Positions 1 through 64,000 of a stretch of DNA of 64,000 nucleotides are shown here, in pieces. Numbering within the stretch: position 1 is the first letter of the stretch; each line of letters starts with the position of its first letter. This DNA comes from Patescibacteria group bacterium (GTDB taxonomy: Bacteria > Patescibacteriota > Minisyncoccia > Phycocordibacterales > UBA918): the NCBI GenBank assembly GCA_040386275.1, contig JAZKFU010000002.1, positions 16,858 through 80,857 of the forward strand. The letters are read 5' to 3'. A program made the position numbers and the translations under genes. The notes below the pieces were generated by a model that saw only the letters and a list, made by a program, of their open reading frames with translations, had not been told where the DNA came from and ran no database searches.

Positions 1-621
1 GCCTAACGCGTACTCTCGTTCGTGTGTTACCATCACAATCGTTTGGCCAATGTCTCGATTTAGTCCGGCTATTAAATCAATGACTTGCTGACTCGAATAA
101 CTATCGAGGTTCGCAGTAGGTTCGTCAGCAAACAGAATTTTTGGTTTTCCGGCTACCGCTCGAGCGACCGCGACCCGCTGTTGCTCACCACCTGAAAGTT
201 CACTCGGTAAATTTTTGTATTTAGTGGCTAGTCCCACGGCATCAATGGCTTCGTGCGCAATGGTGCGCGCTTGATTCCAAGACATGCCACGCATCACGAG
301 GGGAATCATGACATTTTCTTCCGCATTTAAATCCGGTACTAAGGCATAGTCCTGGAACACATAGCCCAGCGTTTTTAACCGAAATTGAGTCCGTTCGTTT
401 TCAGTTTTGGTATCGATGAGTTCACCGGCGATGGTGAGGGTGCCACTGGTTGGTTCGTCGAGCATTGATAATTGATACATCAAGGTGGATTTACCGGCGC
501 CTGATTTACCCATAATGGCCACAAATTCTCCTTGGGCGATAGTGACGTCAATCCCTTTTAAAATAGTGGTAAATAAATCACCTGTACCAAATGATTTGGT
601 TATGCCGTGAGCAGTTATCAT
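1..621 (-). CDS. ABC transporter ATP-binding protein (MacB/LolD-like), C-terminal part lies beyond the window start
   Basis: Minus-strand translation gives Walker A 'IAQGEFVAIMGKSGAGKSTL' (approx 481-540). ATG at 621 (alternative 637) sits just downstream of the permease stop, suggesting translational coupling. Confidence 0.85.
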   Translation of the reverse strand, partial: MITAHGITKSFGTGDLFTTILKGIDVTIAQGEFVAIMGKSGAGKSTLMYQLSMLDEPTSGTLTIAGELIDTKTENERTQFRLKTLGYVFQDYALVPDLNAEENVMIPLVMRGMSWNQARTIAHEAIDAVGLATKYKNLPSELSGGEQQRVAVARAVAGKPKILFADEPTANLDSYSSQQVIDLIAGLNRDIGQTIVMVTHEREYALG

Positions 622-639
622 GGGGGGTGTATTCATACG

Positions 640-1890
640 TTATTTGTTGCGACCTAAAATAGCGTTAAGGGTATTCCCGCGCGCAATCATCCAGGCAGGG
701 ATGTAGCCAGCAAGAAGAGTAATCCCAAAGAGAACAATAAAACGCAATAACGTGCCGACAGGTTCCGCTACGAGAATGCCGTCACTAAACGGAAAATCAA
801 TGGGGTAGCGATCAAAGTAGGGAATTAGTACTAGGTATGTAATGAGTACGCCAATCATTGATCCCACAAAAGCGTAAATTCCGGCCTGAATGACGTAGGC
901 AATTTCGATGGCTTTACGGTCAATACCAATCCCTTTAAGGATGCCAATAAACCGGCGTCGAGCGAGTGCATTAATAAAGATAATAATAAAGATAGTGATT
1001 GAGGCGACGATAATGCCAATTGAACCAATAAAGGTACCAAGGACATTAAAGGTATTTTTGATATCTTTCAAAAACTTCGGCACGCCTTCTTCGTAGGTTT
1101 GGATTTTTGCTATCTCACCTAAGCCACTTTGTACCATGGCTTCTTTTACCGTCCCGTTGCTTTTAGGGTTATCTAACCGCATCACAATTTGGTCAGCGTT
1201 GCGGTCAACTCGATTAAAGAGTCGTCTAAATTCTCGTTCGGGTATGTACGTATTAAATGTCACTTCATCAACTTTAGTTTGCAAAATCCCTTTGATGATA
1301 AATTCTTTTGATATGGTTCCAACGGTCAGTCGCACCGTGTCCCCAGGCTTTACTCCTTCAACCGTATCAAATAATCCTTGTAGTTGTTCCGCGTATTCTT
1401 CGATGTAGTAGGCGCCGACCAATATGTAGCCCTCTTCGTCTGGGTTAAGATACTCACCGGATAATAAGGCTTCGGATAATCCCGTCATCGCTTCTTCTTG
1501 CAGGGGATCAATACCGGTTACTTTTACATCGGCTTTATCGCGCTCGCCGGTTAAATCACGTCGCAGTTTGTAATTAGCTTCCATTTCTCCGGCGCCAGTA
1601 TAGCGTACAGAGTAATCTTTAACTTCAGGGTAAGCAGCAATTTCACGAACGATACGTTCTGTTTCGGCGATATGATCATCCCCATCTTTGGCGGTAATAA
1701 TGATGTCTCCGAGCGAGTCTTCTCGCACCGCTCGTTCAGCTCCCACAATTAATCCAACTAAAATACCTGAAACGGCAATGAGGTTTAGAAACGTGAGTGC
1801 CATCACAAACACAATCAAAATATTGGTCCAAATACTAGCCCGCTGTATTTGGCGAATACCTAAGAGAAGTCCAATGCGTAAGATAGGCAT
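640..1890 (-). CDS. ABC transporter permease, FtsX/MacB-like, with periplasmic core domain
   Basis: 416 aa ORF with N-terminal TM helix, large extracytoplasmic domain and C-terminal FtsX-like 3-TM bundle. Lies in an operon with the adaptor and ATPase. Confidence 0.8.
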   Translation of the reverse strand: MPILRIGLLLGIRQIQRASIWTNILIVFVMALTFLNLIAVSGILVGLIVGAERAVREDSLGDIIITAKDGDDHIAETERIVREIAAYPEVKDYSVRYTGAGEMEANYKLRRDLTGERDKADVKVTGIDPLQEEAMTGLSEALLSGEYLNPDEEGYILVGAYYIEEYAEQLQGLFDTVEGVKPGDTVRLTVGTISKEFIIKGILQTKVDEVTFNTYIPEREFRRLFNRVDRNADQIVMRLDNPKSNGTVKEAMVQSGLGEIAKIQTYEEGVPKFLKDIKNTFNVLGTFIGSIGIIVASITIFIIIFINALARRRFIGILKGIGIDRKAIEIAYVIQAGIYAFVGSMIGVLITYLVLIPYFDRYPIDFPFSDGILVAEPVGTLLRFIVLFGITLLAGYIPAWMIARGNTLNAILGRNK

Positions 1891-1898
1891 AGCGAGGG

Positions 1899-3407
1899 TT
1901 ATGGCGAAACAACCAGGGTGCCGACTGCAATACCAGAAATCCCAACCCAGCCATCATTGCCATCAGCAATTTTTGTCACGCTAGTAGTGGCAATTTGATT
2001 ATTAACGAGCGTTCGTACAAACGCACTATTATTTTCTTCGGTAATATATCGTTTAGGAATCCGGTTAACATCAGGAGTTGATTTAATAATGATATCAACA
2101 TCAGCATTAAGGCCACCACGCAGCCATTGGGGGATGGTATTAAGCGTGATAGTAATTTCAAAATATCCTACGCCATCAATTTGAATAGGGAGGGGAGAAA
2201 TATACGACACAACTCCCGTAAGTGGAGTGGTAATGTCGGCATCAAATAGAACGCGGGTGTTTTGTCCAATAGCTATAGTCGTAATATCAATTTCAGGAAT
2301 CCGGGCTTTCAGTTCAATGTCATTTGTTGCGAGAACGGTAAATAAAGGGACTGTACCGGCGGTTTCTCCCGCAACAATATCAACCGTGGTGACGGTGCCG
2401 GTAAACGGAGCCACAATAGCGCGGTCTCCGATTTGAGCATCAATTTGTGCAATCGTCGCACTCGCCTTATTAATCCGTGCGTTGGCCCGGGCCACTGCTT
2501 CACTACGGGGTGCGGCGTTGGTTGATGTTTGTTCTTGTTGGGCTAAAGTAAGGGCTTGTTTGGCGGCCGCGATAGTGGTGCGCGCGGTGTTCTCAGCCAC
2601 TGCAAGGGCATTTTTATTTGCTGTATAACTTTCTCCTGCGGTATTAGGAATGGCAATTTCCCAGACTGAATCACTGTATGAGGCTCCAGGGGTAAAGAGG
2701 GCGAATAAACCACATGTACCAAATGCTGCTGGTTGGTCTATTGATACCGGACCGGTACTGGTTTCTAGTCCAGACACGCGCATCGAATAAACAGATTCAG
2801 CACTTGAGCGGTATACGCTCAATATGTACGTTCCTTCCTTGGCACAGCGATAGGTACCAGAAATGGTGGGAGCGGGTGCCGATTCGGTAGCGTCATTACT
2901 TCGAGCAATCAGGGTTCCGGAACGAAGGGCTCGTTTTGCATTTTCTACCAACACTGCCTGAGTGGCTTCGGTACGTTCAAACTCTGCTGTCGCTATCGCT
3001 ACTTTAGTATTTGTGATGTCACGTTTAGTCGTAGTGTCTCCAGCGAGTAATTCCGCTCTATCTGCTTCAGCGACGGCGAGATCAGCCAGCGCGCTTGCTC
3101 TGGTTGCAACTAATTCTTCGGCACCTAAGGTGGCGAGAATGGTGCCGGATTCAACCACATCTCCTTCTTTGACGTACACTTTCGAAACTACTCCGGGTGT
3201 TGGGAAGGCAAGTTCTGCCGTATTGCGAGCTTTAGTAACGCCGGAAACAGAAACCAGACTTTCAACCGTACCGCGCTCAACTTGCGTGGTCACGAGACCT
3301 TGAAGCGGGTCTCGATTAATTTTTTCGATAACTACATAAGTCCCTATAACAATAGATAGAGCAATGAAGCTCGTAATTAGTTTGTGTCGTCGAATAAGTG
3401 TGAACAT
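1899..3407 (-). CDS. Efflux periplasmic adaptor subunit (HlyD/MacA family)
   Basis: 502 aa with N-terminal TM anchor, biotin-lipoyl-like segments and long Ala/Glu-rich coiled coil. First gene of the adaptor-permease-ATPase operon. Confidence 0.8.
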   Translation of the reverse strand: MFTLIRRHKLITSFIALSIVIGTYVVIEKINRDPLQGLVTTQVERGTVESLVSVSGVTKARNTAELAFPTPGVVSKVYVKEGDVVESGTILATLGAEELVATRASALADLAVAEADRAELLAGDTTTKRDITNTKVAIATAEFERTEATQAVLVENAKRALRSGTLIARSNDATESAPAPTISGTYRCAKEGTYILSVYRSSAESVYSMRVSGLETSTGPVSIDQPAAFGTCGLFALFTPGASYSDSVWEIAIPNTAGESYTANKNALAVAENTARTTIAAAKQALTLAQQEQTSTNAAPRSEAVARANARINKASATIAQIDAQIGDRAIVAPFTGTVTTVDIVAGETAGTVPLFTVLATNDIELKARIPEIDITTIAIGQNTRVLFDADITTPLTGVVSYISPLPIQIDGVGYFEITITLNTIPQWLRGGLNADVDIIIKSTPDVNRIPKRYITEENNSAFVRTLVNNQIATTSVTKIADGNDGWVGISGIAVGTLVVSP

Positions 3408-3477
3408 TTAGCATTAGTATAGCAGTGTGACTGTATACATAATGGCTTTAGATGGGGGTAGAATGATATTAAAATTT

Positions 3478-3553
3478 GTCCGTGTGCCTGGACTCGAACC
3501 AGGGACCACAGAGGTATAAGCTCTGCGCTCTAACCAACTGAGCTACACACGGA
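3478..3553 (-). tRNA. tRNA-Ile, anticodon UAU (reads AUA)
   Basis: Reverse complement folds as a cloverleaf. Acceptor TCCGTGT/ACACGGA, anticodon stem CAGAG/CTCTG, loop CTTATAC (U33, A37), T-arm CCTGG-TTCGAGT-CCAGG, no encoded CCA. Confidence 0.7.
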
Positions 3554-3664
3554 ATGGTTGGTGGGGAAACTATACCGCATTTACGGGTGGGGTACAACGA
3601 GTGGTAAAAGTAAGTTTCTGTGACATACTAGAAAGGGAATGTAACGTAACAGCGGGATATTATC

Positions 3665-3955
3665 ATGAAAGACCATCTTCTTTCTACGACTTCTGTCACC
3701 GCTATGCTGGAATCTTGGACGCAAAACAATGTTGCTTTTCCAGCCTTAAATGAGACGCCAACTGTTGAAGTGCGACTGCTGACCGCACTGGAAAAAGAGA
3801 TGGTGAAAACGAAATATAATAGAGAAACTTCGGTGCCGTGGTTTGGATTTTTTCTCAACGATACGTTAGTGGCCGGTGAAGTTTCTCTGAAAAAGCTTCT
3901 TGGTAGAATGAGGGAAGCAGGCTACAAGGTTCGTAACCTTGATGAACTGGTATAA
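3665..3955 (+). CDS. Hypothetical protein, 96 aa
   Basis: ORF followed by a strong GC hairpin. Confidence 0.4.
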   Translation: MKDHLLSTTSVTAMLESWTQNNVAFPALNETPTVEVRLLTALEKEMVKTKYNRETSVPWFGFFLNDTLVAGEVSLKKLLGRMREAGYKVRNLDELV

Positions 3956-3960
3956 AAAAC

Positions 3961-3994
3961 GGGCGGGGCAAATTTTTGCCCCGCCCGCTTCTTT
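3961..3994. terminator. Bidirectional intrinsic terminator hairpin
   Basis: GGGCGGGGCAAATTTTTGCCCCGCCC perfect stem-loop between convergent genes. Confidence 0.6.
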
Positions 3995-4003
3995 ATATAT
4001 AGA

Positions 4004-4636
4004 TTAGATTCGTACGACGATATCATTTAGTGGCTTACGTACTTTAGCCCAGTGTTGCGTGTCGTCAGATCTAGATCTGTAGCCGAGAGCTAAAATCACC
4101 GTCGCAGTAAGGTTGTGTTTTTCTAAATCTAAAATTTGATTAAATTCAGTTGGGTTAAATCCTTCCAAAGCGTGGTTATCAATCCGTAGTTCACTTGCCG
4201 CTGCCATGAGAGTACCAAGTACAATGTAGGCTTGTTTTTGTGCCCATATTAATCGTGCCTCAGGGGTGCGATTGGTGAGGTCGTTTACCATCATGGTTTT
4301 GTATCCATCAGTTGTGCCCTCTGGTAATCTGCGAGTTGCTTCAATGCGGGCGGTGTATTCACTAATATACGCTTCATCAATATCGGTTCGTGCAGCGAGA
4401 ACGATAAGGGCGCTGTTGTCGCCAACGTGCGTTTGGTTGTAGGCGGCGGGGATGAGGGCTTGTTTTTTCTCAGGGTCAGTGACGACTACCATCTGGAGGG
4501 GTTGTAATCCATAGGCAGTTGCTGAAAGATTGCCGGCTTCAAGAATAGTTTCCAAATCTTCTGGCGCAATCGTTTTGCTCGTATCAAACTTTTGAGTAGC
4601 GTACCTCCATTTCAAATTTTCAATTATTGTAGTCAT
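4004..4636 (-). CDS. NAD(P)H nitroreductase family protein
   Basis: Nitroreductase fold signature 'ENLKWRYATQKFD...TILEAG'. Preferred start is the internal Met (MTTIIENL) at 4636, since the ORF track's 42-aa N-terminal extension looks spurious. Confidence 0.8.
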   Translation of the reverse strand: MTTIIENLKWRYATQKFDTSKTIAPEDLETILEAGNLSATAYGLQPLQMVVVTDPEKKQALIPAAYNQTHVGDNSALIVLAARTDIDEAYISEYTARIEATRRLPEGTTDGYKTMMVNDLTNRTPEARLIWAQKQAYIVLGTLMAAASELRIDNHALEGFNPTEFNQILDLEKHNLTATVILALGYRSRSDDTQHWAKVRKPLNDIVVRI

Positions 4637-4727
4637 AGGGCAGTAGTATAAGTGGGAAGATGGTTTCTGTCGAACCTGATCAAAAATAATACAAAAAACG
4701 GCGGACCAGAGAGGTCCGCCGCGTTCA

Positions 4728-5135
4728 TCAGTCCGGTCGAAATAAATAACCACGTAACTCACCTTCTTCAGTGGTGCAATTTTTTATGGAAAAAACTAAC
4801 CAAACACCACGCCGGTTGTCCATTTCAGCATGAGTTACCTCAATACTCGTTAATTGTTCGTTGCACTTGAGCATGAGTACAGGGCAGTTCGATACAAATT
4901 CCAAATCGCATCTATCAAATAACTGCGACACCAGCACGGTGAAATAGCTGGCTTTTGGATACCTCCTATTTGTTCCGTCACACATTACGGTGACCTCAAA
5001 ATAGTAATCAATAGCCAGGTCTTCATTGTGTGAGTCGGCTATCAATGAGGTGTTATGTCGTTTGAGTGAGACACTAAAACCGTCGATGTTACTTTTTGGT
5101 ACAACCGCAGTCAGCTGTCTGGTCTGTAGCATCAC
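4728..5135 (-). CDS. Hypothetical protein, 135 aa
   Basis: ORF only, with no recognisable motif. Confidence 0.35.
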   Translation of the reverse strand: MMLQTRQLTAVVPKSNIDGFSVSLKRHNTSLIADSHNEDLAIDYYFEVTVMCDGTNRRYPKASYFTVLVSQLFDRCDLEFVSNCPVLMLKCNEQLTSIEVTHAEMDNRRGVWLVFSIKNCTTEEGELRGYLFRPD

Positions 5136-5286
5136 CTGTCCCTTTCATCGTTTTTCTAGAATGAACCAATTTCCATAACGATATATAAAATAAGCCAGCG
5201 CGTCAATAACACACAACAAGACTTGCCAATAATTTAATTTGGGTGTTTACTAATTTAGATGTACCGTCGCATCGGTTCTTTTCAAA

Positions 5287-5500
5287 ACAGGAGATCACCT
5301 CATGTCCCAATCTGACCACCAGGCTTCCCGTAATTTCGCGGTGAAGCTAAACTGAAAGGAGGTGATCCTTATCTCGGTTGTGCCACCTGTCTTTCATTGC
5401 CCGCAGAGGTATTGCGACACTGGCCACATGGCGTCTGTTAACGCCCACCTTTAAAAGCGACTCTTCCTCACTATGAAGAGTCGTTTTCTATTCCCCGGTA
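5287..5500 (+). promoter_or_regulatory. Candidate pyrB leader/attenuator, comprising a 17-aa uORF (5302-5355), an anti-SD/extended-SD inverted repeat and an intrinsic terminator (5456-5492)
   Basis: AGGAG N8 ATG uORF encoding MSQSDHQASRNFAVKLN, followed by extended SD AAGGAGGTGATCC with no ORF. GAGATCACCTC / GAGGTGATCC can pair. Hairpin CGACTCTTC-N8-GAAGAGTCG plus TTTTCTATT lies about 40 bp upstream of pyrB. Confidence 0.4.
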
Positions 5501-5577
5501 ATCGCCCCGAAGGAAAAATTGCGTGTTAGGGGATGGCGTGGTACTGTTTTCCTAATTGTGTGATGCACATACTATAT

Positions 5578-6573
5578 ATGTCAGAAGTTATTGAAAAGAC
5601 ACTCATTGATACTAGAGCTGGTCGAGATGTAACTTTTTTTGATTTATACTCAATTGACCAACTGACGCTGCCGGATATAAAACTAATTTTTGAAATCGCT
5701 CGTAGTTTTAGAGAGAGTAAAACTGCTAAACTGACACTCTGCAAAGGTAATACTCAAATCAATTGTTTTTTTGAACCATCTACTCGCACTCAGGCGAGCT
5801 TTGATTTATCTGCCAAACATCTCGGAATGGATACGACTAATGTGGGTGGATCTACCAGTTCAGCCAAAAAAGGAGAAAGCTACATTGATACCGTCGAAAC
5901 CCTCGATGCCTACAACGTACGTTTGATGGTGATACGCTCATCCGAAGCCGGGGTAGCGCACATGGTAGCGAGTACCGTGCGAGCGAGTGTGCTTAATGCA
6001 GGTGATGGATATCATGAGCACCCGACCCAAGGGTTGCTTGATGCTCTTACCATTCTCGATGAACTTAAAACAGATTCTCTAGAAGGTAAGGTGGTGGTGA
6101 TTGTCGGTGATATTTTGCACTCACGGGTATTTGGTTCGTTAGTACGAATACTAAAAAAACTAGGCGCAACGATACGGGTAGCGGCTCCCCAAACTTTTTT
6201 ACCAGCCGAAGTAGAGAAATTTGGCCTTACTACCTACTACAATGTGGAAGAAGCACTTATTGGTGCAGACGTGGTGTATGCCTTGCGGGTACAAGAAGAG
6301 CGGGGAGCTACCGGATTTATTCCTACCTTGCGCGAGTACTCTAAAACATTTGGTATCTCGGAAAAACGTTTGAACCTTGCCAAGCCCGGCGCAATTTTAA
6401 TGCACCCAGGACCTGTGATTCGTGATATTGATATTCACTCAGCCTTGGTGTCGCGTCATCCCAAGTCGCGCATATTGAGACAAGTGGAAAATGGCATGGC
6501 CGTTCGAAAAGCATTAATTTGGCTGTTGGTAGAACGATATGATAAAAAAGTAAAACCGCACGCGTATCTATAA
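5578..6573 (+). CDS. pyrB: Aspartate carbamoyltransferase catalytic subunit
   Basis: STRTQ motif (EPSTRTQASF), HPTQ motif, carbamoyltransferase fold. Start chosen at MSEVIEKTL; the ORF is open from 5533. Confidence 0.85.
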   Translation: MSEVIEKTLIDTRAGRDVTFFDLYSIDQLTLPDIKLIFEIARSFRESKTAKLTLCKGNTQINCFFEPSTRTQASFDLSAKHLGMDTTNVGGSTSSAKKGESYIDTVETLDAYNVRLMVIRSSEAGVAHMVASTVRASVLNAGDGYHEHPTQGLLDALTILDELKTDSLEGKVVVIVGDILHSRVFGSLVRILKKLGATIRVAAPQTFLPAEVEKFGLTTYYNVEEALIGADVVYALRVQEERGATGFIPTLREYSKTFGISEKRLNLAKPGAILMHPGPVIRDIDIHSALVSRHPKSRILRQVENGMAVRKALIWLLVERYDKKVKPHAYL

Positions 6574-6574
6574 T

Positions 6575-7870
6575 ATGGGAACAATTTTAATCAAAAATGG
6601 TCGACTGGTTGATCCAAAGAATAATCGTGACGAAGTTACGAACCTACTGATTAGTGATGGTAAGGTAGCGGAAATTGGCTGCACTGACACAACTGAGGCC
6701 GATACAGTACTTGATGCAACAGGGCTTATTGTTGCTCCTGGATTGATTGATTTGCAAGTGCATTTTAGAGAGCCGGGGCGTGAGGATAAAGAAACTATCG
6801 AAACCGGTTCACGCGCCGCCGTAAAGGGAGGCGTAACTACAGCTGTGGCTATGCCTAATTCCAATCCCAAAGCTGATAATCAGTCGGTGATTGAGTTTGT
6901 AATTAAGCGTGCGCGTAAAGTAGGACTGATTAATATTTACCCAACGGGAGCTATCACTAAAGGACAGGCTGGTGATGTGTTAGCGGAAATGCGGGAACTT
7001 AAAAATTCAGGAGCGGTCGCTGTTACTGATGATGGCGTGGATGTGCAAGACGCGTTGTTACTTCGTCGCGCAATGGAGTATGCAAAAACGCATGACCTGT
7101 TACTGATGAGTCACTGCGAGACTGATAGTCTCACCGACGGGGGTGTGATGCATGAAGGGTGGGTCTCAACACAACTGGGACTGCCAGGAACTCCGGCCGT
7201 GAGTGAAGATTTAGCGGTTGAAAAAAATCTCATGCTCGCCAAACTCACCGGTGCACGACTACATATTTTACATAATTCAACCAAGGGAGCCGTAACGAGT
7301 ATTAAAGCGGCCAAAGCCCAAGGGTTCACAAATATTACCGCAGAAGTTTCGGTGCAGCATTTTGCGCTCACAGACGAGGCGTGTTTGGGGTACAACACCG
7401 ATGCCAAGATGTATCCACCACTTCGTTCTCGGGAACATGTTGACGCTATTATTGCTGCCATTAAAGACGGTACGATTGATGCCCTCACGACTGACCACGC
7501 TCCCCATATTGAACCAGAAAAGCTCCTGCCGTTTATTGATGCCGCGATGGGAAGTACTGGATTAGAAACGAGTTTTGCGGTGATGTATACCTACCTGGTA
7601 CAGCCGGGTCACATTTCGCTTGCTGACGGATTGGCATTAATGACTCATAAACCAGCGTCTATTATCCGTGTTAAAAAAGGTTCGCTCGAAGTGGGAGCTG
7701 ATGCAGATATTGCACTATTTGATTTAAAAGAAGAGTGGGTGGTAGATCCCAAGCGCATGGAATCAAAGGGGAAAAATTGTGTGTTCAAAAATCTTACGCT
7801 TACCGGTAAGGCCAAACACGTCATCGTTGGAGGGGAGTTAAAAATGCAAAACGGTGCAATATTGCAATAA
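6575..7870 (+). CDS. pyrC: Dihydroorotase
   Basis: 431 aa with 'DLQVHFREPG' and 'DHAPH' metal-binding motifs. Immediately follows pyrB. Confidence 0.85.
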   Translation: MGTILIKNGRLVDPKNNRDEVTNLLISDGKVAEIGCTDTTEADTVLDATGLIVAPGLIDLQVHFREPGREDKETIETGSRAAVKGGVTTAVAMPNSNPKADNQSVIEFVIKRARKVGLINIYPTGAITKGQAGDVLAEMRELKNSGAVAVTDDGVDVQDALLLRRAMEYAKTHDLLLMSHCETDSLTDGGVMHEGWVSTQLGLPGTPAVSEDLAVEKNLMLAKLTGARLHILHNSTKGAVTSIKAAKAQGFTNITAEVSVQHFALTDEACLGYNTDAKMYPPLRSREHVDAIIAAIKDGTIDALTTDHAPHIEPEKLLPFIDAAMGSTGLETSFAVMYTYLVQPGHISLADGLALMTHKPASIIRVKKGSLEVGADADIALFDLKEEWVVDPKRMESKGKNCVFKNLTLTGKAKHVIVGGELKMQNGAILQ

Positions 7871-7910
7871 ATACACATTAGTTCTATAGTGACCAAGAAT
7901 CGTTCCCCCA

Positions 7911-8273
7911 ATGTTCCTCGAAGGAGTGCTAGAAATGCCCAGTCCCCGATTGGTTACCCTTGTCATCACGACCTCGCACAAAGCGCGTGGTCCTGACGTG
8001 CAAGAACTGTGTGCCTTGCCCTTGCAACAACAGTTTGCCTTGGATGCCCCTCACCAGGTAGTGGTGCACCATGCTTTCTCGTTTGCTGATGTTCCTGAAT
8101 CGCCGACTGTGGCAACACTCGTGTTTCGGTACAGTACCGGCTTCGCGAACGTCACTGCGTACGAGACCTTGAGCGACACTGAGGGTAAGATTATTCAGTT
8201 GGTCAAAGTGGCTTTTGAAGTCGACGAGGTGTACTTCGCGACTGAAGTTGTAGATTTCAAGCGAGCAGGATAA
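7911..8273 (+). CDS. Hypothetical protein, 120 aa, in a GC-rich patch
   Basis: ORF with visibly higher G+C than flanking genes. No motif recognised. Confidence 0.4.
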   Translation: MFLEGVLEMPSPRLVTLVITTSHKARGPDVQELCALPLQQQFALDAPHQVVVHHAFSFADVPESPTVATLVFRYSTGFANVTAYETLSDTEGKIIQLVKVAFEVDEVYFATEVVDFKRAG

Positions 8274-8288
8274 TTCCCATACAAGAAA

Positions 8289-8321
8289 AGGGCGCCCCAC
8301 GAATGGGACGCCCTCTTTTTT
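8289..8321. terminator. Bidirectional intrinsic terminator
   Basis: AGGGCG-N14-CGCCCT hairpin followed by a T-run, between convergent genes. Confidence 0.5.
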
Positions 8322-9036
8322 AGACTATCTTCGCGACTGACACAATAAGCGCAATCAGGAACGCCAGACGTATGAGCCAGTTTTGTTTCTGTGGTGGCCA
8401 CCGTCCAGTATGTTTGATAATCAGCCCCCCAATTAGTCCTCCCACCATGCCCCCCGCAGCCCACGTGAGCGCAAGTGGCCAATCAATAAGATTGAAGTGC
8501 CAAAACGTAAGCACCGCTACGGTGCTTAATAGGAGTTCGAGCAGCAGTGCGTTTGCTCTCGCGTCGACTAGAGACGTGTCACGCAACTGCAGGAGTGACA
8601 GTATGAGTAGCATGATACCCGCTCCAAAGATGCCGCCGTAGAAACCAACTAAAAACGTCACTAGCCAAAACAGATACGGAGGCAGTTTGAGTCGGTGTCC
8701 ATACTCATGAATCGCTAGTCCAATGATGAGAACCAGAGGTACGATTTCATGAGAGACAGACACAACGAGCCAGGAGCCGACGATACTCCCAACACACAGA
8801 ACTGGTGCCAGCCAAAGTATTTGGCGGTCAATCTTACGATACAGCGGCAGAAGCGCAGTGGCGTTGCGAAAGATACTGCCGAACTTAATATTGCCAACGA
8901 TGGCTCCGAGCGACATCTCGGGAAACAGAATTTGAAAGAGCGGGAGAGAAAGAAATAACGTCCCACCCATCACGACAGCAAAAACGCCGATTAGAATGGC
9001 GCTTATGAAGATAATGCCGAACATGAGTATGTCCAT
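8320..9036 (-). CDS. TauE/SafE family sulfite exporter (DUF81) membrane protein
   Basis: 238 aa with 7-8 TM helices, internal duplication and Gly-rich 'GGIFGAGIM' / 'GGMVGGLIGG' motifs typical of TauE/SafE. Confidence 0.7.
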   Translation of the reverse strand: MDILMFGIIFISAILIGVFAVVMGGTLFLSLPLFQILFPEMSLGAIVGNIKFGSIFRNATALLPLYRKIDRQILWLAPVLCVGSIVGSWLVVSVSHEIVPLVLIIGLAIHEYGHRLKLPPYLFWLVTFLVGFYGGIFGAGIMLLILSLLQLRDTSLVDARANALLLELLLSTVAVLTFWHFNLIDWPLALTWAAGGMVGGLIGGLIIKHTGRWPPQKQNWLIRLAFLIALIVSVAKIV

Positions 9037-9081
9037 GGTTTCCTCCTCAAGACTGCGCCGAGTCTAGCACGTCTAAAACAA

Positions 9082-11280
9082 TTACTCCATATGCAAACTT
9101 TCTCCGAGTTTTGCTACACGAGCGGCAATCAACGGGTAGTCATCAGCAATGTTTGGGTGTTTAGCAACCAGTTGTTGCGCTTCAGTCCGGGCAGCTTCAA
9201 CTAACTTTAAATTTTTAATCGCTTCCATCCCGAGGTCAGACAAGCCTGATTGCTTTTGACCGTACAGTTCACCCGAGCCACGAAAATTTAAATCGTGTTC
9301 AGCTAACTCAAAACCATTTTTAGCAGTAACGAGCGCCTTGAGTCGTTCTTTAGTTTTATCACTTTTACTATCCGTCACTGCAAAGCAGTACGGCTGATGC
9401 GTACCACGCACTACGCGTCCGCGAAGCTGGTGTAATTGCGAAAGGCCAAATCGTTCGGCGCCTTCAATAATGATATTCGTGGCATTGGGCACGTTAACGC
9501 CTACTTCTACCACGGAGGTAGCCACGAGAATATCGAGCTTGTGTTCCGAAAATTCTTTCATGACTTTGTCTTTATCGGCCGGCGTCATTTTGCCGTGTAT
9601 TACGCCGATGGTGTAATCACGAAACTCAGTGGTGGAGAGTCGCTTGGCTTCGGCAACGACAGATTTTAATTGGAGCGCTGTTTGTTTGTCGGGATCCGGT
9701 TCTTCAATCCGCGGACAAATTACATACGCTTGGCGCCCAGATTGTAGTTCACTGCGTACATGTTCGTACATTTTGCCTGATTGTCCCGGTCCGATAATTT
9801 CCGTAATAATTGGTTTGCGTCCCGCTGGCATTTGGTCGAGTAACGTAATATCGAGGTCACCGTAAATGGTGAGGGCGAGAGTGCGGGGAATCGGCGTAGC
9901 GGTCATTGATAATAGATGAGGCATACGCGCATCTTTTTTGGCAAGCTGTTTTCGTTGGTTGGTACCAAAGCGGTGTTGTTCGTCAATAATAACGTAGGCG
10001 AGATGTTTAAACTCCACACTCTTGTAAATGAGTGCATGGGTTCCAATCAAAATCGGTACCTCACCGTTTTTCACCCACTTAAGTAACTGCGCACGTGAGA
10101 TAGGGGTCGGTTTATCCGCATTACTTTTACTCGGAAATTTTTGACACCCGGAACCTGTAATTAAACCGATATTAATTGGAAGGTGTTTAAAATATTCAAT
10201 AAATGATTCAAAGTGTTGTTTGGCTAAAATCTCAGTGGGGGCCATGTAGGCCACTTGTAAATTACCGAAGGCTAAGTCTGCAGTAGAGCCACTGTCTGAC
10301 TTGCGTCCTTCTGGCGGGCGACTGGTTGCTACCGCATAAGCGGTCGTTGCCGCTACTGCTGTTTTTCCACTTCCCACGTCACCCTCGAGTAATCGGGACA
10401 TAGCGTGGTTTTTGGTAAAGTTGTCGATGATAGATTGAATGGAAGTAGTTTGAGCCGGTGTCAGCGCAAAAGGGAAACGGTCGGTAAATTGTTTGAGGTG
10501 TTTCGGGTCGGTGTTTACTTGGTACGTTGACGCTGCTGACACCAACGCGCGATCAATCGCTTTTTGGGTTTGAATATAAAATACTTCCTCAAAGGCAAAC
10601 CGCTTCCGTGCACTGCCGGCATGTTCCGCTTTTTTAGGAGAGTGAATCCATACAAGTGCCGTTTTTAAAACCGGCAGTTTATATTTTTCCAATATCGAGG
10701 GAGGTATCGGGTCCGGCATGTGTTCAAGCACTCCCGCTTCAAAACATTTTAATGCTGTGTGATAAAACCATTTACTCGTGACACCCTTGGTCTCTCGATA
10801 GACAGGGTAAATGGTTTCATCCATGGTGGCGTCAGTGCCTTTAAAAATACTGTCATGTCGGTCAATGGGGAGACTATCGAGTTTTTCTACTTCGGGATTG
10901 GCGATATATAGTTTGCCATCAGTGCCGGTAACTTTTCCGACAAGCTTCACAAACATCCCGTCGCTATACATTTTGGCGAGGTAGGGTTGGTTAAACCACA
11001 TGATTTTAATTTTGGCTGAACCATCTTCAATGTAGCCTTCGGCAATCGGGCGTTTACTTTTCCAAGCTTTGCGTAACTTTAGCCCCGACAGTTGTCCGAA
11101 TACAATCGCTTCTTGGTCTTTCTGCAATCCGCCCACTGATTGTATGTCAGACACATCTTCGTAACGAGCGGGAACGTGCATTAGTAAATCATAGACGGTG
11201 GCGATACCGAGTTTCTTGAGTGCTTTTTGGTGCGGCACATCTATACGAAAGTGAGCAGACAAAAGGTCGGTTGGTTTCAT
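9082..11280 (-). CDS. recG: ATP-dependent DNA helicase RecG
   Basis: 732 aa with wedge domain, helicase motifs (GDVGSGKT, DEQHRFG) and C-terminal RecG motifs. Confidence 0.9.
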   Translation of the reverse strand: MKPTDLLSAHFRIDVPHQKALKKLGIATVYDLLMHVPARYEDVSDIQSVGGLQKDQEAIVFGQLSGLKLRKAWKSKRPIAEGYIEDGSAKIKIMWFNQPYLAKMYSDGMFVKLVGKVTGTDGKLYIANPEVEKLDSLPIDRHDSIFKGTDATMDETIYPVYRETKGVTSKWFYHTALKCFEAGVLEHMPDPIPPSILEKYKLPVLKTALVWIHSPKKAEHAGSARKRFAFEEVFYIQTQKAIDRALVSAASTYQVNTDPKHLKQFTDRFPFALTPAQTTSIQSIIDNFTKNHAMSRLLEGDVGSGKTAVAATTAYAVATSRPPEGRKSDSGSTADLAFGNLQVAYMAPTEILAKQHFESFIEYFKHLPINIGLITGSGCQKFPSKSNADKPTPISRAQLLKWVKNGEVPILIGTHALIYKSVEFKHLAYVIIDEQHRFGTNQRKQLAKKDARMPHLLSMTATPIPRTLALTIYGDLDITLLDQMPAGRKPIITEIIGPGQSGKMYEHVRSELQSGRQAYVICPRIEEPDPDKQTALQLKSVVAEAKRLSTTEFRDYTIGVIHGKMTPADKDKVMKEFSEHKLDILVATSVVEVGVNVPNATNIIIEGAERFGLSQLHQLRGRVVRGTHQPYCFAVTDSKSDKTKERLKALVTAKNGFELAEHDLNFRGSGELYGQKQSGLSDLGMEAIKNLKLVEAARTEAQQLVAKHPNIADDYPLIAARVAKLGESLHME

Positions 11281-11392
11281 ACGGGAATATACTTAGATTA
11301 TACAGTATACTGCTTCTATTGACTTTTGGTATTAAATATGCTACAATTATAATTAGTAAATTGAAACACGGGCAACCAATTGGGAGATTTGC

Positions 11393-11879
11393 CATGTTCA
11401 CCACAACCCAAGCCTTCATCAAACTCCCCTTCGTTTACGGACGCAAATTTGCGTTCGTTCGGGAGGGAGAAGCAGACATCTTCCTGCCGATTAACATCGT
11501 TCTCAAGAGCGGGTTTCAGGTCGACGAGCTGAAAATCGACGCAACGGTCGAGCTCGAGTACGAGACGGACAAGTTTGGCCGCTACCGCGCGACCATGATT
11601 CATGAAGTCGATGGGAAACTGTCGACCCAACTCTATCGGTGTAACGTCGTCGACCGTCACGGAGATCTCGCGATCATCAAGGTGGTCGATATCACGTCTT
11701 TCTATGCGATCGCCTATCGGGTCATCGACAAGGAGGGGTGCAAGAAATCTTCGCACCCCACGCTTGCGGCCGCCCGCGCTTCCATCGGACGCGTCATCGA
11801 AACACCGCAGGCTGTCGGTCATGGTCGCAAGACCAATGTCATCAAGGTGATGGAGGACAAGAAGAAAAAGGCCGCTTAG
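11393..11879 (+). CDS. Hypothetical protein with cold-shock-like OB-fold N-terminus and Lys-rich C-terminus, on a GC-rich islet
   Basis: SD GGGAG 8 nt upstream of ATG. 'VYGRKFAFVREGEADIFLPINIV..GFQV' resembles a CSD pattern. The antisense ORF 11316-11822 is judged spurious. Confidence 0.45.
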
Positions 11880-12034
11880 GCCAACAACAAGCTCATTCAG
11901 TCTATTCTGTACACATTGTGTACAAATATGACTGAGTGAGTTTTTTCGTTTCCATCACTTTACAAATAACGAGCTTCTCTATATATTAATCAAATTGGTT
12001 GCAATGACGCGCCATGTTCTTTACAGGAGGAATC

Positions 12035-12403
12035 ATGAAGCTTCTGTTTTTCCGTGCGCTTTCGGCTATTGCCGCGTTCGCACTCCTGATTGCGTTCTCG
12101 CCAGGGCCTGAGATTCAGCTCGCGCTTGCTGTGCTCGTGGCGACCGCAACCGTCGTGCTGGCGGTACCCTGGAAATCGAACATCTTCTTTACCGTCGTCG
12201 ACGACCTGACCGGACATGGACACATCACGCAGACCGCGGTGGATGGTCATGGCCCGCCTCGTTGGCTCTTCTTCATGTTGACCCTCTGGGCGCTTGTCCT
12301 GGCGACGTGGAGTCGTATCGAACGCACCGTTATGAAGCTTGCATCATCGGCCGGCCATCGCCTGGCGCAGACCAACACCTCGGCGCAACCCTTGCCGTCG
12401 TGA
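12035..12403 (+). CDS. Hypothetical secreted/membrane protein, 122 aa, on a GC-rich islet
   Basis: AGGAGG SD 5 nt upstream of ATG. Signal-peptide-like N-terminus MKLLFFRALSAIAAFALLIAFSPGP. Confidence 0.45.
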   Translation: MKLLFFRALSAIAAFALLIAFSPGPEIQLALAVLVATATVVLAVPWKSNIFFTVVDDLTGHGHITQTAVDGHGPPRWLFFMLTLWALVLATWSRIERTVMKLASSAGHRLAQTNTSAQPLPS

Positions 12404-12585
12404 CAATATTCCTAGGGGCGCATCATGCGCCCCTAGACCCACCGACTCGTATGTCATTTTCTAAATGAAAAGACACTCGAGTCTTTTCTTTTGTCTGATT
12501 TTTTAACTAATTACTAAACGTACTTGTGCACGTATTAAGCTTGTAATGTTTTGACAATTTAAAAAACGGGGCGTACTATAAATTT

Positions 12586-12878
12586 GGCACGTACACAAGG
12601 GGCGGCCAAGCAACTGGGTTCACACCCAAAGTAGTAACATTCTCAGAGATGAGGGATACCAATGAATGCACCTGTTGTTCTTTTGACCTTTGGTCAGCCT
12701 GGCGATCCGGAAGCGGTTCGCACGAAGCTTCGCTTTGGGCTGTTCCAAAGGCAGTGAGCACTGGCGCTTGCGTAAGGCCGTGACGTTGTCACACACATAC
12801 GGGACGGAGCGCAAGCTCCGTCCCTACTTTCCTCCATAGAGTAACGATACAATCCCCGCACTAGCGCGGGCTTTTTTG
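12586..12878 (+). ncRNA. Candidate structured small RNA or small-protein transcript (promoter 12551-12579, terminator 12853-12878)
   Basis: TTGACA-17-TACTAT promoter. Roughly 290-nt unit containing GGGACGGAGC-GCAA-GCTCCGTCCC (10-bp stem, GNRA loop) plus other hairpins and a possible 35-aa ORF (12662-12769, SD GAGGGA). Ends in hairpin CCCGCACTAGCGCGGG plus T6. Confidence 0.3.
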
Positions 12879-12906
12879 TTTCTGGTATACTAGGGTATTA
12901 ATTTTT

Positions 12907-14154
12907 ATGTCTATGCCAAATCAGAAAAAAGCTGGTGTTAAAAAAGCGGTAAAAAAAGAAACGGTAACCAACGTAGTATCTAAAAAGGTGGCCAATAAAT
13001 CTGCTCCCACTGCCAAGAAAAAAGACTACAATAAATTAGCCCTCGCACTCCATAAAAAACTAAAAGGTAAGTTGTCAGTAGTGAGTAAAGGCAAGCTCGA
13101 AACGCGCGATGAGTGGAGTACGATGTACAGTCCAGGGGTTGGTGCTGTTTCTTCATATCTCGCTAAGCATCCAAAAGAAGCGCGTGAGTATACGATTAAG
13201 AAAAATACGGTCGCTGTTATTTCTGATGGATCAGCGGTACTGGGCTTGGGTAACCTCGGTGCCCTCGCTGCGTTGCCGGTGATGGAGGGGAAGTGTGCCA
13301 TTTTTAAAGAAATGGCCGGTGTCGATGCATTTCCGATTGTGCTTGATACACAAGATCCCGAAGAGATTATTAAAATTGTAAAAGCAATTGCGCCGACTTT
13401 TGGGGGGATTAACCTCGAAGATATTTCAGCGCCGAATTGTTTTGTGATTGAAGAGCGTTTAAAGAAAGAACTTGATATTCCTGTCATGCATGATGACCAA
13501 CATGGAACGGCCATAGTGGTCTTGGCTGGTTTGATTAATGCGAGTAAGGTGGTGGGTAAAAAATTAGAGGCACTCAAGGTAGTGATTGTGGGCGCTGGGG
13601 CTGCCGGACGTGCTGTCACGCTCATGTTACAAAAAGCCGGTATTACGCACATAATTGTCACGGACAGTAAAGGAGCAATTTACACTGGCCGGCCTGACTT
13701 AACGGGATACAAAAAAGAATTAGCTAGTACCACCAATCCCGAAAAATTAATGGGCGATGTGATGAACGTTGTTGCGGGAGCTGATGTGATTGTAGGGGTG
13801 TCAGGACCAGGCACTATTGCGCCTGCGCATATTGAAAAGATGGCTCCTAACGCCATAGTGTTTGCGCTTGCTAACCCAATTCCGGAAATAATGCCTGAAG
13901 ACGCTAAGCGCGCCGGGGCGGCGGTGGTAGCAACCGGCCGAAGCGACTACGCTAATCAAGTAAACAACTCACTGGCATTCCCGGGAGTATTTCGAGGAGC
14001 GCTTGATCGAAATGTGCGCGCCATTACCGATGATATGAAATTAGCGGCTGCTAAAAAAATTGCGAGCTTGGTAAAAAACCCGACCGCTGAGATGGTGATT
14101 CCACCCGTGATGACGCCGGGGTTAGTGAAAGCGGTAGCGAGCGTGATTCGATAG
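12907..14154 (+). CDS. NAD(P)-dependent malic enzyme (short form) with Lys-rich N-terminal extension
   Basis: Malic enzyme motifs 'VISDGSAVLGLGNLGA', 'GGINLEDI', Rossmann 'VVIVGAGAAG'. The first ~45 aa are Lys/Ala-rich and low complexity. Confidence 0.85.
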   Translation: MSMPNQKKAGVKKAVKKETVTNVVSKKVANKSAPTAKKKDYNKLALALHKKLKGKLSVVSKGKLETRDEWSTMYSPGVGAVSSYLAKHPKEAREYTIKKNTVAVISDGSAVLGLGNLGALAALPVMEGKCAIFKEMAGVDAFPIVLDTQDPEEIIKIVKAIAPTFGGINLEDISAPNCFVIEERLKKELDIPVMHDDQHGTAIVVLAGLINASKVVGKKLEALKVVIVGAGAAGRAVTLMLQKAGITHIIVTDSKGAIYTGRPDLTGYKKELASTTNPEKLMGDVMNVVAGADVIVGVSGPGTIAPAHIEKMAPNAIVFALANPIPEIMPEDAKRAGAAVVATGRSDYANQVNNSLAFPGVFRGALDRNVRAITDDMKLAAAKKIASLVKNPTAEMVIPPVMTPGLVKAVASVIR

Positions 14155-14219
14155 TACTTCTGAAAACAAGTGTAAGAAAAATCCAGACCGCGAAAGTCTG
14201 GAAGTTGCAACGACGGCAT

Positions 14220-14408
14220 TTAATCGTAGTCGTGTTCGGTATCGTCATCGCCAGGAATACCTGAGCCAAATTGCGGTATCAGTACCACCGCCTCTTGTGC
14301 ATGGTGCGTGCAGGCACAACCTTTACCCAAAGGTATCTGTAGCGTGCAACCGCTCACCAAACATTTCATTGTTTCTGTGCCTTCGGCACTGGGGGTATCT
14401 GTCGTCAT
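14220..14408 (-). CDS. Small Cys/His-rich hypothetical protein, 62 aa
   Basis: SD AGGGAG upstream. Sequence 'CLVSGCTLQIPLGKGCACTHH' has 5 Cys and 2 His. Confidence 0.4.
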   Translation of the reverse strand: MTTDTPSAEGTETMKCLVSGCTLQIPLGKGCACTHHAQEAVVLIPQFGSGIPGDDDTEHDYD

Positions 14409-14458
14409 ATTTTTCTCCCTTTACTTCTACTGTCAATTATACAAAATATTCGTAGGGA

Positions 14459-15775
14459 TTACTTGGTGGTAGTTTTTTCTACCGAAGTGTAATGAGCACT
14501 TAATTTTTTATACGCCGGAGAATACAGCGCTATCAAACTTACCACCAATCCAATTGCACCCGCACACATAAATACCAAAGCAATACCTCGATCTGCTCCT
14601 ACCCCAAACCAGTCACCGATAAGCGCCACTCCCGCACCCGTTGTCATAAACGGAATAAACATAAACTGAGCAATGGGGCCAATCATAAAGGTGGTGATCG
14701 GTGAAGCAGCCGATTCAACACTCTGCGCAAACCCAAACACGCGACCCTGTCTTTCAAACGGGACAATTTTTTGAATCACCGTTTGTTCAGCTGCTTCAGC
14801 AATAGGCATCAACGTCAGCCAGACCAGCATCCCAAAGGCCAAGAGAATAATTGACGGTTGTAGCGGAAAAATTAAACAGCTGGTCCAGGAAATAATATTA
14901 ACGACCATAATGGTCCGGAGTGGTTTACTGCCAATACCACGCTTAGCGACGTAGGTGCTGCCGGCAATAATAGCAAAACTCATCACACCCCACATAAACC
15001 CCCAGGTTTGCACCGATACCAACGCTAATCCATAGGCGTCCATTAATGCCATAAACACCCCACCGAGAAAATTATTAATAGTGTTAAAAAAGATCAACGC
15101 CATGAGTCCCGGCACTGCGAGGATAATAGCAATCGTTCCTCGCACGTCCATCTTTTTTGGTTTTTCTTTTGTATGGATAATTTCAGGTTCCGGAATAGTA
15201 ATGGTGAACAAGTGGATGAGGGCAACTGCCGTCGCAATAACTGCTACCCATAGCGCCACTTCCATACCGTAAAAGCCAATTGTTAGTCCACTTAATACCG
15301 ACGTGATAGAAAATGATAATCCTTGTACGGCGCCAACCAGGCCGTTAGCCTTGTCTTTGTCGGTTGTGAACAGTAGGGTAACGATAGTGGAGAGGGCGAT
15401 GGTCCGCAAATTGCCCGCCACTGTACCCATCATCAAAATAATAACAAGTCCCCATAACCAAACTGAGCGAGCATCAGATAAACTTCCTTCTGGAGCAATA
15501 GAGTAGACTAAGAGTCCCAGGGTAAAAGCCAGTAACGTAGCAATACTCGAAATAGTCATAGCCCGTTTTTTGTAATTGTGATCAACAATACTGCCAAAGA
15601 ATATAGCTCCAAACATATTAGTAATGGCAAAAATCCCGGCAATAAAAGACGCCACTACTACCGAGCGAGTTTCAATAATCGCCCAAAAGGTGAGAGCAAA
15701 CCACACAAAGTTATTGGTCACCGTAGCAATCAGTGTGTTCCCAAGAATTTTATAAAATATCGGATAGTTGTTCAT
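14459..15775 (-). CDS. MFS transporter
   Basis: 438 aa with about 12 TM helices and typical MFS organisation. Confidence 0.8.
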   Translation of the reverse strand: MNNYPIFYKILGNTLIATVTNNFVWFALTFWAIIETRSVVVASFIAGIFAITNMFGAIFFGSIVDHNYKKRAMTISSIATLLAFTLGLLVYSIAPEGSLSDARSVWLWGLVIILMMGTVAGNLRTIALSTIVTLLFTTDKDKANGLVGAVQGLSFSITSVLSGLTIGFYGMEVALWVAVIATAVALIHLFTITIPEPEIIHTKEKPKKMDVRGTIAIILAVPGLMALIFFNTINNFLGGVFMALMDAYGLALVSVQTWGFMWGVMSFAIIAGSTYVAKRGIGSKPLRTIMVVNIISWTSCLIFPLQPSIILLAFGMLVWLTLMPIAEAAEQTVIQKIVPFERQGRVFGFAQSVESAASPITTFMIGPIAQFMFIPFMTTGAGVALIGDWFGVGADRGIALVFMCAGAIGLVVSLIALYSPAYKKLSAHYTSVEKTTTK

Positions 15776-15858
15776 ATAAGTAGTCCAAAGTATAACATTT
15801 TGTATATACCGTCAATTTCTGGTATTCTCTTGCTACAGAAAGTGAAGTGAAGAATGTT

Positions 15859-15945
15859 GGAGAAGTGTCAGAGTGGTCTATCGTGTTTCCTTGCTAAGGA
15901 AATAGGGGTTTGCGCCCCTCGGAGGTTCGAATCCTCTCTTCTCCG
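15859..15945 (+). tRNA. tRNA-Ser, anticodon GCU
   Basis: Acceptor GGAGAAG/CTTCTCC, anticodon loop TTGCTAA, long variable arm, T-arm GGAGG-TTCGAAT-CCTCT, discriminator G, no CCA. Confidence 0.8.
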
Positions 15946-16242
15946 CAAATACCAAAACCCAAACAAAGCCTAAGCTTTGTTTGGGTTTTGTTGTATTTGC
16001 GCGAGAAGAGAGGATTCGAAAAGGTTGCCAGCTATTTTGCAAAAATAGCGACTGTCAATTGAGCGAGCGTTATAAAAATTTATTTTTATAACCGAGTGAA
16101 AGCAGACAGAAAGCTCTGCTTACAACCTATACTGGTCTGTAAGCAGAGCTTTCTTTCACTGCATTCGCAACATAAATAAAAGTAAATTTTTTATTTAGTT
16201 ACTCATTTGTGAAAGTAACAACCGAATCCTCTCTTCTCCGCG
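15946..16242 (+). repeat. tRNA-3'-end composite repeat unit (subfamily 1) downstream of tRNA-Ser(GCU)
   Basis: T1 hairpin AAAACCCAAACAAAGC-CTAA-GCTTTGTTTGGGTTTT (15954-15989). Inverted tRNA 3' copy GCGCGAGAAGAGAGGATTCGAA (15999-16020). Core AAGGTTGCCAGCTATTTTGCAAAAATAGCGACTG plus long hairpin AGAAAGCTCTGCTTACA / TGTAAGCAGAGCTTTCT. Direct copy CCGAATCCTCTCTTCTCCGC (16222-16242). Confidence 0.6.
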
Positions 16243-16293
16243 TTTGAACCACCTCCTGGTGGTTATTTTCTTACGGGGGAATACGCAAGTAAA

Positions 16294-16503
16294 CTACTCG
16301 CTTTCATTTCGAGGTGTATTACTTCCCGGAGTTTTCTTGGGGTTAATTTTCTTAGTTTTCTCTAAAAGGTCTTCTTCAGTAAACAAAATATTTTCAATCG
16401 CAAACGACGAGCGCTGACTGGCGGTTGATCTTGATTTTGAGGATTTTTTATCAAGTGACGGGACGGAAAAGGTCCGCGTAGTTTTTTGGATAATTTTTTT
16501 CAT
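16294..16503 (-). CDS. Hypothetical small basic protein, 69 aa
   Basis: ORF starts 3 nt after the recQ stop codon. Lys/Ser-rich low-complexity sequence. Confidence 0.25.
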   Translation of the reverse strand: MKKIIQKTTRTFSVPSLDKKSSKSRSTASQRSSFAIENILFTEEDLLEKTKKINPKKTPGSNTPRNESE

Positions 16504-16505
16504 AC

Positions 16506-17987
16506 CTATTTAGTATACTCGGAAATTGCATTCATAAACACCTCGCCAAATTGAGTGAGCTTTTTCTCACCGACTCCGTTAATTGCTAAAAAATCAGCAG
16601 GGTTCGTGGGCTGATGATGAGCGAGTTCTCGTAGCGTCTTATCACCAAACACAATATACGCCGGGACACCTAAGCGAGTAGCTTCAAGCGTGCGTACCTG
16701 GCGTAACACTTCAAATAAATCTGTATCGTAGTTAATATCGGGGAGGGCAACCAATGATTTGGGCGCTTTAGCTTTTTTAAGTGTGGCGTGTACGAAGGGT
16801 GTGCCTGGGGTGCAAGTGTCGCAATTGCCACAATTACTCACTGAAAAGTCTTCATTAAAGTATTGAAGTAAAAACTTTCGCCGGCACGCTCTCATAGTGC
16901 CGTACTCAACAGATTGATTTAAGTTATTTTGGACGTGGATTTTTTCATCGGAATCCGCTAACTGTCGAATAAAGAAATCGTGTTTAAATTTATCAGCCGC
17001 CGAGTATAAAAGTACACAACGGGCAGGCAACCCATCACGACCGGCTCGTCCGGTTTCTTGGTAATAGCCTTCAATTGATTTAGGTAAGCTGTGGTGAATC
17101 ACTAATCGTACATCAGGTTTATCAATACCCATTCCAAAGGCAATGGTAGCCACCATAATCTGGATTTCATCACGAATAAATTTTTCCTGATTTTCTCGCC
17201 TTCTATCAGCTCCCAGTCCTGCATGATAGGTTCCGGCTTTATATCCATAGGCGGATAATTTTTCAGCAATTGATTCGGTGTCTTTGCGTGAAAAGCAGTA
17301 AATAATAATACTTTGTTCCGGATGACTGGCGACCAGGGTGGCTATGGTTTTAAAAGAGTCTTTTTTAGGTAATACTTCGTATCGTAGATTCGGACGATTA
17401 AAACTAGACGTGAATATTTTAGGGGTGGGCAAATCAAGTTGCTGCACAATATCAGCCTGCACTTTTTTGGTGGCGGTAGCGGTAAGGGCAATAATCGGAA
17501 TATTCGGAAATTTTGACCGTAAATATTTTAAGTTGCGGTATTCTGGCCTAAAATCATGGCCCCATTCGGAAATACAGTGCGCTTCATCAATCGCAAAGAG
17601 ACAGATAGGGAGCGTGTGTAGCAATGCTTCAAATGATGACATGGCTAACCGCTCCGGGGCAATGTACAGAATTTTAATAATTCCCTGTTTGGTTTTTTCT
17701 ATAACTATATCAATTTCGTCACGTCCCATACTACTGTTGATCATAGCGGCACTAATACCATTGCCCGCAAGCGCGTCCACTTGATCCTTCATGAGGGAAA
17801 TAAGGGGAGAGACAACGACGGTCAGTCCGTCTTGCAAAAGAGCAGGTAATTGAAAACAGAGTGATTTTCCACCTCCGGTTGGCATCAGTACGACACAATC
17901 TTTTTTATCAAGTACGGTTTGAATAATGTCTTGTTGCAAAGGCCTAAAGGTGTCATAACCAAAATATTGTTTAAGAGTAGCGTGCAT
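16506..17987 (-). CDS. recQ: ATP-dependent DNA helicase RecQ
   Basis: 493 aa with 'DEAHCISEWGHDFRPEY', zinc-binding 'CGNCDTC' and C-terminal HRDC-like segment. Confidence 0.85.
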   Translation of the reverse strand: MHATLKQYFGYDTFRPLQQDIIQTVLDKKDCVVLMPTGGGKSLCFQLPALLQDGLTVVVSPLISLMKDQVDALAGNGISAAMINSSMGRDEIDIVIEKTKQGIIKILYIAPERLAMSSFEALLHTLPICLFAIDEAHCISEWGHDFRPEYRNLKYLRSKFPNIPIIALTATATKKVQADIVQQLDLPTPKIFTSSFNRPNLRYEVLPKKDSFKTIATLVASHPEQSIIIYCFSRKDTESIAEKLSAYGYKAGTYHAGLGADRRRENQEKFIRDEIQIMVATIAFGMGIDKPDVRLVIHHSLPKSIEGYYQETGRAGRDGLPARCVLLYSAADKFKHDFFIRQLADSDEKIHVQNNLNQSVEYGTMRACRRKFLLQYFNEDFSVSNCGNCDTCTPGTPFVHATLKKAKAPKSLVALPDINYDTDLFEVLRQVRTLEATRLGVPAYIVFGDKTLRELAHHQPTNPADFLAINGVGEKKLTQFGEVFMNAISEYTK

Positions 17988-18074
17988 AACCAGGTACAGT
18001 ATATACTAAATAGGATATGACACTAGAAATGAAAAAAGCAGTATTTTTAGGGTTACAATGTAATTCAAATATCT

Positions 18075-18575
18075 ATGAATAAAAAAGCAACTCTAGCAGG
18101 GGGATGTTTCTGGGGCTTAGAAGACCTCCTTCGTGACCAAACCGGAGTAATTACCACTGAAGCTGGTTATACCGGAGGAACAAACGATAATCCCACCTAT
18201 CAACATCACCCCGGTCACGCAGAAGCCGTAGAAATTACCTATAACCCCGAGATTATTTCGTATAAGCAACTATTAGATTTCTTCTTCCAAATTCATAATC
18301 CCACCACGCTTAATCAGCAGGGTAATGACCGCGGCACAGCCTACCGCTCAGCTATTTTTTATGGCAATGAGGAAGAAAAAGCGATAGCGCACGAGATGAT
18401 TGGTATTGTAAACGACTCAAAACGCTGGGATGCACCGGTGGTTACCACGCTTGAACCGCTAACCACTTTTTGGCCAGCCGAAGACTATCACCAAGATTAC
18501 CTCATTAAAAATCCCGGAGGTTATACCTGCCACGCCATCTACTTTGATAGTTATTTGAAAACTAAGCCCCTATAG
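18075..18575 (+). CDS. msrA: Peptide-methionine (S)-S-oxide reductase
   Basis: 166 aa with 'GGCFWG' active-site motif. Confidence 0.9.
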   Translation: MNKKATLAGGCFWGLEDLLRDQTGVITTEAGYTGGTNDNPTYQHHPGHAEAVEITYNPEIISYKQLLDFFFQIHNPTTLNQQGNDRGTAYRSAIFYGNEEEKAIAHEMIGIVNDSKRWDAPVVTTLEPLTTFWPAEDYHQDYLIKNPGGYTCHAIYFDSYLKTKPL

Positions 18576-18709
18576 TCTATACTGACGAGCGTCCAGGGAG
18601 GACTTGCCCAGTGGGTAAAACATGAACTGCTTCATGTTTTACCGCGTAGCGAGGCAGACACGAGGCCAATCTCTCTGCAGGGCGACAATTTGAACGAAGT
18701 GAATATACT

Positions 18710-18796
18710 GGAGGATTGGCCGAGTGGCTGAAGGCAGCGGTTTACTAAACCGCCAGAGGGTAAAACTTCTCGTGAGTTCGAATCTCACATCCTCCG
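18710..18796 (+). tRNA. Type-II tRNA, Ser-like, with anticodon loop TTACTAA (apparent anticodon ACU)
   Basis: Acceptor GGAGGAT/ATCCTCC, Ser-like D-arm GCCGAGTGGCTGAAGGC, anticodon stem GCGGT/ACCGC, 18-nt variable arm, T-arm GTGAG-TTCGAAT-CTCAC, discriminator G. Confidence 0.65.
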
Positions 18797-18957
18797 CACA
18801 TACCAAAACCCAAACAAAGCTTAGGCTTTGTTTGGGTTTTGTTGTATGCGCGCGAAGATGTGAGATTCGAAGCCCGATTGAGATATTTTGGAGCGTAGCG
18901 AACATAAATATCCAATTGGGGTACTGATCATGTAAGGTTCGAATCTCACATCCTCCG
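18797..18957 (+). repeat. tRNA-3'-end composite repeat unit SerL-1 (subfamily 2)
   Basis: T1 hairpin 18805-18840, nearly identical to the unit at 15954. Inverted copy GCGCGCGAAGATGTGAGATTCGAA (18848-18871). Core contains GGAGCGTAGCGAA. Direct copy GGTTCGAATCTCACATCCTCCG (18936-18957). Confidence 0.6.
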
Positions 18958-19158
18958 CCCGTATAAAATACCGCCTGTAAGGGCGGTTATTTTATTGGGC
19001 GGAGGATGAGCGAGTGACTAATGTCACTCGCGGTGAGATTCGAAAGACGGAAGCATGTCGCTCTGCGACAGCTGAGTCGGGGTCGAGAGTACTTACTAGA
19101 ATCAGAGCGTAGCGAATGATTATAGTTAGTAACTCGTGACCGAATCTCACATCCTCCG
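18958..19158 (+). repeat. tRNA-3'-end composite repeat unit SerL-2 (subfamily 2), in tandem
   Basis: Hairpin AAAATACCGCC-TGTAA-GGGCGGTTATTTT. Inverted copy GGGCGGAGGATG-[AGCGAGTGACTAATGTCACTCGC]-GGTGAGATTCGAA (18997-19044). Core AGACGGAAGCATGTCGCTCTGCGACAG...GTCGGGGTCGAGA plus GAGCGTAGCGAA. Direct copy CCGAATCTCACATCCTCCG (19140-19158). Confidence 0.6.
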
Positions 19159-19196
19159 CCCGCATAATCATCAATAAATTTGATATAATTAAAAAC

Positions 19197-19523
19197 ATGT
19201 CAATAGAAAAATTAAACCATAGCAGTCAAAATGAAAGTGACTTTGAGCAAAGAATGCAGGTTGAATACATCTCTCATATAATCGATAGTTTGATTAAAAT
19301 TGAAGTTTCAGTAACTGACCTCGAAGACAGGGATCATTTAAAAGATGTTCTGTCACAATCTCGATACGATTATGAGGAGATGCCTGAATCTCATATGGAT
19401 GAAAGTGAATTAGCGAAAGAAAAAGAGGCCTTACATGCGCTTGCTGAATTGGTGGGTAACCCTGAATTATCAAATGACCAAAGGGAAGAACTAATTAAGC
19501 AGAGACTTTCAAGCTGGTTCTAA
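19197..19523 (+). CDS. Hypothetical acidic protein, 108 aa, carried inside the tandem repeat array
   Basis: ORF flanked by direct copies of the tRNA 3' end. Acidic and helical, with no known motif. Confidence 0.45.
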   Translation: MSIEKLNHSSQNESDFEQRMQVEYISHIIDSLIKIEVSVTDLEDRDHLKDVLSQSRYDYEEMPESHMDESELAKEKEALHALAELVGNPELSNDQREELIKQRLSSWF

Positions 19524-19544
19524 CATCGTCCCATAACGCCCGCA

Positions 19545-19770
19545 AATACCAAAACCCAAACAAAGCCTAAGCTTTGTTTGGGTTTTGTTGTATGTGCGCG
19601 AGGATGTGAGATTCGAAAGGCACAGGCATGTTTTTACTCTTCCTAAAGTAAAAACAGCGGGAGAAACAGTGTCTAAACACTGTTTCTCGGGTAGCGAACA
19701 CTTAGTAGAATCTGCACGCAGTGCAAGATTATACTTAGTGATTCGTGAACGAATCTCACATCCGTGTACC
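19545..19770 (+). repeat. tRNA-3'-end composite repeat unit SerL-3 (subfamily 2)
   Basis: Remnant CGCCCGCAAATACC, then T1 hairpin 19551-19586 identical to 15954-15989. Inverted copy GTGCGCGAGGATGTGAGATTCGAA (19594-19617). Core has GGGTAGCGAACACTTAGTAGA...TTAGTGATTCGTGA. Degenerate direct copy ACGAATCTCACATCC (19749-19763). Confidence 0.55.
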
Positions 19771-19830
19771 TCTATGATGCTTATGTTTTATTGACTACAA
19801 TTTTACCAATTAAATACATATATTAAGGTA

Positions 19831-20457
19831 TTAATGCGCCCAGGCCAGTAAACTAACCTCGGTTGTGCTGGGTAGGTGTGGCAACAGTACCTCACGAGCA
19901 GCCATGAGTGTACTGCCCGTTGTGCAGACGTCATCACAGAGAATAATGCGCTCATATTGAGAGAGCAGATGTATATATTTTGGAGTACAGCTAAAAGCCT
20001 GTTCAACATTTTTTTCACGCATGATCCGATTCAAAGATGTCTGGGGTTTTGTGTGTCTACTTCTGGTGAGGATGTGTGCATGAATGGTTGCATTGTAGTT
20101 GGAGGTTTTGATATAGGTAAGTACTCGCGCCACCTGATTAAAACCCCACTCTCGTTCTCGCTTCAGACTGAGTGGAATCGGAATAATAAGAGTTTTTTTC
20201 GTGGGTAAAGTTTTAAGATGGGTCGCAACAAGCACGCCTAATAATTTTGCTGCATAAAAATTATGTTCAAACTTGCACGCGGCTATTGCGGCCTGAATGG
20301 TGGGTATGTGGTAGGAAGATAAACAAGTAATTGAGTGGTGAGTGTGTGGCTGATAAAAATTTTCAAATCGTAATGGAGTAACCTGTCGTAATACACGTTC
20401 ATGAATCGTGGGTGGAAAAATAAAATCAAGAATTATTCGTAACGGGTATAGCATCTC
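19831..20457 (-). CDS. comFC: ComF family protein (phosphoribosyltransferase-like competence protein)
   Basis: PRTase motif 'IILCDDVCTTGSTL'. Start moved to the internal Met (MLYPLRI) at 20457 to avoid a 50-bp overlap with pilM; the ORF is open to 20547. Confidence 0.7.
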   Translation of the reverse strand, partial: EMLYPLRIILDFIFPPTIHERVLRQVTPLRFENFYQPHTHHSITCLSSYHIPTIQAAIAACKFEHNFYAAKLLGVLVATHLKTLPTKKTLIIPIPLSLKREREWGFNQVARVLTYIKTSNYNATIHAHILTRSRHTKPQTSLNRIMREKNVEQAFSCTPKYIHLLSQYERIILCDDVCTTGSTLMAAREVLLPHLPSTTEVSLLAWAH

Positions 20458-20496
20458 TATAAGTATACGATAGGCATATGGTACAATTTTATTATT

Positions 20497-21588
20497 ATGG
20501 GTCTTTCCAATATTTTTTCGTCTATTAAAAAAACTGCTCAGGATCAATCAACTACCAAAGATAAAGTAATTGGTATCGACATTGGTTCCTCTTCAATAAA
20601 AATCGTTGAGTTGCAAAACCGTGATAACGTATTAACACTCACGACCTATGGAGAACTAGAACTCGGTCCTTATGCTGATGAAAATCCGGTTGGACAAGCA
20701 GTCGTGTTGCCACCAAATATTGAGCGACAAGCGCTTGTCGATATTCTTCGTGAGTCTGCCTCTAAAGCGCGGCAAGCCGTATTTGCTATGCCACTGGCAT
20801 CTAGTTTTGTAACAGTGATGTCGATGCAGGCGACCGCCGAAGAAGATATTTCTCCTCGAGTGCGGGTAGAGGCGCGAAAATACATTCCAATTCCTATTGG
20901 AGAAGTAACGTTAGATTGGGCAGAAGTAGATATAAGTACCAATGAAGGCGCGACAACGCGGGACGTATTATTGGCTGCGATTCAAAATGATGCCCTGGCG
21001 CGATTTAAGGGGTTAATGGATACGGTGGAATTTCGGAATACTCCCATTGAAATCGAATGTTTTAGTGTGATTCGCAGTGTCTGCTCAACGGATGAGGCTA
21101 ATTGCGCCATTATAGATGTTGGAGCAACGACCACCAAACTCTACATTGTGCGCGATGGGTTACTGCAACGAATGTATCGGGTACGAGCCGGAGGCTCATT
21201 ATTTACCGAAAAAATTTCCAAAGAAATGTCAATTTCTTTTACAGAGGCTGAAGTTAAAAAACGAACCGTACAGCAAAGTGATGAAGAGTTTCCTTCACTC
21301 TTGAAATTACACCAGCTTACCTACGAGCGAGTGTTCCGAGAATTTAAACAAGTAATTTCTGAGTACGAGAAAAAATTAAATGTACAAGTAGAAACAATCT
21401 ATGTCGTAGGGGGAGGGGCTCAGTTCGAAGGGTTTAACGGTTTTGCTTCTGCGTTGCTTGAAAAAAATATTCAAACACCGTTACCATTTAACAAAGTTGC
21501 CTATCCGGCCTTTATGGAAGACACCATGAATACTATTGGCTCGACCTTTGCAGTTGCCTTGGGGGCAGCTATCCGTTCGTTTGAATAA
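20497..21588 (+). CDS. pilM: Type IV pilus assembly protein PilM
   Basis: Actin-like ATPase fold, 'VIGIDIGSSSIKIVEL' N-terminus, 363 aa. Confidence 0.85.
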   Translation: MGLSNIFSSIKKTAQDQSTTKDKVIGIDIGSSSIKIVELQNRDNVLTLTTYGELELGPYADENPVGQAVVLPPNIERQALVDILRESASKARQAVFAMPLASSFVTVMSMQATAEEDISPRVRVEARKYIPIPIGEVTLDWAEVDISTNEGATTRDVLLAAIQNDALARFKGLMDTVEFRNTPIEIECFSVIRSVCSTDEANCAIIDVGATTTKLYIVRDGLLQRMYRVRAGGSLFTEKISKEMSISFTEAEVKKRTVQQSDEEFPSLLKLHQLTYERVFREFKQVISEYEKKLNVQVETIYVVGGGAQFEGFNGFASALLEKNIQTPLPFNKVAYPAFMEDTMNTIGSTFAVALGAAIRSFE

Positions 21589-21642
21589 TTCTGTCCACAG
21601 TAACGCATCACATTTAATTCGTGAATACCATATAATACGAGC

Positions 21643-22353
21643 ATGCCCGAGTCACCATCTAGTTCTTTTATTCCTAAGCGCGGTCCTGGCAAAAAGCCAT
21701 CATCAGCCCGCCCTGGTAATTTTGTATTATTCTCTGTTTTAAGTTACGCCTTGTTTGTCTCTGCACCACTAGCTTCAGCTGCAGTTTTTATTTACGAGCG
21801 ACACACCGAAAATCAATTTAATAAAGCAGTAGTCGCGCTTGATCAAGCTATCATTAGTTTTAACGAAGAAGACCTAAGACGAGTCACTGAATTTAACGAA
21901 CGCCTTGCTACTAGTAAATTACTGCTGGAGTCACACGCTTCAATAGTGTCGTTACTACAAACGATTGAAAATTCAACAGCCCAAACTGTAAAATTCAAGA
22001 GTATTGATATTACTCGAGCCAGCAAATCAACACTTACGGTAAATGGCTTTCTGACAACACCTAGCTTTGATGGTGCTCTTTTCCAACGATCAAGTTATGG
22101 TGCGACAGATATCATTAATAATCCATTGTTTACTGACGTAAAATTAATGAAAGTAACTGCCGAAGACCCAGCAGCAACAGTATCGGAAGAAAAAAATGTT
22201 GAATTAAAAGTGTCCTTCGACTTTGCGGTAAGTGATGTGTTGTATAAACCATTTGTAGGGGAGACTACATTTGATCAATCAATTAATGCAAGCGATGAAA
22301 CAGCATTCCCGACTGAAGATATTAGTACTTCTGCTAACGAAACTACACTATGA
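21643..22353 (+). CDS. pilN: PilN-like pilus assembly protein
   Basis: Short cytoplasmic N-terminus, single TM, periplasmic domain. Sits between pilM and pilO. Confidence 0.6.
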   Translation: MPESPSSSFIPKRGPGKKPSSARPGNFVLFSVLSYALFVSAPLASAAVFIYERHTENQFNKAVVALDQAIISFNEEDLRRVTEFNERLATSKLLLESHASIVSLLQTIENSTAQTVKFKSIDITRASKSTLTVNGFLTTPSFDGALFQRSSYGATDIINNPLFTDVKLMKVTAEDPAATVSEEKNVELKVSFDFAVSDVLYKPFVGETTFDQSINASDETAFPTEDISTSANETTL

Positions 22354-22925
22354 ACAAATTTTCTTTCCTAACTCAAATAGGGATGGTGGCAATCGCAGTC
22401 ACGATTGTCTTGATGTATATTCAACCAAAAATTACTTCAATCCGGGAAATTCAAGATTTAACGGCTAACTACGAAGTAGAAACACAAAATGTTTCGCAAG
22501 TTAATGAAAATCTAAAAAGTAAAATTGCTGCTATCGAGTCAATCAGCCCTCAAGATGCTCAAGCGCTAGCACGTTTTATGCCTGATCAGGTAGATGACAT
22601 TGCGGTGCTTAAAGACCTATCACTTATTTTAGAGTCACAATCAGTACAAGGATATGACATTGCCTACAAAGGCAATACAGCCAATCTCCAAGCAACAGAA
22701 GAAACGCCTAACGAATATAACTCAGCGGTAGAATACTTTTTTGAAGCTACATTTGAATCTACGTACGAACAATTAAAAAACATCCTCACACTGATTGAAA
22801 CTAATGATTATATGCTTCAGGTTTCTAATCTTAAAGTTTCAGAAGGGACTGAAGATAACCTCGCTGTTGAATTGAGCCTTACTTCTTATGCCCGTGCCTC
22901 AACCACTGTAGCGGTAGCCCCATAA
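22350..22925 (+). CDS. pilO: PilO-like pilus assembly protein
   Basis: N-terminal TM plus coiled-coil periplasmic domain. Overlaps the pilN stop by 4 nt. Confidence 0.6.
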   Translation: MNKFSFLTQIGMVAIAVTIVLMYIQPKITSIREIQDLTANYEVETQNVSQVNENLKSKIAAIESISPQDAQALARFMPDQVDDIAVLKDLSLILESQSVQGYDIAYKGNTANLQATEETPNEYNSAVEYFFEATFESTYEQLKNILTLIETNDYMLQVSNLKVSEGTEDNLAVELSLTSYARASTTVAVAP

Positions 22926-22936
22926 TATCGAAATAT

Positions 22937-23278
22937 ATGTCTGAATCATTAAAAAATATTTTAGTTGGAATCATTTGTGTTGTTCTATTTGGGTTTGCAT
23001 ATTTCTTTTTTACGGGAAGTGATCCTGAGGATGGTTTTAGTACCCAAAGTGCTGATGAGCAAGCTGCCTTGGTAGCAAAAACGCAAAGTTTTATTGAACG
23101 CAGTCGTGTATTAGAAGCTATCAGTATCGATGCCGGTTTTTTCACCAATAGTGTCTTTACCAGTTTGCGTAGTTTCTCAACGGAAGTACCTAATCAACCG
23201 CTCGGAAAAAATAATATTTTTGATACGGCTCAAAATGTAACAGCTGTAGCAACAGAAGCCGAAGAAGACGCAGAATAA
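22937..23278 (+). CDS. Hypothetical membrane-anchored protein in the pilus operon (PilP-like position)
   Basis: 113 aa, single N-terminal TM, position between pilO and pilB. Confidence 0.4.
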   Translation: MSESLKNILVGIICVVLFGFAYFFFTGSDPEDGFSTQSADEQAALVAKTQSFIERSRVLEAISIDAGFFTNSVFTSLRSFSTEVPNQPLGKNNIFDTAQNVTAVATEAEEDAE

Positions 23279-23286
23279 TTTTTTGT

Positions 23287-25122
23287 ATGAGTATTATACT
23301 CTTATTACAAGAACGAGGTTTAATCTCGGAAGAAATTTTAGCCCAAGTTAATCAAAAAATTTCTGAAGAAGGGCAAACCATTGAAGACGCAATCCTGAAA
23401 TCTGGCATCGAACCAGCGCTGTTAAAAACTATTTCGGCTGAATACTATCAAGTGCCAGCCTTTGATTTAATTGAAGGGTTTGAAATAAAATCTGAAGTTT
23501 TGTCGTATATTCCTGAAGATTCTGCTTTTCACTACCATATAGTCCCTCTGCAGGTACTTGATGATGTATTGGTGGTGGGTGTAAATGACCCTGATAACTT
23601 GCAGGTGCGAGAAGCTCTAAACTTCATTAGTGCAAAACACAATATCCCCTACAAGATGGTATTTTTGTTGATGGCAGAAATTGAGAAAGCCCAAGAGTTT
23701 TACTCTAACCTAAAAGGTGAAGTAACTGACGCGTTGGTAACGCTTGAAACAGAGCTCGATACAGAAATTGCTAAAAATAGTGCAGAAGGTGAAGACGGCC
23801 AAGAGGCAAACTTTGAACATATTAAAGAGGATGCGCCAGTTACTAAAATCGTTGCTACAATCTTGCGGTACGCCGTTGATGGGAAAGCGTCTGATATTCA
23901 CATAGAGCCAAATGAAAAAAAGGTAATTGTACGGTTTCGAGTAGACGGTGTTTTGGCTACGAGTTTAGAGTTGCCCAAAGGAGTGCAGATGGCAGTAGCT
24001 GCTCGTATCAAAATCCTCACGTCCATGCGACTTGATGAACGACGCAAACCTCAAGATGGACGTTTCTCGGCTACCTTTGATGGTCGTAAAATCGATTTTC
24101 GTGTGTCTATTTTACCAACCAGTCATGGTGAAAAGGTGGTAATGCGTATTTTGGATAATGAAAAAGGCGTCCGTACCCTAGAAGATGTGGGAGTAACCGG
24201 ACATTTGCTTGAATCTATTAAACGTATGTTAACCGAGCCCTACGGAATTATCCTTATTTCAGGGCCTACTGGTTCTGGAAAGTCCACCACTTTGTACGCT
24301 ATGTTGTCGGCGCTTGATAAAACTTCCAAAAATGTTCTCTCGCTTGAAGATCCTGTTGAGTACGATATTGCCGGGGTGAGTCAGTCCCAAATGCGTCCAG
24401 AAATTGGGTACACCTTTGCTGCCGGACTACGCGCCGCTTTGCGTCAGGACCCTGACATCATTATGGTGGGGGAAATCCGAGATAAGGAAACAGCGCAATT
24501 AGCTATCCAAGCAGCGCTTACCGGGCACTTAGTGTTATCTACTATTCACACCAACAATGCGATTGGCGTAATTCCTCGCTTGATTGATATGGGTGTAGAC
24601 CCGTATTTGATTGCTCCGACGTTAAAATTGGCTATTGCGCAACGGTTGGCGCGTAAAGTGAAAGAGGGCACTGGGTTAGAAGAACCGGTTGGCATTAGTA
24701 TGAAGTACATGATGGATGATACCTTTAAGTCACTGCCTGAAAAATTCAGTGCTCGTATTCCTACAGGCAAGAGTATTGTGCACCCACAACCAAGCCCAGG
24801 TTGCGCTACAGGTATGCGCGGACGGATGGCGATTATGGAAGTGCTTGAAGTTAATGAGGCAATTCAAGAAATGATTCTAAAAAGTTCTTCGGAAGAGGAA
24901 ATTTACAATGAAGCCCGAAAACATGGATTTATGACCATGAAGGAGGATGCTATTATAAAAGCCCTTGAACACAAAATTCCCTACGAGGAAATGAATATTT
25001 TTGGTACTAAAATCGGGATTGATGAAGAATTAATAGAAGGGGCAAGCGAAGCTGTCGATAAACCCACCGTTCCTTCTAATACTAGCGCTATAATAAGTAG
25101 TAATGAAAATACTTCTAGTTGA
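23287..25122 (+). CDS. pilB: Type IV pilus assembly ATPase PilB (GspE family)
   Basis: 611 aa with N-terminal GSPII_E_N-like domain and Walker A 'GPTGSGKSTT' plus Asp/His boxes. Confidence 0.9.
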   Translation: MSIILLLQERGLISEEILAQVNQKISEEGQTIEDAILKSGIEPALLKTISAEYYQVPAFDLIEGFEIKSEVLSYIPEDSAFHYHIVPLQVLDDVLVVGVNDPDNLQVREALNFISAKHNIPYKMVFLLMAEIEKAQEFYSNLKGEVTDALVTLETELDTEIAKNSAEGEDGQEANFEHIKEDAPVTKIVATILRYAVDGKASDIHIEPNEKKVIVRFRVDGVLATSLELPKGVQMAVAARIKILTSMRLDERRKPQDGRFSATFDGRKIDFRVSILPTSHGEKVVMRILDNEKGVRTLEDVGVTGHLLESIKRMLTEPYGIILISGPTGSGKSTTLYAMLSALDKTSKNVLSLEDPVEYDIAGVSQSQMRPEIGYTFAAGLRAALRQDPDIIMVGEIRDKETAQLAIQAALTGHLVLSTIHTNNAIGVIPRLIDMGVDPYLIAPTLKLAIAQRLARKVKEGTGLEEPVGISMKYMMDDTFKSLPEKFSARIPTGKSIVHPQPSPGCATGMRGRMAIMEVLEVNEAIQEMILKSSSEEEIYNEARKHGFMTMKEDAIIKALEHKIPYEEMNIFGTKIGIDEELIEGASEAVDKPTVPSNTSAIISSNENTSS

Positions 25123-25471
25123 TGACGACACTTTTTTACGAGATATGTATGCCACTAAATTTATTGAATGTGGTCATGATGTCACGCCGGCTATTCATGC
25201 GAGCGATGCATTGCGAATTCTCGAGTCAGTGCAAGATTTTGATTTGATGTTGGTAGATATGATTATGCCTGGGATGACGGGTGTAGAGTTGCTCACTGAA
25301 TTAAAAGCTACCATGCCTGATTTAAAAATGAAAAAAATTGTTCTTTCTAATCAAGGACAAGACCAAGATATAGAAGAGGCAAATGATGCCGGAGCAATTG
25401 GATATATTATTAAAGCCCAGTCAGTCCCGAGTGAGGTGGTAAAAAAGGTAGAAGAAATAATGAAAAAATAA
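25103..25471 (+). CDS. Response regulator receiver domain protein (CheY/PilH-like)
   Basis: 122 aa with 'LLVDDD' and phospho-acceptor context 'LVDMIMPGMTG'. Confidence 0.8.
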   Translation: MKILLVDDDTFLRDMYATKFIECGHDVTPAIHASDALRILESVQDFDLMLVDMIMPGMTGVELLTELKATMPDLKMKKIVLSNQGQDQDIEEANDAGAIGYIIKAQSVPSEVVKKVEEIMKK

Positions 25472-25472
25472 T

Positions 25473-26540
25473 ATGGCCGTAGATTACAAAAAAGAATTAC
25501 AACTGCTTATCCAAACCGTTATTACTGAACGGGCGTCGGATCTTCATATTGCGGTAGATAATCATCCTACGTTACGGGTTAACTCTTCACTCATTCCGTT
25601 GGTTCGAAAACCCATACTGACTGATACTGATGTTTCAAGTTTTGCGCAAGCCATGATGCGTCCTGAGTTTTTTGATCGACTTAAAAAACGAGACGAGGTA
25701 GACTTTTCGTATGAAAACGAAGACGGTGTGCGTTTTCGAGGCAATGCATTCTTCCAAAAAGGACGTCTCGCCATTGCACTTCGTCTCATTCCGAATGTTA
25801 TTTTAACGCTCGAAGAACTTAACCTTCCACCAATTCTTGAAAGCTTCACCGAAAAACCCCAAGGTTTCTTTTTGTGTGTAGGTCCAGTAGGGCAAGGTAA
25901 GTCAACTACGTTGGCAGCGATGGTTAATCGTATCAATCAAAAACGAGCAGATCATATTGTAACCATCGAGGATCCAATTGAATATATCTACACACCCCAA
26001 AAAGCCATGATTGATCAACGTGAAGTGGGTATTGATACTGCCAGTTACGAAACAGCTCTTAACGCGGTGTTTCGACAGGATGTGGACGTTATTTTGGTTG
26101 GAGAAATGCGTAATCCTGAAACAATTGCGATGGCGGTAACCGCCGCGGAAACAGGGCACGTCGTGTATTCAACGCTACACACAAACGACGCTACTCAAAC
26201 TATTAACCGTATTATTGACTCGTTTCCGGGAAGTCAACAAGATCAGATTCGAGTACAACTTTCTGCGTCCTTAATGGGAGTATTCTCACAGCGATTGATT
26301 CCCCGGATTTCTGGAGGATTGGTACCTGCCTATGAGTTGCTCGTAAATAACGCGGCGGTTTCTAACTTGATTCGCGAAAAACGAACTCATGAAATTTATT
26401 CAGTGATTGAAACTGGTCTTGAGCAGGGAATGATTGATATGAATCGTTCTTTAGCCCAACTAGTTCAGCAGGGAGATATTACGGTTGAAAACGCTTTTCG
26501 CTACGCCATTAATCCTAAAGGTCTGGAACGGCTTATTTAA
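25473..26540 (+). CDS. pilT: Twitching motility ATPase PilT
   Basis: 355 aa with Walker A 'GPVGQGKSTT' and PilT/PilU family motifs. Confidence 0.9.
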   Translation: MAVDYKKELQLLIQTVITERASDLHIAVDNHPTLRVNSSLIPLVRKPILTDTDVSSFAQAMMRPEFFDRLKKRDEVDFSYENEDGVRFRGNAFFQKGRLAIALRLIPNVILTLEELNLPPILESFTEKPQGFFLCVGPVGQGKSTTLAAMVNRINQKRADHIVTIEDPIEYIYTPQKAMIDQREVGIDTASYETALNAVFRQDVDVILVGEMRNPETIAMAVTAAETGHVVYSTLHTNDATQTINRIIDSFPGSQQDQIRVQLSASLMGVFSQRLIPRISGGLVPAYELLVNNAAVSNLIREKRTHEIYSVIETGLEQGMIDMNRSLAQLVQQGDITVENAFRYAINPKGLERLI

Positions 26541-26545
26541 GTATC

Positions 26546-27754
26546 ATGTTATATAACTACGTCGCTATTGATAATGTTAATGCTCAACGAGAAGGTACCG
26601 TTGATGCCGGTACTATTGACGCCGCTATTGCGGCGGTGCAAAAACGTGGCTACACCGTTATCTCTATTGATCCGGTAGTTGAAAAAAAGAGTCTCTTTAA
26701 TATTGAATTTAACCTTTTTCAAGGAGTATCAAACAAAGAGATTGTAATTTTATCCCGCCAGATTGCTACGTTGTTTCAAGCCCACGTGTCACCGCTTCGT
26801 ATTTTTCGATTACTTTCAGCTGAAATTGAAAATGCGTATCTGCAAAATATCTTAAACAAGGTAGTGGAGGAGCTTCAGGGAGGAAGTTCAATTGCGCGTG
26901 CGCTCTCTTCACACCCACAGGTGTTCTCATCATTTTACGTTAACCTGGTACGTGCGGGTGAAGAATCAGGGTCGCTTGAAAAATCATTTACCTACCTAGC
27001 TGATTATCTTGATCGTTCATACGAAGTAACGTCAAAAGCAAAAAATGCTCTTGTGTACCCAGCATTTGTTATTACCATCTTCTTTTTAGTGATGGCTTTA
27101 ATGCTTACGATGGTAATTCCAAACGTAGCTAAGATTTTGATTGAATCAGGTGGTGAGTTGCCGATTTACACCAAGATTGTAATTGGCCTGTCTGGCTTTA
27201 TGGTGAACTACATCGGCTTTATCCTGGTGCTATTGTCAGCAGCAATTATTGGTATATGGAAATTTATAAAAACCCCCGTTGGAAAGCGTGCGTATGATGA
27301 ATTGATGATAGCGATTCCATACATGGGTAACTTACAACGCAAACTGATATTGATGCGTTTTTGTGACAACCTCTCAACTATGCTCACGAGTGGTATCTCC
27401 ATTGTGCAGGCGCTTGAAGTGACTGCCGATGTAGTGGGCAACACCGTGTATAAAGAAATTATTTTGTCTGCCGTGTCTGATGTAAAAGCGGGACGTTCGT
27501 TTGCCGACGCCATCTCAGAGTATCCAGAAATTCCCGGTGTATTGTCACAGATGATTAAAGTGGGTGAAGAAACGGGAAGTCTTGGAGATATTGTCGGTAC
27601 GCTCGCTGTATTTTATCGTCGTGAAGTAAATGATGCGGTAGATACACTGATTGGATTAATTGAACCAGCGATGATTGTATTGCTTGGACTTGGGGTGGGG
27701 ACTTTGTTGGCTTCGGTGCTTATGCCGATCTACAACATAACTAGCAATTTTTAG
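26546..27754 (+). CDS. pilC: Type IV pilus platform protein PilC (GspF family)
   Basis: 402 aa with duplicated GspF domains and 3 TM segments. Confidence 0.85.
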   Translation: MLYNYVAIDNVNAQREGTVDAGTIDAAIAAVQKRGYTVISIDPVVEKKSLFNIEFNLFQGVSNKEIVILSRQIATLFQAHVSPLRIFRLLSAEIENAYLQNILNKVVEELQGGSSIARALSSHPQVFSSFYVNLVRAGEESGSLEKSFTYLADYLDRSYEVTSKAKNALVYPAFVITIFFLVMALMLTMVIPNVAKILIESGGELPIYTKIVIGLSGFMVNYIGFILVLLSAAIIGIWKFIKTPVGKRAYDELMIAIPYMGNLQRKLILMRFCDNLSTMLTSGISIVQALEVTADVVGNTVYKEIILSAVSDVKAGRSFADAISEYPEIPGVLSQMIKVGEETGSLGDIVGTLAVFYRREVNDAVDTLIGLIEPAMIVLLGLGVGTLLASVLMPIYNITSNF

Positions 27755-28217
27755 CCGAACCGCAAAAATAGTCATTAGCTTTGTTGTTTTCGATAAATTA
27801 AATTTCACCGTACAAGAAGTACGGCTCAAATTAATTTACCCCAACGCCTCGCTACTGCTCTATTTTAGCGATTCTCTGGAGTTAAGCCTTAGCACTGCTC
27901 ACGCTTCGACGCCTTGTACCTGGGAGCTTTTAACAACAAAATTACCCTCACCGTGCTACTTCACTATTAGATAGTTTAATAGTAAGCATTTTTTACTTCT
28001 CTTAAGTTGAGAACTTACAGCAAAAAAAATTTAAAGTATTAAGTTGACTCATTTTTAAGTGATAACGTAGCGAGTTGTCCACACTAGGGGGAATTCCTTA
28101 GCAAATACCTCGTATAATAAAGTGAGTCTCGTACAACGTAGACTGTTGATGGTTTGATTGAGACAGAAAGCTTATGTCTGAATCTAATCATTACTTATTA
28201 AAATATAAACTAAACTC

Positions 28218-28688
28218 ATGTTTAAACGAACTCTAGAACGAGGTTTTACCCTCATCGAACTCCTCGTCGTAATCGCCATTATCGGTATCTTGGCAGCCAC
28301 TGTGCTTGCTAGTCTCGGTAGTGCCCGTAGTGGTGGTGCTGACGCTTCTATCAAAGGAAGTATCAACAGTGCTAAAGCGCAAGCAGAAATCTTTTACACT
28401 GGTGGTAACACCTACGATGGAGTATGTGCTGCAGCTGCTTCAGCTAACGGCTTGACTGGTCTTCGAACTGCAGTTGACAACAACATCAACACTGCAGCAC
28501 TTGTAGCACCAGATGGAGCTCTCCAAACTGCCGCTTCAATTAACTGTAACGATACAGCAGCTGGTTGGGCACTCTCTTCACCAATGAACATTACAACTGG
28601 TGGAGCCTACTTCTGTGCTGATAGTACAGGGTACAGTGGACAACAAGCTACACCACTAGGAGCAAGTCCTGACATTACTTGTAGTTAA
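28218..28688 (+). CDS. Type IV major pilin (PilA-like)
   Basis: Class III signal '[21 protein letters not shown]' followed by a Cys pair near the C-terminus. TATAAT box about 90 bp upstream. Confidence 0.8.
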
Positions 28689-28711
28689 TCTATAGGTAGG
28701 ATTAAAAAAAC

Positions 28712-28743
28712 GCCCTTCGGGGCGTTTTTTTATGGGTTACCGG
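28712..28743 (+). terminator. Intrinsic terminator after the pilin gene
   Basis: AAAAAAACGCCCTTCGGGGCGTTTTTTT hairpin plus U-tract. Confidence 0.6.
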
Positions 28744-28796
28744 TGTAATGATAAATACCACAGTGCTTTGAAAGTAGGTGTTATACTAAATCAATT

Positions 28797-29633
28797 ATGT
28801 TGGAAACGATTGCGCTGATGCCACCTTATTTTATTACCATAGTAGCGTTTATGTTTGGGGTAATTATTGGGAGTTTTCTCAATGTGTATATTTATCGCTT
28901 TCATACGGGCAAATCTTTAGCTGGTTCTTCGCACTGTTTATCGTGCCGGACCCCGTTGAAATTTTTTGAGCTGTTTCCTCTGGTTTCATATTTAGGATTA
29001 CGAGGCCGATGTCGAAATTGTCAGGCAGGTATTCCGAGTCGGTACTTTTGGGTGGAGCTTATTACGGGGTTGCTTTTTGTGGCGGTGGTCAAGTGGGTGA
29101 TGCCAATTGAATTGTGGCCGATTGCATTGTTGCTGATGGCTTCGCTTGTGGTAGTGTCGGTGTATGACCTGGCTCATTTTATTATCCCGGATGCGTTTGT
29201 GGTGTTTTTATCGGGAATTGCCTTGGTGTACACCGGACTGTGGGTATTCCTTACCGGCGAGTACATGATTTTTGTGTGGAATGTTGTGGCCTCCGCAATT
29301 GCCTTTTCATTTTTTGCCGGGCTGTGGTGGTACTCAGGTGGACGATGGATTGGGTTTGGAGATGCAAAGCTTGCTCTTCCGCTGGCCTACATGGTGGGGA
29401 TAGCGGGGGTGTTTTCGATGCTGACGTTAGCGTTTTGGTTAGGTACCATTATTAGTGTGACGATTCTTCTATGGCAACGGTATGGTAAACGGGGACAACT
29501 TGGCTATCGATTTAGAGGACCGCACCTTACAATTAAAAGCGAAGTACCGTTTGCTCCCTTTCTGATACTAGGCTTTCTGATGGTGTTTCTGTTTCGAGTA
29601 GATGTATTGATGTGGTTTAGTTATGCGTTATAA
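28797..29633 (+). CDS. pilD: Prepilin peptidase PilD (A24 family)
   Basis: 278 aa with N-terminal CxxC..CxxC zinc motif and polytopic membrane domain with conserved Asp. Confidence 0.85.
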   Translation: MLETIALMPPYFITIVAFMFGVIIGSFLNVYIYRFHTGKSLAGSSHCLSCRTPLKFFELFPLVSYLGLRGRCRNCQAGIPSRYFWVELITGLLFVAVVKWVMPIELWPIALLLMASLVVVSVYDLAHFIIPDAFVVFLSGIALVYTGLWVFLTGEYMIFVWNVVASAIAFSFFAGLWWYSGGRWIGFGDAKLALPLAYMVGIAGVFSMLTLAFWLGTIISVTILLWQRYGKRGQLGYRFRGPHLTIKSEVPFAPFLILGFLMVFLFRVDVLMWFSYAL

Positions 29634-30240
29634 AAATCTTTTTTCATCATCACAACCAGGCGCCACTCAGTCGCGAGGATTTGGGTTAGTGGAGTTGATG
29701 GTGAGTATCAGTATCATGACTTTGGTTTCCACCGTTATTCTAGTAAAGAATCGCTCATTTAATAATGCCTTGTTGCTCCGCAACCAAGCGTATGAAATTG
29801 CGTTTTCCCTGCGACAAGCACAGTTAATGGCGGTATCAGGGAATAGGCCAACTGCAACGAGTAGAAATACGTACGGCATTCACTTGGATGTGTCTGGAAC
29901 AGTAGGAGATACGCATAGACAGTATCGAATGTTTCGAGATGATGTGAGTAACCTTAATTGGTATGATGCAGGTGACGCCACTATCGGCTCAGTGGGAACA
30001 ATTGATAGTAAATATATTATTGATATCGCCGATAGTAGTGGCAACGCAATAGCCGCGAATACCTTGTCTATTACATTTGTACGACCCAATTTTGATGCAC
30101 TCTTTAAAACTAGTTCCGGCGGAGCCATTAGTAGTGCCCCGGTATATCTTAAAATAATGCCGAGAGACAGCACTGGCTACGCCAACGTTCCTTATCGGCT
30201 GATTGAGATTACGAGTACCGGGCAAATATCGGTTATCTAA
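29623..30240 (+). CDS. Minor (pseudo)pilin, GspH/FimT-like
   Basis: Prepilin-type N-terminus 'RGFGLVELMVSISIMTL'. Confidence 0.6.
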   Translation: MRYKNLFSSSQPGATQSRGFGLVELMVSISIMTLVSTVILVKNRSFNNALLLRNQAYEIAFSLRQAQLMAVSGNRPTATSRNTYGIHLDVSGTVGDTHRQYRMFRDDVSNLNWYDAGDATIGSVGTIDSKYIIDIADSSGNAIAANTLSITFVRPNFDALFKTSSGGAISSAPVYLKIMPRDSTGYANVPYRLIEITSTGQISVI

Positions 30241-30242
30241 CT

Positions 30243-30851
30243 ATGTTCACCTCACGTTTACAAAAACTTCAGACTGGATTTACTCTCATTGAAATGATGG
30301 TGGCTCTTTCGTTATTTACTATTGTGGTCACCATTGCGGTAGGGGCTTTTTTATCGATGATTGGCGCCAGTAAAGGTGTGCAGGGAGAGCAGTCTGTTAT
30401 GACGACGCTTACGTTTGTACTTGATAGTATGACGCGCGAAATAAGAACAGGAACAAACTATTACTGTGGTACACGAAGTTATATATCGAGCAACTCAATT
30501 TCTACCTCTACTGTAAATGATTGCGCTACCGGTAATGAAGGAGTTTCGTTTGTGGAATCTGGTAGTAGTGTGACGGTAAGTGCCAGTAGTAGACGAATTG
30601 CGTATTATTATGATACTTCTTCTACTCCCGACACTATTATGCGTCGTGTCGGAAACGGGACACCACAATCAGTGGTATCAGAAGGAATCACTATTACCAA
30701 GGCTGAGTTTTTTGTGACGGGTACCCAACGGCTTAATGCTGGTACCGACATTAACCAGCCTACCGTCACGATTGTACTTGAAGCAACCGATGAAACTGGT
30801 GCGACTACGACATTGCAAACAACCGTGACGCAACGCGAATTAGATATATGA
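30243..30851 (+). CDS. Minor pilin, PilW/PulJ-like
   Basis: Prepilin N-terminus 'GFTLIEMMVALSLF'. Confidence 0.6.
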   Translation: MFTSRLQKLQTGFTLIEMMVALSLFTIVVTIAVGAFLSMIGASKGVQGEQSVMTTLTFVLDSMTREIRTGTNYYCGTRSYISSNSISTSTVNDCATGNEGVSFVESGSSVTVSASSRRIAYYYDTSSTPDTIMRRVGNGTPQSVVSEGITITKAEFFVTGTQRLNAGTDINQPTVTIVLEATDETGATTTLQTTVTQRELDI

Positions 30852-31439
30852 CCTTACATAAAATTTCACAATCAGGTTTTAGTTTAGTAGAAGTTTTAGT
30901 AGCAATTACTATTTTGCTCTTAGTTATTGTCGGTCCAATGCAAATCATTTCTCGGTCAATTAACTCAACCAATTTTGCTACCGAGCAGGTGAATGCATGG
31001 TTTTTGGCTCAAGAAGGGTTGGAGTTGGCGCAAAAAGGACGTGACGATTTGGTGCTGGGAGATTTTAAAGACATTCTTAGTGGCGGAACTGCTGAACCAG
31101 CACCATTTACTACTTTTGAAAGTCGGTATGCTTTTTGTTTTTCGAGTAATGGTTGTGGGTTAAGTGTCGGTAATGGAGTTTCGACACCGATTTCAGTAGT
31201 GAGCTGTGGGGTGTTATCAAATTGCAGACTGTATACCACCACAAGCAGTAACACTGACAGGTCAACCTATCAGCATAGTGTCTCAGGTAATACGATAAGT
31301 CCCTTCACTCGGGTTATTAAGATGGAGCGAACACCAGCTAGTGGAAATATTCGAGAAGTGAAAGTCACTTCCACGATAACGTGGCGAACGGGTTCGCTGA
31401 TTGATAGTCAAAGTGTTGAGGCAGTAACCTATTTATTTA

Positions 31440-31459
<20 letters not shown>
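30848..31459 (+). CDS. Minor pilin, PilV/GspI-like
   Basis: Prepilin N-terminus 'GFSLVEVLVAITILL'. Confidence 0.6.
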
Positions 31460-34074
<2,615 letters not shown>

Positions 34075-34102
34075 TTTAAATTTTGTGATATGATGCCTAG
34101 AT

Positions 34103-34396
34103 ATGACTATTGATGAAATCCGAAATCTCGGTACCCTTGCTCGAATTGCCCTCTCTGATGAAGAAGCTGCCACCCTTAATCAAGAAATTGATTCAATTTT
34201 AGCGTACGTGAGTGCGGTAACTACTATGGCCGGTGAACCGGCTACGACCCATCAGGTGGGAGCTCGTATTAATGTATTGCGTAGCGATGTAATCACGAAC
34301 ACTCCCGGAGAATACCGAAAGCGCATGTTGGCGGCTATGCCAAAAACAGACGGGGACTATTTAGTAGTAAAAAAGATTCTTAACGTGACTCAATAA
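34103..34396 (+). CDS. gatC: Asp-tRNA(Asn)/Glu-tRNA(Gln) amidotransferase subunit C
   Basis: 97 aa GatC family protein directly upstream of gatA. Confidence 0.85.
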   Translation: MTIDEIRNLGTLARIALSDEEAATLNQEIDSILAYVSAVTTMAGEPATTHQVGARINVLRSDVITNTPGEYRKRMLAAMPKTDGDYLVVKKILNVTQ

Positions 34397-34401
34397 TAGG
34401 T

Positions 34402-35817
34402 ATGGATATTAAAACCCTTCGAACCAAATTTATTGATGGTTCACTTACCCCGACGGCTTATCTGGAAGAGATGCTAACCGTTATCGAAAATACGGACAAA
34501 GACATTAACGCTTTTTTAGAAGTGTATGCCGATGATGCCCGTAAAGAAGCAAAACACGCTACCGAGGAATACGCACGACTGGGTGATTCTGCGCCAGCCT
34601 TGCTCGGTATTCCCGTGGCACTTAAAAACAATATTTTAGTGCAAGACAAAAAAGCGACCGCGGGTTCAAAAATTCTTGAACACTACACCGCATCATACGA
34701 TGCAACTATCGTCACGCGGTTAAAGGAATCGGGAGCAATAATTATCGGTGCTACCAATATGGATGAATTTGCGATGGGTGGCTCTACTGAAAATTCTGCG
34801 TTTGGCCCAACTAAAAACCCCGTAGACCCAACACGCGTACCTGGGGGATCTTCTGGTGGTTCAGCAGCAGCGGTAGCGATGGGGGCTGTGCCGATAGCAA
34901 TTGGGACAGACACTGGCGGGTCAGTGCGACAACCAGCGAGTTACTGTGGCGTGATTGGATTTAAACCAACTTATGGAGCAGTATCGCGTTATGGACTGGT
35001 GGCGATGGGGTCGTCGCTCGATCAAGCTGGCCCCCTTACTAATACCGTGACTGATGCTGAAACTGTACACACTATTATGTCAGGCTTGGATGCCAAGGAC
35101 GCCACTACCATTGCACCCGATACCTATCCTGAGGTGTTAGTAAAAGACCAATACACGTTTGGAGTACCACGTGGCTTTTTGGCTTCGGGTGTTGATCCTG
35201 ATGTACTTGCACTGTTTGAAGCGCAGCTTGCATCATTGGTTGTCGCGGGACATGCCGTAGTTGATATTGAACTACCAATGTTTGAAGCGGGATTGGCTGC
35301 ATATTACATTGTAATGCCAGCTGAAGTATCTTCGAACCTGGCTCGATTTGATGGGGTTCGTTACGGGTTATCACTTGATGGACCCGATTTGCTGTCGGTA
35401 TATGAAAACAGTCGTGCGGCTGGTTTTGGGGCTGAAGTAAAACGGCGGATTTTGCTTGGTACCTACGTGCTTTCCTCAGGGTATTACGATGCCTACTATG
35501 GCAAAGCTGAATTGGTGCGTACCAAAATGCGCGAGGAGCTTAATGCAGTTTTTTCAAAAATTGATTGTATTATCACCCCAACCGCTCCTACCCCTGCGTT
35601 TACTCTGGGTTCACAATCTGACCCACTCTCAATGTATTCCCAAGATATTTTTACGGTTCCGGTAAATCTAACGGGCGTGCCAGCTCTCTCGGTCCCTATG
35701 GGAACTGTGGAGCGTGACGGGAAGGCGCTTCCAGTTGGGGTACAATATATAGGTCCGCATGCAGGGGACGCTCGTCTATTTGATATTGGCAAGCGTACGT
35801 TTGATGCGAAACTCTAA
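34402..35817 (+). CDS. gatA: Glutamyl-tRNA(Gln) amidotransferase subunit A
   Basis: 471 aa with amidase signature 'GGSSGGSAAAVA' and Ser-cisSer-Lys triad context. Confidence 0.9.
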   Translation: MDIKTLRTKFIDGSLTPTAYLEEMLTVIENTDKDINAFLEVYADDARKEAKHATEEYARLGDSAPALLGIPVALKNNILVQDKKATAGSKILEHYTASYDATIVTRLKESGAIIIGATNMDEFAMGGSTENSAFGPTKNPVDPTRVPGGSSGGSAAAVAMGAVPIAIGTDTGGSVRQPASYCGVIGFKPTYGAVSRYGLVAMGSSLDQAGPLTNTVTDAETVHTIMSGLDAKDATTIAPDTYPEVLVKDQYTFGVPRGFLASGVDPDVLALFEAQLASLVVAGHAVVDIELPMFEAGLAAYYIVMPAEVSSNLARFDGVRYGLSLDGPDLLSVYENSRAAGFGAEVKRRILLGTYVLSSGYYDAYYGKAELVRTKMREELNAVFSKIDCIITPTAPTPAFTLGSQSDPLSMYSQDIFTVPVNLTGVPALSVPMGTVERDGKALPVGVQYIGPHAGDARLFDIGKRTFDAKL

Positions 35818-35826
35818 TTACACATT

Positions 35827-36462
35827 ATGGAAGACACAGTTACTGCTACCACGGCCGCCCTTGAAGTTGTAGGGTTTGATATTTTAACGCCGATTTTGCG
35901 GTTTATTTTTGGCGGAGATGGAGTTGTTGGGTCATTGAGTCAGGATGGAATTCTCGGTTTTCTCAGTGGTGCCTGGACGGTATTTGTGATTATTTCATAT
36001 ATCTGTTCTTTTATATTTTTAGTGTTATATATTTACGCTTCGATACAAGCCGAAAAATTAGGTGATATCGAACATGACATGATGGCTGCTGGAGAAGAAG
36101 CTTACGCTATGAAAATGTCCGGCGGCATTAAATCTGATAAATTTGCCGAACTCAAAGAACATGTAAATTCAGATAACCCAAATGATTGGAAGCTTGCTAT
36201 TATTGAAGCCGATATTATTTTAGATGATACATTAAAACGACAAGGGTACGCTGGCCCAACTTTAGGAGACCGACTCAAAAGTATTTCCCCCAGTGCGTTA
36301 TCTTCACTTGATGACGCGTGGCAAGCCCATAAGGTTCGTAACCAAATTGCCCACGGCGGAGCAGATTTTGTGCTCACCCAAAAAATCGCCCGCGAAACAA
36401 TCGTGCAGTATGAGCGAGTGTTTAAGGAGTTGGGGGTTGGGGAAGGTGGCGGACATCATTAA
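35827..36462 (+). CDS. Hypothetical membrane protein with C-terminal HEPN-like R-x4-H motif, occupying the gatB position
   Basis: Two predicted TM helices, then a helical domain containing 'KVRNQIAHGG' (R-x4-H-G). Starts 10 nt after the gatA stop. Confidence 0.4.
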   Translation: MEDTVTATTAALEVVGFDILTPILRFIFGGDGVVGSLSQDGILGFLSGAWTVFVIISYICSFIFLVLYIYASIQAEKLGDIEHDMMAAGEEAYAMKMSGGIKSDKFAELKEHVNSDNPNDWKLAIIEADIILDDTLKRQGYAGPTLGDRLKSISPSALSSLDDAWQAHKVRNQIAHGGADFVLTQKIARETIVQYERVFKELGVGEGGGHH

Positions 36463-36473
36463 GAATTAAAACT

Positions 36474-36690
36474 GGGTTCCGGAATCGAGTCACGAATCAC
36501 TAAGTATATTATTTCGCTACGCTCATAATCTACTAAGTGTTCTTGACCACACCTCGCGGTTTTCTTTTCTGGTAAAAAGAAAACATCGCTGCGGTCGTTC
36601 GATTCCGCCGAAAGCAAAGCAGTTTGCTTTCTGAACTCCGCAACAAAAACGTAAAACCTCTGTCAATAAAGACAGAGGTTTTACGTAATG
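36474..36690 (-). repeat. tRNA-3'-end composite repeat unit (subfamily 2) downstream of initiator-like tRNA-Met, minus orientation
   Basis: In tRNA orientation: hairpin AAAACCTCTGTC-TTTATT-GACAGAGGTTTT; inverted copy TTGCGG-[AGTTCAGAAAGCAAACTGCTTTGCTTTC]-GGCGGAATCGAA; core with GAGCGTAGCGAA...TTAGTGATTCGTGA; direct copy CTCGATTCCGGAACCC (plus 36474-36489). Confidence 0.55.
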
Positions 36691-36761
36691 TTGCGGGTTC
36701 CGGAATCGAACCGGAGTCTGGAGGTTATGAGCCTCCCGAGGTACCTCTCCTCTAACCCGCT
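36691..36761 (-). tRNA. tRNA-Met (CAU), initiator-like
   Basis: Anticodon loop CTCATAA, A1:A72 mismatch, A11:U24 in the D-stem, T-arm TCCGG-TTCGATT-CCGGA, no CCA. Confidence 0.7.
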
Positions 36762-36858
36762 ATAATTTCAATTTGAAAAGTATACACCGATTTTTGATTT
36801 TGTCCATTTAAAGAGATAAAAATATGCTTTTATGTTTGAGCTGGTATAATAAATCCAT

Positions 36859-37542
36859 ATGCAATGTGTAATTTTAGCGGCAGGAAAGGGGACGCGGTTA
36901 CGACCGCTAACGGAAGATACTCCAAAACCACTCGTTTTAGTGGCAGGGAAACCGTTACTTGATCATATCGTTAAAGCGCTACCGAGCGCGGTTGATGAGT
37001 TGATTATTGTGCACGGCTATTTAGGTGAACAAATTATGGCTCATTGTGGCTCTAAATATATGGGACGTAAAGTGACCTATGTTTTGCAAGAAGAGCAAAA
37101 GGGAACAGCTCCAGCTTTGTGGTTGTGTAAAGATTTACTTAAAGGCAGGTTCTTATTTATGTTTGCGGACGACATTCATGGGGAAAATGATATTGCTCGG
37201 GTGACGTCATATAGTCGCGCTATCCTGACTATGCCTACCAAAACTCCTGAACGTTTTGGTATTGTAGTGCGTCACCCTGATGGGACATTAGCAGAGTTTG
37301 TAGAAAAGCCCGCTCATCCACCATCCAACCTCGCTTCAACCGGAGTGATGGTGCTAGACACTCATATTTTTGAATTTGAACCAACCGTTGAAACAAACGG
37401 CGAGTATTTCCTTACTGATGTAATCGCCGAATATTCTCAAAAGTATCCCGTGGCAGTGGTTGAAGAAAATCTTTGGATTCCCATCGGTTACCCCGAAGAT
37501 ATCGAAAAAGCAGAAGCTATTTTAGCTACCCAAAAAGTGTAG
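36859..37542 (+). CDS. Sugar nucleotidyltransferase (NTP_transferase family)
   Basis: N-terminal 'ILAAGKGTRLRPLT' signature typical of glucose-1-P/mannose-1-P nucleotidyltransferases. Confidence 0.75.
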   Translation: MQCVILAAGKGTRLRPLTEDTPKPLVLVAGKPLLDHIVKALPSAVDELIIVHGYLGEQIMAHCGSKYMGRKVTYVLQEEQKGTAPALWLCKDLLKGRFLFMFADDIHGENDIARVTSYSRAILTMPTKTPERFGIVVRHPDGTLAEFVEKPAHPPSNLASTGVMVLDTHIFEFEPTVETNGEYFLTDVIAEYSQKYPVAVVEENLWIPIGYPEDIEKAEAILATQKV

Positions 37543-37694
37543 TTGATAGAGTGCTATATTAGTGGTATTCTGTTGCCACTTTTCTCTAGGTTAATGCTAG
37601 AGAAAATTGTATCCAGGGCGTATCGGTGTAAGCAAAGCTTTCACCGACTGCGTTCGAAGAAAATGTAAGCGAGCTTCCATTTTGCTTCTCACTT

Positions 37695-37768
37695 GTCGGT
37701 GTAGCTCAGCTGGTTAGAGCGTAGCACTCATAACGCTAAGGTCGGAGGTTCGAGCCCCCCCATCGACA
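37695..37768 (+). tRNA. tRNA-Met (CAU), elongator-like
   Basis: Acceptor GTCGGTG/CATCGAC (one GU), anticodon loop CTCATAA, T-loop TTCGAGC. Carries an A31-C39 mismatch and a T-stem mismatch, so it is somewhat degenerate. Confidence 0.6.
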
Positions 37769-37845
37769 CAACGCAGGATATTGCCCTTTTAATTAAAAGT
37801 GTATATACTCTTGCCACTAATACCCTCGGTATTTAGTAAGGAATT

Positions 37846-37919
37846 GCGGGCGTAGCTCAGCTGGTTAGAGCGCTTCCCTGTCACGGAAGAGGCCGTGGGT
37901 TCGAATCCCATCGCTCGCG
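37846..37919 (+). tRNA. tRNA-Asp, anticodon GUC
   Basis: Acceptor GCGGGCG/CGCTCGC, anticodon stem CTTCC/GGAAG, loop CTGTCAC, T-arm GTGGG-TTCGAAT-CCCAT, discriminator G. Confidence 0.8.
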
Positions 37920-38084
37920 CAAATGAAAGAGCCCTTCGGGGCTTTTTCGTTTACGCGAGCGAAAGAAAGCGCCTGCGCGCTTTCTGGTGGGATTCGAAAG
38001 CCGGAGTCATGTCGCCCTGCGACAGACGAGACGGGGTCGCGAAAATTTCTGAAAGAAATTATTTGTGACCGAATCCCATCGCTC
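37920..38084 (+). repeat. tRNA-3'-end composite repeat unit (subfamily 2) downstream of tRNA-Asp
   Basis: Hairpin AAAGAGCCC-TTCG-GGGCTTTTT. Inverted copy CGCGAGCG-[AAAGAAAGCGCCTGCGCGCTTTCTGGT]-GGGATTCGAA (37954-37998). Core AGCCGGAGTCATGTCGCCCTGCGACAGACGAGACGGGGTCGCGA. Direct copy CCGAATCCCATCGCTC (38069-38084). Confidence 0.6.
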
Positions 38085-38126
38085 CCACTCCTTCAAACAT
38101 CATCCCCCATCTGCTACACTACCCCC

Positions 38127-39647
38127 ATGCCCCCACTCACTATATACTGGTCACGTCGAGACTTCCGTCTGGCTGATAACCCGGCTCTGCTTGCTGCTTC
38201 CAGCTACGCAATTGCAAACAACACTTCTTTTCTCCCGCTCTTTATTGTTGAAGACTATATGACGGCAGGGAATCCGACATTTCAATTTGGCTACCCATCC
38301 CGTTGGTTTTTATCCCAGGCTCTGCCATCATTTGCGTCACACTTTGAAGAGTTTGCTATTGTGACAGGGAAAGGGGCACAGTATCTCATTGAACTTAGTA
38401 AAAAATTTAAGCTTACTGTTTTTGTAAATGATGATGTGTATGTAGATTTTTATAAACAAATTGCAAAACTAGAAAAAGCTGGAGTAGCAGTCACTGTCTG
38501 TGAGGACGCACTGTCTGTACCCAAAGAAACCAGATCAGGTGAGGGAAATTTATATAGTGTATTTACACCTTTTAAAAAAAATGTCTGGGCACGATTTATT
38601 GCTCATGCTCCGCACGCAACCTTTACCCAACCAAAAGCGCTTCAGTATCTCCCGACTAAAAACATTGAGGCACTCCCAAACTTGCTTACAAACACAACCG
38701 AAGCTATTTTTGCAGTCTTCAGTAAAAAACGTCTCCTTACCGTTGGAGGAATGACGCTTGATATAGGGGAACTAATTCCCGAGCAAAAAATTGAGGGTTG
38801 GTATACGACTGAAGACGAAGCCTTGCAACGTTTTTCGGATTACCTCACTTCTGGTGACTTAGATGCGTACAAGAAAAACCGAGACTCACTGGAACTTGAT
38901 GCTGCTAGCTTTGATGAGACCCGTACCGCCTATACGGGGAAGACTTCCAAAATGAGTCTCGCCCTGGCGTGGGGATTGGTATCGGCCCGAACGTTGATGC
39001 AGATGATGCAAAAGCACTTTGATGAAACCTTTGATAACCCCTTTTCTGCGCGGGTAAGTGAGGGAGCCTTAACGTATATTTCTGAACTAATCTGGCGGGA
39101 ATTCTACCGATACCAACTATTTCACCGTCCTGATTTAATGAACACAGAATTTCAAAAAAAATTCCAAGGCACCATTGCCTGGGTTGATACAAAAACAGCG
39201 CACGAACGATTTCTTGCCTGGATTAAAGGAGAGACGGGGTATCCGGTAGTTGATGCGGCGATGAGACAAGTAGCCGCAACTGGATGGATGCATAATCGTT
39301 CCCGCATGATTGTGGCGAGTATCTTAACCAAGAACTTTGGCGTTGATTGGCGGTGGGGTATGGAATATTTTCGAGCGGTGCTAATTGATTTAGACGAAGC
39401 GTCTAACTCAGGCGGGTGGCAGTGGGGAGCGTCAGTCGGGGCTGATCCTAAGCCGATACGAATTTTTAACGCTGAATTGCAAGCTAAAAATTATGATTCG
39501 TCCGGTGCCTATCAAAATCGTTGGCTTAACGATAATACAGTCTTTTCTCTAAAGGCCACGCGAGAGCCTATCATTGAACATAAGCAGGCGCGCGCCGAAG
39601 CCCTCACGCGCTATGGGTTAGGAGGGGAAGGAGCGCGGGATTATTAA
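38127..39647 (+). CDS. phr: Deoxyribodipyrimidine photolyase / cryptochrome family protein
   Basis: FAD-binding motifs 'WREFY', 'GWMHNRSRMIVASIL', 'DLDEASNSGGWQWGAS'. Start set at MPPLTIYWS; the 5' part of the long ORF overlaps tRNA-Asp and the repeat and is not coding. Confidence 0.85.
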   Translation: MPPLTIYWSRRDFRLADNPALLAASSYAIANNTSFLPLFIVEDYMTAGNPTFQFGYPSRWFLSQALPSFASHFEEFAIVTGKGAQYLIELSKKFKLTVFVNDDVYVDFYKQIAKLEKAGVAVTVCEDALSVPKETRSGEGNLYSVFTPFKKNVWARFIAHAPHATFTQPKALQYLPTKNIEALPNLLTNTTEAIFAVFSKKRLLTVGGMTLDIGELIPEQKIEGWYTTEDEALQRFSDYLTSGDLDAYKKNRDSLELDAASFDETRTAYTGKTSKMSLALAWGLVSARTLMQMMQKHFDETFDNPFSARVSEGALTYISELIWREFYRYQLFHRPDLMNTEFQKKFQGTIAWVDTKTAHERFLAWIKGETGYPVVDAAMRQVAATGWMHNRSRMIVASILTKNFGVDWRWGMEYFRAVLIDLDEASNSGGWQWGASVGADPKPIRIFNAELQAKNYDSSGAYQNRWLNDNTVFSLKATREPIIEHKQARAEALTRYGLGGEGARDY

Positions 39648-39676
39648 GGCTGGGTATTAAATGGTAAAATAGAAAC

Positions 39677-40510
39677 ATGGCTCGTATCAACTCACAAGAA
39701 GTGTACAAAAATTTGCAAGTAGGCGGTATTTTTTTGGTGTTTGGATTGATGGTAAGTGGTCTTTTGTACGCAACGTATTCGTCACCTCAAAGTGAAGAAC
39801 TTGTGTCTAATGGCGCCTGTGTACCGATTGAAAGTAACATAAGTGAAAAGACAGTAGTACTTCGCGTGGATGATATTCAAGCGTATACCTGGGGTGAGAC
39901 CAGTATGAAAATGATACGTGATGCGGCGACTCGTAATATTCCCCTAACGGTTGGCGTAATCCCTACAGGAATAATAGAAGATGTTGCATTAATTAATTTT
40001 CTAAAAAGTAACGACTGCTCTTTAGAATTCGCGTTGCACGGGCTAACTCATAATTCACCAGCAGGTGACAATGTGCCAGAATTTGGTTCCTCTACTAAAG
40101 AGGAAGCGCTCACAAAAATATCTGAAGGACAAAATATTGTTGCGTCTTTTTCCTCCCATCCCATCTCAACCTGGATACCACCATTGAATATCCATTCGAC
40201 CGGAACTATCGCTGCGTTAGCTGAGTTGGGCTTTACTCATATCTCAGCCGAGGGACAAGGCCAATTTGATTATGATGCCACTACCTTTATCTACGGCGTA
40301 AATACGTTGGTGTCGCCAGAATCAGTGGTACAGACCTGCCGGAAGACATTTGAAACGAGTAATCACTGCATTGTCATGTTGCACCCACAAGAATTTGCTA
40401 ACGGGCTTAATCATGACGAAGCAAAATACAATCAGTATTACCTAGGGTTACTTGATGCGTTTGCTAAAGAAGGGGTGACATTCTCACGTCTCAAAGACCT
40501 TCCGTTGTAA
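39677..40510 (+). CDS. Polysaccharide deacetylase-like (NodB/DUF2334-like) protein
   Basis: N-terminal TM, 'VVLRVDDI' and 'ALHGLTHN' motifs reminiscent of NodB-homology deacetylases. Confidence 0.5.
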   Translation: MARINSQEVYKNLQVGGIFLVFGLMVSGLLYATYSSPQSEELVSNGACVPIESNISEKTVVLRVDDIQAYTWGETSMKMIRDAATRNIPLTVGVIPTGIIEDVALINFLKSNDCSLEFALHGLTHNSPAGDNVPEFGSSTKEEALTKISEGQNIVASFSSHPISTWIPPLNIHSTGTIAALAELGFTHISAEGQGQFDYDATTFIYGVNTLVSPESVVQTCRKTFETSNHCIVMLHPQEFANGLNHDEAKYNQYYLGLLDAFAKEGVTFSRLKDLPL

Positions 40511-40565
40511 AAAACAGTGTGAGGGGTGTGCTACCATTTAGGTATTACTTATTTACCACACTCTC

Positions 40566-41168
40566 ATGCTCACAAAACATCATTGGTTGATTATAGCGTT
40601 TTCTACCTCGTACCTACTAGCGGGCGGAATCTATTTTCTCAAAGATTTTAATAATGAATTTGTTATTTACGTAGCGGTCATCGTCGCTATCTTTATTGGT
40701 GTATTTTCCACGTTACGTAAAACGTTATTTCCTGTCTGGATGTTGTGTTTATTATCTATCTGGGGACTTATGCATGTTGCAGGCGGTGCTGTGCAAATAG
40801 GAGATCACGTATTATTTGCCCATCGCATCTATCCGTTTCTAGATTATGGTGGTGATTTTTACATATTAAAATATGATCAGGTGGTACATGCATATTTGTA
40901 TGGATTGGTGGCATTAATGGCGCACCATACGCTGCGCGTTCCGCTTAAGGTAACAGGGCACGTATTTTTAGTCGGTTTAGCAGCAGCCATGATTTCACTT
41001 GGCATCAGTGGCTTAAATGAAATCATGGAATTTTTGATTGCGGTAACGCTTGAAGAGAACGGTGTGGGTGGCTATGAAAACGCGATGTTAGATTTAATAT
41101 TTAACTTCAGTGGAGCGGTCCTGGCGTTATTGCTTTTGTGTATAGTAAGGAGAGCAGGGCGGAATTAA
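40566..41168 (+). CDS. Hypothetical integral membrane protein, 200 aa
   Basis: 5-6 TM helices with no catalytic motif recognised. Confidence 0.5.
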   Translation: MLTKHHWLIIAFSTSYLLAGGIYFLKDFNNEFVIYVAVIVAIFIGVFSTLRKTLFPVWMLCLLSIWGLMHVAGGAVQIGDHVLFAHRIYPFLDYGGDFYILKYDQVVHAYLYGLVALMAHHTLRVPLKVTGHVFLVGLAAAMISLGISGLNEIMEFLIAVTLEENGVGGYENAMLDLIFNFSGAVLALLLLCIVRRAGRN

Positions 41169-41234
41169 CCTTATAATTTTGCGTTACCGGTATATTTTGG
41201 TAGGATACTAGCACTCATGAAAATTGGGTAGTCA

Positions 41235-41307
41235 GCCATCATAGCTCAGTTGGTAGAGCATCGCCATGGTAAGGCGAAGGTCAACAGTTCGATTCTGTTT
41301 GATGGCT
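41235..41307 (+). tRNA. tRNA-Thr, anticodon GGU
   Basis: Acceptor GCCATCA/TGATGGC, anticodon stem TCGCC/GGCGA, loop ATGGTAA, T-arm AACAG-TTCGATT-CTGTT. Followed by terminator hairpin AAACCCCCGC-TTGG-CGGGGGTTT. Confidence 0.8.
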
Positions 41308-41342
41308 CAAAATGGAAACCCCCGCTTGGCGGGGGTTTGTGC

Positions 41343-41591
41343 TTACTTACTGCAAAACTTGCAGAGGACTTTCTTTTTGGGTTTGCGGCTCACAATGTTT
41401 TCACGCTCACATTTCTGGCACACAAACGAGTAGTTTCCCGATTCAGTGGCCCGAACGACAATCTTTTTTCTCTGACTGTTTTTGGATATGCCAACGATGC
41501 TACTGAATTGGTCTCGGTATCCAATGGCGACCGACGCAATAATGGTAGCTACTGCAAGTGCGGTAAAGTCGATTGACGGCTTTTTATTCAT
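41343..41591 (-). CDS. Small membrane-anchored protein with C-terminal CxxC-x17-CxxC zinc ribbon
   Basis: Start at internal Met (MNKKPSIDF). Hydrophobic N-terminus and 'CQKCERE...CKFCSK'. Confidence 0.4.
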
Positions 41592-41645
41592 AACCAAAAC
41601 CTCGTAAGTGGTGACTTTTTCTGTGCCTGTTATACTACACCCATT

Positions 41646-42518
41646 ATGGTAAATCCAGCACAACGTATTGCCGAAATCGAAAGCGCTATGCTCGCGAATG
41701 ATTTTTGGCAGAACCCCGCCAAAGCTCAGGCGATGATTAAAGAACTGCAGGAACTAAAAGATACAGCTGATGGTAAAGGAAAATTTGATCGTAATAACGC
41801 GATTATGACTATTGTTGCCGGAGCCGGTGGGGACGATGCTGAAGATTTTGCGCGGATGCTCCGGGACATGTATCAAAAATATGCCGTTAGTCGCGGGTGG
41901 GGAGTGCTCGAAGTTGATAGTAACCAAAATGATAACGGTGGCTACCGTAACCTAACGCTCGAGATTCAAGGAAAAAATGCGTATGGAACGTTGCGTGTTG
42001 AATCAGGAGTTCATCGACTGGTGCGCATCTCGCCTTTTAATAGTAACGGTAAACGGCAAACCTCATTTGTCCTGATTGAAGTATCGCCACAAATTGAAGA
42101 TGTCTCTGCAGTAGCCATTCCCGATGAGGACATCGAAGTGACCTTTGCTCGTTCCGGTGGGGCTGGTGGGCAAAATGTTAATAAGCGAGAGACTGCAGTG
42201 CGGATGACACATATTCCCACAAATATTTCTGTTCACGTATCAACGGAACGTTCTCAGCAACAAAATCGAGAGTTAGCCTTGAAATTATTGGCAGGAAAAC
42301 TTTTTTCTTTTGAAGAAGCCCAACGTGCCCGTGAGCTTGCAGGGCTCTCAATAGAGAAGTCAGTTAAAATTGAATGGGGGAGTCAGATTCGTTCGTATGT
42401 TCTGCATCCGTATCAATTGGTCAAAGATCACCGTACCAATGTGGAAATACGTAACATATCTCCCATTTTAGAAGGTGATATACAGGTCTTCCTAGACGCG
42501 CACCCTCAGGTAGCGTAA
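41646..42518 (+). CDS. prfB: Peptide chain release factor 2 (short form, no frameshift site seen)
   Basis: 'SPF' tripeptide anticodon motif, GGQ motif ([10 protein letters not shown]), 290 aa. No CUU-UGA frameshift context upstream. Confidence 0.85.
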
Positions 42519-42521
42519 AAT

Positions 42522-43214
42522 GTGGTATCTATGATTTACTTTGATAATGTTTCCAAGCTCTACAACGGCGGACGCTCGGCTGCAATCGAAGAAGTTACCT
42601 TTCAAATTGATCCCAAAGAGTTTGTGTCAATTGTAGGACATTCGGGAGCGGGTAAGTCTACGTTGCTTAAAATGATTATTGCCGAAGATAGACCTACCTC
42701 AGGTCAGGTATTTTTTGAATCCCTTGATATTCATAAGATTCCACGCACCCGATTGCCACACTACCGACGTAAAATTGGTACGGTGTTTCAAGACTTCAAA
42801 TTACTCCCTCACAAGACCGCCTACGAAAACATTGCCTTTGCGATGGAAGCTAACGGGCGGACCGATGAAGAAATTGCCGAAAACGTACCCCAAGCTCTTG
42901 CCTTGGTTGATCTTAGTGATAAAGCCTGGAATTTCCCTGGTGAACTATCAGGCGGTGAAAAACAAAGAGTGGCGATTGCCCGAGCGATTGTGAATCAGCC
43001 AGATATTATTATTGCGGATGAACCCACCGGAAATCTTGACCCCATTGCTACCTACGAAGTGGTGCAGATTCTACGCAAAATTAATGATCTCGGAACAACC
43101 GTTGTGATGACAACGCACAATAAAGGAGTGATTGATGAGTTAGGGAGACGCGTGATTACTATGGATGGTGGTCGGATTATGCGTGACGATCAAAATGGTA
43201 AATACGTCCTATAA
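42522..43214 (+). CDS. ftsE: Cell division ATP-binding protein FtsE
   Basis: ABC ATPase with Walker A 'GHSGAGKST', signature 'LSGGEKQRVAIARA', Walker B 'IIIADEPTGNLD'. Confidence 0.85.
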   Translation: MVSMIYFDNVSKLYNGGRSAAIEEVTFQIDPKEFVSIVGHSGAGKSTLLKMIIAEDRPTSGQVFFESLDIHKIPRTRLPHYRRKIGTVFQDFKLLPHKTAYENIAFAMEANGRTDEEIAENVPQALALVDLSDKAWNFPGELSGGEKQRVAIARAIVNQPDIIIADEPTGNLDPIATYEVVQILRKINDLGTTVVMTTHNKGVIDELGRRVITMDGGRIMRDDQNGKYVL

Positions 43215-43223
43215 TATATTGAT

Positions 43224-44126
43224 ATGGTAACAAGCTTGAGAAGAATATTTAAAGCGGGGTTTGTAGGGTTTTGGCGCAATGCCTACGTTTCTCTGGCATC
43301 TATTTTTGTGATCACCGTCGCGTTATTTGTGATTGGTTCAACCATGCTGATTGACCAACTCCTCGGGGCTTCACTCGCCCAGCTCCAAGCTAAAGTTGAT
43401 ATTAACGTCTATTTCGTTCCATCAGCTCCGCAGGAAGAAATTGATACCTTAATAAATTCCGTTAAAGCCTTACCTGACGTAGAGCGCGTAACCTACACCT
43501 CACGTGATGATGCCTTGGCTGAGTACCGAGCTAAAAATCAAAATGACAGCGTCGCTATGCAGGCGCTTGATGAACTGCGTGAGAATCCATTAGGAGCGAC
43601 TATTGCGGTACAAGCTAAAGAGACCTCACAGTACGAAAATATCAACCGCTATCTTGAAGAGCAAAAGAATCCGATTATTGATGAAATCAACTACACGAAA
43701 AACAAAGAATCAATTGGAAAATTAAGTTCTATTATTGGAGCAGTTGAACAAGCCAGTTTTGTAGCCTTGATGGTCTTGATTATGGCCTCAGTGTTGATTA
43801 CGTTTAACACCATTCGGTTGGCTATCTTTACCGCCAAAGAAGAAATTTCCGTCATGCGATTGGTAGGGGCAAGTAATATGTATATTCGTGGTCCGTTTAT
43901 GTTGCAAGGAGTAATGTACGGTGTCGTATCAGGAGTAATAGCGCTCGCTATCTTGTACCCGATTGTATTGTGGCTTGGTCCTAAAACAGCAGAATTCTTT
44001 GAGATAAATATCTTTGATTACTTTGTTAACAATTTTGCCTATATCTTCTTAGTGCTCGTAGGAATTGGTGTTACCTTGGGATTGGTCTCAAGTGTACTCG
44101 CCATTACCCGTTATCTTCGCGTTTAA
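43224..44126 (+). CDS. ftsX: Cell division permease FtsX
   Basis: 300 aa with 4 TM helices and periplasmic loop. Immediately downstream of ftsE. Confidence 0.8.
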   Translation: MVTSLRRIFKAGFVGFWRNAYVSLASIFVITVALFVIGSTMLIDQLLGASLAQLQAKVDINVYFVPSAPQEEIDTLINSVKALPDVERVTYTSRDDALAEYRAKNQNDSVAMQALDELRENPLGATIAVQAKETSQYENINRYLEEQKNPIIDEINYTKNKESIGKLSSIIGAVEQASFVALMVLIMASVLITFNTIRLAIFTAKEEISVMRLVGASNMYIRGPFMLQGVMYGVVSGVIALAILYPIVLWLGPKTAEFFEINIFDYFVNNFAYIFLVLVGIGVTLGLVSSVLAITRYLRV

Positions 44127-44128
44127 GT

Positions 44129-45820
44129 ATGTCCAAAAAAACCTCACTACCTGTCAAGAAAAAATCTCTCACTGACACGGTAGCTTCCACCCCCAAATAT
44201 ATATTTGTGGTCGGTGGTGTAATGAGTGGAGTGGGCAAAGGGATTACCTCTTCGTCTATTGCACTCATTTTACAATCACGTGGCCTTACTGTCACCGCCC
44301 TTAAAGTTGATCCGTACATCAATGTGGATGCTGGTACCATGAACCCCACCGAACACGGTGAGTGTTTTGTACTTAATGATGGTTTAGAAACTGATCAAGA
44401 CATGGGTAACTACGAACGTTTTTTAAATGTAGATTTACCGAGTATTAACTACATGACGACCGGTAGTGTCTACCAGTCGGTAATTCAAAAAGAACGTAAC
44501 CTCGAGTACAAAGGTAAGACAGTGGAAGTAGTGCCGGATATCCCCCTAGAAGTAATTTCTCGCATCAAAAAAGCCTCCGCCCAAGCCCAGGCTGACGTCA
44601 CGTTAATTGAAGTGGGAGGAACGGTGGGTGAATACCAAAACGTATTGTTTTTGGAAGCGATTCGAATGATGAAAGGAGAGACGCCTGACGATATAGCGGT
44701 CGTGATGGTGAGCTACTTACCGGTGCCGGGTAGTATTGGAGAAATGAAAACCAAGCCTACCCAAACAGCGGTGCGGACTTTAAATAACGCGGGAGTATTT
44801 GCAGATGTCATTATCGCCCGTTCGCCAGTAGGGGTTGATGTAAAACGGAAAGAAAAAATCTCTCGGTTCTGTAACGTAAAGATGGAGAATGTTATTTCTG
44901 CGCCTGACGTGCCGAGTATTTACGATATCCCGCTTAACTTTGAAAAGGACAATCTTTCTACTCGCTTGTGTGATTTATTGAAAATTGGGAAATGTAAACC
45001 AACTGATCTTAAGGCCTGGAAACAATTTGTCGCGCATAGTAAAAATGGTAAAGACACAGTTAAAATTGCTGTGGTTGGTAAATATCTCACGTCAGGGGAC
45101 TTTGTGTTATCAGACGTCTATATTTCAGTAATTGAAGCCATAAAATATTCCACCTATAAACTCGGTCTAAAACCAATTATCGAATACCGGTCATCACTTG
45201 AGTTTGAAGATGGTAAAAAATTAGCTGATCTTAAAAAGTATGATGGAGTGCTGGTACCGGGAGGATTTGGTAAAACAGGCGTAGAAGGCAAGTTGCGGGT
45301 GATTGAGTATGTACGAAAAAACAACATACCGTATTTCGGAATTTGTTACGGTATGCAGTTGGCTGTCCTAGAATACGCCCGTAATATACTAAAGTTAAAA
45401 GACGCCAGTACCGAAGAAATTAATCCTAAAGCCACGGACTTAGTGGTCGGTATTATGCCCGAACAACGTGAAAATATTGCCCGGTCAGATATGGGTGGAA
45501 CGATGCGGCTCGGTGCCTACACCGCGCGACTAACGCCAAAATCCCAAGCCGCGCTCGCCTATAAAACTTCCGAAATCACCGAACGCCACCGCCATCGGTA
45601 CGAAATTAATCCGGACTACGTAGAGCGATTAGAAACGGCCGGTATGGTGTTTTCGGGAAAGTCTTCAGACAAACGATTGATGGAAATTGTCGAACTTCCA
45701 AAAACAGTCCACCCATTTTTCGTAGCTACTCAGTTTCATCCGGAATTAATCGCCCGTCCTCTCAGGCCGCACCCCCTCTTCACGGCGTTTGTTAAGAGTT
45801 CATATGAATCAAAGAAGTAA
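44129..45820 (+). CDS. pyrG: CTP synthase
   Basis: 563 aa with synthetase domain plus class-I glutamine amidotransferase domain (GICYGMQ, catalytic Cys). Confidence 0.9.
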   Translation: MSKKTSLPVKKKSLTDTVASTPKYIFVVGGVMSGVGKGITSSSIALILQSRGLTVTALKVDPYINVDAGTMNPTEHGECFVLNDGLETDQDMGNYERFLNVDLPSINYMTTGSVYQSVIQKERNLEYKGKTVEVVPDIPLEVISRIKKASAQAQADVTLIEVGGTVGEYQNVLFLEAIRMMKGETPDDIAVVMVSYLPVPGSIGEMKTKPTQTAVRTLNNAGVFADVIIARSPVGVDVKRKEKISRFCNVKMENVISAPDVPSIYDIPLNFEKDNLSTRLCDLLKIGKCKPTDLKAWKQFVAHSKNGKDTVKIAVVGKYLTSGDFVLSDVYISVIEAIKYSTYKLGLKPIIEYRSSLEFEDGKKLADLKKYDGVLVPGGFGKTGVEGKLRVIEYVRKNNIPYFGICYGMQLAVLEYARNILKLKDASTEEINPKATDLVVGIMPEQRENIARSDMGGTMRLGAYTARLTPKSQAALAYKTSEITERHRHRYEINPDYVERLETAGMVFSGKSSDKRLMEIVELPKTVHPFFVATQFHPELIARPLRPHPLFTAFVKSSYESKK

Positions 45821-45859
45821 ATCAAGTATACTTAATTAATTACCTTTAAATTTTAAAAT

Positions 45860-46150
45860 ATGCATCAAGGAAATTGGACCTGTAGTACCTGCGGGGGAGC
45901 GATTACGCAACTACCGTTTGAACCCCGAAGCAACAGTGGCTTAACCTGTAGTGCTTGTTTTGCTAAAAGCCGGAATACCTCTGCTCCTACTGAAGGAGAA
46001 TCCTCAGACACTCCCGCTGGAGAAAAACCAAAAGTAGCCGGCAGTTGGACGTGCAGTGGTTGCGGCGCTCCCATCACGAGCCTCCCCTTCACCCCAAGAG
46101 ACACCTCAAACCTAAAGTGCCTAGACTGTTTCAAAAAAAGCAAAGCCTAG
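45860..46150 (+). CDS. Tandem double zinc-ribbon small protein, 96 aa
   Basis: Two repeats of 'W(T)CSxCGxxITxLPFxPR-x6-LxCxxCFxKS', giving 4 CxxC pairs. Confidence 0.5.
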   Translation: MHQGNWTCSTCGGAITQLPFEPRSNSGLTCSACFAKSRNTSAPTEGESSDTPAGEKPKVAGSWTCSGCGAPITSLPFTPRDTSNLKCLDCFKKSKA

Positions 46151-46287
46151 CCCGTTTACAGAACCGGTTGAACAAATCCCCAAAATAAGCTACTATTGCC
46201 CAGCAACAACGAGCCGTTAGCGGCTAGGCTTTGATGTCCAATCGTTGGGTGGAGGGGCGGGCGCTCTTGCCCCTTCACTGCAAATTT

Positions 46288-46443
46288 TGCCTGATCGTCT
46301 AATGGTAAGCAAAGCTTTCTTGAACGGCACTCAGACAATACATACAAGCAAGCTTTAATGTAAGTCTTCGTTTGTTCAAGTAGGACTCTGGTTTTTGGTA
46401 CCAGCTATTGAGGAAAGAATTCTAAGAATTCGAGTCTCATAGG
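46288..46443 (+). pseudogene. Degraded duplicate of tRNA-Gln interrupted in the D-loop by a 74-nt insertion
   Basis: TGCCTGATCGTCTAATGGTA matches the tRNA-Gln 5' part. After the 46308-46381 insertion, AGGACTCTGGTTTTTGGTACCAGCTATTG continues (anticodon arm intact), but the T-arm and acceptor 3' strand are divergent (GAATTCTAAGAATTCGAGTCTCATAGG). Confidence 0.45.
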
Positions 46444-46456
46444 AAACTAAATTAAT

Positions 46457-46527
46457 TGCCTGATCGTCTAATGGTAGGACTCTGGTTTTTGGTACCAGCT
46501 ATTGGGGTTCGAGTCCCTGTCAGGCAG
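46457..46527 (+). tRNA. tRNA-Gln, anticodon UUG
   Basis: Acceptor TGCCTGA/TCAGGCA, anticodon stem CTGGT/ACCAG, loop TTTTGGT, T-loop TTCGAGT, discriminator G, no CCA. Confidence 0.8.
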
Positions 46528-46763
46528 CGAGTAGAAAAGACATCCCTCGGGATGTTTTTTCGTATCGCTGCCTGACAGGCGCAGCTTTCTGAAAGAAAGC
46601 GTCTGCGCGGACTCGAAAAGGTTGCCAGCTATTTTGAAAAAATAGCGACTGATAATTGAATGAGTGAAATGAAAATTTATTTTCATTTCCGAGTGAATGC
46701 AATCAGGAAGCTTTGCTTACAACCTGTACTGAAGCTGTAAGCTTCGAGTCCCTGTCAGGCAGC
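46528..46763 (+). repeat. tRNA-3'-end composite repeat unit (subfamily 1) downstream of tRNA-Gln
   Basis: Hairpin AAAAGACATCCC-TCGG-GATGTTTTTT. Inverted copy CGCTGCCTGACAGG-[CGCAGCTTTCTGAAAGAAAGCGTCTGCGC]-GGACTCGAA (46566-46617). Core AAGGTTGCCAGCTATTTTGAAAAAATAGCGACTG...GAGTGAA...GCTTACAACCTGTACTGAAGCTGTAAGC shares about 85% with the unit at 16021-16160. Direct copy TTCGAGTCCCTGTCAGGCAGC (46743-46763). Confidence 0.6.
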
Positions 46764-46836
46764 AAAATATTGACAATAAAATTTATTATTGTATTATCAA
46801 ATTTAAATAGCTCATTAAATCTTAGAGGAGGTGCTA

Positions 46837-47448
46837 ATGACACGTTCAACTATTGCCCGGATCAATGCGATCTGGGGTCTGCTGGGTGGAGATGAGGTTG
46901 TTGACCAAATTCTTTCTGGGAAGAAGGTGGTGCGGGTTGAAAATTCATACATCAGCTCTGATTCTCAACAGGCACAGCTTCCCAAGCACCAAATCAACAC
47001 CCAGGAGTTCTATGCTCAGCAGGGATGGTTGAATGTAAGGTCAGATTTGAAAGAGTTGCTAAATACTGGGTTGCTCGGTTCCAATGTAATGGTTGAAAGT
47101 ACAGCATTCCATTATCTTGACCTTAATGAGCCAAAAACAGGTCATCAGATTTTAGAACATATTTCTCCGAAGGGTGTGTTTAGAAATCCAGTGAACTTCT
47201 TTGCGTACTTATCAATACTGATCAGTGCGCAGCGCATGTTTCCTCTCCAGGAAGTTTTGGCAGATGAAGGTTTAGCAAGTATCTTTTTTGTTCATCATAA
47301 TGGTGTCGAGTACGCAGTCGTTGCTTATGTTGGAGACTCCAATCATGTGGATGAATTGACAGAATGCAACCTCGAGTGGAATTGTACCCTCTACGATCTT
47401 GGGGAAGAGTTTGGTGTCGGAGACAGAGTTTTTTATCAGACTCACTGA
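46837..47448 (+). CDS. Hypothetical protein, 203 aa
   Basis: GAGGAGG SD 6 nt upstream of ATG. No recognised domain. Lies immediately distal to the tRNA-Gln repeat unit. Confidence 0.5.
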   Translation: MTRSTIARINAIWGLLGGDEVVDQILSGKKVVRVENSYISSDSQQAQLPKHQINTQEFYAQQGWLNVRSDLKELLNTGLLGSNVMVESTAFHYLDLNEPKTGHQILEHISPKGVFRNPVNFFAYLSILISAQRMFPLQEVLADEGLASIFFVHHNGVEYAVVAYVGDSNHVDELTECNLEWNCTLYDLGEEFGVGDRVFYQTH

Positions 47449-47606
47449 GCGGCATTTAAGCTCACAGGAACAGGCCACGGCCAGATTTCTGTGGGCTGTT
47501 TTTGTGTATAAGTTCTAACATTGTCCCATACAGCCAGCACAATAAGTAATTTGTCCAATATTACGCCTTAGTGTAGGGGAAAATAAGACCGGGTCACGAT
47601 TGCGTC

Positions 47607-48407
47607 ATGGTACCATCAGTTCACATGAATTCCTCAAGTATAACCTTACCTACTACCATTGATGAAGTGATTGCGCATTTAGATGCTATCGTATTAACGT
47701 GTGAAGCTACGGGTTGTCGGATGGGTTATTTCCCCGCAATGTACAATCGGGTCACGAGACAAGTTAAGCAGCGCATCCTCGAAGGGTCTTTTGAAGATAA
47801 CGAACGCATGGAGCGGTTTGATGTTATTTTTGCTAACCGGTACTTAGTCGCGTACTATGCGTACGCCCAAAATAAGCCGTGTTCTGAATCGTGGAAAATA
47901 ACGTTTGAGGCGTCTAAAAAATGGAGCCCAATGGTGATTCAGCATTTGATTGCCAGTATGAATGCACACATTTGTTTAGATCTGGGTATATCAGCGGCAG
48001 AAACCGAAACACACAATTTACTGTCACTAAAAAATGACTTTGATCAGGTTAATGACATATTAGATTCACTGATTGAAGAAGTTGAAGCAGAACTTCGAGA
48101 AATATTTCATCCACTGACAACCTTTGATAAAATAACGGGAAACTCATATTGGCCCATTGCTCATCTGGGCATTATCAAATCTCGTACTGATGCTTGGCAT
48201 GTAGCTGAAGCATACGCCCAACTACAAACAGATAAAGAACGACAAATATTCATTCAGTTGCGTGATCATCACGTGGCGGTGATTGGAAAGAGGATTCTGC
48301 AACCGCCTAAACTGGTACGACTGCTGGTCGGAAAGGTGCGTGATTTTGAGAAAGGTACGGTTGCGGATAAAGTACACATTATGAATCGGAAAATTGTTCG
48401 CAACTAA
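47607..48407 (+). CDS. Hypothetical protein, 266 aa
   Basis: ORF only. Predicted helical with no recognised motif. Confidence 0.5.
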   Translation: MVPSVHMNSSSITLPTTIDEVIAHLDAIVLTCEATGCRMGYFPAMYNRVTRQVKQRILEGSFEDNERMERFDVIFANRYLVAYYAYAQNKPCSESWKITFEASKKWSPMVIQHLIASMNAHICLDLGISAAETETHNLLSLKNDFDQVNDILDSLIEEVEAELREIFHPLTTFDKITGNSYWPIAHLGIIKSRTDAWHVAEAYAQLQTDKERQIFIQLRDHHVAVIGKRILQPPKLVRLLVGKVRDFEKGTVADKVHIMNRKIVRN

Positions 48408-48517
48408 CGTGCGTTCTTAAAGGGGAGAGAGGGTTGGTGGGAAATGACAAGAGTATATCCTAATACCATACAGAGTTGTTTTCGTTATAGTAGCCATACT
48501 GTGCTACTATAAAAAAT

Positions 48518-48949
48518 ATGAAAAAGATTATTGTAATTATTATCGGAATCCTAGTTTTGCTCGGTGGTTACTATGCCTATATATACTGGGCTTTAGGAAA
48601 TGATAGTGTCTCTCATACCAATCAAGACACGAGTGTGAAGTTTGATTATTTAGAAGGACTTGAACCGGAAGTGTATAAAACAGTTGATGCTCAAACTGGT
48701 GGCGTGTGGGATAAAAAACTCACTCTTACTGCCATTGAAGTGTCACAAAATGCGGCGTACGGCACTTGGATAGCCAATGACGCGTGGACTTGGATTGCCT
48801 GGAAGGGGACTGGTCAGCAATGGAAGACCCTTGTAAGTTTAGACGGGTTTGATTGCGAAGCATTACAAACAGTCCCGACAGAATACTCAGACTTTTTTTA
48901 CGACAGTACTCATGTAAATGGAGAGCAGTATTGTTATACTCATGAATAG
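48518..48949 (+). CDS. Hypothetical membrane-anchored/secreted protein, 143 aa
   Basis: N-terminal TM/signal 'MKKIIVIIIGILVLLGG', Trp-rich extracytoplasmic domain. Followed by terminator AAAAACAACCGCC-TGCTA-GGCGGTTGTTTTTTT (approx 48990-49025). Confidence 0.5.
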   Translation: MKKIIVIIIGILVLLGGYYAYIYWALGNDSVSHTNQDTSVKFDYLEGLEPEVYKTVDAQTGGVWDKKLTLTAIEVSQNAAYGTWIANDAWTWIAWKGTGQQWKTLVSLDGFDCEALQTVPTEYSDFFYDSTHVNGEQYCYTHE

Positions 48950-49048
48950 AAACTGTTTCTACTAAAGAAAGGGAAGAGATACCACATCAAAATCTATACA
49001 AAAACAACCGCCTGCTAGGCGGTTGTTTTTTTAATGCTTAAAGGAAAA

Positions 49049-49597
49049 CTATTTCACACTTTTCCAGTACATCTGTTCTTTGAGGAGTATCATCACTTCT
49101 TTGAGTATATCCATGATGGTGGTAGAGATTTGGTTGATGCGATCTGTTTTATTGAACGGAATAACCTCGCCGACAATTTCTTTGTCTTTCAGTTGTTTTT
49201 TAATCTCGGGCATTAGGTTGCTATCAAGATCAAGACGTTGGGTGACTTGGTACTTACCGTTATGGTCGCGGGTGGCAATATAGACACTCTCGGTGTTATT
49301 ACCTTTGGGCCCACTGTTACACAGGTACCCCCAGTTTTCGTGTTTTGGGTGATAGACCATAACCTTGCCTTCAACGTAGCCTTGATAGGCAGTATTCACC
49401 GTTAATGCTTCGGCAGTGTATTCTGGGGTTTCAATCGTACTGTCAGTTTTGGCAACAAAAATGACAGTCTCTTCATTACCGATGACGCTATTAATGTACA
49501 TGTCAGTTGGGAGGCAACTCAGGGCGTGGGCTGGGCCTGAAGAAACACTAAAGACCATTAGCACAAATAAAGGAATTATAAATAAGGCTTTTTTCAT
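49049..49597 (-). CDS. Hypothetical secreted protein, 182 aa
   Basis: Start at internal Met giving signal peptide MKKALFIIPLFVLMVFSVSSGPAHA. The upstream extension in the ORF track is likely non-coding. Confidence 0.5.
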   Translation of the reverse strand: MKKALFIIPLFVLMVFSVSSGPAHALSCLPTDMYINSVIGNEETVIFVAKTDSTIETPEYTAEALTVNTAYQGYVEGKVMVYHPKHENWGYLCNSGPKGNNTESVYIATRDHNGKYQVTQRLDLDSNLMPEIKKQLKDKEIVGEVIPFNKTDRINQISTTIMDILKEVMILLKEQMYWKSVK

Positions 49598-49752
49598 ATT
49601 AAAATCTAAACTTGATAAATTTGGATACAATATAGACGACCGAAATCTAGAGGTCTTACGCTTTATATTCAAATAAAGATAAGTATGCAACAGGACTGCA
49701 ACTTCAGAGGCTAGCGATTGGTTCTATAAGGATAATAAGGTAAACATATTCT

Positions 49753-49932
49753 ATGAAAATTATAAAAATACTCACGGCGATTGTATTGATGGCGTTGGGG
49801 GTCAAGATGGTGATGTTTGGAGAAATGGATGATAGTCCGGGTGCTCAAATGATCGGTTTGTTAATGGTCGTAGCGGGGATATACGTGATTATAAAAACCG
49901 TGCGAAAAAAATTACCGGCACCTCAAAAATAA
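49753..49932 (+). CDS. Possible small membrane protein, 59 aa (below the ORF-track cutoff)
   Basis: ATG at 49753 encodes MKIIKILTAIVLMALGVKMVMFGEMDDSPGAQMIGLLMVVAGIYVIIKTVRKKLPAPQK, with two predicted TM helices. Confidence 0.3.
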   Translation: MKIIKILTAIVLMALGVKMVMFGEMDDSPGAQMIGLLMVVAGIYVIIKTVRKKLPAPQK

Positions 49933-49972
49933 TACAATATCCTAGACTGGTAAAATTATATATAATGAAAGA

Positions 49973-51082
49973 ATGGATGGATCAAAAATTTTACGCATCG
50001 GTGTTTTAGGTGTGCTCATGGTGGTGGGTGTGTACGTGCTGTACATTACTCAGACCACTGGTCAGTCAAATTCTTTTAGCGTGAGTGGTGAGGCTGGCTT
50101 TGAGTCAGAGCCGACCACTCAGGATATAACCGCACTACGTATTGGCAAAGGGCAAAATTACACACTTGATGAGTTGCACACGTATACACGCGAGCCTGGA
50201 CCATGGCGGGTTGGGTTACAAACCGGTCATTTAGATAATGCGGTGATGCCTGAGGAGCTACAAAATCTCGAAGGGAATACAGGAGCTTCATATAGAGATT
50301 TGGAGGAACAAGAAGTGATGGTAGAAATTGTGAACCGCACGGCTCAGAAATTAGAAGCTAGAGGTGTAATTGTTGATCTGTTGCCGGCCACGGTTCCGAA
50401 AGGTTATAAGGCGGATGCCTTTGTTTCCGTGCATGCTGATGGTAATAAAAACACAAATATCAATGGTTTTAAAATCGCTGGTCCACGAATTGATTTTTCG
50501 GGTCGAGCACACGTGCTTAGCAATGCTCTGTACGCTTCATACGAACAAGCTACGGGGTTATCCAAAGATACTTCTATCACCGGTGGTATGACGGCGTACT
50601 ATGCGTTTAACTGGCCTCGGTATGAACATACCGTACATCCACATACTCCGTCGGTAATTGTCGAGACCGGTTTCTTAACGAGTCCTATTGACCGAGCGGT
50701 GATTGTAGATAATCCAGAACAAGCAGCGATTGGTATTAGTGATGGCATTTGGGCTTTTTTACAAGATACAAATTCATACCCTATACCGCAGATTGTAGTA
50801 CCAACCCTTCCGGTAACGGGAGAAGTAGTGTGTGCGCCCTTACGGGCCGAACGACGTGCCAGTTCTCGTATCTACGATTGTCTCCCCAGTATCGCGAGTA
50901 AGGAGGGATTGTATGTGGCCTTATATGGAGTGGGCAGTACTTCACCCCTAGTAGGGCAAACGATAACGGCTCAGGGCAACTATATGCCGGCGCAAATGTT
51001 AGAGAGCTATCTTTGGTTCCCGTACGAGGTGGTAGGGACAGTAATGGATCCTGCATACATTGAATCGGTACCAATTCAGTAA
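49973..51082 (+). CDS. N-acetylmuramoyl-L-alanine amidase (Amidase_3-like), membrane-anchored
   Basis: N-terminal TM, then 'AFVSVHADGN' zinc-binding motif context typical of MurNAc-LAA. Confidence 0.6.
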   Translation: MDGSKILRIGVLGVLMVVGVYVLYITQTTGQSNSFSVSGEAGFESEPTTQDITALRIGKGQNYTLDELHTYTREPGPWRVGLQTGHLDNAVMPEELQNLEGNTGASYRDLEEQEVMVEIVNRTAQKLEARGVIVDLLPATVPKGYKADAFVSVHADGNKNTNINGFKIAGPRIDFSGRAHVLSNALYASYEQATGLSKDTSITGGMTAYYAFNWPRYEHTVHPHTPSVIVETGFLTSPIDRAVIVDNPEQAAIGISDGIWAFLQDTNSYPIPQIVVPTLPVTGEVVCAPLRAERRASSRIYDCLPSIASKEGLYVALYGVGSTSPLVGQTITAQGNYMPAQMLESYLWFPYEVVGTVMDPAYIESVPIQ

Positions 51083-51125
51083 TTTAATAATAGGTACTTG
51101 CTTCGTTCCGTATTAAAATAGAAGT

Positions 51126-51740
51126 ATGAAAACATTTTTTATTAAGTTCGTCGTACTGCTCGTGGTAGTTGGAGGGATTGCCTGGTTTGGGTGGTACACA
51201 TTTATGTCGAAGCCCTCATTACGGTTTGGTACCGACCGGGCAGCAGTGATTACACAAATGCAATCATTGTCACGACTAGAGACTGCCTCGTTTACTATTG
51301 ATAAAATTATCGAAGCGGGTACTGACTATAATTCTCTTAATCAAATTTTATTTGGCGATAAGTTACTACTGATTGCCCACGGAGAAGTAATTGCGGGGTA
51401 TGATTTATCAAAACTCACTCCCGAAGATTTTAGTGGTGCAGGAAAGTCTATTGCAGTAACGTTGCCACCACCAGAAATATTTACCGTCCGATTAGATAAT
51501 GAAAAAACTCGAGTCTTTGATCGCGATCAAGGATTTCTCACTAAAGGTAATCTCAACCTTGAAGCGGAAGCTCGGCAACAGGCAGAACAGAGTATCAGGC
51601 AAGCGGCGTGTGAGGGTGATATTTTAGGAACTGCGGAGAAAAATGTAAAGAGTCAACTGGAGATTATTTTTAAAGCTGCAGGATTTACCGAGGTTACCAT
51701 CATGCCGGCCAATGATGATGTTACACTGGCATGTTCATAA
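51126..51740 (+). CDS. DUF4230 family protein
   Basis: N-terminal TM, 'SFTIDKIIEAG...LLLIAHGEVIAGYDL' pattern typical of DUF4230. Confidence 0.55.
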   Translation: MKTFFIKFVVLLVVVGGIAWFGWYTFMSKPSLRFGTDRAAVITQMQSLSRLETASFTIDKIIEAGTDYNSLNQILFGDKLLLIAHGEVIAGYDLSKLTPEDFSGAGKSIAVTLPPPEIFTVRLDNEKTRVFDRDQGFLTKGNLNLEAEARQQAEQSIRQAACEGDILGTAEKNVKSQLEIIFKAAGFTEVTIMPANDDVTLACS

Positions 51741-51900
51741 AGATAGTTTAGAAATTTAGTTATTATTTAGTACAACTGTGAATAAAAAATATATAATTGT
51801 TTTAGTTTTGTTTTCGCTACTAACTTCACGATTCATTTTCTCGTTGATTGATGATCCAGAAGGACCCAACCTACTTATAGTGGTGGTGCTTGCAACGATA

Positions 51901-52398
51901 CTATTTTTCTTCTTTGTGATGGTGTACAGAGGTATTGGGTGGCTGAGAAAGAAACAAAAATAACCAACCCCAAAAAGCCCCCACTCCGTATCCGGCCAGT
52001 ACTTGGGTCGCCGTATGAACTCCATACATAATACGACTATAGCCAATGATGATAATGAATGAAACTATGCAAATAATGATGCTCGTTCTCATTAAGGGTG
52101 GAAGGGTTCGAGATAGTGCATAGAGCGCTAGTCCCAGATATATGACCCCCGAGGCGTGGCCACTAGGGAAGGCATACCCTGTAACGTCAATTAGTCCATA
52201 AAGTGGTCGCGGAGTTTGAAAAAGTTCCTTTAACAATGTGGTTGAAACAATTACACCAATGGTGGTAGCAAAAAATAGAAAGGCAGTCCTCATTGTATTG
52301 TTTGTAACCAGTCCCATAAAAACTAGTGCGCAGGCCAGCACAAAACCCTTTGTACTGGCTACTTTTGTGAGGAGGAATATAAGAAAAGGGGACATCAT
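51901..52398 (-). CDS. PAP2 family phosphatase (undecaprenyl-diphosphatase-like)
   Basis: PAP2 motifs 'KELFQTPRP', 'PSGHAS', 'SRIMYGVH', with multi-TM topology. Confidence 0.75.
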   Translation of the reverse strand: MMSPFLIFLLTKVASTKGFVLACALVFMGLVTNNTMRTAFLFFATTIGVIVSTTLLKELFQTPRPLYGLIDVTGYAFPSGHASGVIYLGLALYALSRTLPPLMRTSIIICIVSFIIIIGYSRIMYGVHTATQVLAGYGVGAFWGWLFLFLSQPPNTSVHHHKEEK

Positions 52399-52429
52399 GT
52401 AGTAATGGTAGCATTTTCCGTTTCATTGT

Positions 52430-53659
52430 ATGTGCCCGGGCATTGGTTGTGATATCGGTCGGTATGGTATTATCAAACTAATGATTGAAGGGGTTAAAAA
52501 AAGTAAAATAATGTTTGCGGTTGGTATCCCGCTTCTCTTTATGGGTGCGTTTGGTGTGCACTCTATGAATGTAAGTAAAGTAACGTACGATAAAAATGCA
52601 GTGACTAGTGGTACAACTACTCAGGCACAAGCAAACGGAGGATTAGCACCTACGGAAACAGTTGCTCCCACGTGGCCTCTGGCACTTGATACTGCCGAGT
52701 ACGACAAACGACTTTTAGCATTGGTGCACTACACGCCGCCAAAACCGGTGACGGTAGGTACAACGAGTACATCAACACTGGCCGTAAAGCCGATTCTGCC
52801 CACCTACAGCAGTACCAGTAATGTCACTATTGAAGGAAAGCGCTGGCCTGCGGAAGCAGTCTACCCCAACGGTGGAGCAATTTTACCATTCAAACGAATT
52901 CTGTCGTACTACGGAAACTTTTATTCTCGTCACATGGGAATTTTAGGCGAGTTTGAGCCCGATGAAGTGTTACGTCGTCTTAACGCCACAAAAGCTTTAT
53001 GGGAAGCGGCTGATCCCGATACTCCAATTCAGTTAGCTATAGAGTACATTGCGATGGTAGCGCAAGCTGACGCCGGTAGGGATGGTATGTATCGAGCAAT
53101 GATGCCAGCAACCGAAATTGAAAAAGCCTATGCGCTGGCTAAAAAAGCGGAAGCTATTTTAATTCTTGATATGCAGATTGGACTCAGTCCGATTGAGACT
53201 GAGTTGCCAAAATTTAAAATGTATTTAGAACGTCCTGAAGTTCATTTGGCACTTGACCCTGAATTTTCTATGAAAACAGGGGATCGTCCTGGAACGGTGA
53301 TTGGAACCCATAGTGCGGCTGATATAAATTATGTCATTAATTACATGTCGACGATAGTACGAGAAAATAAATTACCACCCAAAGTATTGTTAGTGCATCG
53401 CTTTACCCAAAACATGGTCACGGGTAGTGCTATGATTACGCCCACCCCTGAAGTGCAAGTGATTATGGTGATGGACGGCTGGGGGCCTAAAGATTTAAAG
53501 CGGGGAACGTATGGTCAGGTGATTGTTCCTGAACCTGTTCAATTCACCGGCCTCAAAATATTTTATAAAAATGACCTCAAGGCTCCAAGTACCGGCATTT
53601 TTACTCCACAAGAAGTACTACAACTCAATCCCAAACCGATTTTTATTCAGTATCAGTAA
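52430..53659 (+). CDS. Hypothetical secreted protein, possibly glycoside-hydrolase-like; true start probably near 52511 (MFAVGIPLLF)
   Basis: Signal/TM segment after an internal Met, Thr/Ser-rich linker, then a roughly 280-aa globular domain ('ILILDMQ', 'LALDPEF'). Confidence 0.45.
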   Translation: MCPGIGCDIGRYGIIKLMIEGVKKSKIMFAVGIPLLFMGAFGVHSMNVSKVTYDKNAVTSGTTTQAQANGGLAPTETVAPTWPLALDTAEYDKRLLALVHYTPPKPVTVGTTSTSTLAVKPILPTYSSTSNVTIEGKRWPAEAVYPNGGAILPFKRILSYYGNFYSRHMGILGEFEPDEVLRRLNATKALWEAADPDTPIQLAIEYIAMVAQADAGRDGMYRAMMPATEIEKAYALAKKAEAILILDMQIGLSPIETELPKFKMYLERPEVHLALDPEFSMKTGDRPGTVIGTHSAADINYVINYMSTIVRENKLPPKVLLVHRFTQNMVTGSAMITPTPEVQVIMVMDGWGPKDLKRGTYGQVIVPEPVQFTGLKIFYKNDLKAPSTGIFTPQEVLQLNPKPIFIQYQ

Positions 53660-53693
53660 CTAATCAGATGTAAGTGTTGTTGTATTCCATACT

Positions 53694-53978
53694 ATGGAAA
53701 CAAAAGAGTATAGGCGGATTTTTCTAGTGGTGTGCGTTATGTTACTAGTGCCGTTACTCGGTAGTATATTTTCTGACTCATTTAATTGGGGAGTGGGTGA
53801 TTATCTTGTTATGGGGGCTCTTTTATTTGCAGTTGGAGTACTGATAATGTTTGCGCGTAAAAAAATATCGTCACCTAGTAAGCGTCTGGTGGTTATCGGT
53901 GGTGTAATCCTGTTGGCGCTACTCATTTGGGTAGAACTAGCCGTTGATGCCGTGTCAAAAGCAATAGGCTTTAATTAA
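53694..53978 (+). CDS. Small membrane protein, 94 aa
   Basis: Three predicted TM helices. Confidence 0.4.
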   Translation: METKEYRRIFLVVCVMLLVPLLGSIFSDSFNWGVGDYLVMGALLFAVGVLIMFARKKISSPSKRLVVIGGVILLALLIWVELAVDAVSKAIGFN

Positions 53979-54045
53979 TACTGTTCCATTAGGTAGAAAA
54001 GCAGCTTGCTCTAGCCACCTTAAGTATTAGGAGTAAAATAGAGAT

Positions 54046-55203
54046 ATGGAACCACTCGCTTCACAAATTCGTCCTACAACTCTCTCTGAATTTATTGGTC
54101 AGTCACACTTGGTGGGGCCGGATAAGCCACTTAAAATTGCCATCGAAAAGAAACATTTGTTTTCGTTTATTTTGTGGGGTCCGCCGGGAGTGGGTAAAAC
54201 TACTTTAGCGCGTATGTACGCCGAATCACTTGATGCCGAATTTTATGAGTTATCCGCAGTGTCTTCGGGTAAAGAGGATATTCGGGCGATCTTGGGTAAA
54301 GACCACGAAGTCACCTTAGGAATGCGACCGAAGATTTTATTTTTAGATGAGATCCATCGTTTTAATAAAAGCCAACAAGATTTTTTATTACCGTACGTCG
54401 AGTCTGGTGCCCTGACCTTAATTGGTGCCACAACTGAAAATCCAAGTTTTGAAGTTATCGCTGCGTTGTTGTCGCGGTGTCGGGTGTTTGTGCTTAATGA
54501 ACTTACGGTAACAGAGATGGGCGAAATAATTAAACGGGTCGAGAAAAAGCTCCGGATAAAAATTTCCAAAGCAGCCAAAGATTGGATAGTAGAAATAGGC
54601 AATGGTGACGCCAGGCAAGTTATTACCATGCTCGAGGCGACAGTAACATTGTACGGCGAAATTACTATTGATACGATGAAGGAAACGCTCCAATCAAAGT
54701 TTTTACGGTACGATAAAAAAGGCGAGGAACACTACAATACAATTAGTGCTTTTATAAAAAGTATGCGCGCCAGTCAGCCCGATGCCGCTTTATACTATAT
54801 GGCGCGGATGCTTGATGCGGGTGAAGATCCAAAATTTATCGCTCGGCGTATGGTAATTTTTGCGAGTGAAGATGTTGGTATTGCGCAACCTACGGCGCTT
54901 GTGGTTGCTAACGCCGTGTTTGAGGCGGTGACTATAATCGGTATGCCAGAATGCGGGATTAACCTGGCACATGGGGCAGTGTATTTGGCGCAAGCAAAGA
55001 AAAACCGTACTGCGTACGAAGCGTACAAAGAAGCCTTGCATGATGCGAGTGCTTTGGGGAATCTGCCAATTCCACTGATGTTACGAAATGCACCCACGGC
55101 GTTAATGAAAGATATAGGGTACGGAGAGGGGTATCAAAAGTATTCAACTAAAGATTTTATGCCCGAAAAACTTAAGGATAAAAAATATTTATCAGAGGAG
55201 TAA
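54046..55203 (+). CDS. rarA: Replication-associated recombination protein A (AAA+ ATPase RarA/MgsA)
   Basis: 'LWGPPGVGKTTLA' Walker A, 'LFLDEIHRFNKSQQD' Walker B/sensor, MgsA C-terminal domain. Confidence 0.9.
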   Translation: MEPLASQIRPTTLSEFIGQSHLVGPDKPLKIAIEKKHLFSFILWGPPGVGKTTLARMYAESLDAEFYELSAVSSGKEDIRAILGKDHEVTLGMRPKILFLDEIHRFNKSQQDFLLPYVESGALTLIGATTENPSFEVIAALLSRCRVFVLNELTVTEMGEIIKRVEKKLRIKISKAAKDWIVEIGNGDARQVITMLEATVTLYGEITIDTMKETLQSKFLRYDKKGEEHYNTISAFIKSMRASQPDAALYYMARMLDAGEDPKFIARRMVIFASEDVGIAQPTALVVANAVFEAVTIIGMPECGINLAHGAVYLAQAKKNRTAYEAYKEALHDASALGNLPIPLMLRNAPTALMKDIGYGEGYQKYSTKDFMPEKLKDKKYLSEE

Positions 55204-55205
55204 TT

Positions 55206-55727
55206 ATGAAAAAAGTACTACCGGTAGATTTTTTTGCTCGTCCAGCCCCGGTAGTGGCAGAAGAGTTATTGGGAAAATATATAGTTACACATATTGATAC
55301 AAAACCGACGGGATTTATGATTGTAGAGACTGAAGCCTATGAAGGGGTAGATGACCTCGCTTCACATGCTTCGCGGGGACTTACTCCCCGCACGACTGTG
55401 ATGTTTGGCCCACCTGGCCACTTCTATGTCTATCTGATATATGGAATTCACCAGATGGTTAATGTGGTAACTCATAAAAAAGGAATACCCTCAGCCGTGT
55501 TGATTCGTGGAGTAGAAGGCGCGAGCGGTCCTGGCCGAGTAACTAAATTTCTCAATATTACAAAAGCCCACAACACGCTCAAGGCTGCAAAGAAAACGGG
55601 AGTATGGTTTGAAGATCGAGGGGTGGGGGCGAATGCTAGCGAGATTAAGCGTACTCCACGCATTGGGGTTGAGTATGCCGGTCCGCACTGGTCACAAAAG
55701 CCTTGGCGTTTTGTCCTTACGCCATAA
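55206..55727 (+). CDS. mpg: DNA-3-methyladenine glycosylase (Mpg/AAG family)
   Basis: 173 aa with AAG-fold hallmarks ('FFARPAPVVAEELLGK', 'ETEAYEG', 'GPPGHFYVYLIYG'). Confidence 0.8.
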   Translation: MKKVLPVDFFARPAPVVAEELLGKYIVTHIDTKPTGFMIVETEAYEGVDDLASHASRGLTPRTTVMFGPPGHFYVYLIYGIHQMVNVVTHKKGIPSAVLIRGVEGASGPGRVTKFLNITKAHNTLKAAKKTGVWFEDRGVGANASEIKRTPRIGVEYAGPHWSQKPWRFVLTP

Positions 55728-55833
55728 TTTTATTGACGGTCCCAAAAATGGTATACTGAAAAGTAACATATCCTGTTGAAATTAAAGCTTTTTGTTACGG
55801 TTGATTATTCCGCTGCTACTATCTAAAAAATAT

Positions 55834-56064
55834 ATGCCACAAGGAGATAAGTCAAAATATACCGCGAAGCAAAAAAGACAAGCCGAACATATAGAAGAGG
55901 GGTATAAAGAAAAAGGTGTCCCTGAAGATGAAGCAGAAGCGCGAGCATGGGCCACGGTTAATAAAATTACCGGCGGTGGTAAAAATCCAGGCGGTTCTGG
56001 TCGAAAACCAAATGCTCCTAAAAAAGCTGTAACTAAAAAATCCGCTAAAAAAAGTGGTGTATAG
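55834..56064 (+). CDS. ChaB-like small protein
   Basis: 'KYTAKQKRQAEHIEEGY...EAEARAWATVNK' matches the ChaB family pattern (RE..AHKVAWAAVK), with a Lys-rich tail. Start at MPQGDK. Confidence 0.4.
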   Translation: MPQGDKSKYTAKQKRQAEHIEEGYKEKGVPEDEAEARAWATVNKITGGGKNPGGSGRKPNAPKKAVTKKSAKKSGV

Positions 56065-56071
56065 TTATGTA

Positions 56072-56638
56072 ATGAAACACGTCAAAAAAATACTTTCTAA
56101 AAAACAATCAGATACTATTCTGGCTGTGTTACAAAAACGCTTTGAAGCAAACATGAATCGACACCCTAAACTTTCGTGGGCGACGGTGGTTAAAAAACTC
56201 TCTACAAATACAGAAGGGTTATGGTCTGTCTATCAGATGGAAGAAACTGGGGGAGAACCCGATGTAGTTGAACTGTCTGCGCAAAAAAACACCGTTACGT
56301 ATTGTGACTGTTCAAAAGAGAGTCCTTTGGGTCGTCGGAGTCTTTGTTACGATGCAGCAGCGCTTATCAAGCGAAAGGAAAATAAACCACAAGGCAGTGC
56401 TGTTGGTATGGCAGAAATGATGGGAATTCAATTGCTGACTGAAGAATCGTACCGAGCCTTACAAACATTGGGTACCTTTGATAGTAAAACCTCGAGCTGG
56501 CTTGATACACCCGCTGATATTCGCGAGAAGGGCGGAGCCATTTTTGCTGATTTTCGTTTTGGAAGGGTATTTATCTACCACAATGGCGTCGAATCCTATT
56601 ATAGTGGGCGCGGATTTAGAGGAATTATTACAATGTAA
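56072..56638 (+). CDS. DUF4256 family protein
   Basis: C-terminal 'GGAIFADFRFGRVFIYHNGVESYYSGRGFRG' typical of DUF4256. ATG 8 nt after the upstream stop. Confidence 0.55.
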   Translation: MKHVKKILSKKQSDTILAVLQKRFEANMNRHPKLSWATVVKKLSTNTEGLWSVYQMEETGGEPDVVELSAQKNTVTYCDCSKESPLGRRSLCYDAAALIKRKENKPQGSAVGMAEMMGIQLLTEESYRALQTLGTFDSKTSSWLDTPADIREKGGAIFADFRFGRVFIYHNGVESYYSGRGFRGIITM

Positions 56639-56718
56639 ATATTTTTATAATATTCATTATAAAAAAAATAGTAATCCACATTACCCATCGGGTGTGGAGT
56701 GCGGTATACTGTAGGTAT

Positions 56719-57981
56719 ATGAACAGGTATACACAAAGTAATAGTGGCTTTACAGCCAAAGCGGCATTATTAACAGCAGTAATTGCAGGATCTTTATTTT
56801 TTATTAGTACTAGCGCCAGTGCGGCAACGGTTTGTACGTTTGAACGTGATTTGCAAATGGGTGTTGTGGGCGAAGATGTGCGATGTTTGCAACAATATCT
56901 TAATGCCAATGGGTTTGTTATTACTATCACGGGCGGAGGATCACCCGGAAAGGAAACGACTGAGTTTAAAACCTTAACTGAAGCAGCGTTAATTAAATGG
57001 CAACAAGCCAATAAATTGTCTCCGGCAAGTGGATATTTTGGACCTCGATCACAGGCTGTATACGCTACACTGGTAAACGATACTACGGTAACTACGCCAG
57101 TAGCGACTACTACCACTCCTACGACTGGCGGCATTCTTTCACCAGCTGATCTTTTGAAAAAAGTGGAAGAATTAAAAACACAGTTGTCGGGCAGTATTGT
57201 CAGTACTCCAGCTCCAACCACTCCTACCACACCAGCATCTACGGTGAGTTCTGGTGGTGCCAAGCTTCTTAAAGAAATTACAAAGTCACTTCGTGAAGCC
57301 GAAGAAGAAGTGAGTGATAATGATGATGCGGAAGATTACGAAGATGCAATTGATAGTCTCACCGACGCACGTGATAATTTCTACACAGCGGTTCTCGCGT
57401 TTCTTTCTGGTGATGAGGACGAAGCTGAGGATGCTTTAAACGAAGTGGAAGATAGTGTTGAAGACGCTCTTGATGCAGTTGGTGCTTCAAGTGAAGCTAA
57501 TGAAGCCGAAGATTTAATTGATGAAGTTGATGATGCTATTGATGAAGCGGAAGATGAAATAGAAGAAGCAGACGCTGATGGTAAAGCCACCAGTGAAGCC
57601 GAAGACATATTAGATGAAGCGAGTGACGTATTAGATGAAGCTAAAACTGCGTTGGAGGATGAAGACTATGACGATGCGCTTGATCTAGCAGAAGAAGCCG
57701 AAGATTTAGTGAATGATGCCATTGACGCTATTGGATCAAATGGTGGTGATGTTGAAGATGAATTAGATGACGCTCGAAATGAATTAGACGATGTACGAGA
57801 AGACGTGGATGCGGCCGAAGATGATGGCGAAGATATGGAAGATGCACAAGAGTATTTAGATGAGGCGGAAGATTTATTGGATGATGCGGAAGAGGCTCTC
57901 GATAATGATGATGAGGATGAAGCGGAAGAGTTGATTGAGGAGGCTTTGGACCTAATCGCCGACGCTTCAGACGAACTTTAG
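56719..57981 (+). CDS. Secreted peptidoglycan-binding-domain protein with Thr/Pro linker and about 250-aa acidic (D/E/A) repeat tail
   Basis: Signal peptide ...STSASA-ATV. PG_binding_1-like 'LQMGVVGEDVRCLQQYLNANGF'. Long run of '(D/E)-A-E-D' helical repeats. Confidence 0.6.
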   Translation: MNRYTQSNSGFTAKAALLTAVIAGSLFFISTSASAATVCTFERDLQMGVVGEDVRCLQQYLNANGFVITITGGGSPGKETTEFKTLTEAALIKWQQANKLSPASGYFGPRSQAVYATLVNDTTVTTPVATTTTPTTGGILSPADLLKKVEELKTQLSGSIVSTPAPTTPTTPASTVSSGGAKLLKEITKSLREAEEEVSDNDDAEDYEDAIDSLTDARDNFYTAVLAFLSGDEDEAEDALNEVEDSVEDALDAVGASSEANEAEDLIDEVDDAIDEAEDEIEEADADGKATSEAEDILDEASDVLDEAKTALEDEDYDDALDLAEEAEDLVNDAIDAIGSNGGDVEDELDDARNELDDVREDVDAAEDDGEDMEDAQEYLDEAEDLLDDAEEALDNDDEDEAEELIEEALDLIADASDEL

Positions 57982-58099
57982 GACTTCCATAAACGGCACG
58001 CTACTGCGTTGCACAGCGGCAAAATTTTCTTCACCGTACCAATGTACGGCTCAGAAAATTTTCCTTGCGCGCCTTGTATCGCACTCGTTTCTGAAACCC

Positions 58100-58140
58100 C
58101 CAAACAAAAACCCCTGGTGGGGTTTTTGTTTTTGTTTATG
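58100..58140. terminator. Bidirectional intrinsic terminator
   Basis: CAAAAACCCCTGGTGGGGTTTTTGTTTTTG hairpin between convergent genes. Confidence 0.55.
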
Positions 58141-58177
58141 TAGAGCTAAATGATGACTTTAAATTGAGGGTAGAAAT

Positions 58178-59254
58178 TTACTTGATGCCGAAGACTTTTC
58201 TTAGGCCGGCTACGTGTTCTTCGTAGGTTTTGCTGCAGTAGAAGGTGCCGTCGGTGTCGTGGAAGTAAAAGAGACAGTCAGTTTGTCGGGGGTTGAGGGC
58301 GGCAATGACGGCATCAATTGAAGGGTTAGAGATTGGTTCTGGAGGCAAGCCCTCGTTTTGGTATGTGTTAAAGGGAGACTTGATGTATTTGTCAGCCGGG
58401 ACCGGGACTGGCCACCAGCGTTCATTGTTTTTGCCACCACGAGCATACTGTAAGGTGGCATCTATTTGTAACCGCATATCAATAAATAAACGATTCCAAA
58501 TCACTCCCGAGATGTACCGCATGTCTTCAAAATCATAGGCTTCTCGTTCAAGTAGGGAAGCGATAATCAAGGCGTCTTTCAAGGGTACTACTTCTTCGAT
58601 GTCACCTGTGTAGCGAGTTCTGATTTCGGCGTTAAACCGATCCGCCACCAATCGCGCCACATCCTCGGGGGTAGCTTCTTTGGTGATGGTGTATTTGCCC
58701 GGGTACATGGTTCCATTTTCAACCAAAGGATCCTCTTCGCGCATTCGGGTTATAAAATCCGCTTGTTTTTTTGCATCCCAGCGTAGAATTCGAGCAATGT
58801 TTTGTGTGACCTCCTCATTACGTTCACCTGAGTTAATAACGAGTGTTCGGCTAATTGGGGTAGCCAGATTTTGATACCAGTCCATGCGCGCTAATTTTGA
58901 TTGGAGCATCGCTAAAAAACCAGAGGGGGTTTTTATATTGGTATGATTGCTGGCAATTGAAGTATTAAGATATGATTCGATTAACGTATTTTCGGTAATG
59001 ATTTTTGTTTGTGGGTTAACGCTAACTGGAAAAGGAGTAACTACCGTGGCGTCCATTGGATTAATAGGGCTACTTTCAACTTCTGCATAAGAAATTACTT
59101 TTACTTGCAATAAAAAAATTAATATTGAAAATATAATTATCGCTAAAACAGTCAAAGGCCACACAACGTGTCTTCGAGCGATTGGTTTAGGATTTGCTAA
59201 TTGAAGTTTGGTTACTCGAACCATAATACGGGTTAGTATGACATAAAAAACCAC
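58178..59254 (-). CDS. mltG: Endolytic murein transglycosylase MltG (YceG-like)
   Basis: N-terminal TM plus YceG-like domain with C-terminal 'LFYFHDTDGTFYCSKTYEEH'. Confidence 0.8.
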   Translation of the reverse strand: MVFYVILTRIMVRVTKLQLANPKPIARRHVVWPLTVLAIIIFSILIFLLQVKVISYAEVESSPINPMDATVVTPFPVSVNPQTKIITENTLIESYLNTSIASNHTNIKTPSGFLAMLQSKLARMDWYQNLATPISRTLVINSGERNEEVTQNIARILRWDAKKQADFITRMREEDPLVENGTMYPGKYTITKEATPEDVARLVADRFNAEIRTRYTGDIEEVVPLKDALIIASLLEREAYDFEDMRYISGVIWNRLFIDMRLQIDATLQYARGGKNNERWWPVPVPADKYIKSPFNTYQNEGLPPEPISNPSIDAVIAALNPRQTDCLFYFHDTDGTFYCSKTYEEHVAGLRKVFGIK

Positions 59255-59286
59255 GAGTTGTAATCTTTTTTTTCGACAGGCGCTCA

Positions 59287-59724
59287 GTGTATAGGATGGT
59301 ATACTACATCTATATGAAATGGATTTTTAGATTTTTTGTTGTGCTGGGAGTGATATTTTTTGTACTAATTCTAGGGGTAGTCTATTTTGTGGTAGCCGAC
59401 CCTTATAATCTACGTCCCTTGGTCACTAGTTTGTACAATGCAACCACGGGTGAAGTGTCAGATGACATGGCTTCATCATCAATTACACATATGGAAACGC
59501 AAACTGCTAATGATAACTCCAGTGAAGATGTCGGAAGTTTAAGTGAAAATCAGGTCCAGGCCCTAGAGGCGGTTGGAATCGACAGGGATAGTGTCCCCTC
59601 ACAATTTTCGCCTGAGCAAACTGCTTGTTTTGTGGAAATATTAGGTCAAGCGCGCGTCGACGCAATTGTAGCGGGTGATACACCAACCCCTGCAGAATTT
59701 TTTCAAGCAAAAGGGTGTCTTTAG
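59287..59724 (+). CDS. Hypothetical membrane-anchored protein, 145 aa
   Basis: N-terminal TM helix followed by an acidic Ser-rich region. Confidence 0.45.
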   Translation: MYRMVYYIYMKWIFRFFVVLGVIFFVLILGVVYFVVADPYNLRPLVTSLYNATTGEVSDDMASSSITHMETQTANDNSSEDVGSLSENQVQALEAVGIDRDSVPSQFSPEQTACFVEILGQARVDAIVAGDTPTPAEFFQAKGCL

Positions 59725-59727
59725 TAT

Positions 59728-60486
59728 ATGAAAACGCTTCTCGTCTGTGTAGGAATATTTTCTGTTCTTGTAAGTATTATAGTTTATTTACTTATAGCGC
59801 AACGGGGGGATGACTCCATATCTGATACCACGCAACCCAGTGTTTCTTCAGGTGAAATAATTACGTTTGATCAAGCAACTGTGTACACGTGCACCCAAGG
59901 AGCGGTGATTGCTATTGCCTACAAAACAAACAATCGTACGGTAATGGAATTATCTTTGCCGAACGTTGGTCCACTCATTTTGACTAACAAAGAAAATCAG
60001 TATCAAAACGAGCAAGGGTACATTGTGTCTGAAAATTCCAGCGTGATTGAGGTAAAAAAAGATGGTGAAAATATATACACTACGTGCACGATTGGTACGC
60101 CGGCCGTAGCTCCTTCTTCAACTGAGATAGTGAGTGGTATCGGAGCCAATACTTCATACCGTTGGATAGAGACAACGTTTGCAACCGGAACTTCAGTTGT
60201 GCCAAACGCACCAGAAGATTTTATCCTTACCTTTGCTGCTGATAATCGTTTTAGTGCAAATACTGATTGTAATAATATCGGCGGCGGGTACGCCAGCGTG
60301 TCCTCTAATGAGCTACGTTTTACCGACATAATTTCAACCCGGATGGCCTGTATCGGAGATACCAAAGAAGGGGAATTCATTCTTCAGCTTGAACAAGTTT
60401 CATCGTATGAGATGAAAAATGGTGAACTGCTCTTGAATATTGCAGGCGCAGAAACGAGTGGTCAAATGAAATTTGTGGCACTGTAA
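59728..60486 (+). CDS. Membrane-anchored protein with MliC-like and META/HslJ-like (DUF306) domains
   Basis: 'ATVYTCTQGAVIAIAYK...TTCTIG' (MliC-like Cys pair) then 'DCNNIGGGY...MACIGD' (META domain). Confidence 0.5.
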   Translation: MKTLLVCVGIFSVLVSIIVYLLIAQRGDDSISDTTQPSVSSGEIITFDQATVYTCTQGAVIAIAYKTNNRTVMELSLPNVGPLILTNKENQYQNEQGYIVSENSSVIEVKKDGENIYTTCTIGTPAVAPSSTEIVSGIGANTSYRWIETTFATGTSVVPNAPEDFILTFAADNRFSANTDCNNIGGGYASVSSNELRFTDIISTRMACIGDTKEGEFILQLEQVSSYEMKNGELLLNIAGAETSGQMKFVAL

Positions 60487-60552
60487 CATAATGCAATAGC
60501 TCCTCGGTTACCCTCGCGTCTTTTGCTATCTGTGATAGAGTAGCACCTACAT

Positions 60553-61323
60553 ATGTCGAACACAGAATTAGTCTATATTTTTGGTAAGCATGCGGTCTTG
60601 GAGGCCTTGATTCATCGTCCAGAAATTATTAAAGAGCTCTATATAGAGCATGGTTTTACTGACGAAAAAATATTTAACCGTCTGACCAAAACAAAGATTG
60701 TTCCTAAGCCCCTTAACCCAAAACGTCTCCCGGGAGGGTTGCGTGGAGAAGCTGTACACCAGGGTATTATTGCGGGTATTGCGGTGCAACAACTGATGCG
60801 AGAATACAAGGAGTTTATGAGTACCGTCACGCCCGACCCTAGTACGTGTTTTTTAATCTTAGGAGAAGTACAAGATCCACATAATGTGGGAGCAGTCATC
60901 CGTAGCGCTGCCGCTTTTGGGTTAGCAGGAGTAATGATTCCGCCTCACAATCAAGCGCCGGTCACGGGGACGGTGGTTAAAGTTTCAGCGGGGATGGCGT
61001 TTCGAATTCCGCTTATTGAAATTCGCAATGTAAACGCTACCGTTCGTGATTTGAAAGATCGTGGGTTTTGGATTTATGGACTAGCCGGAGAAGGTGCGGT
61101 GGCAGTAACCACAGAAGTCTTTACGAAGCCCACGGCCTTTATTCTTGGTAATGAAGGAGCTGGTTTGCGAGAAAAGACGCGCGAAGTGTGTGATACGCTC
61201 GTCTCGATTCCCATGCATCCACGGTGCGAATCGCTTAACGCCGCCGCCTCTGCCGCTGTTGTAATGTATGCCTGGAGTGCTCAACATAATGCTGCTTTGT
61301 CCACGCCCGCTACGCTAAAGTAA
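60553..61323 (+). CDS. rlmB: TrmH/SpoU family 23S rRNA 2'-O-methyltransferase (RlmB-like)
   Basis: SPOUT signature 'LGNEGAGL' and 'VSIPMHPRCESLNAA'. Confidence 0.8.
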   Translation: MSNTELVYIFGKHAVLEALIHRPEIIKELYIEHGFTDEKIFNRLTKTKIVPKPLNPKRLPGGLRGEAVHQGIIAGIAVQQLMREYKEFMSTVTPDPSTCFLILGEVQDPHNVGAVIRSAAAFGLAGVMIPPHNQAPVTGTVVKVSAGMAFRIPLIEIRNVNATVRDLKDRGFWIYGLAGEGAVAVTTEVFTKPTAFILGNEGAGLREKTREVCDTLVSIPMHPRCESLNAAASAAVVMYAWSAQHNAALSTPATLK

Positions 61324-61398
61324 TACCCAAAAAAACTGAATTATGGTAAATTAAAGGTATCTCATTTTTTTGGAGAATTTACTGTAACTAATTTTTGT

Positions 61399-62313
61399 AT
61401 GCAAGATAATAATCAGACACCAGACACCCACGGAGGAGTGCCGGATCCGGAAACCAACGCTGTTTCTCCGACTACTCCAATGAACGAAGAAGCTATGCCA
61501 AGCACTCTACCTACTGAGTCGCCTGTTGAAGTAGCTCACCCGGAAGTACCTACGCCCGCAGCAGTTTCAGAAACACCCACAGCGGGAGAGTCATCAAAGA
61601 AACAATTTTTGATGCAGTATGGAATTGCTGCGTTAGTGGTATTAGTGATGGGTACCGGTTTAGCGTACGCTCTTGAACAACAAGGTCGCATCAATACCGG
61701 AGTATTTGATGCAATTGGTAGTGTTATTAAGCCTGAACCACTCGCCGCTAAAGTAAATGGTACTGGTATTACCTTGGCTGATTATGAAAAAAATCTCACT
61801 CAACTAAATACCGCTGCTACGCAACAAGGGGCAGATATTACGAATGAAAGTATTGCCCAAGAAATCAAAACCCAAGCGATTGATGTGTTAGTAAACACTG
61901 AACTCTTGCGACAAGAAGCGCGTAAAAATGGAGCTAATGTTACTGCCGAAGATATTGACGCTCGTTATGAAGAAATTCTTACCAGTATCGGTGGCGAAGA
62001 AAAATTGGCAGCTAAAATGACAGAACTTGGTATTACGCAAGAAAGTTTACGAAAAGATATTGAAGGTGAAATTTTAATCCAAGGACATTTAGCAGAAGCA
62101 GTTGATACTTCAAGTATCACGGTAACGGAAGATGACCTTAAAGCTGCGTACGCTCAAATTAGTGGAACGGCTGCAACGGGAGTTACTGTGCCACCACTAG
62201 AAGAAATTAAAACGCAACTGGAAGCTCAGTTAAAGACAAACAAAGAGCAAGAATTAGTGAATGCCTACATCACCAAATTACGAGAAGGGGCAGACATTGA
62301 AGTCTTGATTTAA
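61399..62313 (+). CDS. SurA N-terminal domain-containing chaperone-like protein
   Basis: Pro/Glu-rich N-terminus, TM, then SurA_N-like helical domain. Confidence 0.5.
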   Translation: MQDNNQTPDTHGGVPDPETNAVSPTTPMNEEAMPSTLPTESPVEVAHPEVPTPAAVSETPTAGESSKKQFLMQYGIAALVVLVMGTGLAYALEQQGRINTGVFDAIGSVIKPEPLAAKVNGTGITLADYEKNLTQLNTAATQQGADITNESIAQEIKTQAIDVLVNTELLRQEARKNGANVTAEDIDARYEEILTSIGGEEKLAAKMTELGITQESLRKDIEGEILIQGHLAEAVDTSSITVTEDDLKAAYAQISGTAATGVTVPPLEEIKTQLEAQLKTNKEQELVNAYITKLREGADIEVLI

Positions 62314-62361
62314 GATCGATACAACTGACCGTTTCACCGGTCGGTTGTATTATTTTTACAT

Positions 62362-63615
62362 ATGAGACACCAGAAATCTCCCCTCGCGCAGACTATTACT
62401 TATTATCCCAAAGATAGGTTGGCTACCTTCAGAAGTCTCTCGTTAGGAGAGCGTAGCGCTGTGTTTGCTGAACTTTCTAACCATTTACAGCAGCAAATAT
62501 TAGTTGATCTTACTATGACCGAAGCGGTCGATTTGGTAGATCATTTAGATTTACGCATGGCTGAAAAAGTCATTATGCGGATGCAAGACGCCCGCAGGCG
62601 GAGTAAAATTATCAAACGACTTAAAACAGAAGTTAGTGATAAGATAGAATATTTTTTACGCTTTCATCCTAAAGCTACAGCGACGCTGATTCATTTTAAT
62701 TATGTCTTGGTACCTGACACCGCTACGCTGGGTGAAGTCGGGGAGATTATAGACGCACACTATCAAGAACTCGGTAAATTTCCAGAAATTTTAGTGCAAG
62801 AAAACGGTGCACTCGTTGGGGAGATTTTGTTGACCACTCTCGTTAAAGAGCGTACTAATGCTCAGCTTGAAAAATTCATCAAACCTATTAAAACCATCTC
62901 ATACCAAGCGGAAGTGTCAGACATTGTAAATACCTTTACTGATTCAGAGCATAAAAAAATTGTCGTGCTTGATAATGATAATAGCGTACTCGGGATTATT
63001 TACGCAGATGATGCATTGACGTTATTTGGAAAATTGCCGGCTGAATCTTTGTATAATATTGCGGGCGTGGACGAAAGCGAACGACCTTTTGATAGTGTGG
63101 GTAAAAAATTTAGTCAACGCTATCGCTGGCTGATTCTCAACCTGGTTACCGCCTTTATTGCGGGCTCGGTTGTACTGATATTTACAGACACGGTAGAACA
63201 ACTCGCTATCTTGGCCGTTTATATTCCAATTGTGGCGGGGATGGGAGGAAATGCCGCGAGTCAGGCGTTTGCCGTTATGGTGCGAGGAATTACCATGGGT
63301 AGCGTGTCACTCGAAAGTGGGTTACCGGTTATTTGGAAGGAGGTGCAAGCAGGAGCCTTAAATGGTTTGGTTATTGGCGGAATCGTAGCGCTTATTTCAG
63401 TCGTTATTAATGGTAGCTGGTTACTGGGTGTAGTGGTTAGTTTGGCGATGATTACCGTACACATTGTGGCCGGTTTGTTTGGTGCATTTGTTCCACTAAT
63501 TTTAAAGCGAATGGGGAAAGATCCTGCATCTACGTCAATGATTTTTATTTCCACTGCAACTGACGTATTTGGTATCTTGGCCTTGCTTGGTTTTGGCTCA
63601 CTGATTTTACTCTAA
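62362..63615 (+). CDS. mgtE: Magnesium transporter MgtE
   Basis: N domain, tandem CBS pair and 5-TM C-terminal domain with 'GMGGNAASQ'. Confidence 0.85.
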   Translation: MRHQKSPLAQTITYYPKDRLATFRSLSLGERSAVFAELSNHLQQQILVDLTMTEAVDLVDHLDLRMAEKVIMRMQDARRRSKIIKRLKTEVSDKIEYFLRFHPKATATLIHFNYVLVPDTATLGEVGEIIDAHYQELGKFPEILVQENGALVGEILLTTLVKERTNAQLEKFIKPIKTISYQAEVSDIVNTFTDSEHKKIVVLDNDNSVLGIIYADDALTLFGKLPAESLYNIAGVDESERPFDSVGKKFSQRYRWLILNLVTAFIAGSVVLIFTDTVEQLAILAVYIPIVAGMGGNAASQAFAVMVRGITMGSVSLESGLPVIWKEVQAGALNGLVIGGIVALISVVINGSWLLGVVVSLAMITVHIVAGLFGAFVPLILKRMGKDPASTSMIFISTATDVFGILALLGFGSLILL

Positions 63616-63647
63616 CGAAGGTATTTTTTTCTGAGAATTTTTAGAAA

Positions 63648-63999
63648 CTACCGCGCCTCGTGATGACAACGACCACGAACTACTAAATCAATAGTGGTGA
63701 TATCAAAATCAGGTACGTTCAGTACTTCACGCAGTTGAGCTTCAGAAGCATTAAAGTGAATCACGCGATCACAACTGTTACAAATCGCATGGTGGTGGGG
63801 ATGGGCTTGGTATTCGTATTTGGCCTCGTTACCTTCGAGATGTAATTTTTTAATAATGCCTTCAGCCACAAATAAATCGAGGTTACGGTAAATGGTGACG
63901 ATATCGATAGTGGGGATGAGTTTATGAATATCCTGCGCTGAAAGCGTACCATGACTCTTTTTAAGCGTAGCGATAATTTCTTGTCGATGTTTGGTGAGG
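63648..63999 (-). CDS. Fur family transcriptional regulator (partial, N-terminus beyond the window end)
   Basis: Minus-strand translation '...YQAHPHHHAICNSCDRVIHF...VVRGRCHHEAR' carries Fur-family metal-binding His/Cys clusters. The ORF is open to the window edge. Confidence 0.8.
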   Translation of the reverse strand, partial: LTKHRQEIIATLKKSHGTLSAQDIHKLIPTIDIVTIYRNLDLFVAEGIIKKLHLEGNEAKYEYQAHPHHHAICNSCDRVIHFNASEAQLREVLNVPDFDITTIDLVVRGRCHHEAR

Positions 64000-64000
64000 C

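Follow-up and report, generated by a model that had tools for sequence, protein, structure and literature searches.

The spacer between the divergent recG and malic-enzyme genes of this Patescibacteria group bacterium holds a small accessory islet of ~1.6 kb, which consists of three independent monocistronic units, all on the forward strand. Among related genomes its regulatory scaffolds are conserved, and the open reading frames (ORFs) that they carry are very divergent alleles or unrelated genes. We favour, with a probability of about one half, the reading that a GC-rich gene pool supplied this islet and that homologous recombination shuffles its contents, as in islands of the replacement type. 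In appearance it is a strain-variable accessory island in miniature and not a toxin-antitoxin module, nor did it arrive recently from a distant donor. All positions are those of the window, the whole 64,000-nucleotide stretch of DNA that was analysed.

Patescibacteria (CPR) have tiny streamlined genomes, and little is known of their strain differences or of their dealings with phages and hosts. The literature on CPR cold-shock and small proteins and on GC-rich islands yielded nothing specific. The comparison sample comprised about ten genomes, mostly represented by 1-3-kb contigs, and the islet was found in L001, L003, L004, L085/L090, L087, L088, L089, L091 and L092-95.

Anatomy of the islet

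The conserved left flank, recG (9082-11280, reverse strand, 732 aa; Pfam DEAD, Helicase_C, RecG_wedge and RecG_dom3_C), reads away from the islet, and its product is 93-99.8% identical among relatives. On the right the malic-enzyme gene (12907-14154, forward strand; Pfam malic and Malic_M), whose start is probably at 12913 judging from relatives, is conserved at 92-99% amino acid identity and has no Shine-Dalgarno (SD) sequence as read from the DNA. Each of the three units between them has its own near-consensus promoter, 5'UTR hairpin, SD sequence, GC-rich ORF, post-stop hairpin and terminator; they encode, in order, a cold-shock-domain protein of 161 aa, a His-rich membrane protein of 122 aa and, from a structured mRNA, a peptide of 31 aa. 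The promoter-like sites and terminators of the two larger ORFs had been missed in the preliminary description, which was made from the sequence before any search. Pfam, PHROGs, NCBIfam and PADLOC gave nothing for ORF1, ORF2, the small ORF (sORF) or the 348-aa and 136-aa cargo proteins of relatives, PADLOC recognised no defence family, and sequence searches of PDB with ORF2 and with the 348-aa cargo found nothing. The long antisense ORFs that face ORF1 and ORF2 were dismissed as a consequence of GC richness; they lack conservation, and the one facing ORF2 is broken in the window.

Unit 1 begins with P1 (TTGACT-17-TACAAT, TG-extended; 11319-11347, consensus scan), a promoter-like site that also lies 5' of the unrelated slot-1 cargo of L001 and L091; from P1 through the start codon L003 and L092 are 100% identical. 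The 5'UTR contains a hairpin (GGGCAA..TTGCC, 11370-11393, from sequence reading) with the SD sequence GGGAG in its loop, an element also found in L089, L003 and L092. ORF1 (11394-11879), described earlier as a cold-shock-like protein of 162 aa, has 161 residues, the 162nd codon being the stop, with an N-terminal cold-shock domain (CSD), a C-terminal beta-rich domain and a KKKKAA tail. The CSD assignment gained support from a profile of ORF1 and two homologues, which over residues 5-70 matched the PDB entries 2mqh (E 3.9e-5) and 8tg0 (1.8e-3) and about 30 Csp or Lin28 CSD chains. Pfam CSD was not reached by the window ORF1 alone and was matched weakly by relatives. Against an RNP1 consensus of K/R-G-F-G-F-I, the motif is GFGFI or GFGFV in relatives and degenerate in the window (RKFAFV), and the RNP2 region reads DIF(V/I) in relatives and DIFLP here. 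AF2 placed five strands in residues 3-72, with pLDDT ~50 there; its models of the islet proteins are of low confidence (pLDDT 56 for the whole of ORF1 and 63 for ORF2), and Foldseek searches of PDB with the models found nothing significant. ORF1 is predicted to bind single-stranded nucleic acid in the cytoplasm. With the CspA/CspB family (PF00313) it shares an N-terminal stretch of 70 residues that aligns with CSD chains and, in its relatives, the RNP1-like GFGF(I/V) motif; it differs from the Csps in its length of 161 aa, extra C-terminal domain, lysine tail and, in the window, degenerate RNP1, and its CSD is hypervariable between strains, unlike that of housekeeping Csps. An inverted-repeat search found a hairpin overlapping the stop codon (GGCCGCTTAGGCC, 11870-11882) and a terminator of a long imperfect hairpin and T-run (11886-11946); relatives have the same post-stop architecture with a different stem sequence.

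Unit 2 is headed by P2 (TTTACA-17-TATATT; 11959-11987, consensus scan), which is kept in L001, L085, L089, L003 and L092. ORF2 (12035-12403), preceded by the SD sequence AGGAGG at 12025-12030, encodes a small His-rich protein with the invariant motifs AFSPG, GHGH, HG, W-AL, WS, S-GH and SAQPLPS, and its family of ~10 members lies entirely within the islet. The length of 122 aa given earlier stands. The protein had been called secreted, and it looks like an integral membrane protein instead: AF2 models helices at 2-20, 25-43 and 76-116, and hydropathy shows two clear N-terminal hydrophobic segments, with a third that passes the threshold in relatives. The sole signal-peptidase-like site has proline at +1, in an invariant AFS-PGP turn. 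A dual-start, holin-like organisation of ORF2 was rejected, the upstream ATG being out of frame in L001. The GC-rich palindrome behind the stop codon (12412-12436, inverted-repeat search), once thought near-perfect, is in fact a perfect 12+1+12 repeat. Its core GGGGCGC..GCGCCCC is kept in eight relatives with CG, GC or AU as the closing pair; further out, some relatives pair CTA with TAG and others GGA with TCC. The unit ends in a terminator of a long A/U-rich hairpin and T-run (12444-12493, terminator scan), whose 16-pair stem is nearly invariant across eight relatives.

Unit 3 is the least variable part of the islet and occurs at a single fixed locus. Its promoter-like site P3 (TTGACA-17-TACTAT; 12551-12579, consensus scan), intrinsic terminator and 10-bp hairpin with GCAA loop were all confirmed as previously described. 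P3 is kept in L001, L004, L085, L087, L089 and L092 and deleted in L090. The transcript, with its ends placed by prediction, would span ~295 nt (12586-12880) and has a minimum free energy z-score of -3.4 against dinucleotide shuffles. It opens with hairpins at 12586-12607 and 12616-12627, each with compensatory changes in relatives, followed by the SD sequence GAGG (12651-54) and the sORF (12662-12757), which encodes 31 aa (MNAPVVLLTFGQPGDPEAVRTKLRFGLFQRQ) and not the 35 first proposed. The sORF is kept in L004, L085, L092, L087 and L091 at 31-51 aa, in every case with GAGG separated from the ATG by a 7-nt spacer; relative to L004 it carries indels of 3, 6 and 3 nt, which preserve the frame. 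Because of this fixed spacing and these indels it is probably an ordinary translated small gene. Across its stop codon runs an invariant block (GGCAGTGAGCACTGRCGCTTRCGTAAGRCC, 12750-12779), which contains the near-palindrome CTTRCGTAAG. The GNRA-capped 10-bp hairpin in the 3'UTR (12801-12824) shows one compensatory pair (G-C to A-U), and its loop is GCAA or GCGA in relatives. The terminator (12855-12880 by scan; stem 12855-12870, then T-run) shows two compensatory pairs. A long-range 5'-3' pairing was rejected, since the changes GGCC->AGCC and GGCC->GACC in L004 are not compensatory. An extended -10-like motif read from the sequence, TGGTATACT (12883-12891), stands directly 5' of the malic-enzyme gene and is kept in L004, L085, L091 and L092.

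Variation among relatives

The islet occupies the same site in at least nine related genomes from independent assemblies, and its alleles have dS values of 0.5-1.1, so that it must be old. In three more distant relatives (L005, L006 and L010) recG adjoins the malic-enzyme gene and the islet is absent, with a different small unit at the place of unit 3 in L005. The distribution is patchy, one clade having the islet with variable content, and a metagenome scan with the invariant unit-3 block returned one contig only.

The regulatory scaffolds are 90-100% identical among relatives, and the divergence of the ORF bodies is independent of genome relatedness. L003 and L092 have RecG proteins of 99.8% amino acid identity (dS 0.12), and their ORF1 and ORF2 products are 64% (dS 0.74) and 52% (dS 0.66) identical; along the DNA, identity is 100% until ~5 nt past the ATG and then ~50%. 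Between the window and L001, pyrC, TauE and recG have dS values of 0.10-0.35, with 97% DNA identity over 1.4 kb, whereas identity drops to 58% in ORF2, slot 1 is filled by unrelated genes and L001 carries one gene more. ORF2 identity stays at 52-68% regardless of genome distance. In the pair L090 and L093, a 600-bp tract of 98-100% identity adjoins an ORF2 body at 53-73%. In ORF1 and ORF2 it is chiefly the N-terminal two-thirds that vary; the C-terminal parts are conserved and the boundaries sharp. A post-stop hairpin, CAGGGCGGC-UNCG-GUCGCCCUG, lies 3' of three unrelated slot-1 cargos. The alleles are stable, as L089 and L092, which come from different studies, carry near-identical ones.

Vertical descent with the genome, our initial inference, was overturned by the close-genome comparisons, and the identity profiles together with the dS contrasts point to recombination. 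The islet is a poor candidate for the target of a diversity-generating retroelement (DGR): it contains no repeat copy of the ORF segments, the differences span whole ORFs including indels, and the alleles hold across studies.

Base composition and origin

The higher GC content claimed for this region was substantiated by windowed computation. Against a window mean of 0.438, the top two 300-400-bp GC peaks of the whole 64 kb both fall within the islet (11.4-12.4 kb), one around 12050-12100 (0.61-0.62, z 4.4-4.7) and the other around 11450-11530 (0.56-0.57, z 3.3-3.4). The GC-rich stretch is not continuous as had been supposed: ORF1 (0.545), ORF2 (0.602) and the unit-3 transcript (0.544) are GC-rich, and the three spacers are at 0.32-0.37. 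Codon usage is likewise strongly atypical, with a third-position GC content (GC3) of 0.716 in ORF1 and 0.707 in ORF2; window genes that encode 100 aa or more have 0.396 +/- 0.072. In the two ORFs, C/(C+T) at two-fold codons is 0.61-0.63 (0.32 +/- 0.10 elsewhere) and G/(A+G) is 0.63-0.67 (0.27 +/- 0.10). Ribosomal protein genes, which would serve for comparison, are absent from the window and from the 10 kb beyond it.

A possible source of such DNA is visible in slot 1 of L091, which carries an HrpA-like helicase (TIGR01967, 3e-90). This helicase is 72-77% identical to genes in blocks of GC3 0.74-0.89 beside large serine recombinases, shares with these genes a hammerhead ribozyme leader, and has a relative in L099 within a block that also holds a tRNA. 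ORF1 and ORF2 have no homologues outside the islet in 5.8e9 clusters or 1.84e9 representatives, and none was found in GC-rich elements, phages, plasmids or other organisms, so that the description of the two as orphans holds and the L091 helicase is the one cargo from which the source pool is inferred.

Third-position singletons in ORF1 and ORF2 run S>W 47 to W>S 20, whereas in recG, the MFS gene and the malic-enzyme gene they run 145 to 172 (Fisher p 4e-4); the count is by crude parsimony, from few and divergent sequences. At this codon position the two ORFs show a net loss of GC, unlike the flanking genes. The implied equilibrium GC3 is 0.60-0.67 for the two ORFs and 0.46-0.53 for the flanks, and a GC-favouring force may therefore also act on the ORFs.

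The horizontal origin proposed in the preliminary description finds partial support. For it speak the odd composition, the absence from three relatives, the loss of GC, the different content of near-identical genomes and the link of the L091 cargo to recombinase-linked GC-rich blocks; against a fresh import from a distant donor stand the lack of a mobility gene or flanking repeat, the lack of an outside homologue and the conserved scaffolds. Conserved presence at this position in relatives, named beforehand as a refuting observation, was seen in the nine or more genomes, and the three more distant ones lack the islet. On the replacement-type reading, the conserved scaffolds and flanking genes would be where homologous recombination takes place and lets alleles and cargo pass from strain to strain, and the GC richness would be a slowly decaying legacy of a GC-richer accessory gene pool of these bacteria. 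Speculatively, allele diversity may be kept by conflict or recognition with phage, host or neighbouring cells, and the function of the islet is possibly conflict-related.

Replacement flexible genomic islands occupy a fixed site and are exchanged by homologous recombination at their borders (Lopez-Perez, Martin-Cuadrado & Rodriguez-Valera 2014, PMC4033161). With these the islet shares its fixed place between conserved genes, the different genes or divergent alleles of close strains and the jump in substitution density at the borders, exchange through which is probable here. It differs in that those islands are multi-gene clusters with usually AT-rich cargo, and the islet is 1.6 kb of three small GC-rich genes whose recombination substrate includes internal promoter and terminator scaffolds. 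ORF1, predicted to be cytoplasmic, fits poorly with exposed structures; ORF2 appears to be a membrane protein.

Alternative explanations and significance

It is unlikely, in our judgement, that these are resident lineage-specific genes whose GC-rich codons are kept by selection, for instance for nuclease-resistant mRNAs, or by a hot spot of GC-biased conversion. The idea draws on the GC3 of 0.61-0.80 of all alleles in at least nine genomes within AT-rich scaffolds, the want of a donor among ~15 billion proteins, the equilibrium GC3 above that of the flanks, and recombination at the locus; recombining bacterial genes tend to be GC-richer (PMC4450053). The lower GC3 in the first quarter of both ORFs (0.61-0.63, elsewhere 0.75-0.88) looks as if selection saw synonymous sites, and the hairpins at the 5' ends and behind the stop codons point to mRNAs shaped to be stable. 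The S>W excess, significantly unlike the controls, argues the other way. Fine-scale GC-biased gene conversion was dropped, as GC3 does not track column variability (Spearman -0.10, 0.05), and so was selection for a special mRNA fold, codon-shuffle controls giving z 0 to +2 in ORF2 and a weak effect in ORF1. The pilin gene, likely highly expressed, has a GC3 of only 0.31, and an equally variable extra gene of 136-141 aa one of only 0.45-0.49. Recent acquisition of a classical genomic island from a distant GC-rich donor, which would account for the highest GC and GC3 of the window, the orphan proteins and the absence in L005, L006 and L010, is very improbable: that relatives share the islet largely refutes it. 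The spacers, promoters and terminators are conserved and have the AT-rich character of the host, the recG-malic-enzyme spacer contains no integrase, other mobility gene, tRNA or flanking direct repeat, and IMG/VR and the phage and plasmid collections hold no relatives of the islet. (A 17-mer of the repeated leader in three viral contigs was put down to chance matches in GC-rich phages.) Phage morons are autonomous promoter-ORF-terminator units of atypical composition, and the islet resembles them in its self-contained units and ORFs unlike their surroundings; it differs in having no prophage, nearby phage genes or PHROG matches, and in its conserved chromosomal site. There is a small chance of an undescribed cassette system, in which fixed expression scaffolds, made up of promoter, 5'UTR as far as the start codon, post-stop hairpin and terminator, would receive GC3-rich ORFs, swapped or diversified by a dedicated mechanism that is neither integron nor DGR. 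The identity step ~5 nt past start codons and the hairpin shared by three unrelated cargos are compatible with it, as are the recurring GC3-rich ORF blocks with ribozyme leaders near serine recombinases; if true, these ultra-small cells would have a compact set of nucleic-acid-binding and membrane proteins that is peculiar to each strain. Integron cassettes are likewise interchangeable ORFs, each followed by an imperfect palindrome, whereas the islet units have their own promoters, the spacer holds no intI, attC core sites or recombinase, and the palindromes are terminators, since T-runs follow them.

Unit 3 had been likened to selfish small-RNA modules, type I toxin-antitoxin systems among them. 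What it shares with hok/sok and fst/RNAII is a small ORF in a structured mRNA with its own promoter, and the 51-aa variant of L091 is marginally hydrophobic N-terminally (Kyte-Doolittle 1.62), but we find this reading scarcely credible. The 31-34-aa peptides have no membrane-spanning segment, their best 15-residue Kyte-Doolittle mean being 0.64 in the window and -0.05 to 0.70 in relatives; a consensus scan of the minus strand (12586-12880) found no promoter-like site opposite the sORF; the sORF bears the signatures of a translated gene; and the unit is not multicopy. At Rfam gathering and E-value thresholds no family matched within the islet, and the best match, fstAT, reached 21.4 bits (E 0.81) where the gathering score is 72, at a place that covers the terminator and the beginning of the malic-enzyme gene. 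A leader-peptide attenuator acting in cis on the malic-enzyme gene 27 nt downstream is improbable as well. Unit 3 always lies directly 5' of that gene, even in L091 with its different slot 1; the peptide is poorly conserved, but its ORF, SD sequence and stop context are kept; the invariant block covers the stop codon, the malic-enzyme gene has no SD sequence, and 8 nt at the transcript's 5' end are complementary to the region where the malic-enzyme gene starts. Yet all copies have the extended -10 between terminator and gene, no alternative antiterminator pairing emerged and the long-range pairing is without covariation support, L090 has lost P3 and kept the rest, and L005 has a different small unit there. 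Slimmer still is the chance of a specificity locus, in which the variable N-terminal two-thirds of ORF1 and ORF2 interact and set strain compatibility groups like pherotypes or toxin-immunity pairs. Polymorphic quorum-sensing loci such as comQXP have sharp boundaries. The discrete, stable alleles, N-terminal variability and sharply bounded conserved C-terminal parts of the islet fit this pattern. The polymorphic comQXP region sets distinct communication groups, or pherotypes (PMC4408185). As at comQXP and agr, discrete divergent alleles, limited to some of the genes, lie between conserved flanks and include a membrane protein variable at its N-terminus, but the islet has no kinase, regulator or modifying enzyme and no recognisable processing enzyme, secretion signal or toxin domain. 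Nor do its sORF and ORF2 vary together: L085 and L092 share the sORF, and their ORF2 alleles are ~59% identical.

The replacement-type reading carries a warning for composition-based calls of horizontal gene transfer: the GC anomaly is real and probably historical, in an island that is old, site-fixed and exchanged within a clade. The comparatively validated promoter, 5'UTR and terminator parts would be of use in a phylum without genetic tools. Since strains that are otherwise nearly the same differ so much in these orphan small proteins, which seem to be strongly expressed, the islet offers a natural strain-typing marker, and it is a candidate handle on strain-level conflict or recognition in uncultured Patescibacteria.

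Organization of the recG-malic enzyme islet

The spacer of ~1.6 kb between recG (9082-11280, minus strand) and the malic-enzyme gene (12907-14154, plus strand) holds an islet of three autonomous units rather than a single one. In unit 1, promoter-like site P1 (11319-47) precedes a 5'UTR hairpin with the Shine-Dalgarno sequence (SD) in its loop and ORF1 (11394-11879, plus strand); a small hairpin spans the stop codon, and an imperfect hairpin of 30 bp with a T-run follows. Unit 2 comprises P2 (11959-87), an AGGAGG motif and ORF2 (12035-12403, plus strand); a perfect GC-rich palindrome lies 9 nt past the stop codon, and beyond it comes a long hairpin, rich in A/U and with a T-run. In unit 3, P3 precedes a predicted transcript of ~295 nt carrying a 5'-terminal hairpin, a second hairpin, a GAGG motif, a 7-nt spacer and the ATG of a 31-aa ORF (sORF, 12662-12757, plus strand), a block that is invariant across the stop codon, a GNRA hairpin and a terminator. 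A conserved extended -10-like sequence, TGGTATACT, follows unit 3 directly before the malic-enzyme gene. The palindrome, the TTGACA-17-TACTAT promoter, the terminator and the GCAA-capped hairpin all lie where the preliminary description had placed them; the small ORF had been given as 35 aa and is shorter. The hairpins of unit 3 and those after ORF2 show a few compensatory changes in relatives, and the GNRA loop is kept as GCAA or GCGA.

Between the 5' end of unit 3's transcript (12582-12598, ATTTGGCA) and the start region of the malic enzyme (12905-12921, TGCCAAAT) there is complementarity, over 6-8 nt in relatives, which may be due to chance. The metagenome contig L090 is near-identical to L085 (~688-736) except that it lacks, at ~866, the 43 bp with P3; this is a natural variant with the promoter deleted or else a difference in assembly. 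The annotated malic enzyme (12907-13030) has a Lys-rich N-terminal extension of ~40 residues and is preceded by no SD site; relatives suggest the second ATG (12913) as its putative true start. By this enzyme, the nearest species representative is a Candidatus Nomurabacteria chromosome, with 78% amino acid identity. A 62-aa Cys-rich ORF (14220-14408, minus strand; GGAG, 7-nt spacer, ATG) lies between the malic-enzyme and MFS genes, in a spacer of ~300 bp that in L004 and L090 measures ~90-100 bp and is without the ORF. Between pyrC and a TauE-type gene, a 112-aa orphan ORF (7935-8273) has a raised GC content at third codon positions (GC3, 0.57) and is 98% identical in L001, in contrast to the islet genes.

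Base composition and gene products

The mean GC content of the 64-kb window is 43.8%, and its two top 300-400-bp GC peaks both fall within the islet, near 12050-12100 (0.61-0.62, z 4.4-4.7) and near 11450-11530 (0.56-0.57, z 3.3-3.4). The excess is limited to ORF1 (0.545), ORF2 (0.602) and the third transcript (0.544), with spacers at 0.32-0.37. It resides mainly at third codon positions, where C- and G-ending codons are each enriched about twofold: GC3 is 0.716 in ORF1 and 0.707 in ORF2, compared to 0.396 ± 0.072 in the window's genes. The GC richness given in the preliminary description is borne out, and all ORF1 and ORF2 alleles of relatives' islets are GC3-rich as well (0.61-0.80). The order GC3 > GC1 > GC2 in the islet ORFs, together with dN/dS of 0.3-0.6 among homologues, confirms the annotated frames.

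ORF1 encodes 161 aa (not 162) and is identical to a database record from a MAG of a 'Patescibacteria group bacterium', annotated there as a hypothetical protein. Residues 5-70 match solved cold-shock domains (CSD; profile with two database homologues; 2mqh, E 3.9e-5), as had been proposed, and the remainder is a predicted beta-rich domain with the expected Lys tail (KKKKAA); no recognisable relatives were found beyond residue 70. ORF2 indeed encodes 122 aa, but it resembles a membrane protein of 2-3 helices rather than a secreted one. Its invariant motifs are AFSPG, GHGH, HG, W-AL, WS, S-GH and SAQPLPS, and the family is confined to the islet (5 homologues in 5.8e9 clusters; 4 profile matches in 1.84e9 representatives). 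The sORF is open in every copy, with constant SD spacing and frame-preserving indels, while its sequence is subject to drift and copies are 31-51 aa long. Unit 3 had been likened to a type I toxin-antitoxin module, an idea that fails the defining tests because the peptide is not hydrophobic, no opposite-strand promoter was found and no Rfam family matches the unit.

Occurrence and probable exchange among relatives

In independent assemblies of relatives (L001, L003, L004, L085/L090, L087, L088, L089, L091 and L092-95), the recG-malic spacer holds the same islet with the same scaffolds. In more distant Patescibacteria the two genes are adjacent and the islet is absent; their spacer measures less than 50 bp in L006. 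The nearest species representative, L005, carries different small units in this spacer (L005:6214-6982), including an ORF of 58 aa with a GCAA-capped, GC-rich hairpin and a terminator behind it, and then a second, short unit running from promoter to terminator. In L001, recG (L001:4492-6650, from a MAG) is split into two called ORFs of 172 and 546 aa, through either a frameshift or misassembly.

The islet is hypervariable, with its own genealogy. Between L003 and L092, RecG is 99.8% identical (dS 0.12), compared to 64% for ORF1 (dS 0.74) and 52% for ORF2 (dS 0.66). The window and L001 share 97% DNA identity over the neighbouring pyrC-TauE region (dS 0.10-0.35), and their ORF2 proteins are 58% identical; at the position of ORF1 (slot 1), L001 has an unrelated 348-aa protein, plus an extra 141-aa gene. 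Genomes with saturated flanks (dS 1.2-2.3) show no greater ORF2 divergence (dS 0.5-0.9). Identity profiles are mosaic: identity is 100% across promoter and 5'UTR, drops to ~50% in the ORF body from ~5 nt after the ATG, and recovers to 90-95% in the terminators, and a 600-bp tract of 98-100% identity adjoins an ORF2 body of 53-73%. Alleles are discrete and stable, being near-identical in L089 and L092 from different studies. Besides the 348-aa protein and an HrpA-like DEAH helicase, slot 1 cargos include two CSD proteins, one of which occurs with two alternative C-terminal domains; the same UNCG-type hairpin lies directly 3' of three unrelated cargos. Replacement flexible genomic islands, which undergo exchange through homologous recombination, are described as behaving in this way (PMC4033161).

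Origin of the GC richness

The slot-1 helicase of L091 is an ordinary Patescibacteria-type gene whose closest contexts are blocks of GC3 0.74-0.89 adjoining large serine recombinases and, in L099, a tRNA. L091 and these blocks have in common a type III hammerhead ribozyme, which is part of the HrpA-like helicase gene's 5' leader (L091:353-413, within the recG-malic islet; L099:5824-5878; L098:8900-8954). The L099 copy scores above the Rfam gathering threshold (51.9 bits); in L091 (E 3e-5) and L098 (E 4.5e-5) the score is 35 bits and the CUGAUGA and GAAAC cores are intact. Also shared is a repeated, structured-looking leader of ~110 nt (GGGCARCCCTGCCCG .. GGAAGTCAC .. GGCCGAGCAGGGTGGGT .. GCTACCCATGCTCGAGGAGATGA-ATG), directly 5' of five different ORFs in the GC-rich blocks (L091:~420-545; L098:~5555-5665 and ~8965-9080; L099:~5880-6000 and ~8055-8165); it has no match in Rfam and does not occur in the window. 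A GC-rich accessory pool can therefore supply the islet with cargo; for ORF1 and ORF2 themselves, searches found no source of this kind. The orphan-gene blocks of L098 (4369-8786) and L099 (4655-10770) have GC3 of 0.67-0.89, on contigs of ~0.45-0.52 GC outside them. They adjoin large serine recombinases (Resolvase, Recombinase and Zn_ribbon domains), that of L099 also a tRNA, and are possibly integrative elements of Patescibacteria.

Selection for special folds as the cause of the GC richness was unsupported (codon-shuffle z 0 to +2 for ORF2, -0.9 to -3.5 for ORF1), and no tracking of GC3 with variability was found in the islet ORFs. Third-position singletons in these ORFs, a crude spectrum, indicate net GC loss (47 S>W, 20 W>S), compared to 145:172 in the controls: recG and MFS, which are balanced, and malic, which leans the opposite way (Fisher p 4e-4). 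The spectrum is compatible with GC-richer beginnings and slow amelioration. At 0.60-0.67, the implied equilibrium GC3 of the islet ORFs exceeds that of the flanks (0.46-0.53); selection or GC-biased gene conversion (PMC4450053) may therefore contribute as well. Of the proposed horizontal acquisition, an accessory islet probably drawn from a GC-rich pool stands; it is, however, old, site-fixed and exchanged within the clade, not a fresh foreign insert. We infer that its three products are a protein that binds nucleic acids, a membrane protein and a small peptide, under diversifying pressure, and speculate that they are most plausibly tied to interactions with phage, host or neighbours.

Follow-up and report, generated by a model that had tools for sequence, protein, structure and literature searches.

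What kind of element is the folded stretch that directly follows the tRNA-Ser(GCU) gene of this Patescibacteria group bacterium, a CPR/Kaiserbacteria-like organism with a tiny genome, and how did it come to be flanked by copies of the end of that gene? A sequence-only reading of the 64,000 nucleotides analysed here (the window) had described behind this tRNA a unit of four parts, namely a terminator-like hairpin, an inverted copy of the tRNA 3' segment, a core with a 17-bp stem and a direct copy, and all four could be located. The tRNA gene (positions 15859-15946; ARAGORN and Rfam), which like all parts of the unit lies on the forward strand, ends in the copied target, X, its T-loop-to-3'-end segment (15926-15946). 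It is followed by the terminator-like hairpin H1 (15947-15998; terminator scan and DNA fold), whose 17-bp stem (15953-15990) leads into a T-rich tail in the terminator scan, and by the inverted copy X' (GCGCGAGAAGAGAGGATTCGAA, 15999-16020), which is complementary to the tRNA tail throughout, with Watson-Crick pairs only. The core (16021-16221) comprises a module termed M1 (16021-16052), further hairpins and a perfect 17-bp stem of the GTAAGCNNAGCTTTC type (arms 16108-16124 and 16138-16154); it has a fold z-score of -14.7 and a partial covariance-model match of 32.7 bits. The unit closes with the direct, distal copy of X (CCGAATCCTCTCTTCTCCGC, 16222-16241). When the tRNA tail is included in the DNA fold, X pairs with X' through H to give a single long palindrome. 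The 16-mer CGAATCCTCTCTTCTC accordingly occurs three times in the window (tRNA, inverted and direct copy) as opposed to 0.00 times expected. A separate terminator hairpin found by the terminator scan after the distal copy (16247-16269, forward strand) is probably the original terminator of tRNA-Ser(GCU), pushed outward by insertion, if the locus is read by analogy with the filled and empty tRNA-Thr alleles described below and with locus L055.

The same layout of X (T-loop to 3' end), terminator-like hairpin H, inverted X', folded core and direct X is present as seven units behind five tRNA genes of the window, at a chance expectation of about zero. The claim of a real repeat family built on neighbouring tRNA 3' ends is thus borne out, and each of the seven units could be given coordinates. 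In addition to the unit just described (unit A, 15947-16241, forward strand), three units lie behind tRNA-Ser(ACU) (18710-18797), a 14-mer of which is found six times (0.01 expected). All three are on the forward strand: B1 (18798-18959) has H1, X', a short three-way-junction core and X, with a covariance-model match of 48 bits; B2 (18960-19164) has H2, an outer inverted copy, a hairpin, X', a core of subfamily 2 and X; and B3 (19538-19763) has H1, X', a subfamily-2 core and a truncated X. The two core subfamilies had been distinguished by eye and both align as claimed; as judged from its modelled structure, B1 belongs with subfamily 1. Unit C (36472-36689, reverse strand) follows a tRNA-Met(CAU) gene (36690-36761, reverse strand) and unit D (37921-38086, forward strand) follows tRNA-Asp (37846-37920, forward strand), each with H, an outer inverted copy, a GAAAGC hairpin, X', a subfamily-2 core and X. 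Unit E (46529-46763, forward strand) stands behind tRNA-Gln (46457-46528, forward strand) and contains H, an outer inverted copy, a hairpin, X', an M1 core with extra hairpins, P3 and X, with a covariance-model match of 57.9 bits. On the same strand, ahead of this tRNA, lies a decayed tRNA-Gln copy with two inserted hairpin modules (46288-46443), one a GTAAGCAAAGCTTTC module and the other a GAATTC-TAA-GAATTC hairpin. The hairpin GTAAGCNNAGCTTTC recurs in five copies (0.11 expected), and no ORF lies inside any of the units. A split inverted copy is indeed seen in four of the units, namely B2, C, D and E, but the GAAAGC...GCTTTC-type hairpin said to split it is present in C, D and E and absent from B2. 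Rather than an insertion, the hairpin is more plausibly a constant component on the 5' side of an inverted copy that is itself short, at 9-13 nt.

Two features of the window had been overlooked. One is a gene cargo within the tRNA-Ser(ACU) array (19165-19537, forward strand), which carries a 108-aa ORF (19197-19523) with no significant Pfam or PADLOC family and weak matches at most; on the right the cargo ends in GGTTCTAACATCGTCCCATAAC, and an 8-bp CGCCCGCA repeat borders it. The other is a module at the 5' side of a second tRNA-Met gene (37695-37769, forward strand), which consists of an X (ATCGGTGTA), a hairpin (AGCAAAGCTTTC), the X' ACCGAC, a body and the tRNA's own 5' end (GTCGGTGTA) and which spans positions 37622-37703 on the forward strand. 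This module is the analogue of 5'-side modules that are polymorphic in copy number in related loci (one, two and three copies in L207-L209).

The family extends beyond this assembly. A search of related genomes with the conserved cores, as the sequence-only reading had proposed, returned 68 stretches of M1 in metagenome-assembled genomes (MAGs) of Kaiserbacteria/Paceibacteria (CPR), and M1 cores stand behind at least 12 tRNA types. A downstream direct copy was found at 32 of 75 tRNAs; this repeat starts at G53-C56 and ends mostly within -2 to +6 of the tRNA end. In other Kaiserbacteria the M1 core is also found within repeats having fixed GTGGATTGCC inverted ends. The units are not artefacts of assembly: positions 15967-18833 recur at 100% identity in a Logan contig of independent origin, and units C and D are also present in a MAG from NCBI that represents a 99% strain. 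There unit D is identical (L002), whereas unit C contains an additional module of some 95 nt.

Presence or absence of units, likewise proposed as a check, is polymorphic in the form of clean filled and empty alleles. Among near-identical population contigs the tRNA-Thr site is filled in L003 and L007 and empty in L004 and L006, the filled allele being longer by 190 nt and by a 26-nt repeat whose start lies in the T-loop, with the old terminator retained. The tRNA-Met site is filled in the window and in L201 and empty in L206. At both sites the H of the filled allele is unrelated to the retained old terminator, and the inserted DNA is therefore foreign rather than a local duplication; for the same reason a tandem-inversion duplication by snap-back at the tRNA's own terminator was rejected as the sole origin of the units. 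In a relative (L072/L076) units bracket gene cargo, an AbiL-like defence pair. A metagenome scan with the cargo end motif RGNTTCYAACRTCGTCCCATAAC gave mostly chance or coding matches, about eight loci being relevant, and no inverted copy of this motif was found inside the cargos. Among the fetched loci no long element was found whose ends are tRNA-tail repeats separated by over 700 nt.

We suggest that the units are small, non-coding and non-autonomous mobile DNA elements which insert, as a folded single strand, beside a short target X at tRNA-gene ends, a reading to which we assign a rough probability of 0.45. Such an element would consist of a hairpin (H and/or GAAAGC...GCTTTC), a target-complementary X', a conserved three-way-junction core and a terminal X. 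In the folded single strand X' would pair with X and thereby present or recognise the same duplex as the tRNA-gene end, and a trans-acting enzyme would read the hairpin and the junction and join the element 3' of the chromosomal X. The product would be X-H-X'-core-X, as is left by CTXphi-type folded-attP integration, and the reaction would formally resemble the guide-directed insertion of IS200/IS605; the tRNA would remain intact and gain a new terminator. Repeated insertion would build stacked units whose outermost X decays, and templated correction across the hairpins would keep X' and X matched to the local tRNA. What the sequences show directly is a set of discrete insertion/deletion alleles, shared modules with target-matched flanks, a bias in orientation and a conserved fold; the single-stranded intermediate, the part played by X':X pairing and the enzyme are inferred. 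Among the considerations against insertion, the empty alleles might instead have arisen by exact deletion between the direct repeats and so not be ancestral, and retargeting needs a co-ordinated change of X' and X, for which hairpin-templated correction is the sole answer we can offer.

The hairpin H and the core modules are near-identical between different tRNAs, whereas X' and X follow the tRNA beside which they lie. H1 shows 98% identity between two tRNA-Ser loci; in X', by contrast, 6 of 18 positions are different, and every one of these fits the tRNA of its own locus (p = 6e-4). An inverted copy occurs without exception and follows the tRNA even in variants of the T-loop, and is thus unlikely to be incidental. 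X' and the distal X vary in length from about 8 to 27 nt, counted as exact matches, and neither is consistently longer, so that any pairing requirement would be loosely defined. The target appears most often to be the T-loop-to-3'-end segment. For the seven units of the window it had been described as always the 3' end of the adjoining tRNA; the same X-hairpin-X'-body-X logic is also found with an X made of the tRNA end plus trailer, or of the tRNA 5' end. The copies run on into the gene trailer and never contain CCA, and therefore derive from the gene and not from the mature tRNA. On these grounds we also rejected a mature-tRNA primer or primer-binding-site (PBS) role, and the tRNA-templated mobile RNA once considered for these units finds no support.

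Could X' itself choose the target? In a bolder, tentative and in our view rather doubtful form of the insertion reading, the units would be target-programmed: X', lying directly 3' of the conserved GCTTTC arm, would pair with a chosen sequence and direct a host-encoded or trans-acting single-strand recombinase, with specificity given by 8-22 nt of pairing and re-set by hairpin-templated copying. The tRNA ends would then be a preferred safe harbour and the units docking sites for cassettes such as AbiL. A guide RNA for a TnpB/IscB-like homing nuclease was set aside because X' finds a match at both copies in the very locus that contains it and a nuclease gene was not observed, and the bridge RNA of IS110 because X' and X are complementary copies of one segment and not adjacent half-site guides. 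The only IS110 ORF seen (L215, 11779-12822) interrupts a unit rather than forming part of one, and with no DEDD transposase within the element membership in IS110 was dismissed as well.

But might the units not function as RNA? It is conceivable, if doubtful, that the cores are structured RNAs made by read-through from the tRNA promoter, in which an X':X helix imitates the stacked acceptor and T arms, or X' is paired to the 3' half of the tRNA itself, and which are cut out by tRNA-processing enzymes or modulate tRNA maturation; the indels would then reflect gain and loss of RNA genes. The sequence-only reading had put forward such a co-transcribed RNA, and part of the evidence speaks for it. 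Placement is strongly biased in orientation, as of the 34 M1 copies close to a tRNA, 33 are downstream of it and on its strand. The cores of both subfamilies are three-way junctions with conserved unpaired bases and covarying stems; fold energies are very low, as the z-score of unit A illustrates. The sense folds are more stable than the antisense folds in six of seven units, with 22 as compared to 11 G-U pairs, and one G-U pair is conserved in subfamily 2, features that fit RNA and to that extent count against insertion of DNA. However, the covariation, which had been named as a check, is almost purely Watson-Crick: in the core alignment 96.4% of cells are paired and 14 of 28 pairs show double changes, one-sided changes being almost nil, and G-U accounts for 3.8% of pairs in the units as opposed to 10.3% in the tRNAs of the same window, a roughly three-fold difference. 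X' is a perfect complement even where the tRNA itself uses G-U, and many X' span the T-loop and T-stem only and hence mimic no acceptor. The distal X, which would close the helix, is often shortened to 7-12 nt without compensation. A terminator-like hairpin lies ahead of every core, the same layout is also found upstream of tRNAs, and shared modules with local flanks are left unexplained by this proposal. It is not helped by the Rfam searches, which at the gathering score returned only tRNAs from the window and in E-value scans of 15800-19900 and four related loci only spurious miRNA-like hairpin matches. Known motifs proposed by eye did not fit either: a hammerhead ribozyme was rejected because its CUGAUGA/GAAA order around three stems disagrees with the junction order A-AAR-P1-GUACUG-P3-A, and a kink-turn reading was inconsistent from copy to copy.

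The sequence-only reading had also considered integrase-mobilised elements with the tRNA end as att site, and here the filled and empty alleles, the tandem stacking with decaying distal copies and the retention of old terminators agree with it, but no integrase was found and the classical scheme leaves the inverted copy unexplained. In its classical form, the units would be mini-islands similar to CIMEs: a tyrosine integrase encoded elsewhere would cross over in the T-loop, the element would bring in a tRNA 3' end and terminator, the displaced original would be the distal copy and the inverted copy an incidental, extended terminator. We consider this unlikely. Direct repeats that run from the T-loop to the tRNA end do mark the classical att sublocation of tRNA genes, an orphan array in L069 begins exactly at T54, distal copies are degenerate in tandem arrays, and with tRNA islands and CIMEs the units further share the restored tRNA, the integrase-less att-flanked remnants and the bracketed defence cargo. 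On the other hand, the units are far smaller and have a folded core, and the same cores at 12 or more tRNAs with flanks that follow each tRNA would not be expected from a sequence-specific integrase. The layout rule holds for trailer and 5'-end targets too, the inverted copy is found throughout and follows T-loop variants, and some distal copies comprise no more than 7 nt, beyond which the sequence is unrelated. The search for a recombinase, also proposed earlier, came out negative: no recombinase, transposase or reverse transcriptase is encoded within or next to the units examined or among the 30 ORFs of the window, which are housekeeping or without assignment. Serine recombinases in L003, L005 and L215 lie kilobases from units and are not consistently linked to them. 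Two approximate TnpA sequences used as tblastn queries gave no significant match to a Y1 transposase in 1.55 Mb of fetched loci, and an excised or circular form of the units was not seen. A phage origin was rejected, as megablast gave no match to phage records and M1 is absent from the viral contigs of IMG/VR.

It has further to be asked whether the units need to be mobile at all. Snap-back or template switching during replication could extend palindrome stems by copying adjacent sequence into X' and then X, with spread by homologous recombination only and loss by slippage between repeats. The strictly Watson-Crick complementarity, the variable copied lengths and the rule that X' and X always equal the flank of the hairpin, be it a 3' end, a trailer or a 5' end, are in keeping with such by-products, and hybrid stems in L034 and L035 suggest recombination. 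We nevertheless regard this origin as quite unlikely: filled alleles have an H of foreign origin, junction nucleotides and fold are retained between species, tandem 5' modules within one population are mutually diverged and not fresh duplicates, and the modules must still move among at least 12 tRNA loci and between genomes. Very improbable, finally, is a SINE-like retroelement, in which reverse transcription, at a nick within the tRNA gene, of a read-through tRNA transcript containing the unit would give target duplications of variable length. Orientation does agree with tRNA transcription, direct-repeat length varies and CPR genomes are known to carry reverse transcriptases, but no such enzyme was seen, the copies include trailer sequence of the gene and neither CCA nor an A-tail, the core lies behind a terminator, and 5'-side modules are situated upstream of the promoter-proximal end of the tRNA. 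Membership among retrons, group II introns or other retroelements was likewise rejected, no reverse transcriptase ORF adjoining any unit examined.

How, then, does a target-matched insertion element of the kind we favour compare with known systems? Among the closest parallels in layout is CTXphi, for which two inverted attP sites are described that pair in single-stranded DNA and are both kept in the prophage (PMC4246890). Like CTXphi and the XerCD-dependent IMEX, the integrated units comprise a target copy, a spacer, an inverted copy, a body and a second target copy, the paired inverted sites would mimic the chromosomal site and no integrase is encoded by the element (PMC4246890). In contrast, the units target the tRNA-gene end and not dif, are non-coding and 110-300 nt long rather than a phage, have a fully paired terminator hairpin as their spacer and use one core for many targets; the paired arms consist of tRNA T-loop/acceptor sequence and lack dif-like XerC/XerD sites, so that the agreement is confined to the overall layout. 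The units also resemble IS200/IS605 elements, PATEs and the REP/BIME repeats of RAYT proteins, all being small non-coding hairpin repeats with strand specificity, precise excision and no long fixed-sequence terminal inverted repeats. IS608 recognises its target by pairing with a short internal segment beside a hairpin, as is proposed here for X'. However, the guide-like X' comprises 8-22 nt, not 4 nt, and the target, 7-26 nt long, is repeated at the far end, as opposed to the fixed and unduplicated tetra- or pentanucleotide 3' of which IS200/IS605 elements insert. REP sequences are defined by a palindrome of 20-40 bp beside which a tag, GTAG or CGTC, stays unpaired (PMC3733652). The units would resemble them in having an unpaired tag next to a palindrome, but in GTAAGCNNAGCTTTC this tag reads GTAA, and REPs are not characterised by a link with tRNA ends. 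With integron attC arrays the units have in common imperfect palindromes with conserved bulges, foldable as single-stranded DNA, that separate short cassettes with occasional gene cargo; they lack RYYYAAC/GTTRRRY core sites and IntI, their palindromes end in TTCGAA-type T-loop sequence copied from the neighbouring tRNA, no integrase was seen and most of the 'cassettes' are non-coding. MITEs, too, are short, non-coding, multi-copy and structured, show presence/absence polymorphism and nest, but whereas a MITE has fixed terminal inverted repeats typical of its family and a target-site duplication of constant length, the 'inverted repeat' of the units reproduces the target and differs by locus, and their direct repeat is long, measuring anything from 7 to more than 26 nt.

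The earlier statement that no named repeat family matches thus stands: no Rfam family corresponds to the units and literature searches found no description of such tRNA-end elements. Taken together, the tRNA-end hairpin units are a real and widespread family of mobile repeats that is apparently undescribed, and a conserved fold set between a reversed copy of its neighbour and a direct one is unlike any named repeat, integrative element or RNA family tested. As insertions are present at about half of the sampled tRNA genes and CPR/Patescibacteria genomes are very small, the units constitute a major unannotated non-coding component of these genomes, and short-read contigs end inside the unit hairpins, where assemblies are broken. 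Even when read conservatively, the family marks tRNA-gene ends as stacked insertion platforms able to hold defence genes, supplies indel markers at the population level and provides two well-supported three-way-junction motifs suitable for motif libraries. If X' does set the target by pairing, the units would represent a compact, protein-light way of programming DNA insertion, of an interest akin to that of the IS608 guides and bridge RNAs.

Directly behind tRNA-Ser(GCU) (15859-15946), reading of 15700-16500 located all four parts that the sequence-only reading had claimed there: a terminator-like hairpin (15947-15998; in the terminator scan, a 17-bp stem with a T-rich tail after it), an inverted copy of the tRNA end (GCGCGAGAAGAGAGGATTCGAA, 15999-16020), a hairpin-rich core (16021-16221) with a perfect 17-bp stem (16108-16124 / 16138-16154) and a direct copy (16222-16241). 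Locating each piece elsewhere bore out the further claim of seven units at five tRNA genes, namely A at tRNA-Ser(GCU), B1 to B3 in the tRNA-Ser(ACU) array, and C, D and E at tRNA-Met, tRNA-Asp and tRNA-Gln, out of eight credible tRNA genes in the window. Chance is ruled out, as had been stated, by three occurrences of the 16-mer CGAATCCTCTCTTCTC (tRNA, inverted and direct copy) against 0.00 expected and six of a tRNA-Ser(ACU) 14-mer against 0.01. Nor are the units an assembly artefact, because an independent Logan assembly, which breaks inside repeated hairpins, matches 15967-18833 without a difference, and units C and D recur in an NCBI MAG of a 99% strain. Genes flanked by units mostly lie on public contigs that are very short (about 0.8-3 kb), which suggests that short-read assemblies of these organisms are systematically broken up by the repeats.

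The window belongs to the ordinary chromosome of a bacterium in the Kaiserbacteria/Paceibacteria group of the CPR/Patescibacteria; its genes are housekeeping ones (RecQ, MsrA, PilM, photolyase, CTP synthase, RecG and others), and a search for phage matches to it gave none. Its second tRNA-Ser (18710-18797) has the anticodon loop TTACTAA and hence the anticodon ACT; this A34 form, unusual for bacteria, also occurs beside a normal tRNA-Ser(GCU) in related MAGs (L070, L055, L029). The 'tRNA-His (atg)' called by ARAGORN at 47823-47903 is given no support by Rfam, lies inside a DUF5995 ORF (47607-48407) and is almost certainly a false positive. An imperfect repeat with a 47-nt register (GAAGCNGAAGA...GATGATGC, 57288-57958) within the ORF at 56692-57981 (PG_binding_1 and DUF4398) codes for an acidic repetitive protein segment.

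Further copies of the conserved core, sought in related genomes as had been proposed, were found by scanning one genome of each species for the exact pattern of the core module M1, which returned 68 stretches, all in CPR MAGs and up to about 15 per MAG. About half (33) are tRNA-linked ('type T') and about half (34) have a different 5' hairpin and lie in other repeats ('type X'). Where M1 lies less than 600 nt from a tRNA, it is downstream and on the tRNA strand in 33 of 34 cases. A direct copy of the tail occurs within 700 nt at 32 of 75 non-redundant tRNAs in the fetched loci; as these loci were selected via M1, none of the fractions is a genome-wide estimate. The tRNA types include Gln, Arg, Asp, Ser, Leu, Gly, Val, Met, Pro, Thr and Phe. 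The direct repeat starts at G53-C56 and ends mostly within -2 to +6 of the tRNA end. A tRNA-free core of M1 and stem P3 is found within often-tandem repeats (L017, L023, L043-L045, L049, L057, L075; mostly MFMT01, Kaiserbacteria RIFOXYD1_FULL_42_15) having a GTGAGAAAG...CTTTCGCAAGA hairpin and inverted ends of the GTGGATTGCC type, an end motif absent from the window. Orphan arrays (L069 7160-7500 of JAIELQ010000007, L022, L064) consist of tRNA-Gln or tRNA-Arg tail units with no intact tRNA upstream; that of L069 starts exactly at T54 of the tail.

The units are insertions. Among contigs with identical CTP synthase in common, the empty alleles of tRNA-Thr(GGU) (L004, L006) show the tRNA followed by its terminator, whereas the filled alleles (L003, L007) contain an additional 190 nt (terminator-like hairpin, split inverted copy and a core of the second conserved type, subfamily 2) and a 26-nt direct repeat spanning C56 to 7 nt beyond the tRNA. 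Presence/absence polymorphism, suggested earlier as a check, is likewise seen at tRNA-Met (L206 empty; L201 and the window filled). The old tRNA-Thr(GGU) terminator is retained 3' of the distal copy, and a separate terminator is also kept there in window unit A and in L055. The hairpin of the filled alleles bears no relation to the old terminator; the insert therefore came from elsewhere, and a purely local duplication is rejected. Modules also move within units, as unit C of the 99% strain holds an additional type-X module of ~95 nt. In relatives, tRNA-Met(CAU) and tRNA-Thr(GGU) carry insertions of ~250-260 nt just past the anticodon (L201 1370-2080 minus strand, L206, L207; L002 6961-7530) that look like group I introns; the window orthologues are without them, and ARAGORN overlooks the interrupted genes. 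Behind tRNA-Thr(CGU) of L215 (GCA_041749315.1), a type-T unit stops after its GTACTGA junction and is directly followed by an IS110-family transposase gene (11779-12822) bounded by ATAACCCCACCC / GGGTGGGGTTAT inverted repeats; the remainder of the unit is missing, and IS110 may insert into units by preference.

The inserted modules are shared but their flanks are local. The hairpin H1 is identical at 55 of 56 positions between units A and B3, and the adjacent inverted copies differ at 6 of 18 positions, each as in the unit's own tRNA (p = 6e-4), as expected from the claim that units use their neighbouring tRNA's 3' end. M1-P3 is almost the same behind different tRNAs. The copied segment comprises the tRNA-Asp end plus trailer in L207 and L204 (CGCAGTTAGG / CCTAACTGCG / CAGTTAG), and tandem ~75-nt modules upstream of tRNA-Thr(GGU) (one in L207, two in L208, three in L209) each start with the first nine tRNA bases, after which come a AGCAAAGCTTTC hairpin and an inverted copy that is approximate. 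A module of this 5'-side type lies at 37622-37703, and the window has five occurrences of the signature GTAAGCNNAGCTTTC, where 0.11 would be expected. Shared modules with target-matched flanks, also at trailers and 5' ends, imply one of two things for the flanks: they travel with the module as a matched pair, or the local target serves anew as their template.

In general a unit reads X - H - (hp) - X' - core - X, where X is the copied segment, usually T-loop to 3' end of the tRNA, X' its inverted copy, H the terminator-like hairpin and hp an extra hairpin. X' is the exact Watson-Crick complement of X and pairs perfectly where the tRNA has G-U, so X' was not copied from the tRNA's 5' strand. 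The GAAAG-rich hairpin described by the sequence-only reading as inserted in the inverted copy is real, but GAAAGC...GCTTTC is better read as a fixed part directly followed by a short X' of 9-13 nt. Folded with the tRNA tail, X-H-X' is a single long hairpin of ~45 bp; without it, all seven window units have X' paired to the distal X, which closes a multibranched core. Covariation, too, was found. For 23 type-T units the three-way junction A5'-AAR-P1-CCA-P2-GA-P1'-GUACUG-P3(loop GUA)-A3' has 96.4% of cells paired and both-sided changes in 14 of 28 pairs, values reached by 0 of 500 shuffles; P2 and the innermost P1 pairs are imposed by the search pattern and uninformative, the outer P1 pairs, P3 and stem A being free. 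One-sided (G-U) changes are almost absent and the unpaired junction bases constant. Within the window, the covariance model built from this alignment finds units E and B1 as well as part of A, so B1 has this fold too. A three-way junction is also formed by subfamily 2, closed by X':X, with covariation in 22 of 35 pairs and one conserved sense-strand G-U. Of the base pairs in the seven window units, 3.8% are G-U on the sense strand and 2.0% on the antisense strand; in the tRNAs the figure is 10.3%. The sense-strand fold is the more stable in six of the seven units. We read this as constraint on a folded nucleic acid of the sense strand. A functional RNA co-transcribed with the tRNA would be in keeping with such constraint; the near absence of wobble pairs, however, is more easily squared with DNA hairpins or templated copying than with a typical RNA, and we consider the RNA explanation rather unlikely.

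Some units bracket genes. In JAIPIB010000004 (adjacent chunks L072 and L076) a ~150-nt tRNA-Arg unit is repeated on either side of a 1.85-kb cargo encoding an AbiL-like defence pair (L072 6989-8000 plus L076 1-625), an AbiLi-like ATPase (387 aa; PADLOC E = 1e-63) and an RloB/AbiLii-like protein (156 aa). The window cargo (19165-19537), a segment with a 108-aa ORF between the distal X of B2 and the B3 hairpin, ends like it in ...AACRTCGTCCCATAAC. A right-end motif RGNTTCYAACRTCGTCCCATAAC is common to cargos at tRNA 3' ends (window 19516-19537; L076 642-658; L089, L092, L098, L195, L082, L148); it is spaced as a tRNA T-loop (7 nt), T-stem strand (5 nt), acceptor strand (7 nt) and discriminator would be, a few bases similar to the end of the local tRNA come after it, and no inverted partner of it was found inside the cargos. 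The cargo end motif also lies directly 3' of tRNA ends in a few other CPR-like contigs, in a metagenome scan that was mostly noise.

Insertion and deletion of the units are discrete, their orientation is biased, the fold is conserved, and the flanks match the target around shared modules; units stack in tandem and the outermost copy decays. We tentatively favour, at a probability of roughly 0.45, the following class of mechanism. The element would act as a folded single strand with X' paired to X, and a trans-acting enzyme reading the hairpin and junction would join it 3' of the chromosomal X. In IS608 a short internal segment beside a hairpin pairs with the target, and X' beside its hairpin formally resembles it. 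Integration of CTXphi through a folded single-stranded attP leaves the layout X-spacer-X'-body-X (PMC4246890), with which that of the units agrees. No excised form was seen and no enzyme moving the units was identified, the 30 scanned window ORFs including no recombinase. The units have the direct repeats that mark tRNA-gene islands but are without an integrase, and we regard mini-islands mobilised by a classical integrase as improbable. By-products of replication snap-back, spread through homologous recombination, would account for inverted copies that complement X exactly; given hairpins that came from elsewhere, they appear somewhat less probable still.

The sequence-only reading knew of no named bacterial repeat family that matches, and the units fail the defining tests of the families checked. 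They lack the fixed inverted ends and fixed duplication of MITEs, the tetranucleotide target without duplication of IS200/IS605, the core sites and IntI of integrons and the dif-like sites of IMEX elements; they fail the defining test of IS110 elements, fit no Rfam family and resemble REPs only loosely. The units also fail the defining test of retroelements, and retrotransposition is very improbable. We class them with the hairpin repeats and integrative elements that are non-autonomous; that a new insertion mechanism, programmed by pairing, lies behind them is a reading we hold to be doubtful.

Follow-up and report, generated by a model that had tools for sequence, protein, structure and literature searches.

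The gene at positions 18710–18796 (+) of the window, by which we mean the whole 64-kb stretch of DNA analyzed here, is a real and strongly conserved tRNA-Ser gene with the anticodon ACU. The tRNA belongs to an ordinary class, carries an anticodon that was thought to be unused, and is found in several classes of the Candidate Phyla Radiation (CPR) as well as in phage tRNA arrays. We consider it probable that the gene is a functional, vertically inherited tRNA-Ser(ACU) that serves as a dedicated decoder of AGU and whose A34 is not deaminated; its expression, its serylation, the unmodified state of A34, and the restriction of its decoding to AGU are what we infer. The rule that A34 does not occur in split codon boxes serves to account for the shape of tRNA gene sets and to flag pseudogenes, and tRNA-Ser(ACU) is a natural counter-example to it. 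A review devoted to missing tRNA genes calls A34 in the split box of Ser and Arg "universally missing" and lists Ser(ACU) as universally absent (PMC8007984). The initial annotation of this DNA was right about the rarity of such an encoded A34. Our literature search found no paper discussing a bacterial tRNA-Ser(ACU) or tRNA-Ser(ACT). For annotation pipelines, the implication is that Ser(ACT) calls in CPR genomes and phages should not be discarded.

Anatomy and genomic setting of the ACU gene

ARAGORN called nine tRNA-like genes in the window, including a Ser(act) tRNA that starts at 18710 and ends, in its call, at 18797. Rfam model RF00005 matched 18710–18796 with 54.3 bits (E = 6.6e-9), above the gathering score of 29 that defines membership in the tRNA family. 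Read directly, the acceptor stem has seven base pairs (GGAGGAT/ATCCTCC) and is followed by U8 and G9, the D stem is of the Ser type with three pairs (GCC/GGC), and the anticodon stem (GCGGT/ACCGC) closes a standard 7-nt loop, TTACTAA, with U33 and A37. From the anticodon stem to the T stem (GTGAG/CTCAC) there are 18 nt, which include a variable-arm helix of 5 bp, and the gene ends on the discriminator G73 at 18796 with no encoded CCA. The anticodon A34-C35-U36 occupies 18744–18746 (ARAGORN places it at position 35 of the tRNA), and none of the other registers of the loop yields a different anticodon. The minimum free energy fold recovers the acceptor, variable, and T arms (–35.1 kcal/mol, z = –3.2). 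The initial annotation had described this cloverleaf correctly in every detail, as judged by direct reading, ARAGORN, and Rfam, and the ARAGORN run that it had asked for upheld its reading of the anticodon as ACU. It had also placed a canonical tRNA-Ser(GCU) 2.8 kb upstream; ARAGORN and Rfam find this paralogue at 15859–15946 (+), 2.76 kb away by the ARAGORN coordinates.

In E. coli, the identity of tRNA-Ser is set by G73, G1-C72, G2-C71, (A/U)3-70, and C11-G24, while tRNA-Leu and tRNA-Tyr carry A73. The window tRNA has G1-C72, G2-C71, A3-U70, C11-G24, a long variable arm, and G73, and the helix in its variable arm together with G73 and the identity pairs places it among bacterial type-II tRNA-Ser. 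It is not a tRNA-Sec: its architecture is 7+5 with the anticodon ACU, and tRNA-Sec is 8+5 (or 9+4) with UCA. A second call by ARAGORN of a tRNA with A34, tRNA-His(ATG) at 47823–47903, is a false positive because it lies inside an ORF (47607–48407) and has no Rfam tRNA match.

A consensus scan places a putative promoter upstream of the leader element (described below) and the tRNA, at 18555–18583 (+), where TTGAAA and TATACT are separated by 17 nt and together match the consensus at 10 of 12 positions; relatives have TATAAT at the equivalent position. The window is chromosomal, with pyrB, pyrC, recG, ligA, gatA, and pyrG present, and the best protein matches of its malic enzyme (100% identity, then 97% and 93%) are all named Patescibacteria group bacterium at NCBI, identifying the organism as an ultra-small bacterium of the CPR/Patescibacteria. 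It also carries genes for an MSHA-type pilus and has a G+C content of 44%. A tRNA-Ile(UAU) lies at 3478–3552 (–; Rfam 70.7 bits), and the same tRNA is found near Ser tRNAs in the family of the window and in other CPR loci (L042, L088, L122, L276, L278, L280, and L281). Its anticodon is another that is unusual for bacteria, and it fits a nonstandard decoding set in the CPR.

Conservation and ancestry

The same tRNA sequence, A34 included, is present in the Logan assembly of SRR26324626 and in GCA_040384005.1, of which the latter differs from the window in a downstream repeat and is therefore a separate strain. A sequencing correction to a standard anticodon, which the initial annotation had named as an outcome that would overturn its reading, is thus contradicted by the same A34 in two other assemblies. 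We scanned genome and metagenome contigs with a pattern in which the anticodon arm was fixed by design and position 34 was left free. The genome scan returned at least 120 loci, and among the matches listed 94 have G34, 26 have A34, and one has C34; ARAGORN calls tRNA-Ser(act) at all 26 of the A34 loci among these listed matches. A more specific scan of metagenomes gave 78 G34 and 42 A34 among the matches listed. Where a tRNA found by pattern has the acceptor, D arm, and anticodon arm of the window, A34 is present in every case (44 of 44 among the matches listed, with G34 in none).

The contigs of these 44 tRNAs are syntenic with the window across neighbors that have diverged to very different extents: malic enzyme is 82–87% identical, RecQ 68–74%, the MFS transporter 58–62%, the PilM-like MshI 52–63%, and the ComF-family protein 35–42%. 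Because the pattern scans fix the anticodon arm, we also fetched six relatives via the malic enzyme alone, four of which extended far enough to be of use. Each of the four has tRNA-Ser(ACU) with its first 45 nt identical to those of the window, while the neighboring tRNA-Ser(GCU) varies between genomes in this set. Comparison with orthologous loci, a check proposed in the initial annotation, thus finds both A34 and synteny kept in relatives.

To examine the stems, we aligned 25 distinct ACU tRNAs, nine from the family of the window, eight from other CPR, two from MAGs labeled Planctomycetota, and six from viral contigs. Standard pairs fill 99.4% of the stem cells. Compensatory changes occur in 14 of the 25 pairs, a result that none of 500 shuffles equaled and that no slid register came close to, and they occur in all five pairs of the variable-arm helix. 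G1, G2, C11, and G25 never vary, and 24 of the 25 tRNAs have G73. Within the family of the window alone, the T stem alternates between A52-U62 and G52-C62, and the variable-arm helix exists in four compensated versions. In this alignment the anticodon arm had no room to vary, since it had served as the search key; the independent evidence for its invariance is the protein-anchored set. A tRNA pseudogene or fragment is ruled out by the full length of the gene, the paired state of the stem cells given above, and conservation across lineages.

Other genomes with an ACU gene are labeled Saccharibacteria, Paceibacteria, Nomurabacteria, Taylorbacteria, Planctomycetota, and Phycisphaerales among the matches listed; some contigs under these MAG labels, Planctomycetota above all, may be phage or mis-binned. 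Most CPR loci have a tRNA-Ser(GCU) within 0.04–3 kb of tRNA-Ser(ACU). Between CPR lineages the ACU tRNAs are 75–90% identical, and each has 60–70% identity to the GCU tRNA that its genome also encodes; judged from these sequence comparisons, the ACU/GCU paralogy is old. The body of the ACU tRNA occurs with a GCU anticodon in many other phyla, and likewise in one Dojkabacteria MAG and a further Patescibacteria MAG. Bacterial tRNA-Ser(GCU) shares with the window tRNA the type-II cloverleaf, the Ser identity features, and A37, and its body and anticodon arm, GGCAGCGGTTT-N-CTAAACCGCC, are identical to those of the window in 94 of 120 genome matches listed, from many phyla. The window tRNA differs in having A34 in place of G34, and in the genomes that carry it GCU sits on a second, diverged tRNA-Ser. 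Because the body is shared with the tRNA-Ser(GCU) of other phyla, the ACU gene looks like the ordinary tRNA-Ser(GCU) in which G34 changed to A long ago, with the second paralogue appearing to have kept GCU.

An ANN anticodon in a split box normally marks a pseudogene or an error, and a recently duplicated, drifting tRNA was among the possibilities raised in the initial annotation. We find it scarcely credible that the gene is such a copy, whether drifting or dead, or that position 34 is a sequencing or assembly error. A34 recurs in independent assemblies and strains and is fixed in a locus that remains syntenic across neighbor proteins 35–87% identical; the stems have undergone compensatory changes; and the paralogy is old, with an identity of 60–70% to the GCU tRNA of the same genome and with the ACU gene evolving more slowly than that paralogue. 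The drifting copy is refuted by these observations.

Decoding of AGU and the state of A34

We propose that SerRS would charge tRNA-Ser(ACU) like any type-II tRNA-Ser and that the ribosome would read AGU with it via a Watson–Crick A34:U pair. The paralogue tRNA-Ser(GCU) would cover AGC and could wobble to AGU. A34 most likely stays nondeaminated because this lineage seems to do without the TadA/inosine system and because the anticodon loop differs from that of tRNA-Arg(ACG); with no I34, misreading of AGA (Arg) would not arise. A counterpoint is that tRNA-Ser(ACU) looks redundant, since tRNA-Ser(GCU) can read AGU by G:U wobble. In a broader form of the proposal, which we hold as possible but short of probable, tRNA-Ser(ACU), with A34 either plain or carrying a modification other than inosine, is the principal AGU decoder of an inosine-free scheme that is common to much of the CPR and has been borrowed by some freshwater phages.

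Codon usage is suggestive of an AGU decoder, and the argument from it is modest. The commonest Ser codon in the window is AGU (303 occurrences, versus 81 for AGC). In the family of the window the AGU/AGC ratio is 2.3, compared with a geometric mean of 1.5 for the other NNU/NNC pairs, while in loci that have only G34 the ratio is 0.4–0.5 compared with 0.5–0.65 for other pairs, so that there the AGY box is more C-biased. Pooled CPR and Planctomycetota loci from outside the family show no excess of AGU (1.13 versus 1.12), and the signal is absent in the viral set too. In alignments with orthologues, AGU stands opposite Ser at 113 of 241 positions, a profile like that of UCU and UCA. AGA, of which the window contains 52, stands opposite Ser at none of 38 aligned positions; recoding of AGA to Ser is ruled out by this result and by the tRNA-Arg(UCU) of a relative, L185, which has the same tRNA-Ser(ACU) and the same terminator hairpin.

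Thirty-three IMG/VR viral contigs carry tRNA-Ser(ACU). The tRNA arrays on these contigs are mostly made up of tRNAs that read A/U-ending codons (Lys-UUU 25, Gln-UUG 26, Thr-UGU 26, Glu-UUC 20, Arg-UCU 19, and Ile-UAU 14), and the presence of Ser(ACU) among them is as expected of a translational AGU decoder. The Ser(ACU) of phage arrays has the same anticodon arm as the window tRNA, and the window copy differs in being chromosomal, solitary, and syntenic within a cellular lineage. One phage lineage of Ser(ACU), beginning GGAATCT, recurs in 30 of the 33 viral contigs (L243–L275, 5–323 kb), and the T stem of some copies contains a U50:U64 mismatch or a G:U pair.

To our knowledge, tRNA-Arg(ACG) is the sole widespread bacterial tRNA with an encoded A34, and in it TadA recognizes the motif UACG, formed by U33-A34-C35-G36. 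The loop of tRNA-Ser(ACU), U32-U33-A34-C35-U36-A37-A38, has U33-A34-C35 and A37-A38 in common with tRNA-Arg(ACG) and differs from it in U32 and in U36, which replaces the G36 of TadA substrates. Inosine is nevertheless the usual fate of an encoded A34: nearly all known A34 tRNAs are converted to I34, which in some Firmicutes has been extended to Leu and Thr tRNAs (PMC8007984). That a relaxed TadA-like enzyme converts A34 here as well, so that the tRNA reads AGU and AGC and perhaps AGA, is in our judgment improbable. According to published work (PMC8629427), the CPR have no tRNA-Arg(ACG) and rely on tRNA-Arg(GCG), and inosine goes unused in some deep-branching bacteria; L185 indeed carries a tRNA-Arg(GCG) (3004–3076, 62.5 bits). 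For these reasons inosine is unlikely in tRNA-Ser(ACU), and the initial annotation was probably mistaken in its premise that A34 has to be deaminated to inosine. The position of U36 also argues against TadA, and I34 would misread AGA, yet AGA is in use, is never aligned with Ser, and has its own tRNA-Arg(UCU) in L185. No ORF with a deaminase motif was found in the 64-kb window.

The apparent redundancy with tRNA-Ser(GCU) and the invariant anticodon arm would also be compatible with a serine-charged tRNA that works mainly outside ribosomal decoding, as a donor for an envelope or lipid aminoacyl-transferase or as a regulator, with the odd anticodon barring it from translation. Dedicated nonproteinogenic tRNAs do exist elsewhere, such as the Staphylococcus tRNA-Gly used for peptidoglycan. 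We think such a role unlikely for tRNA-Ser(ACU): the anticodon loop has the standard 7 nt, with U33 and A37 in place, and all stems are standard, phages carry Ser(ACU) within decoding arrays, AGU is the favored Ser codon in the family of the window, and no Fem/MurM-like gene is linked to the tRNA in any locus examined.

Other systems offer parallels for a nondeaminated A34. Mycoplasma tRNA-Thr(AGU) and yeast mitochondrial tRNA-Arg(ACG) have an encoded A34 that remains without inosine, as proposed for the window tRNA, the deaminase being absent or not applied there. Unmodified A34 can read more than U, as in Mycoplasma tRNA-Thr(AGU) and in variants of E. coli tRNA-Gly(ACC), and tRNA-Ser(ACU) could therefore misread AGC, AGA, or AGG. 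The Mycoplasma and mitochondrial tRNAs sit in four-codon boxes, where promiscuity is harmless, whereas the A34 of the window lies in the AGN split box that Ser shares with Arg. The gene bears on whether unmodified A34 can tell AGU from AGC, AGA, and AGG in vivo, on whether loss of TadA frees A34 for such a role, and on why a reduced genome has two AGY decoders. If the broader form of the proposal is correct, "forbidden" ANN anticodons of split boxes would be viable once TadA is absent, and the G34 paralogue would serve mainly for AGC.

Hairpin elements beside the tRNA genes

Structured elements that copy the ends of the tRNA flank tRNA-Ser(ACU) on both sides. Upstream, element U (18597–18675; +) repeats the 5′ end of the tRNA (GGAGGACTTGCCCAGTGG) and, past an inner hairpin, holds the complement of that end (GAGGCCAATCTCTC); when folded together with the tRNA as a read-through, the 3′ arm of element U pairs with the 5′ end of the tRNA. 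Many relatives have element U, among them L207, L182, L137, L277, and L144, and it is absent in L279 and L281. A conserved spacer, GGGCGACAATTTGAGCGAAGCGAATATATT, joins it to the tRNA in the window and in L207, L182, L144, and L277. In some relatives element U is bracketed by a duplication of the 20-nt 5′ flank together with 18 nt from the start of the tRNA, much like an insertion in the D loop.

Downstream of the tRNA, a terminator-like hairpin at 18804–18847 (+) has a 17-bp stem and the loop TTAG and is followed by TTGTAT. Near-copies of it lie after tRNA-Ser(GCU), at about 15953–15995, and at 19550–19587; a terminator scan lists the copy at 19550–19587 and not the one at 18804–18847, which has only four T in its tail. 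The next unit, E1, begins with an inverted copy of the last 18 nt of the tRNA, GAAGATGTGAGATTCGAA, at 18854–18871 (+), with two mismatches; no such match would be expected by chance. By sequence reading, a 65-nt interior of what we call type A (GCCCGATTGAG..CCAATTGGGGTACTG) and a direct copy make up the rest of E1 (18872–18958; +), and the direct copy, at 18937–18958, contains the T loop, the 3′ strand of the T stem, and the 3′ strand of the acceptor. In element E2 (18997–19161; +), of type B, a hairpin splits the inverted 3′-end copy; two inner stem-loops and, at 19138–19160, a direct copy complete the element. Its fold is more stable on the forward strand (–90.5 kcal/mol, z = –11.3) than on the reverse strand (–80.9 kcal/mol), and an alignment of 10 type-B copies supports a common fold, with compensatory changes in 27 of 44 pairs. 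A third unit (19529–19763; +) comprises a degenerate 3′-end copy, a terminator-like hairpin, an inverted copy at 19599–19617, a type-B interior, and a partial direct copy at about 19749–19763. Between the repeat units lies an ORF of 108 amino acids (19197–19523; +) that encodes the same protein in GCA_040384005.1 and has no family match. In relatives this spot is occupied by other genes (an oxidoreductase-like ORF in L137 and others in L207), and it therefore looks like an insertion point for cargo. An Rfam search of 18500–19850 at E ≤ 5 returned for the repeat units only chance hairpin matches to miRNA models and no RtT.

Elements of this kind are not confined to tRNA-Ser(ACU). Five tRNAs of the window, Ser(ACU), Ser(GCU), Met, Asp, and Gln, have structured hairpin elements whose ends match their own tRNA, and those beside the other four are at 16003–16242 (+) after tRNA-Ser(GCU), 36640–36478 (–) after tRNA-Met (36761–36690), 37955–38085 after tRNA-Asp, and 46570–46790 after tRNA-Gln. 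Many solitary tRNA genes of the family have the same arrangement on their 3′ side: it runs from the terminator hairpin through the 3′ end of that tRNA in inverted copy, in some cases broken by a small hairpin, to an interior and then a direct copy. In L185, tRNA-Ser(UGA), tRNA-Arg(GCG), tRNA-Arg(UCU), and tRNA-Val(UAC) each have an inverted copy of their own 3′ end at +46 to +50. Three types of interior are common to different tRNAs, and they occur only beside tRNAs and always in the orientation of the tRNA. Species differ in how many units they have and of which type, and some have none, with tRNA-Ser(ACU) unchanged.

The initial annotation had suggested that the gene might be a tRNA-like scaffold kept mainly as the target of its repeat units, that is, as an anchor for integration sites or structured elements. 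Direct and inverted copies of both ends of tRNA-Ser(ACU) do flank the gene, and islands with large serine recombinases adjoin Ser tRNAs in L276 and L278, but we consider this explanation highly improbable. The same units stand beside Ser(GCU), Met, Asp, and Gln in the window and beside Ser(UGA), Arg, and Val in L185, each matched to its own tRNA. Moreover, the units are variable or absent while the tRNA is invariant, including the anticodon arm, which the repeats do not copy, and some relatives have the identical tRNA but lack the upstream or the downstream units. The flanking elements do not account for the existence of the ACU tRNA. Of the three possibilities in the initial annotation, the two others fail on the evidence from conservation and from the repeats, and an unusual decoding solution is the sole survivor.

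As to what the elements are, we regard two identities as candidates: folded-hairpin attachment sites of small integrating cassettes, and tRNA-like minihelix RNAs that are processed with the tRNA. They may represent a new tRNA-linked mobile element or a new regulatory or RNA element. IMG/VR had no match to the interior motifs of the repeat units, and there is therefore no sign that they are phage attachment modules. Retroviral-type primer-binding sites and homing guides of CRISPR-transposons were dropped as readings of the inverted copies because there is no CCA complement, the units are 100–250 bp, and there are no associated genes. The E. coli tyrT/rtT repeats are known tRNA-linked repeats; 3′ repeats of the RtT/tyrT type do not describe the window units, which have no Rfam RtT match and hold both inverted and direct copies. 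Integrating elements leave partial copies of tRNAs (PMC9897764). These copies and the tyrT/rtT repeats resemble the window units in having direct 3′-end copies downstream of the tRNA, with cargo ORFs and recombinase islands nearby. Unlike either, the window units add an inverted copy, a structured interior common to different tRNAs, and a fixed orientation, and the window has a mirror-image element on the 5′ side of tRNA-Ser(ACU).

Several further features of these tRNA neighborhoods were observed. Genes for large serine recombinases (with Resolvase, Recombinase, and Zn_ribbon_recom domains) are present in L276 (10643–12391) and L278 (13624–14934), where they and island-like cargo directly adjoin tRNA-Ser(GCU) or tRNA-Ser(ACU). 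In L155, L178, L194, and L278, the tRNA or its last repeat is followed by a shared sequence, ACTAAGTATCGG(A/T)GTGACCC, that may be the end of an island. The tRNA(CAU) at 36690–36761 (–), which may be an initiator, an elongator, or an Ile2 tRNA, scores 55.5 bits in Rfam although its D arm, AGAGGAGAGGTACCTCG, is atypical and lacks the D loop with GG that is normally found. A tandem pseudo-tRNA-Gln, at about 46288–46456, immediately precedes the intact tRNA-Gln; it is a copy with a decayed T arm and a 76-nt insertion in its D loop that starts with AGCAAAGCTTTC; the same start follows TCGGTGTA upstream of the tRNA at 37695.

Follow-up and report, generated by a model that had tools for sequence, protein, structure and literature searches.

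Small hairpin-forming DNA modules and gene cassettes, stacked at the 3' ends of tRNA genes, constitute a previously undescribed, Patescibacteria-wide family; a literature search found no description of these elements. One example lies in the 64-kb stretch of DNA analysed here (the window), where the region behind a tRNA-Ser-type gene is, on balance, probably an accretion array of small, non-autonomous DNA cassettes that are site-specific and anchored at the tRNA gene 3' end. The genomes of Patescibacteria are tiny and contain few recognised mobile elements, and accessory-gene exchange in these bacteria is poorly understood. The present work points to a widespread, compact and recombinase-less cassette system at tRNA ends, with defence genes and ORFans as cargo and with turnover between strains.

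Layout of the array at tRNA-Ser(ACU)

The tRNA-Ser-type gene, whose anticodon is read as ACU, spans 18710–18796 on the + strand (ARAGORN; Rfam tRNA, 54.3 bits), and ARAGORN and Rfam together place its 3' end at 18796/7. Its last 21 nt (18776–18796, T-loop to discriminator), designated T, are the repeated sequence of the array: between 18776 and 19763 there are four direct and three inverted copies (the latter designated T'), against a chance expectation of 0.01. The 14-mer CGAATCTCACATCC was found six times with at most one mismatch (shuffle expectation 0.01): four of these copies are direct (18779, 18940, 19141, 19750) and two are inverted (18856, 19602). The third inverted copy of T is interrupted by a 24-nt hairpin. 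The repeats with direct and inverted 3'-end copies that a preliminary description had reported behind this Ser-like tRNA are thus real.

All features of the array lie on the + strand. Unit 1 begins with R1 (18797–18853), which consists of the trailer and terminator-like hairpin A (stem-loop 18804–18841; inverted repeats), followed by T'1, an inverted copy of the tRNA 3' end (GAAGATGTGAGATTCGAA, 18854–18871; repeat and 14-mer searches). The tRNA 3' end, trailer, terminator and T' form one continuous 45-bp palindrome (18776–18871) with R1 at its apex, and this T-R-T' palindrome folds as DNA with −41.4 kcal/mol (z = −13.8). Next comes the X_A2 core (18872–18935; delimited by reading the sequence; fold z = −6.4), made up of a hairpin whose loop is AGCGTAGCGAA, the junction GGTACTGA and a terminal hairpin that closes on GGTTC of T, and the unit ends with T1, a direct copy with 22/22 identical positions (18936–18958; repeat search). 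Unit 2 consists of R2 (trailer and terminator-like hairpin B at 18970–18987; 18959–18996; inverted repeats), the split copy T'2 (18997–19044), whose acceptor part (18997–19008) and T-arm part (19033–19044) are separated by the 24-nt hairpin inserted at 19009–19032, an X_B core (19045–19139; motif searches and alignment of six X_B copies) and the direct copy T2 (CCGAATCTCACATCCTCCG, 19140–19158; repeat and 14-mer searches). This X_B core comprises a CATGTCGC..GCGACAG hairpin, CGGGGTCGAG, a long imperfect stem with a GAGCGTAGCGAA cap, and CTCGTGAC.

The third unit had been described as carrying an ORF. The ORF is present (19197–19523), but the unit is composite: an ORF cassette (19159–19543; recognised by dN/dS, a protein search and a 3' module found in five cassettes) precedes a hairpin unit (19544–19763). 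The latter starts with R3 (19544–19599), the trailer with a hairpin A (19550–19587) that is, as reported before, identical to the one behind tRNA-Ser(GCU) at 15953–15990, and continues with T'3 (19600–19617), which is complementary to T at 18/18 positions (inverted repeats; 14-mer search). Its X_B core (19618–19748; motif search, alignment, fold z = −8.7) forms three hairpins, one of which shows a compensatory C-G to T-A change in a sister strain, and the truncated direct copy T3 (ACGAATCTCACATCC, 19749–19763; repeat and 14-mer searches) marks the distal end of the array. The units had also been viewed as progressively degenerate copies of one element; instead, the cores fall into two families, with unit 1 carrying X_A2 and the other two units X_B, and the construction is modular. 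The inverted copy T', noted earlier without explanation, is the feature that separates these units from ordinary att-site remnants.

Hairpin units are non-coding, and cargo was either a 108-aa ORFan, a 203-aa ORFan, DUF2283 or AbiL. In the array, the ORF cassette has an extended −10-like sequence (TTTGATATAATT, 19179–19190), the 108-aa acidic ORF and a conserved 3' module (GTTCTAACATCGTCCCATAACGCCCGC, 19517–19543), designated pseudo-T. Five cassettes with unrelated cargo, including the 108-aa ORF, the 203-aa ORF, DUF2283 and an AbiL defence pair (AbiLi/AbiLii-like), have this module (GTTCYAACRTYGTCCCAKA) in common, and behind it come about 6 nt from the end of the local T. Against its homologue at the related locus L002, the 108-aa ORF has a dN/dS of 0.078 (dS 1.08) and, judged by these substitution rates, is a real gene under purifying selection. 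Only two sequences of this protein occur among 5.8e9 proteins, and the only close homologue, that of L002, resides in an array of the same kind on other tRNA-end sequences. No Pfam or PADLOC match to the protein exceeded threshold, its AlphaFold model is a low-confidence four-helix structure (pLDDT 62) with no match to PDB folds at E < 0.3, and an exhaustive HMMER search returned about six small remote relatives, none of them annotated, for which the two genomic contexts inspected were uninformative. Nothing points to the suggestion that the ORF is the element's own function: its cassette is a separate type, not cargo of a hairpin unit, and has its own extended −10 promoter and a 3' end common to unrelated ORFs.

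Recurrence at other tRNA genes and conservation of the cores

The order tRNA, terminator hairpin R, T', structured core X and T recurs at four further tRNAs of the window (Ser-GCU, Gln, Asp and Met), so that five of its eight tRNAs have the architecture, and T and T' match the local tRNA in each case. At tRNA-Ser(GCU) (15859–16241, +), the tRNA (15859–15945) is followed by hairpin A (15953–15990), T' (16003–16020), an X_A core with insertions (16021–16221) and T (16222–16241). The tRNA-Met locus (36471–36761, −) has the tRNA at 36690–36761, a hairpin, a split T', X_B and a T copy at 36471–36488, and the tRNA-Asp locus (37846–38086, +) likewise has the tRNA (37846–37919), a hairpin, a split T', X_B (37999–38068) and T (38069–38086). 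At tRNA-Gln (46457–47540, +), the tRNA (46457–46527) is followed by an R-T'-X_A-T unit (46529–46762) and then by a cassette with the 203-aa ORF (46837–47448), which ends in a pseudo-T module (47512–47540); the 108-aa ORF is hence not the sole protein cargo, as had been supposed. All five tRNAs are intact (Rfam tRNA, 44–71 bits; ARAGORN calls), and the insert regenerates the tRNA gene. The T'-X-T units fold with z = −6 to −10, and motif searches found X motifs nowhere else in the 64-kb window.

The X cores form the conserved families X_A, X_A2 and X_B; the core of unit 1 (X_A2) belongs, in diverged form, to the X_A family and is homologous to the 3' unit at locus L002. Stems of X covary, junctions and loops are conserved, and the final hairpin base-pairs with the beginning of T; in X_A, this terminal hairpin is 99.3% paired, with compensatory changes at five of six pairs (0/500 shuffles). 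The sequence of T' and T follows the neighbouring tRNA rather than the X family, and the end of T' covaries with the T-loop variant. R hairpin and X core assort independently, and modules are shuffled among units and genomes. Across genomes, 15 of 20 loci have a perfect direct copy T, but T' is often incomplete, which argues for selection or gene conversion acting on T rather than simple recency. X_A itself is almost invariant across class-level lineages, a pattern that, as far as sequence goes, would suit an RNA or protein-binding site with a host function equally well as a recently spreading element.

Covariation of this strength raises the possibility, which we consider real though rather improbable, that T'-X-T encodes a structured non-coding RNA or works in cis as a 3' element of the tRNA transcript. 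The T':T helix would then mimic the acceptor/T-stem helix of the neighbouring tRNA, which would make the RNA a substrate for RNase P, RNase Z or the CCA-adding enzyme; X would be the functional core, and the arrays would have arisen by duplication. The covarying stems with their conserved junctions and loops, the T':T helix that covaries with the tRNA, the identity of T with the tRNA 3' end, the retention of X_A over class-level distances, the invariable position of the unit on the tRNA strand and the compensatory change between strains all agree with such an RNA. However, a terminator-like hairpin with a T-run separates the tRNA from T', no promoter is predicted before T', T' is often incomplete, units are interchangeable with ORF cassettes, and an X_A module occurs as an 83-nt indel within another X without any T'. 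The units also lack an Rfam family: against Rfam 15, only the tRNAs reached threshold, and sub-threshold matches were generic long-hairpin miRNA models; known ribozymes and RNA families, without matches, were rejected as identities of X. Finally, the loops are GTA triloops and GCGNAGC mini-hairpins, which are typical of stable DNA hairpins, although this argument is weak.

Several other origins of T' were rejected. At tRNA-Gln, whose T-stem has two G.U pairs, T' reads CAGGG and is therefore a true reverse complement, which rules out a tRNA with deleted D and anticodon arms. No TGG, the complement of CCA, stands before T', and T' runs on into the complement of the gene trailer; it is thus a copy of the gene and not of the mature tRNA, and not the primer-binding site of a retroelement. 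A target-site duplication at the T-loop was rejected as well, since the copy left of X is a reverse complement in which pairs 5-39 and 7-37 covary as complements.

Very little probability attaches to X being an intron-like insertion at tRNA position 53/54, with the upstream T-R-T' allowing either T to complete the tRNA. In tRNA copies at loci L083 and L086 and in a pseudo-tRNA-Gln of the window, X does separate the 5' strand of the T-stem from the T-loop, and tRNAs of Patescibacteria often carry introns (PMC13011429); a paper on group I introns in these tRNAs has them at position 35/36 only. Against this reading, X (60–130 nt) matches no self-splicing family and the interrupted tRNA copies are decayed pseudogenes beside intact paralogues. 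Moreover, bacteria are not known to have the archaeal splicing endonuclease.

Distribution across Patescibacteria and turnover between strains

A 17-mer of X_A served as the probe for a cross-genome search and yielded about 26 true copies, every one in Patescibacteria MAGs. A tRNA on the same strand, of nine identities in all, ended about 65–85 nt upstream of X_A in 21 of the 26 copies, the compact R-T'-X-T form was the rule in these ~26 genomes, and arrays were seen in the window and at the related loci L065, L023, L060 and L095/L100. In relatives with 58–72% PilM identity, comF-pilM is kept and other DNA lies beyond comF, which in one of them (L108) includes a tRNA-Leu with an X_B unit. X_A was absent from IMG/VR (where matches were chance 17-mers), GenBank phages and PLSDB plasmids, and its identification as a phage or plasmid attP was rejected on this ground.

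Contigs of other assemblies break at these repeats, and the loci are consequently under-represented in MAGs in a systematic way. The breaks are also what could be expected if the architecture were a product of chance or assembly, or immobile tRNA pseudogene debris, but we give this reading hardly any credence: the repeat statistics speak against chance, the Ser(ACU) array was assembled independently in a second MAG, and the architecture recurs in many unrelated assemblies.

We then compared the window with a sister strain whose flanks are 98.8–100% identical. At tRNA-Gln, a DUF2283 ORF cassette replaces the R-T'-X-T unit of the window, at an unchanged T boundary and with an unchanged sequence downstream. 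At tRNA-Met, the sister strain has an extra 83-nt X_A-type module inside X_B, composed of hairpin 1 and an X_A-like core; its insertion point, GG|TCAAGA, resembles a T-loop, and no target-site duplication accompanies it. X modules and whole cassettes were thus gained, lost or swapped between strains exactly at T boundaries, although homologous recombination after transformation, instead of site-specific recombination, could have completed the swap at tRNA-Gln. The Ser(ACU) array, for which variability among related strains had been proposed as a check, was identical in the two strains compared. The earlier proposal of repeated insertion at a tRNA site is accordingly sustained as far as products of insertion or recombination are concerned, by the five window tRNAs, the ~26 genomes and the turnover in the sister strain; the integrase was not found. 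A Pfam search of the window ORFs gave no integrase, transposase or HUH protein, and no recombinase recurred near 27 related loci among the best 25 families listed; a recombinase encoded in cis was rejected on this basis, although a single copy could escape a listing of that length.

Candidate mechanism and comparison with known systems

In the accretion scheme that we favour, the site of recombination or insertion would be T, which starts with the T-loop's first base (position 54) and ends with the discriminator. Hairpin units would supply the terminator hairpin R, T', a conserved three-hairpin core (X_A or X_B) and the closing copy of T. An ORF cassette would contribute one or two genes with an extended −10 promoter of their own, closed by a conserved T-like 3' end. 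With a T-like site at the end of each cassette, a further one could land behind the last, giving T-(cassette-T)n arrays with the tRNA intact. A recombinase or HUH-type transposase encoded elsewhere would act in trans to catalyse the events. On single-stranded DNA, T':T and T-R-T' may serve as the site in folded hairpin form, like integron attC or CTX-phage attP, and the complementarity of T' to T may be maintained by selection or by hairpin-templated correction. Against the scheme, no known insertion chemistry accounts for the origin and role of T'.

Classical tRNA-integrating islands are a close point of reference. An identity block from the T-loop to the 3' end in such islands was reportedly described by Williams in 2002. 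As in Islander-type islands, Prochlorococcus tycheposons and CIME/ICE accretion (PMC4383910; 10.1101/2020.12.28.424599), the elements here target a tRNA gene in its 3' part, restore the gene and leave the displaced 3' fragment as a direct repeat (at 18936, 19140 and 19749 and at four other tRNAs), later insertions push older ones outward, cargo consists of defence genes and ORFans, and content varies between strains, at the tRNA-Gln slot but not at the Ser(ACU) array. One might suppose, then, that the units are decayed integrase-bearing islands or prophages integrated at the tRNA T-loop, with X a conserved attP arm and the genes deleted. T is indeed the identity block usual for such islands (PMC4383910), and tycheposons provide a known case of tandem accretion that involves partial tRNAs (10.1101/2020.12.28.424599). 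Yet we regard this origin as distinctly unlikely, since the compact form is the rule and not an occasional find, no full-length integrase-bearing version appeared among the 27 related loci (best 25 families listed), X_A is missing from the phage and plasmid collections, and an 18–20-nt inverted core copy is not part of classical attP or attR sites. In contrast to islands, the units are only 160–250 bp long with no integrase inside the insert, each has an inverted att-core copy and a conserved structured core, the ORF cassettes are of single-gene size with conserved promoter and 3' end, and, in the collections searched, the family was confined to Patescibacteria.

A more specific version of the cassette reading, which we advance tentatively and hold to be about as improbable as a tRNA-linked RNA, is an integron-like platform. 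Here, the tRNA 3' end would serve as attI and the folded T'-X-T as attC, and T' would be a re-programmable guide that pairs with the tRNA 3' end and retargets one conserved X_A/X_B scaffold to any tRNA; a candidate enzyme acting in trans would move non-coding units and promoter-bearing ORF cassettes, including defence genes. Like integron arrays, those described here have small cassettes, many of them ORFan or non-coding, each ending in an imperfect palindrome able to fold as a hairpin, and the last bases of the site match the following sequence; the integron recombinase acts on its cassettes in trans, which by analogy may count as a further likeness. Unlike integrons, however, the window has no intI among its ORFs and the anchor is a tRNA gene end, T' (ending ..ATTCGAA) and T (starting (G)TTCGAAT) misfit the RYYYAAC/GTTRRRY cores, the loop X is conserved whereas the central part of attC is variable, and ORF cassettes have their own promoters. 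The X_A/X_B cores with their tRNA-matched inverted and direct repeats provide a well-defined, searchable signature. Following it could reveal a new enzyme of recombination or transposition whose targeting is programmed by base pairing, or a new class of RNAs that mimic tRNA.

Two other systems resemble parts of the architecture. Integration of a folded single-stranded attP of CTX phage at dif by Xer was reportedly described by Val and colleagues in 2005 and is the source of a topological comparison: a crossover between a T':T hairpin strand and a target T would give T-R-T'-X-T and tandem arrays. The likeness is one of integrated-product topology alone, and there is no phage genome here and the target is a tRNA end instead of dif. 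Hairpin-rich, non-autonomous elements of single-strand transposons, such as the IS200/IS605-derived PATEs and the REPINs that RAYTs mobilise, resemble the 83-nt X_A module in having hairpins at both ends, no terminal inverted repeats of their own, no target-site duplication and a fixed orientation beside a short motif (GG|TTCRA; target GG|TCAAGA). They differ in that the target here is the tRNA T-loop and the last hairpin is completed by target bases; no Y1 HUH transposase or RAYT was seen among the ORFs of the 64-kb window. A MITE, finally, would have terminal inverted repeats specific to the element together with a target-site duplication, whereas T' and T vary with the neighbouring tRNA, the copy left of X is inverted and the 83-nt indel came without a duplication.

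Repeat architecture of the Ser(ACU) array

The array is anchored by a Ser-type tRNA at 18710-18796, identified by both ARAGORN and Rfam, whose repeated 3' end (T) spans the final 21 nt, starting at the first base of the T-loop and ending with the discriminator. As the preliminary description held, copies of this end follow the tRNA: allowing up to one mismatch, its 14-mer CGAATCTCACATCC is present six times, compared with 0.01 in shuffled sequences. Four copies are direct (18779, 18940, 19141, and 19750) and two are inverted (18856 and 19602); a third inverted copy is divided by a 24-nt hairpin (18997-19008 and 19033-19044). The order within a unit is T, R (trailer and terminator-like hairpin), T' (the inverted copy), X (a structured core), and T. 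Here a single unbroken palindrome runs from T through the trailer and R to T', as in the 45-bp hairpin at 18776-18871 (-41.4 kcal/mol, z = -13.8), and a second long stem, closed by T' and the next T, encloses X (fold z = -6 to -10).

The core differs among the three units: X_A2, a diverged form of the X_A family, is present in unit 1, and X_B in units 2 and 3. Units 1 and 3 share their R hairpin with tRNA-Ser(GCU), where it is paired with an X_A core; the identity described earlier for the third unit is exact (19550-19587 and 15953-15990). Because one R hairpin is found with different cores, R and X assort independently. The repeat content of the third unit was described correctly, but it is not a single unit: an ORF cassette (19159-19543) is followed by a hairpin unit (19544-19763).

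The anchoring tRNA has the anticodon loop TTACTAA, i.e., anticodon ACU with A34, and is the same in a second MAG of this species-level lineage (hereafter the sister strain); an A34 anticodon is rare in bacteria apart from tRNA-Arg(ACG). An ordinary tRNA-Ser(GCU) is located 2.8 kb upstream. Partial direct copies of tRNA 5' ends lie 70-170 nt upstream of the Ser(ACU) (18597-18660), second Met (37622-37690), and Gln (46288-46307) genes, each followed by small hairpin insertions of the gtaagcaaagctttc type, and the Met copy is accompanied by an inverted copy, CACCGAC. These upstream copies resemble the 3'-side architecture in mirror image.

Distribution and structural conservation of the units

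The same architecture lies downstream of four further tRNAs in the window, those for Ser-GCU, Gln, and Asp and, on the minus strand, Met, and in each case T and T' match the local tRNA. It is absent downstream of the window tRNAs Thr, Ile, and the second Met, and X motifs in the window are confined to the tRNA-linked units. T' is a genuine reverse complement: in tRNA-Gln, the T-stem contains two G.U pairs (5' TGGGG, 3' CCCTG), and the corresponding T' reads CAGGG. ARAGORN also called a tRNA-His(ATG) at 47823-47903, within a DUF5995 ORF (47607-48407); since Rfam does not detect it, this call is probably a false positive.

Scanning one genome per prokaryotic species with a single 17-mer of X_A gave 103 matches, approximately 26 of them with the entire core, all in Patescibacteria MAGs (Saccharibacteria, Paceibacteria, Kaiserbacteria, Parcubacteria, Elulimicrobium, and unclassified). 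A same-strand tRNA end lies ~65-85 nt upstream in 21 of the 26; these tRNAs are Met, Gln, Ala, Ser, Asp, His, Leu, Arg, and Ile, and tandem units were seen at four loci (L065, L023, L060, and L027). X_A was not found in IMG/VR, GenBank phages, or PLSDB plasmids. Relatives with 58-72% PilM identity keep comF-pilM and carry other DNA at the array position, in one case a tRNA-Leu with an X_B unit. Independent assemblies of the lineage (L001, L131, L132, L135, and L136) end inside tRNAs or shared R hairpins, so tRNA-array loci are likely under-represented or fragmented in MAGs.

Canonical X_A consists of AAGGTTGCCAGCTATTTT-loop-AAAATAGCGACAACC, the junction TGTACTGA, and a GTA-triloop hairpin of 6 bp, whose 3' strand finishes on the three opening bases of T. 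Pairing within this terminal hairpin is 99.3%, and five of its six pairs show compensatory changes (0/500 shuffles); the T-loop variant and the end of T' covary (CTCGAA/TTCGAG, CTTGAA/TTCAAG, and ATCGAA/TTCGAT). X_B has a long imperfect stem capped by GAGCGTAGCGAA; its terminal hairpin is likewise completed by the start of T (GATTCG-TGAA-CGAATC), and in one X_B hairpin a compensatory C-G to T-A change separates two strains. No Rfam family matches these structures. At 15 of 20 loci the direct copy T matches tRNA positions 56-73 exactly, whereas T' is often incomplete. Such covariation, together with the nearly invariant X_A sequence and the strict maintenance of T, speaks for a functional RNA in which T'-X-T mimics the acceptor/T helix; however, a terminator precedes T', T' is frequently decayed, and indel and swap polymorphisms occur, and we regard this main rival as rather improbable.

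Small hairpins interrupt T' at the acceptor/T-stem boundary (19009-19032, 37962-37985, 46580-46609, and 36600-36630; likewise in L009, L103, L038, and L064). Two kinds recur: GAAAGC...GCTTTC, and a second whose stem carries a CTGGGAG loop. The CTGGGA-loop hairpin likewise makes up the 5' module of a mobile 83-nt X_A element. Relative to canonical X_A of other genomes, both window copies (16045-16115 and 46642-46712) share a ~70-nt insertion between GCGAC and CAACC (second hairpin); either one copy gave rise to the other or this is a further nested site-specific insertion.

Strain differences and proposed mobility

The Ser(ACU) array is unchanged between the window and the sister strain (GCA_040384005.1), which differs at two of the tRNA loci, Gln and Met. 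At tRNA-Gln, R-T'-X_A-T (46529-46762) is bounded in the window by the tRNA end ...GTCAGGCAGC and AAAATATTGACAATAAA; between identical boundaries, with flanks of 98.8% identity, the sister strain carries a 66-aa DUF2283 ORF with promoter-like TTGATATAATT and 3' end TTCTAACATCGTCCCAGACAGCCAGC. Whole cassettes are thus exchanged at T boundaries. At tRNA-Met, the sister strain has 83 additional bases within X_B, in ~1.8 kb of otherwise identical sequence. On the tRNA strand, this insert comprises a CTGGGA-loop hairpin and an X_A-like core with compensatory changes (CCTTG/CAAGG) in its second hairpin. The target, GG|TCAAGA, is similar to the start of a T-loop and completes the last hairpin (GAATTC-GTA-GAAT|TC); the insert shows neither a duplication nor T'. 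X_A also separates the T-loop from the 5' strand of the T-stem in decayed tRNA copies, those of L083 and L086 and a window pseudo-tRNA-Gln (46288-46440). This indel and these decayed copies therefore indicate that X modules behave as discrete insertions at 53/54 of T-loop-like sequences.

The pseudo-tRNA-Gln is immediately upstream of the intact gene, which its positions 1-20 and 21-48 match at 100%; its D-loop holds a 72-nt insertion with an inverted repeat (cttgaac...gttcaag), homologous to one in L086, and an X_A terminal-hairpin remnant (GAATTC-TAA-GAATTC) replaces its T-arm. Between tRNA-Met2 and tRNA-Asp, a contig of the sister strain (L134, ~3560-3660) has an N run, then ~90 nt unlike the window upstream of tRNA-Asp, reflecting either a scaffold gap or another strain difference.

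At the DNA level, the best-supported reading, to which we give somewhat better than even weight, is that the elements are non-autonomous mobile cassettes. Decayed classical islands, intron-like insertions, and artefact jointly take up the probability left beside this reading and the RNA one. The cassettes would enter the tRNA 3' end by insertion or recombination and regenerate it, each leaving behind a new T-like site from which an array could grow. If one strand of a folded T':T hairpin crossed over with a target T, exactly the order T-R-T'-X-T would result, by analogy with the folded-hairpin crossover of CTX-phage integration; the array logic may similarly resemble that of integron attC sites. 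Among the families listed, no integrase, transposase, or HUH protein was detected in the window, and none recurred near 27 related loci. Known tRNA-integrating islands insert at the tRNA 3' end, restore it, and build arrays by accretion (PMC4383910; tycheposons, 10.1101/2020.12.28.424599). The cassettes follow the same logic, but are miniature, without an integrase found, and possess two additional features, a structured core that is conserved and a copy of the site in inverted orientation; the 83-nt module most resembles hairpin-rich derivatives of single-strand transposons. No account of these elements was found in Rfam or in the searchable literature. They belong with tRNA-anchored integrative arrays, and would be more than a variant of these if T' were a programmable guide and the enzyme new.

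Protein-coding cassettes

Among 5.8 billion proteins, the 108-aa acidic protein of the array matched itself and one homologue of 83% identity; an exhaustive search added a handful of small remote relatives. A family search returned nothing above threshold, and a low-confidence predicted four-helix model had no match in fold comparison. With dN/dS of 0.078 at dS 1.08 against the homologue, the ORF is a real gene. The association of such homologues with tRNA-end copies, raised in the preliminary description, holds for this relative (locus L002): it is flanked on one side by a T copy that follows an X_B core and on the other by an R-T'-X_A2-T unit, in an array built on tRNA-end sequences other than those of the window.

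Two parts of the cassette are conserved: the extended -10-like TTTGATATAATT and, at the 3' end, a module, GTTCTAACATCGTCCCA(T/G)A, after which ~6 nt match the local T end. Since this 3' module is common to other cassettes, the ORF represents the cargo of a separate type of cassette and does not belong to the hairpin unit, contrary to the proposal. Nor is it the only protein cargo: the 3' module terminates four further cassettes, encoding a 203-aa ORF after the tRNA-Gln unit (module at 47512), the DUF2283 protein, the L002 copy, and, in a Paceibacterota MAG, a 1.8-kb AbiLi (E = 1e-63)/AbiLii-like pair. This last cassette has an identical R-T'-X_A-T unit on either side and is located downstream of tRNA-Arg(TCG) (L095 and L100; JAIPIB010000004.1, ~46.6-48.8 kb).
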